Assembly: GCA_050293845.1 (NCBI GenBank)
Contig: JBNKNM010000156.1
Span: forward strand, 1-13,197
DNA from: Pseudobacteriovorax sp.
GTDB taxonomy: Bacteria > Bdellovibrionota_B > Oligoflexia > Oligoflexales > Oligoflexaceae
Reading direction: 5' to 3'
Length of the DNA stretch: 13,197 nucleotides
Under the pieces are notes generated by a model that worked only from the letters and a program-made list of their open reading frames with translations, had not been told where the DNA came from and ran no database searches. A program made the position numbers and the translations under genes. Positions 1 to 13,197 of this stretch are shown piece after piece; the stretch's first letter is position 1, and each line of letters starts with the position of its first letter.

Positions 1-540
1 AAAATGCCTTTCGGGCTCGTTTTATATTCAAATTATCTAAATCAATTGCCTATATCTTAACCAGCTATTCGAATAAACTACATTCCTCCAATCCAGATGG
101 CGGTTATAACTTATATTCATCGAAAAAATGCTTACGAGGGATGTGTCCATATTAGGCTCCATGGGCAGGAATGATTTGTTGTAGTGTCTTGGTATTGATC
201 CTTAGTGTTTGCTACTTATTTTCCTAACGCTTTGGATGCGAATAACCTGCTATTAGAGCATTGTTTTTTTGCACTTAAAAATAGAAATGAAAGACATACA
301 CTGCAGGATTGATTTTTTCCAAAACTATAGAGTAAGTCTTCCCAAATTTTTTAGAGCCGGAAGACTAGCTATTCTTTGCCATTTCGGTCAATGTGGATCA
401 ACATAAAATACCTGTGAAAATCAAGACATAATTTGTTGCGGTAAATATTCTTTACTTTATTTTTAGAAATATTAAGAATCTCCTTAGGCATTCCTAATAA
501 ATAATCTGGCAAGTTTGGAAGGTACGAATTTATCCTTATT

Positions 541-969
541 ATGAGGTTGTTAATGAATAAGACCGCATTTATGAAAATTGTCAGTAAACTCCCAGGTCTA
601 ACCCCGACAGGATTTATTTCCACGTTCCATCACGATTATTTAAAAAAACGTTCTGAATTAGAAAATAGGGCTATATATCTTCAGCAAACTATCGACGCTT
701 ACCACTATCTATGCAAATTCACGAAATCGAAGATTATGACTAAATGGCAGAAATTCAACTGCACTCCCTCTAAGATTCAAGGACTTGTGGAGTGGAACGC
801 CGGACGTGAAGTTCTTCCTGGTCCTATAATTGTTGCTGCTGTGTATGCAGGATTTGATCTTCATTACAGTGGGTTAGGTGATCCTTGCTTTAATATCTTT
901 GCCCGACAATTGGAAGGGGAATTGCGTGACTATCGGGTAAGAGAAATTATAAAACGCGCTGTAGGTTAG
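541..969 (+). CDS. hypothetical protein (142 aa; true start may be a downstream Met)
   Basis: Longest ORF in an otherwise AT-rich region with plausible amino-acid composition. No family recognised with confidence and no clear SD. Confidence 0.6.
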   Translation: MRLLMNKTAFMKIVSKLPGLTPTGFISTFHHDYLKKRSELENRAIYLQQTIDAYHYLCKFTKSKIMTKWQKFNCTPSKIQGLVEWNAGREVLPGPIIVAAVYAGFDLHYSGLGDPCFNIFARQLEGELRDYRVREIIKRAVG

Positions 970-1167
970 TATTGCAAATATTACTGAAACAGCATTATTT
1001 TTACTTTTACGCCTTGGATCACTGAAGGAACTCAGCAGACTACCGGTAGTTATTTGCCTGAAATTTCAGGAAAAATATTGCTAGCAAAAAAAAACTAAAC
1101 AGAGTTACTCCTTCACCGAGCTAATCTTATAACATGCTCATGCATGTTTGGATTAGTGGAGGAATAT

Positions 1168-1311
1168 ATGATCAGAGTAAAATTTTTCAAGAGGTATTGG
1201 CAAATTTTGTTATGCGCTATTTATCTGCTTGCTCTTCAAAAGCTCCTTGCATTTTCCAATAAAGATCAGCATCTTAGCGTCTCGGGTGAGCATATTGAGT
1301 ATCGGCGATAG
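1168..1311 (+). CDS. small single-TM or signal-peptide protein, 47 aa (MIRVKFFKRYWQILLCAIYLLALQKLLAFSNKDQHLSVSGEHIEYRR)
   Basis: Translated by hand; not in the ORF track. Perfect SD GGAGG at 1158-1162, 5 nt before the ATG. Basic N-terminus then a hydrophobic stretch. A strong hairpin follows the TAG. Confidence 0.6.
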   Translation: MIRVKFFKRYWQILLCAIYLLALQKLLAFSNKDQHLSVSGEHIEYRR

Positions 1312-1317
1312 GATTTG

Positions 1318-1340
1318 ATGAGGGGTTTAGCACCCCTCAT
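1318..1340. terminator. stem-loop between the convergent small ORF and cysK, possibly a bidirectional terminator
   Basis: ATGAGGGGT-ttagc-ACCCCTCAT is a perfect 9-bp stem between the stops at 1311 (+) and 1366 (-). U-tracts are weak on both strands. Confidence 0.55.
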
Positions 1341-1365
1341 AATGTTCGTTTTGAAGCAGTAATTA

Positions 1366-2307
1366 TTAGTCTTCAAACAACCAAGTAGAAAGGTACCTTT
1401 CTCCCGCACTTGGTAAGATGGCAACGATAGTCTTACCACGATTTTCTTCTCGAGAAGCAACATCCAATGCAACTTTGACGGCAGCTCCTGATGAAATACC
1501 AATTAGAATACCTTCTTCCTTTGCAGTTTTTCTTGCAAAAACCCCCGCCTCATCATTGTCAACTTGAATCACCTCGTCAATAATTTCTGTCTTTAATACA
1601 TCGGGTATAAACCCAGCGCCGATTCCCTGAATTTTGTGGGGACCAGGCTCACCTCCCGAAAGTACTGGCGAGCCTTTAGGCTCAATGGCGATAGCTTTAA
1701 AACCAGGCTTGAGCTCTTTAAGTACGCTGGCTACACCTGTAATTGTCCCCCCTGTTCCCACGCCCGACACTAATATATCTACATTTCCATCGGTATCATC
1801 CCAAATTTCCTGGGCTGTAGTGCGACGATGAATATCTGGATTCGCTGGATTTTTGAATTGCTGTGGCATGAAGTATTTTTCATCTGAAGCTGCAATTTCT
1901 TCAGCCTTTGCAATAGCTCCCTTCATGCCTTTTTCGCCTGGAGTCAGAACCAGCGAGGCTCCCAGAGCTTTTAACAGTTTTCGTCTTTCGATAGACATAG
2001 TGTCGGGCATGGTTAGGGTGAGAGGATAGCCTTTTGCAGCAGCAACAAATGCCAAACCAATACCAGTATTTCCACTTGTGGGCTCTACTATGGCCTTACC
2101 CGGTTTTAGATCTCCACTGGTTTCTGCTTGCTCGATCATGCTAAATGCTATGCGATCCTTTACTGAGCTTAAGGGATTAAAGAACTCACACTTCACTAGA
2201 ACTCTGCCGGGTAACCCTTTAGCCAACTTACTTAACTCTACAAGTGGGGTGTTACCAATCGTTTCCAAAATACTTTTAGCAATTTTAGGTCTTTGAATAC
2301 GTTCCAT
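1366..2307 (-). CDS. cysK: cysteine synthase A (O-acetylserine sulfhydrylase)
   Basis: Motifs [16 protein letters not shown] (PLP lysine), [23 protein letters not shown] and GERYLST. SD AGGAG upstream. Confidence 0.97.
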
Positions 2308-2324
2308 ATAATACTCCTGATAAG

Positions 2325-3155
2325 TTAAATACCTTCACCGTCTCTAAAAAAAGCTTGTTGATAACGTGTTTGTAAAATCCGGCTGTTAGCCGGAACCGTT
2401 TCAGTAATCCAAACATTTCCTCCAATGATAGAATGATGTCCTATGGTAATGCGTCCTAGTATGGTAGCCCCAGCGTAAATGACCACGTGACTTTCGACAA
2501 TAGGATGGCGCGGAATCGCTTTCACTAAAGTTCCATCTTCATTTTGAGGAAAACTTTTGGACCCTAATGTGACTCCCTGATAGATGCGACAGTAGTCTCC
2601 TATAATTGCTGTTTCGCCGATAACTATGCCTGTGCCATGATCGAGAAAGCACCCGGCTCCAATGGAAGCTCCTGGATGGATATCAATTCCTGTTTTAGAG
2701 TGAGATATTTCGCTGATCAGGCGTGGTAGTAGCGGGACTTTGCGCTGAAACAATAAATGGGCGATACGATGGCTAAGCATAGTACGGATACTAGGATATG
2801 AAATAATGATTTCTTCACGGCTAATAGCGGCAGGGTCCCCCTCGTATGCTGCTTTGATATCCTCGTGAAGGCTTTTTTTGATCGTCGGGAGCTGAGTGAG
2901 AAGCGAGTCGAAATCGGCATCTATCAGTTCTGAGCTGCGCTTAACCTTTAGGTGCTCCACGATTGTACTATATTGGTCCAATAGCGCTTGCACAAGTGAT
3001 GTTAGTTGAGACTGACTGTGACCATCTTTAAGCAGAATATTCTCAAGGCTTAAAATGAACTCTTCTACTGCAGATCGGGCTTTATGAATTGGTACTGTTT
3101 GACCTTGAGAAAGCGACAGCAGATTATTTACGGTATACTCCAAAGAAGGTGACAT
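2325..3155 (-). CDS. cysE: serine O-acetyltransferase
   Basis: Motifs [35 protein letters not shown] and RHP, with hexapeptide repeats. ATG 3155 is preferred because it has an AAGGA SD; the ORF-track start at 3182 has none. Confidence 0.93.
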
Positions 3156-3191
3156 AATTAAATCCTTGCTAACTAATCCCATTGATATAAT

Positions 3192-3776
3192 TTATAAACT
3201 TCCAAACTGAGCTTGCAAAGTACGTTTATTAAGGGGAATGGTGCCATCATGCTCCCAAACCCGGAAAGAGCTATCCTTTCCTACCTGTTGTGCGGCGCGG
3301 TTGATAATATATACATCTCTGTCAAATTGATCTAGAAAAGCTTTTCGCATCGGGTCCCAGTCTTGGAAAACAAAAATGGGGTAGATAGAATAAGTAGAGA
3401 CCTCCTCTACCCACTTTCGCATCAACTGTGAAGGCACCGTTTCGAAATGTTCCCCATCTAACATGACGGTAGGTCGCTGTAGTTGATAAAGAACTCGTCT
3501 TAATGCTGGAACAATAGATCCACCTTTTGAGTTCTTATTCTCAATAACAGCAATGATCTTAGGGGGTATCGAAATTTTTCCCCACGGAACTTGATTCCAT
3601 ATCCGTTCATGGAAAAAGTAAAGCACCATTTTAGCTATTGCCTCAGATCCTCCAATAACGAAGGCCACCCGCCAGTTACCGGTAAAAATGATAACCAGAA
3701 TGGCTGTTGCTGTTGTGGCCAGAAAGCGCCAACTAAGGGTTTTGGCAACAGATCTTAAATTAGAGTCCTGTTTCAT
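3192..3776 (-). CDS. DUF2061-like membrane protein fused to a degenerate APS-kinase-like domain
   Basis: The N-terminus RSVAKTLSWR...LYFFHERIW...WG matches the DUF2061 pattern with two hydrophobic segments. The C-terminus has VMLDGE, similar to CysC LDGD, but no GxxGxGKS/T P-loop. Confidence 0.8.
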   Translation of the reverse strand: MKQDSNLRSVAKTLSWRFLATTATAILVIIFTGNWRVAFVIGGSEAIAKMVLYFFHERIWNQVPWGKISIPPKIIAVIENKNSKGGSIVPALRRVLYQLQRPTVMLDGEHFETVPSQLMRKWVEEVSTYSIYPIFVFQDWDPMRKAFLDQFDRDVYIINRAAQQVGKDSSFRVWEHDGTIPLNKRTLQAQFGSL

Positions 3777-5289
3777 AAGGAGGCTCCTTCAGACTTATAT
3801 CCTTACTGGTATGAGCATCGCCTGACCAGATCATTTCTTGGTGTTTGAACTCTAGAAAACTCTTACGATTGGTTAAAAGTTTAATTTGGGAATCAGCCAG
3901 TTTTTGTAGCCACCAGTGATCCCGCGGCTCAAGGGCTTCGTCTTTTTCATCCCAGATGAGTAGGCTACGGTATCGGTTCTGAGCTTGAATCTGTTCCAAG
4001 TAGGATCTGTCGTTACTGTAGTGCCAAATGGCAGGTTCTCGATGGGAAACTTTGAGTTCTAACGACTTGCTAAAAAAGCCAGCACCGACAGTTCCGTGAG
4101 AATCGGGGTCGATTAAGATGAATGAACCGGTCGATCTTGATATATCATAAGGGTCGGATGGCAGTCGTTGATAGCTTTGAATTCTCACCTTTCCAATATC
4201 GTTAAGTTCCAGTTTTGTTACCTGTTCAAATGCGAAAGATTCAAGGTTATATTTGCCAAGAACTTGGGTGAGTTCTGCTGGTACAAGACGTTCCCTATGT
4301 TTGAGTAAATAGTTTTTCGTTTTGTGGCTGGGCTGATCATCGAACCAGATCAAGTCTGCTTCCCACTCATTTGAGTAAAATACGTCATGGTTGGTATCTA
4401 CCATGATGGATCCGCGATCACAATCAATGTCGTCTTCTAAGGAAACCACAAGGGAGTAGCCTGTATTTGCCTTGGTGATTTCTTCCTCACCACGAAAAAT
4501 AGCTTTCACGCGACTTTGTGTTTGTGAGGGGTATACTTTGACAACGTCACCAACTTTTAAAGTACCTGAAACGAGACGGCCAGCAAACCCTCGGAAATCT
4601 TGGTGAGGACGAATGACATACTGAACACTAAATCTTGTGGGACTATCTGTATTTTGTTTACTGGAAATGCCTTCTAAAACTTCAAGTAAACTCGGGCCTG
4701 CAAACCAAGCCAGTCGATCGCTGCGTTGGGTAACCTGATCTCCCTCTAAGGCGCTAATAGGAATGGATAACCATTCCGTAATGCCGATATTTCTTGCCAG
4801 ACTTTCAATATCTTTTTCTATACTGCGAAAAACCTCTTCCTTGTAATCACAGCGATCGATTTTGTTAACAGCAAATATGAAGTGAGGGATTCCCAGCAAA
4901 GAACTTATTTTGGTATGACGTCTCGTTTGTTGGGTTAGTCCTTGGGTGCAGTCGATTAAAATGATAGCCACATCGGCTGTCGAGGCCCCTGTGGCCATAT
5001 TGCGGGTATATTGTACATGGCCAGGGGTGTCGGCGAGTATATATTTTTTTTGGGGAGTGCTGAAGTATTTATAGGCGACATCAATGGTGATTCCTTGTTC
5101 CCGCTCCGACTTTAAACCATCGGTAAAAGCTGCAAAATCTACTTCAGAAGGATGTGTTTTACTCTTTATTTGTAACAATTGGTCTTCCATAATTGCCTGG
5201 CAATCGTGCATGAGACGACCAATCAGTGTTGACTTTCCATCATCAACACTACCGGCTGTTGAAATGCGAAGAAGTTGGGAGCTACTCAT
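3760..5289 (-). CDS. cysN: sulfate adenylyltransferase subunit 1 (GTPase) with a C-terminal extension of about 95 aa
   Basis: Motifs GSVDDGKSTLIGRL, EREQGITIDVAY, DTPGH, NKID and GSFILID. TAATG overlap with the cysD stop. Confidence 0.96.
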   Translation of the reverse strand: MSSSQLLRISTAGSVDDGKSTLIGRLMHDCQAIMEDQLLQIKSKTHPSEVDFAAFTDGLKSEREQGITIDVAYKYFSTPQKKYILADTPGHVQYTRNMATGASTADVAIILIDCTQGLTQQTRRHTKISSLLGIPHFIFAVNKIDRCDYKEEVFRSIEKDIESLARNIGITEWLSIPISALEGDQVTQRSDRLAWFAGPSLLEVLEGISSKQNTDSPTRFSVQYVIRPHQDFRGFAGRLVSGTLKVGDVVKVYPSQTQSRVKAIFRGEEEITKANTGYSLVVSLEDDIDCDRGSIMVDTNHDVFYSNEWEADLIWFDDQPSHKTKNYLLKHRERLVPAELTQVLGKYNLESFAFEQVTKLELNDIGKVRIQSYQRLPSDPYDISRSTGSFILIDPDSHGTVGAGFFSKSLELKVSHREPAIWHYSNDRSYLEQIQAQNRYRSLLIWDEKDEALEPRDHWWLQKLADSQIKLLTNRKSFLEFKHQEMIWSGDAHTSKDISLKEPPYETGL

Positions 5290-6185
5290 TAAAAATACCC
5301 CTCTCGCTTTTTTGTTTCCATGGATGCTTCTCCATCGTAGTCAATGATTCTTGTTATTCTTTCTGAAGTTTTTGTTTGCACCATTTCAGCTATGATCTCA
5401 TCTAAATTCTTTGCTGTAGAAGCAACGGCTCCCGTACAAGGGTAGCAGCCTAAGGTGCGAAAACGGGACCAGATCATCTTTGCTTCTGGAGGTATATTAT
5501 CACCGAGAACTGGGATGAGTTGACCACTTTTTTCTAGCATGGGTCTTTTCTGAGCAAAATATAAAGGAACGATAGGAATATTCTCTAATTGAATATAACT
5601 CCAGATATCTAGCTCAGTCCAATTGGATAGGGGAAAAACGCGAATACTTTCTCCTCTATAAATTTTAGTGTTAAAAAGATCCCAAAGTTCGGGTCTTTGA
5701 TTTTTGGGGTCCCACTGCCCATGTCTGTCTCGGAAAGAAAAAAAGCGCTCTTTTGCGCGCGATTTTTCTTCATCGCGGCGGGCTCCTCCAATGGCGGCAT
5801 CAACTTCATACTTACTTAGTGCATCTAATAATGCTTTGGTTTTTAATAATCCGCAACAGCGCATCGTTCCGAGTTTAGATGGGTGAGTTCCTGCTGTGAT
5901 GGCTTCTTCATTACGATAGACCAATAATTCAAAGCCGTGTTTTGCAGCAAATTTATTGCGGAACACAATCATCTCGGGAAACTTATAACTGGTATCAACA
6001 TGCAGTAAGCGAAAAGGAATTTTTCCGGGGAAAAAAGCTTTTTTAGCTAGGTGGACTAATACTGAAGAATCCTTACCAATCGAGTAAAGAATTACAGGCT
6101 TCTCAAAATTTGCAGCTACCTCTCGTATAATGAAGATGCTTTCATCCTCAAGATCTCTTAATTGCTTTTGGTTTAGGTCTAACAT
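5289..6185 (-). CDS. cysD: sulfate adenylyltransferase subunit 2
   Basis: Motifs [43 protein letters not shown] and C-terminal KKREGYF. SD AGGAG. Confidence 0.97.
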
Positions 6186-6197
6186 GAAAATGCTCTC

Positions 6198-6905
6198 CTA
6201 TTTATATGAGTGTAACCCACACTCTTTCGTCGTGTTTTGTTCCCACCACCATCGTCCTTCACGAAAGTCAGCTGTGGCTGGTATAGGGCGGGTGCATGGA
6301 GCGCAACCGATACTGGAAAAACCTCTCTTATGCAGAGAGTTCATGGGAAATTCAAGCTCCTTTTGCCTGGCTTTTAATTGCTCCCAGCTCCAATTCCACA
6401 AAGGACTGATTTTAACTCTACTGTGTTTATCTAGTTCAAAAAGTTGCAGATTGGCTCGTGCCGCTGATTGCTGGCGTCTTAAACCTGTGATCCAAGCTGT
6501 TTTACCCTTAAGAGCCCGTTGTAGTGGTCTTACCTTTCGGACTTCGCAGCACGAAAGCCTTTGAGGGACACCATCATAGAAGCCATTGATACCAAATTCC
6601 TTTACGTAGCTTTCTACGTCATCTGGATTAGGAAAGTATGGTGTTAAGATTTTGCCATAGACTCTTTCTACATCTGAAATCAGTTGGTAAGTTTCGTCGT
6701 GAAGGCGTCCTGTATCTAGATAAAAAATTTCAGATGCGATATTTTCTTTTACTATGGTGTCAAGAATCAGCATATCTTCTAAACCAAAGCTACAAGCAAA
6801 TGTAAGTTTTTTAGGAAAGGTTTTACTGGCAAAATATAAAGAATCTGCCTCATTCTTTTGTGCAAAATCCTGATTCCAACTAGCTATTTGTTCTATACTT
6901 ATCAT
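6198..6905 (-). CDS. cysH: adenylylsulfate (APS) reductase, CysH family, 4Fe-4S type
   Basis: Motifs SFGLED, LDTG, CCEVRK, WITGLRRQQS, SIGCAPCT, REGRW and ECGLH. The CC...CxxC pattern marks APS rather than PAPS reductases. Confidence 0.95.
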   Translation of the reverse strand: MISIEQIASWNQDFAQKNEADSLYFASKTFPKKLTFACSFGLEDMLILDTIVKENIASEIFYLDTGRLHDETYQLISDVERVYGKILTPYFPNPDDVESYVKEFGINGFYDGVPQRLSCCEVRKVRPLQRALKGKTAWITGLRRQQSAARANLQLFELDKHSRVKISPLWNWSWEQLKARQKELEFPMNSLHKRGFSSIGCAPCTRPIPATADFREGRWWWEQNTTKECGLHSYK

Positions 6906-6908
6906 GAC

Positions 6909-8573
6909 CTATGCCTCAAACCGTGAAAGAAATTCAAACCCTCGACGCTGGCTATAATCTCCAAAACTTTCATGGGGCAAAGAACTAGCCGACCACTCAG
7001 TAAAAGCCTGATCCAGTAGTTCTAAGATTTCTGGTATAGTCTTCTTCACAGCAACTTGCTGGTTGAGCCGGGTACCCTGGGCATCACCACCCAAATAAAG
7101 TGCATACTTACCAGGTAATTGGCCGACTAAGCCGATCTCAGCGGCATAGGGCCTTGCGCACCCATTGGGACATCCTGTGATTCTTACTGTTGGTGGTGTA
7201 GCAGCCTTGCCATGTTTATCAAGAAGACTGGCTATGGCATTAAAAAGTTCTTCTCCAATGCGTTCAGATTCAGCAAATGCCTTTACACAGGTGGGCAAGG
7301 CTACGCAAGTTACTGCACGATTCAGAAGGCTATGAGGACTGTAAGGATTAATGCCCCATTTGTCAAAAACGGTTTCGACTTTATTAACATCTTCAGGGGC
7401 AATTCCTTCCAGTATAAGATCTTGCTCAGGAGTTACTTGAACATGACTGGCAAAGTTGCTAATAAGCTCTTTAATAGCAGTTTTAAGCTTGCTATGATCG
7501 CGATCGACAATTCTTCCTGATAAGAGGTGAAGTCCAAATGCTTTTTTACCATTTTCTTGATCATGCCATCCGAGATAGTTAGGTGTTTCCCAAGCTGGTA
7601 ATGGCTTTTCTACAAATTTAAATTGAGCTCTTTTTTCAACCTCTTCACGGAACCAATCAAGCCCTTGTTTAGCGATGGTATATTTGAGCCTCGCCAAGGC
7701 GCGATTGTCTCGGTTACCAAAGTCCCTTTGTGTGGTAACTATAGCTTCTGCTACAGGTATAAGTAATTCAGCACTTATCCACCCTAAGCTATCTGCTAAG
7801 CGCGGATAAGTGGAAGGATCGCTGTGGGACTGGCCCATGCCACCACCAGCAAATACAAAGTATCCGTTGATTTTATAATCATTATCAAATGTAGCAGCGA
7901 AAGCTAGATCATGGGTGAAAAGATCAATATTGTTATTTCCTGCTTGTGTGACGCCGATCTTAAATTTACGTGGTAAATAACTATCTCCGTAGACCTTGTC
8001 TGCTTCATCAATAATTTTTCTGTCATCTAAAAAGATTTCATAGTAAGCGTTCGACTTAACCTCGAAATAGGAAGATAGTAAATCGGCTACTTTATCCAAT
8101 GCAGCAAGATCTTTGCGACCCCAGGGGTTTACAGCCTGTGTAACATTTCTAACTACATCGCCGCAAGCGCCTGTGGTGGACTGTAAGGTTTCATTGATCC
8201 TTTTTATCGTTTGTTTAACGTCCTTTTTTAAAACACCATGAACCTGGATACTTTGCCTTGTTGTTAAACGAAGGCCATTGTCAGAGTATTGATCAGCTAG
8301 CTCATCCCAAATTAACCATTGTTGTCTGCTAAGTCGCCCTCCAGGAATGCGGCCTCGAACCATAACAGTAAATGGCTTGGGACCCAAATGTTTTTCTTCT
8401 GGCTTGCGGCGGTCACGATTTTTTTGTTGATACATCCCGTGAAACTTCATCAGGTTGTCAGTTTGATTACTAAAACGCGGTTTATCGTTAGACAGCTCTT
8501 CGGCTATATGACCTCGTAAACCCCTTGATTCCAATTTTAACACTTCCATCGCGGATAGCTTTGTCTTGCTCAT
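6909..8573 (-). CDS. cysI: siroheme/4Fe-4S sulfite reductase hemoprotein (CysI/Sir)
   Basis: Motifs KFHGMYQQ, LRLTTRQ, GACGDVVRNV, LPRKFKIG, CVALPTC and TGCPNGC. Start moved to ATG 8573, which has an AAGGA SD and an ATGA overlap with the upstream stop, instead of 8645. Confidence 0.94.
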   Translation of the reverse strand: MSKTKLSAMEVLKLESRGLRGHIAEELSNDKPRFSNQTDNLMKFHGMYQQKNRDRRKPEEKHLGPKPFTVMVRGRIPGGRLSRQQWLIWDELADQYSDNGLRLTTRQSIQVHGVLKKDVKQTIKRINETLQSTTGACGDVVRNVTQAVNPWGRKDLAALDKVADLLSSYFEVKSNAYYEIFLDDRKIIDEADKVYGDSYLPRKFKIGVTQAGNNNIDLFTHDLAFAATFDNDYKINGYFVFAGGGMGQSHSDPSTYPRLADSLGWISAELLIPVAEAIVTTQRDFGNRDNRALARLKYTIAKQGLDWFREEVEKRAQFKFVEKPLPAWETPNYLGWHDQENGKKAFGLHLLSGRIVDRDHSKLKTAIKELISNFASHVQVTPEQDLILEGIAPEDVNKVETVFDKWGINPYSPHSLLNRAVTCVALPTCVKAFAESERIGEELFNAIASLLDKHGKAATPPTVRITGCPNGCARPYAAEIGLVGQLPGKYALYLGGDAQGTRLNQQVAVKKTIPEILELLDQAFTEWSASSLPHESFGDYSQRRGFEFLSRFEA

Positions 8574-9208
8574 AACGATGAGTTCCTTTCGTAATTTTCT
8601 AATTTTTTCTGTGTATAATGAGGCTTTAAGTACTGTTCGTCCCATTGTTTCAGCATATGGCGAAAGATATGGGTTCGTTCTGTGATATCAGGATATAATT
8701 TCTTTAAACGTTGACGCAGATCTATGAGTTTAGAAACTTCTGTATGGTGGTCCTGAGGCAAAATTTCTTCGAGGATTTCTCGAATAGCTTTAGCTAAACC
8801 AGGCAGCCTTCCTTCGGAAGATACTGCAATTTGTGTTGGTCCATAGTGGATTTGGGCTGAAAATAGAAAGTCACAATTTGTACGATCGTCGACAGCATTT
8901 ACTAATTTACCAAGTCGATGACAATCGGTAACGATCTCAGTATTTATATCGTGATGATTTGTGGCAATGATGACTAAATGGTGGGGAAGGGCATCCTTCG
9001 ATCTATATTCTCTGCGAACGATAGTGATTTTTTCCGGATGAAGATAGGCAAAATCCAGAATTTCCTCAGATATATCCGGGGCAACAACAGTAATGGAAGC
9101 ATCGGTGCGAATCAGCTTTTCTAGCTTTTCTTTAGCCACGCGTCCTGCTCCTACCAGGAGAATTGATTTTCCCTTTAGGTCAAAAAATAGGGGTAGCAAC
9201 TTGTTCAC
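8570..9208 (-). CDS. precorrin-2 dehydrogenase / sirohydrochlorin ferrochelatase (CysG N-terminal, SirC/Met8-like)
   Basis: Motifs LPLFFDLKGKSILLVGAGRVA (NAD-binding Rossmann), VNAVDD..CDF and IAVSSEG..PGLA. Likely start is GTG 9208 with an AAGGA SD. Confidence 0.9.
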   Translation of the reverse strand: MNKLLPLFFDLKGKSILLVGAGRVAKEKLEKLIRTDASITVVAPDISEEILDFAYLHPEKITIVRREYRSKDALPHHLVIIATNHHDINTEIVTDCHRLGKLVNAVDDRTNCDFLFSAQIHYGPTQIAVSSEGRLPGLAKAIREILEEILPQDHHTEVSKLIDLRQRLKKLYPDITERTHIFRHMLKQWDEQYLKPHYTQKKLENYERNSSL

Positions 9209-9968
9209 TTTGTATCCTTTCATGTAAGTGGGAAATTTGTTCATGCCATGATTCAAAGATCTCCACGGTTGCGCCAACATAGATGATTCCTGGTCCTTTA
9301 GTTGTCTTGAGGCATTTATGATTTACTGCTGCGTTTAAATCATGAATTTGCCAATGCTGGTTCATGGCGGCATCGGATTCCACCAAAATCAACTTTTTAT
9401 TGGGGTTCGCACCTGCCTCGATGAGTCGGTGGGCAATCTCTGCGACTTTTTTTGAGGCCATAAATATAGCTAGAGTTCCATTAAAGCAGGCAAGGTCATG
9501 GTAATCGCTGGGTTCGTTGCCGAGGGTATGACCTTCTACGATCATTAATTTGCGAACTATACCTCTATGGGTGAGAGGAAGACCAATATTACTGGCGATA
9601 CCATTAAGCGAGGAAAGTCCGGGAACAATATTGATGCTAATACCTTTTTCCATGATGGCCTGAACTTCTTCACCGCCACGACCGAAAATGAAGGGGTCAC
9701 CACCTTTTAATCTCACCACATGATGTCCGGCAAGGGCCCACTTGATTAACTGCTTTTCAATTTGTCTTTGGGGAAGGATGTGGTTATCGCACCTCTTGCC
9801 AACATGAAAATGGGGAACTCCCTGAGGAAATATTTTCTGGAAATTGTTTGCTAGCAGGCTGTCATAGAAAATGACATCTGCTGATTGCAAAACCTTATAG
9901 GCTTTCATGGTCAAGAGTTCAGGGTCACCAGGCCCTGCACCAACTAGGCTAACGCTCCCGTTCGGCAT
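9180..9968 (-). CDS. cobA: uroporphyrinogen-III C-methyltransferase (SUMT)
   Basis: Motifs VSLVGAGPGDPELLT, VVRLKGGDPFIFGRGGEE and PLTHRG. ATG 9968 has GGAG 6 nt upstream; the ORF-track GTG at 9980 overlaps that SD. Confidence 0.94.
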   Translation of the reverse strand: MPNGSVSLVGAGPGDPELLTMKAYKVLQSADVIFYDSLLANNFQKIFPQGVPHFHVGKRCDNHILPQRQIEKQLIKWALAGHHVVRLKGGDPFIFGRGGEEVQAIMEKGISINIVPGLSSLNGIASNIGLPLTHRGIVRKLMIVEGHTLGNEPSDYHDLACFNGTLAIFMASKKVAEIAHRLIEAGANPNKKLILVESDAAMNQHWQIHDLNAAVNHKCLKTTKGPGIIYVGATVEIFESWHEQISHLHERIQSEQVATPIF

Positions 9969-9992
9969 AGCAAACTCCACATATGGATTCTA

Positions 9993-10016
9993 TATGACCT
10001 TTAACTGCGGGTCATA
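9993..10016 (-). promoter_or_regulatory. hairpin in the operon 5' leader
   Basis: mRNA sense UAUGACC-cgcaguuaaa-GGUCAUA is a perfect 7-bp stem between the leader ORF and the cobA SD. Confidence 0.5.
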
Positions 10017-10034
10017 AAAGCTTCTTAATTTTTT

Positions 10035-10070
10035 AATGAAAAATGAAAGACGTTGCTGAGATTAGCAACA
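10035..10070 (-). terminator. putative attenuator hairpin overlapping the last Cys codons and stop of the leader ORF, followed by a U-rich tract
   Basis: mRNA UGUUGCU-aaucuc-AGCAACG (6 Watson-Crick pairs plus U-G), followed by UCUUUCAUUUUUCAUU. Confidence 0.5.
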
Positions 10071-10175
10071 ACAAGAAAGGCAACAAAGACAGGGAATGAT
10101 GGCAAGGGTAGAAGGAGTAACAGTTATATGATCCTGGGATGTTTCCTGATATAATCGATGGAATTGTAAGTTCAT
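10062..10175 (-). CDS. putative cysteine-rich leader peptide, 37 aa (MNLQFHRLYQETSQDHITVTPSTLAIIPCLCCLSCCC)
   Basis: Translated by hand. The ATG at 10175 is preceded by AAAGGGT (SD-like). Six of the last nine sense codons are Cys, then TAA. It lies directly upstream of, and co-oriented with, the cys operon. Confidence 0.85.
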   Translation of the reverse strand: MNLQFHRLYQETSQDHITVTPSTLAIIPCLCCLSCCC

Positions 10176-10456
10176 CTTTGCGACCCTTTACGCAACAGTT
10201 GTTTTAACACCAATTTCCTTTTCGGATATTCTGGCCAGAAAGTCAATCTGTAAGGAGAAAAAAAAGTATTTTCCAGCTGTTAATTCCTCCTATTTCGAAG
10301 CTTTGTAGCAAAATTCTTAATAATTCCAATTGCTAAATTTGATTTTGAGGGCGAGCCTTTTCCTTTAAAAAAATTAAATGATTGCATTTGCTTTGGTCTT
10401 TGCCAAAATCGCAAGGAAAGGGCTGTGGTATCCTGGGGTAATGAGTTCCATGCTAT

Positions 10457-11812
10457 TCAGGGTGAAATCAACCATTGCTGGTTTAATCCACCATTTGTCG
10501 GCCATTGAATATTTTGTGCACCATCTAGTGTAGATGCACCGCTAATATCTAGCAACTTCCCGCTATTGCGATTAACAATGCTGTAATAACCGTTGCCAAG
10601 GGGTATTATACGCCAATCTTGACTTGTCCCGCCACTCTCAGCGTTCTGAACGTTTTCAGCTCCATTCTGTGAAGATGTTCCCCTAATATCGAAAAAATGA
10701 CCACTAAGAGTACTTACAATATTATAATAGCCATTATCTTTTCTTATAATATTCCATTTTTGAAACTCATAATTTTCATCAGGGTACTGTTGGATCAAGG
10801 CATCTTCTGCAAATTTGTTTGTGCCGCTAATGGTCAGAACTTTGCCACTATTTCGGTTGATTATTCTATAACTATCTGGAAAAATATGGTTTTCTGCTTC
10901 GATGCTAGACAAGGTCACCACAACTGGTTGAATGGCACCATCCGCGCTAAAGTGGAGCCGATCGATAGCAACCTCACGATGATAACCATCTCCTCCCGGT
11001 ATGGCAAAGCGATGATAAACCATATAATAATCGTCATTGTTGATATCCTTTAGAACGGAGTTATGTCCTGTTCCCAAAATACCAAGTGAAGAGTTTTTCA
11101 TTAAAATTATCGTATTTTGATTTGTAAATGGACCTAAGGGATTATCGGCCGTAGCATAGCCTATGCGATAGTCTTCGCTCCTAGTATCATTTTCAGACCA
11201 TAATAAATAGTATATGCCGTTTCTTTTGAAGACTTCAGCACCTTCATTAAAGCCTGATGGAGTGATGTTTTGAGGGGGAGTATTAAACGAGATCATATCA
11301 GCATTTAACTTAGCTACATGCAAGGCACCTTGCCCGAAGTATAGATATGCCTGTCCATCATCATCAATAAACACATCAGGATCAATAGACTGCCCCCCAT
11401 ATTCACCCACTGTTACTAAAGGCCCACCGATAGCATCAACAAATGGGCCTATGGGCGAGGATGACTTTGCAACTCCGATTTGTTGATCAGCACAAAAATA
11501 AAAATAGAATACGCCATCTTTTTGTGCGATGCTTGGCGCCCAGGCATTATCAGTAGCCCAACTTACATTAGCGAAGTTTAGGATTTCTCCATCATCTTGC
11601 CAGTGAATCAAATCAGTAGATGAAAACACACGATAGCGATCAGACATCCAGCCTATAGAGCCATCCGTTGTGGGGTAAATATAATATGTATCACCCACGA
11701 TAAGTACTTCAGGGTCTGCATATAATCCCGAAAATATCGGATTTTCAGAGTATCCAAGATTTGCCACAAATAGAAGTATGAAAGCAACAACTGCGTGCTT
11801 AACTTTTGACAT
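10457..11812 (-). CDS. secreted glycoside hydrolase family 43 with C-terminal ricin-B (CBM13-like) domain
   Basis: Signal peptide, then YADP (catalytic base), WAP, SIDP (pKa modulator), NEG (acid) and GHNS. QxW repeats (QKW, QDW, QQW) and NRNSGK repeats occur in the C-terminus. SD GAGGGG. Confidence 0.92.
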   Translation of the reverse strand: MSKVKHAVVAFILLFVANLGYSENPIFSGLYADPEVLIVGDTYYIYPTTDGSIGWMSDRYRVFSSTDLIHWQDDGEILNFANVSWATDNAWAPSIAQKDGVFYFYFCADQQIGVAKSSSPIGPFVDAIGGPLVTVGEYGGQSIDPDVFIDDDGQAYLYFGQGALHVAKLNADMISFNTPPQNITPSGFNEGAEVFKRNGIYYLLWSENDTRSEDYRIGYATADNPLGPFTNQNTIILMKNSSLGILGTGHNSVLKDINNDDYYMVYHRFAIPGGDGYHREVAIDRLHFSADGAIQPVVVTLSSIEAENHIFPDSYRIINRNSGKVLTISGTNKFAEDALIQQYPDENYEFQKWNIIRKDNGYYNIVSTLSGHFFDIRGTSSQNGAENVQNAESGGTSQDWRIIPLGNGYYSIVNRNSGKLLDISGASTLDGAQNIQWPTNGGLNQQWLISP

Positions 11813-12045
11813 TAATTTAATCCCCTCTTATCAAGCTTTCACTTTGATAGATATACTTTCGTAACCGTTCACTACCTAGCTTGTCATGTCTTGACAAATT
11901 TATTTAGATAGCTTTCGATTGAGGCTAGCTTTAATCACCCTGGATCGATCTAGAGTAGTTCCACTAACCTATATTATCGGTAATAGTAACGAAAGTTGAT
12001 TGCTGAAGTAAAGTTTAGAGAAATTAAATCGTGGCTGCGGTCATG

Positions 12046-12072
12046 GATGGGTTGGCAGAACGCGAACCCATC
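12046..12072. terminator. stem-loop just downstream of the metalloprotease stop
   Basis: GATGGGTT (12046-12053) and AACCCATC (12065-12072) form an 8-bp stem 14 nt past the stop. There is no U-tract on the minus strand. Confidence 0.4.
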
Positions 12073-12086
12073 TTGGTGAAAAAATA

Positions 12087-13127
12087 TTAGTAGCTGCAGC
12101 AACGCACACTAATATTATCACAATAGCTACCTGAGCAACGCATACCGGTCACCGCTTTACCACGGGAGCATATATGATGGTGAGCATTCTTAAAGTATCC
12201 TTCTTCCTCACTAAAGGCTGCAGACCAATAGCAGTCTTTAACTGATTGTTCAGCTACTTCGTAGGTTAATATCATATTATCACAGTAACGGCCTTTGCAC
12301 GCGATGCTCTTGACGAAACCGTTATTAGTCATCACTTCGCCGTCATCGGAAAACTGTGCTGACTTTATGGTTTGCCGGGTTAAGGGTTGAGCCGGCTCTG
12401 CGCAGAAAATCCTTTTATTGTCACAGTATTTCCCATAGCAAGCTAGGCCAATCATAACGCTCGATCCGCTACAGCTGGAACTACCTTGTTCTTCACTAAA
12501 AACGTTGGGAATGGCATTCTCAGGATTATCGAAAATGCCATTAGGATATCGCGTCATAGCTCCCAATTTATCCAAAACTGAAGGCCGTGCCCGATCCCAA
12601 TCGGAGTTATTGTAAGCCTTTGACGCAAAAGGATAGTACATGATTGAACGGTTATCTATCTCCGATAGAGGAATACCTCGATCATTGTGTTCATGGGTAA
12701 ATCCAAGGGTATGGCCCCACTCATGGATCATAATTCCGTACAATATTTCATTCATTAATGAACCATGGTTAATTAACTTGCCTTCGATTAAATTGAGATT
12801 TAAAGGCTGATTCTTATACGAACTAGGGTAGGTGGCAGAAGCTCGCGCCGCATTGGGGTCATCTATAGCTCTAATGACATAGTCTGGCTTATTGTTGCAT
12901 GAAACTTCCTTATAAAGAACATTGGCATATTCTTGCCATTCCCCGATCGTAGATTTGGCAACTCTGCTTACCGTGGCTCGATGGTTTCCTAAGTTAGAAT
13001 GTAAGCAATAACTGACTTTAGATTTCTGTTTAGCGCTGATAGTTGCAAGATTGAGCTTTGACATGGCACCGTGTTTATCGCCACATGATACCAGCCATAG
13101 AACGCTAATAATTATTCCTAATTTCAT
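12087..13127 (-). CDS. lipoprotein metzincin Zn-metalloprotease (astacin/matrixin-like) with three Cys-rich C-terminal repeats
   Basis: Lipobox LVSC after MK and a hydrophobic core. HEWGHTLGFTHE (HExxHxxGxxH, 12693-12725) and Met-turn SIMYY. FS[ED][ED]...CxGxYCDN occurs three times. ATG 13127 has a GGAG SD. Confidence 0.88.
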   Translation of the reverse strand: MKLGIIISVLWLVSCGDKHGAMSKLNLATISAKQKSKVSYCLHSNLGNHRATVSRVAKSTIGEWQEYANVLYKEVSCNNKPDYVIRAIDDPNAARASATYPSSYKNQPLNLNLIEGKLINHGSLMNEILYGIMIHEWGHTLGFTHEHNDRGIPLSEIDNRSIMYYPFASKAYNNSDWDRARPSVLDKLGAMTRYPNGIFDNPENAIPNVFSEEQGSSSCSGSSVMIGLACYGKYCDNKRIFCAEPAQPLTRQTIKSAQFSDDGEVMTNNGFVKSIACKGRYCDNMILTYEVAEQSVKDCYWSAAFSEEEGYFKNAHHHICSRGKAVTGMRCSGSYCDNISVRCCSY

Positions 13128-13131
13128 CAAA

Positions 13132-13178
13132 CTTCTCCAGGAAACCCGGTCTCTTTAGGGCCGGGAGGAATGGAGAAG
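13132..13178 (+). mobile_element. GC-rich hairpin resembling an IS200/IS605-family subterminal palindrome (or a REP-like element); any element body would lie beyond the window
   Basis: Outer arms CTTCTCCA/TGGAGAAG, a GGAAA/AGGAA internal loop and inner stem CCCGGTC...GGCCGGG around TCTTTAG. The CTTTAGGG...GGGAGGA pattern recalls IS605-type ends. GC content rises abruptly here. Confidence 0.5.
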
Positions 13179-13197
13179 CCCTGCGGCGAGCATCGAA

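Follow-up and report, generated by a model that had tools for sequence, protein, structure and literature searches.

A conserved poly-cysteine leader ORF ahead of the siroheme, sulfate-reduction and cysteine operon of a Pseudobacteriovorax genome as a probable cysteine-responsive attenuator

A stretch of 13,197 nt from Pseudobacteriovorax sp. (assembly GCA_050293845.1, contig JBNKNM010000156.1), hereafter the window, was examined. Most of it is occupied by a single operon on the minus strand, the genes of which were assigned with Pfam and NCBIfam as follows:

1366-9968, minus strand: nine-gene operon, its genes co-oriented and either overlapping or no more than 17 nt apart
9966-9978, minus strand: cobA ribosome-binding site GGAG (9978-9975) and start codon ATG (9968-9966)
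9968-9180, minus strand: cobA
9280-8570, minus strand: cysG-N-terminal-like gene
8645-6909, minus strand: cysI/sir
6905-6198, minus strand: cysH (APS/PAPS reductase)
6185-5289, minus strand: cysD
5289-3760, minus strand: cysN
3776-3192, minus strand: gene of a DUF2061 protein
3182-2325, minus strand: cysE
2307-1366, minus strand: cysK

The operon begins with cobA, the start of which was backed by orthologue alignments beginning at residue 1-2, and covers siroheme, sulfate reduction and cysteine synthesis through cysE-cysK. An earlier note on this DNA had called it a complete sulfate-to-cysteine operon; the nine genes were confirmed, while the word complete proved slightly generous, because neither a sulfate transporter nor an APS kinase lies within the operon. 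A search of the source genome for Sbp, using the protein of a related locus (L124) as the query, returned no homologue and was uninformative. The genome has a G+C content of 41% and harbours rho (713 bits, over the cut-off). Control of cysteine biosynthesis is generally ascribed to the proteins CysB and CymR or to RNA elements of the T-box and S-box types. When 4227 Rfam families, including T-box, SAM riboswitches and the Thr, Leu, His and Trp leaders, were searched on both strands of the whole window at E≤1, no match was found, in agreement with the absence of T-box and S-box elements noted earlier.

Upstream of cobA, the same strand carries a short ORF that closes with a cluster of cysteine codons and has the following parts:

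10062-10175, minus strand: leader ORF of 37 codons plus TAA, from ATG (10175-10173) to TAA (10064-10062), encoding MNLQFHRLYQETSQDHITVTPSTLAIIPCLCCLSCCC before the stop, by sequence and translation
10065-10091, minus strand: Cys run C-L-C-C-L-S-C-C-C with six UGY codons, the proposed stalling site
10178-10195, minus strand: small 5′-UTR hairpin TTGCG/CGCAA with the SD-like AAAGGGT in its loop, from palindrome search and sequence

The description of this ORF in the earlier note was exact: six Cys fall within the last nine codons (TGT 10091-89, TGT 10085-83, TGC 10082-80, TGT 10073-71, TGT 10070-68 and TGC 10067-65), an SD-like AAAGGGT, which is a weak match to the SD, lies at 10189-10183, 8 nt 5′ of the ATG, and 93 nt separate the stop from the cobA ATG. 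In total, 28 sense codons precede the Cys run. An exact look-up of four leader peptides, this one included, in a collection of 15 billion proteins found none of them present. The whole 6.68-Mb genome was scanned for ORFs of 10-70 codons that have a start codon behind an SD-like motif and carry at least four Cys among their last nine residues, and only five ORFs were retrieved, that of the window being the only one with six Cys. The 24-nt pattern of the Cys run alone matched the genome contigs 83 times, mostly by chance, as the matches lacked a start codon or preceded unrelated genes. Neither the genome-wide ORF scan nor the inspection of the region before cysS revealed a second Cys leader in the source genome, the 700 nt upstream of cysS being free of any Cys uORF. 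Moreover, a crude scan of the source genome for leaders rich in other amino acids (runs of H, W, F, T, L, I, M, R or P) yielded three candidates that were followed up, none of which held; two of them sit inside larger ORFs. The third, MPIRHHHHH followed by a stop, lies on a 525-nt contig and has just 2 nt between SD and ATG.

Promoter-like signals were read upstream of the leader ORF:

10241-10246, minus strand: -35-like box TTGACT, 71 nt 5′ of the start codon of the leader, by sequence reading
10218-10223, minus strand: candidate -10 element GAAAAG, found by eye at a spacing of 17 nt from the -35-like box and matching TATAAT poorly

The motif TTGAC[AT] appeared 59-75 nt 5′ of the leader ATG in all 14 Oligoflexales loci having full upstream sequence, and the TTGACT box of the window presumably acts as a promoter element. 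At the same 17-nt spacing, GAAAAG or GAAAAC was observed by eye in loci L007 and L008, and CAnnTT in Oligoflexus loci. Since the SD-like motif lies 5-10 nt and the -35-like box 59-75 nt before the ATG, a 5′ UTR of about 25-35 nt can be proposed, the transcription start being deduced from these distances.

The conservation of the leader was assessed among 131 genomes of the class, 19 of which had a cobA orthologue at E≤1e-40. A conserved Cys run in relatives, on which the earlier reading of the ORF depended, was found in 13 of these 19 genomes as a short SD-led ORF ahead of the operon, ending with 4-7 Cys in the last 10 residues (loci L006-L013, L015-L017, L120 and L124). Two other loci (L014 and L018) presented a weak tail of two Cys (CCS or CC before the stop), three (L121-L123) had no Cys-ending leader ORF ahead of the operon, and in the remaining one (L119) the contig ends too early for the leader region. 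In L124, the leader had moved along with the head of the operon and now precedes sbp-cysTWA-cobA. In all 14 loci compared, the SD-like motif was located 5-10 nt before the leader ATG, the ORF was open for 31-51 codons, and the frame, the SD and the ATG were kept with the stop directly after the Cys run. In contrast to this constant layout, the aligned peptides had only Met1 and the C-terminal Cys as conserved columns. The Cys codons (TGT/TGC) and the Leu codons (CTN) differed synonymously among relatives, and the repeats were always read as Cys and never in the other frames. Thus, being rare in a 6.68-Mb genome and having Cys-ending counterparts in relatives, the leader ORF is, on these grounds, more than a product of chance. 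The same leaders occurred in Oligoflexus records and in a Pseudobacteriovorax MAG, which, together with the G+C content, bears out the earlier surmise of a non-actinobacterial genome. Overall, the interpretation as a cysteine-sensing attenuator is supported at the level of sequence, because the Cys run, the SD-like sites and the -35-like box are conserved and only the Cys tail of the peptide is; the regulatory response itself is a prediction.

The RNA within and after the leader ORF was then described by the following features:

10051-10073, minus strand: hairpin formed by Cys codons, the stop and the following bases, from palindrome search and folding
10035-10050, minus strand: U-rich tract TCTTTCATTTTTCATT abutting the hairpin, a candidate terminator tail or pause site
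10091-10168, minus strand: C-rich, G-poor tract of 78 nt in the leader ORF (24 C, 7 G), of rut-like composition
9994-10015, minus strand: second spacer hairpin ATGACC-N10-GGTCAT, from folding

In the first hairpin, the 5′ arm GTTGCT (10069-10064) is made of the last two Cys codons and the T of TAA, the loop is AATCTC, and the 3′ arm is AGCAAC (10057-10052). The hairpin comprises 6-7 pairs (eight counting G-T) and is weak, with a ΔG of -7.1 kcal/mol that nevertheless exceeded expectation when the downstream 28 nt were shuffled 1000 times (P=0.003). Across 15 loci, an equivalent hairpin was found with P≤0.03 in 10 and with P-values of 0.06-0.07 in two, being absent in three, and Fisher's test with one locus per genus gave P=1.6e-7 (8e-6 with the worst Oligoflexus locus). 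A U-run (at least six U in 8 nt) followed the hairpin in seven of the 12 hairpin-bearing loci, namely the window and six relatives, with eight consecutive U in two Oligoflexus loci; it was missing in the other five, as it likewise was after the operon's own 3′ hairpin. In the source genome, terminator-like motifs appeared after only 85 of 1500 long ORFs vs. 25 of 1500 mid-ORF controls.

Regarding base composition, the best window of the C-rich tract started at nucleotide 7 of the ORF and ranked in the top 0.4% of the windows of the locus, and an excess of C over G of at least 17 was reached by 0.5% of the 78-nt windows across the source genome. All 14 Oligoflexales leaders had a 78-nt window with a C-G of 12-23, and in 12 of them this window ranked within the top 0.5% of its locus. 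In the 60 nt after the stop, C exceeded G in 14 of 15 loci and equalled it in L011. Such a composition could also reflect a peptide rich in Ser, Thr, Pro, Ala or Leu, or selection for unstructured RNA.

The remaining spacer showed less order. Every relative had some stable spacer hairpin, conserved neither in sequence nor in partner, and a separate conserved terminator stem was not found among the 15 loci. No conserved antiterminator was found either: a partner for the 3′ arm was significant in three of 15 loci, all of them closely related Oligoflexus, and a relay model in which the 3′ arm pairs with a downstream segment was rejected, its significance being restricted to those three. RNAalifold found no common structure across genera in eight loci; in five close Oligoflexus loci it returned a global fold almost without covariation, which was not relied on. 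With RNAalifold and the 3′-arm partner test, no conserved structured domain was found in the spacer. The whole-leader fold of the window was no more stable than those of shuffles (z=+0.93).

Taken together, these features fit a regulatory leader peptide gene that gauges charged tRNA-Cys and relieves premature termination before cobA, a reading that we consider probable. Most likely, the poly-Cys mini-gene lets the ribosome switch the operon on at cysteine shortage. We infer leader translation, stalling, termination and the sign of the response from the DNA alone, and the sequence of events would be as follows. The operon mRNA would begin about 35 nt upstream of the leader SD, and a ribosome would cross 28 sense codons in C-rich, G-poor RNA before reaching the six Cys codons in the last nine. 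With plentiful Cys-tRNA, it would reach the stop and depart; the last Cys codons would then pair with the post-stop bases to form the hairpin followed by the U-run, the C-rich leader RNA would be left bare, and with both the bare leader and the hairpin in place transcription would stop before cobA. With scarce Cys-tRNA, the ribosome would be halted at the Cys run while others line up behind it, and the halted ribosomes would occupy the 5′ arm of the hairpin and cover the C-rich tract, so that RNA polymerase could proceed into cobA-cysG′-cysI-cysH-cysDN-cysE-cysK.

The termination step itself may be reached by different routes. A Rho-dependent, tna-like route, in which the queued ribosomes would mask the rut-like tract and the hairpin with its U-run would act as a pause, is a real possibility at somewhat short of an even chance, judging from the base composition and the presence of a rho gene. 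Intrinsic termination at the hairpin and U-run is a possibility to be held more tentatively. Going by familiar footprint sizes, a ribosome with its A site on Cys29 or Cys31 would miss the 5′ arm of the hairpin at codons 36-38, and a ribosome trailing the polymerase closely would mask that arm at plentiful cysteine too; therefore, a purely intrinsic occluded terminator would respond with the correct sign only within a narrow kinetic range. The weakness of the hairpin, the missing U-run after five of the 12 hairpins and after the operon's own 3′ hairpin, the few terminator-like motifs behind long ORFs, the weak SD match of the window and the single Cys leader per genome also count against the proposed chain of events. 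It is rather unlikely that the leader has a translational or other output.

Among the alternatives to premature termination, a translational attenuator like those of mycobacteria, ermC or cat would keep full-length mRNA constant, with the Cys run or a relay shutting the cobA ribosome-binding site until a stalled ribosome opens it. Pairing of the Cys tract with the SD region is the proven mode in mycobacterial polycysteine sORFs, according to the account in 10.1101/834739, and an equilibrium mechanism of this kind escapes the kinetic problem of the occluded terminator. In five Oligoflexus loci, RNAalifold paired UUGCCUCU of the Cys run with GGGAG-GCAA of the cobA ribosome-binding site, without covariation because these pairs are invariant, and in the compact locus L159 from another phylum the 3′ arm of the Cys hairpin ends at most 22 nt from the start of the next gene. 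However, the duplex between the Cys run and the ribosome-binding site was no better than in shuffles in 14 of 15 loci, and that of the window reached -3.5 kcal/mol vs. a shuffle mean of -10.7 (P=1.0). Furthermore, models of 14-15 loci with a ribosome sitting at the individual Cys codons or at the stop showed no consistent change at the SD: masking the Cys run did not raise the unpaired probability of the SD-AUG, be it in the whole leader (window: 0.40 unmasked vs. 0.40-0.45 masked) or in the 3′ part alone (window: 0.51 unmasked vs. 0.46-0.47 masked). The spacer also measures 78-268 nt in Oligoflexales loci and 100-440 nt in those of the Mucilaginibacter group, a spread that fits an output independent of distance. 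Translational attenuation is accordingly held to be improbable.

It is less probable still, to the point of being very improbable, that the ORF is an independent small gene with its own promoter and terminator, encoding a functional Cys-rich peptide (e.g. metal- or redox-active), while the cys operon is read from its own promoter in the spacer. The -35-like box upstream, the hairpin with a U-run right after the stop and the fairly constant peptide length (31-51 residues) would suit such a gene, as would a weak promoter-like site in the spacer (ATGACC-17-TAGAAT, 10015-9987). However, no comparable spacer promoter was seen by eye in the Oligoflexus loci, and promoter-like sites were not enriched in the leader stretch of the window, being as frequent as in shuffles (3 vs. 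a mean of 2.6). Moreover, conservation is limited to Met1 and the Cys tail, the ORF tracks the head of the operon when a transporter is added (L124), and the same kind of ORF stands before different cysteine or sulfur genes in four phyla. Finally, an RNA element in which (UGY)n and the hairpin would be bound by a TRAP-like cysteine-responsive protein, or a riboswitch, with an incidental frame, can scarcely be credited: triplet repeats beside a hairpin may recall protein-binding repeat leaders, and it is the hairpin and the C-rich tract, not the peptide, that are conserved, but the frame, SD, ATG and stop directly after the run were kept in all 14 loci, the variation is synonymous with the repeats always in the Cys frame, Rfam gave no match and the spacer has no conserved structured domain.

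The reading as a leader peptide gene that gauges charged tRNA-Cys is further supported by independent recurrence of the layout in other groups of bacteria. In Ignavibacteriales, 13 of 24 loci showed it ahead of cysE, at a distance of 60-87 nt; among these, the Cys hairpin had P≤0.05 in eight of 13 and the C>G tract was in the top 2% in nine of 11. It was also found before cysG in seven of nine loci from small-genome MAGs, and before a TonB-dependent receptor in 10 of the 11 Mucilaginibacter-group loci examined. The Oligoflexales leader and the same layout in three other groups suggest a broader phenomenon. A stronger proposal, for which we see some room although we regard it as doubtful, is that the leader belongs to an unpublished and widespread class of cysteine sensors of several Gram-negative phyla (Oligoflexales, Ignavibacteriales, Bacteroidota and small-genome MAGs), which would work unlike both textbook attenuation and the mycobacterial switch, through a Rho-dependent, tna-like decision taken via tRNA charging, with ribosomes stalled and queued at the extreme C-terminal Cys run covering a C-rich, rut-like ORF and melting the Cys-codon hairpin, a pause or terminator.

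Leader peptides that sense Cys-tRNA may turn out to be as common as the attenuators of trp or his operons, having escaped attention because gene callers do not pick up such ORFs. A short ORF with a terminal Cys run could serve as a simple annotation rule marking sulfur- or cysteine-regulated genes, including genes of unknown role. The leader may also provide a compact part for cysteine-responsive expression, and the cultured, harmless Oligoflexus tunisiensis, of which strain Shr3 carries the leader (L066/L013), offers a testable case. From a mechanistic point of view, the question posed is how stalling so close to the end of a leader is turned into read-through, and the present layout is suited to it, with the sensing codons forming the 5′ arm of the hairpin, the stop lying in its loop and the ORF being C-rich.

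Several known systems resemble this leader in part. The trp, his, leu and thr leaders of Proteobacteria are SD-led ORFs with a cluster of codons for the amino acid of the operon, and such classical attenuators are defined by the alternative structures 1:2, 2:3 and 3:4 and a distal terminator. In the Oligoflexia leader, the regulatory codons and the stop are located within and beside a hairpin, much as they are in trp 1:2. Unlike those leaders, no conserved 1:2, 2:3 and 3:4 set was found in the Oligoflexia loci, the sensing codons are at the extreme C-terminus, and the ORF is long (31-51 codons). In tnaC-tnaA, the stall at the stop codon is brought about by free tryptophan, through its effect on the nascent peptide, rather than by a shortage of charged tRNA. 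There, as proposed here, a ribosome halted at the far end of the leader would keep Rho off C-rich RNA at and after that end. Both systems have a long untranslated spacer ahead of the first structural gene. Unlike tnaC-tnaA, the proposed trigger here is the lack of charged tRNA-Cys, and Rho dependence would follow from the composition and the presence of rho.

As for cysteine itself, the literature search found no paper describing a poly-Cys leader or attenuator in the Oligoflexia lineage, in line with the earlier suggestion of an undescribed attenuator, although the sORF list of 10.1101/834739 may name further taxa. Published ribosome-mediated cysteine sensing, as found, concerns Actinobacteria and the cysS of Rhodobacterales; the lineage and the layout presented here are not yet in print. 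In mycobacteria, polycysteine leaderless sORFs (Ms5788A and others, the 'Cys ribulon') are described as cysteine-responsive attenuators (Canestrari et al., bioRxiv 10.1101/834739). As that preprint presents them, they share with the Oligoflexia leader a short ORF with a terminal Cys run before cysteine-related operons, a stall at the Cys codons that would here too be read as a cysteine signal, and Cys codons that also serve as one side of an inhibitory RNA duplex. In contrast to those leaderless sORFs, the Oligoflexia leader has an SD and, given its deduced transcription start, a 5′ UTR. In mycobacteria, translation is controlled through pairing of the Cys tract with the downstream gene's SD, whereas pairing with the ribosome-binding site is unsupported in Oligoflexia, where the partner of the Cys codons immediately follows the stop and lies 60-250 nt away from the next ribosome-binding site. 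Furthermore, several Cys sORF loci per genome are described in mycobacteria, while the source genome, from another phylum, has one.

Leader peptides with Cys runs near the stop, before cys or cbs operons, were predicted in Actinobacteria by Seliverstov et al. 2005 (PMC1262725), who found no conserved terminator hairpin and proposed Rho-dependent termination with tna as a model. The Oligoflexia leader likewise has its Cys codons near the stop before a cys operon, and a Rho route is considered for it as well. However, the leaders of that study are from Actinobacteria only and have no reported conserved hairpin, while in Oligoflexia a Cys-codon hairpin is conserved and a U-run is present in about half of the loci. 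Finally, the uORFC-8-2 motif before the cysS of Rhodobacterales was interpreted as Cys-tRNA-responsive ribosome-mediated attenuation by Brewer et al. 2021 (PMC8632094). As that article depicts it, the motif also has Cys codons within the first leader stem and a U-run fitting an intrinsic terminator; however, it presents two tandem Cys codons in the middle of the peptide (positions 14-15) and two separate stems, in contrast to the 4-7 Cys codons at the very C-terminus and the stop codon in the hairpin loop of the Oligoflexia leader. Moreover, uORFC-8-2 controls a tRNA synthetase, while the Oligoflexia leader precedes a biosynthesis operon.

The sequence readout and its translation reproduced the poly-Cys ORF proposed in the earlier note, with six Cys codons, all within the last nine codons. 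The SD-like AAAGGGT (8 nt upstream of the leader ATG) and the 93 nt claimed between the leader stop and the cobA ATG were likewise found, and cobA has its own GGAG.

Features of the cys locus in the window
10457-11812, minus strand: neighbouring gene on the 5′ side of the leader, whose product joins a GH43 glycoside hydrolase to ricin-type lectin repeats; it has no relation to sulfur metabolism and forms the 5′ boundary of the cys locus
10175-10173 (ATG) to 10064-10062 (TAA), minus strand: leader ORF, translated as MNLQFHRLYQETSQDHITVTPSTLAIIPCLCCLSCCC and then the stop
9968-9966 (cobA ATG) onwards, minus strand: nine tightly packed genes, namely cobA, cysG-N-terminal-like, cysI/sir, cysH, cysD, cysN, DUF2061 protein, cysE and cysK
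6198-6905, minus strand: cysH, scoring 231 bits as a thioredoxin-dependent APS reductase, just below the model cut-off of 235
3192-3776, minus strand: ORF of 194 residues between cysN and cysE, its N-terminus being a DUF2061 membrane domain
1318-1340: perfect 9-bp GC-rich palindromic hairpin, 26 nt past the cysK stop

The operon had been described as a complete sulfate-to-cysteine operon, a slightly generous label because the nine genes are present but a sulfate transporter and an APS kinase (cysC) are absent from it. The cysN product (509 aa) has no kinase domain, and the sulfate assimilation pathway of the operon probably runs via APS. The DUF2061 ORF gave no match to NCBIfam, and a sulfate or sulfite-related membrane function would be a guess. 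At the 3′ end of the operon, the hairpin past cysK is without a U-run on the operon strand and does not amount to a canonical intrinsic terminator. Rfam families, T-box and SAM riboswitches among them, gave zero matches in the window at E≤1. Moreover, a scan of the whole assembly (6.68 Mb, GC 41%) for ORFs of 10-70 codons with an SD-like motif, a start codon and at least four Cys in the last nine residues returned five, among which the window leader was the sole one with six Cys. A mini-ORF whose last residues form a run of His, MPIRHHHHH, was also seen in this assembly (contig C700, 525 nt, 110-139, plus strand); its GGAG-ATG gap is just 2 nt, the contig stops too soon to reveal a downstream gene, and the ORF may be due to chance.

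A search with cobA found an orthologue (E≤1e-40) in 19 of the 131 genomes of the class Oligoflexia, 13 of which carried a short ORF with four to seven Cys in its last ten residues ahead of the operon. Furthermore, searching one genome per species for a 24-nt Cys-run pattern yielded 83 matches, most of which are chance; four are named records in which a TP_methylase (cobA) gene comes after a complete leader ORF, and their leader peptides are identical to those of loci from genomes that a search ranked as relatives of the window at family or genus level.

Oligoflexia loci with Cys-ending leaders
Family of the window, eleven loci: L006-L013 and L015-L017
Second family of the order, two loci: L120 and L124
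Named records with leader and cobA: L066, L051, L114 and L109 (Oligoflexus tunisiensis, two Oligoflexus MAGs and one MAG titled Pseudobacteriovorax)

The Cys-ending ORFs for which the earlier note had proposed to search ahead of orthologous operons are thus kept, and the genome it had called apparently non-actinobacterial belongs to the Oligoflexia (Bdellovibrionota), where named records carry the same leader peptides as loci of its relatives. Among the other genomes with a cobA orthologue, two Oligoflexus loci had degenerate tails (LRLCCS and HLSCC before the stop), one contig (L119) ended too early, and three genomes of two other families (L121-L123) showed no Cys leader within 0.8-1.5 kb. 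All 14 loci having full upstream sequence presented an SD-like motif (GGAGG, GAGGT, GGAG or AAGGG) 5-10 nt before the ATG, an ORF of 31-51 codons and TTGAC[AT] 59-75 nt before the ATG. In the peptide alignment, conservation was confined to Met1 and to Cys and Leu columns at the C-terminus, while between relatives the Cys codons alternated TGT/TGC and the Leu codon CTT, CTC, CTG and CTA, a synonymous variation expected of a leader that is translated but under no other constraint. Four leader peptides, the one of the type strain among them, were absent from about 15 billion predicted proteins and, judging by these four, the leader ORF is unannotated everywhere. At L124 (reverse strand 3873-7000 of the genome G033, second family), the operon is longer, with sbp-cysT-cysW-cysA ahead of cobA, and the leader lies in front of these transporter genes; at this locus the Cys leader tracks the operon head rather than cobA. 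As to the putative promoter (10218-10246 in the window, minus strand), the conserved -35-like TTGACT has no TATAAT-like box after it: the position 17 nt further on reads GAAAAG or GAAAAC in the window, L007 and L008, and CAnnTT in the Oligoflexus loci; an activator may be required, or the -10 of this lineage may be unusual.

The comparative pattern most likely reflects a leader peptide sensing charged tRNA-Cys, on which a ribosome would stall at the Cys run when little cysteine is available and pass freely when there is plenty. The conserved Cys-ending leaders support, at the comparative level, the cysteine-sensing attenuator suggested in the earlier note, and such a leader would probably act by controlling premature termination.

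RNA elements of the leader and spacer in the window
10168-10091: C-rich, G-poor tract of 78 nt ahead of the Cys run (C 24, G 7)
10069-10064 and 10057-10052: hairpin of -7.1 kcal/mol, with 5′ arm GUUGCU, loop AAUCUC and 3′ arm AGCAAC
10050-10035: U-rich tract, UCUUUCAUUUUUCAUU
10015-9994: further hairpin of the spacer

In the first hairpin, the final Cys codons plus the stop pair with the bases just after it, and the 3′ arm changes from lineage to lineage along with the Cys codons of the locus (AGCAAC, GCAAC, AACAGCG, CAACGGC, AACAACGG, UCAACAGC and ACAACAAC). Tested in 15 loci with the 28 nt downstream shuffled 1000 times, the hairpin reached p≤0.03 in ten and p=0.06-0.07 in two, and was absent in three (the two degenerate leaders and L015); Fisher's combination with one locus per genus gave p=1.6e-7, or 8e-6 with the worst Oligoflexus locus. 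A U-rich tract lay 3′ of it in seven of the 12 hairpin loci, with eight consecutive U in two Oligoflexus loci. In addition, all 14 leaders had a 78-nt segment with C exceeding G (by 12-23), which in 12 ranked among the top 0.5% of segments at its own locus; across the assembly of the window, an excess of at least 17 occurs in 0.5% of segments. In the 60 nt past the stop, C exceeded G in 14 of the 15 loci and equalled it in L011. Every spacer held a further stable hairpin, of which neither sequence nor pairing partner was kept across loci.

Regarding the output, Rho-dependent termination of the tna kind is tentatively placed first, the argument being drawn solely from base composition. Rut sites are richer in C than in G, as is the leader tract; moreover, rho is present in the genome and the leaders are separated from the operon by long untranslated spacers. 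A ribosome halted at any point of the Cys run would, with its queued followers, cover this tract and bar the path of Rho, while in replete cells the ribosome would be gone and the leader RNA bare, with the hairpin and U-run serving as a pause. Rho would give the correct sign without fine timing, and it would account for the Cys run abutting the stop codon. The same route was put forward in 2005 for actinobacterial Cys leaders, described there as being without terminators (PMC1262725). Intrinsic termination at the hairpin and U-run, a possibility ranked only slightly lower, is the simplest reading: because the sensing codons would form the 5′ arm of a weak terminator, a stalled ribosome would itself be a direct antiterminator, and the eight-U tail is hard to accept as chance in an Oligoflexus genome of 54% GC (PMC5154148). 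However, five of the 12 hairpins, both second-family loci included, have no U-run, and terminator-like motifs in the genome of the window are only modestly enriched after genes (85/1500 vs. 25/1500 mid-ORF). Given ribosome footprint and expressome spacings, moreover, a ribosome with its A site on Cys29 or Cys31 would stop short of the arm at codons 36-38, one close behind the polymerase would mask the arm even with cysteine plentiful, and with the polymerase far ahead the hairpin would form before any ribosome arrives, so the correct sign would require a polymerase pause of suitable length. Translational sequestration of the mycobacterial type, taken jointly with any other non-termination output, is unlikely: although RNAalifold, applied to five close Oligoflexus loci, pairs the Cys run with the SD, these pairs are invariant, shuffled RBS sequences form at least as good a duplex with the run as the cobA RBS does at 14 of 15 loci (window, -3.5 kcal/mol vs. 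a shuffle mean of -10.7), and masking of the run leaves the modelled SD-AUG no more open. In predicted MFE structures of several loci, the UGC-CUN of the run holds an anti-SD-like CCUC or CCUU pairing with the leader's own SD, which, as an idea and not a result, could limit re-initiation when the run is ribosome-free.

Candidate Cys-sensing leaders recurred outside the Oligoflexia, where three pattern matches combined a genuine ORF with a relevant downstream gene; relatives were collected by this gene, so that the search for them was unbiased by the Cys pattern.

Cys leaders in other groups
Ignavibacteriales group, ahead of cysE: L129-L138, L140, L143 and L150
MAGs titled Rickettsiales, ahead of cysG: L153-L159
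Mucilaginibacter group, ahead of a TonB-dependent receptor: L162, L163, L165 and L167-L173, e.g. MKAFLLSHSSSSKLSGAFQVRMMCCLCCCC

The Ignavibacteriales group (31 genomes, relatives of the L069 MAG) had 24 cysE loci, 13 of them with a Cys-run-ending frame 60-87 nt before cysE (e.g. MKHSINFNHITIEATPKGFHSSFNSHCCCCLCCCC), 11 of these with an ATG. The hairpin of Cys codons and stop with their complement reached p≤0.05 in eight of the 13; the hairpins were mostly strong (-9 to -17 kcal/mol), no U-run followed them, and the C-rich tract was in the top 2% in 9/11. In the small-genome MAGs titled Rickettsiales (1-2.5 Mb), the leader lay 22-67 nt before cysG (siroheme synthase) in seven of nine loci, and the Cys hairpin of L159 extended with its 3′ arm to the cysG start region. 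For the Mucilaginibacter group, it was found 100-440 nt before the receptor gene (~1050 residues) in ten of the 11 loci read, which suggests that this transporter is cysteine- or sulfur-regulated.

Full-text literature searches (the supplements of 10.1101/834739 being outside their scope) returned nothing on Cys leaders of Oligoflexia, Ignavibacteria or Bacteroidota. Textbook attenuators have conserved alternative structures, whereas none were found conserved for the Oligoflexia leader. It also departs from the mycobacterial class in two defining features, being probably not leaderless and having a Cys run that is not predicted to pair with the SD. Nevertheless, its principle of action would be shared with the polycysteine leaderless sORFs reported in mycobacteria (10.1101/834739), the Cys leaders predicted for Actinobacteria in 2005 (PMC1262725) and the uORFC-8-2 motif of cysS described in Rhodobacterales (PMC8632094).
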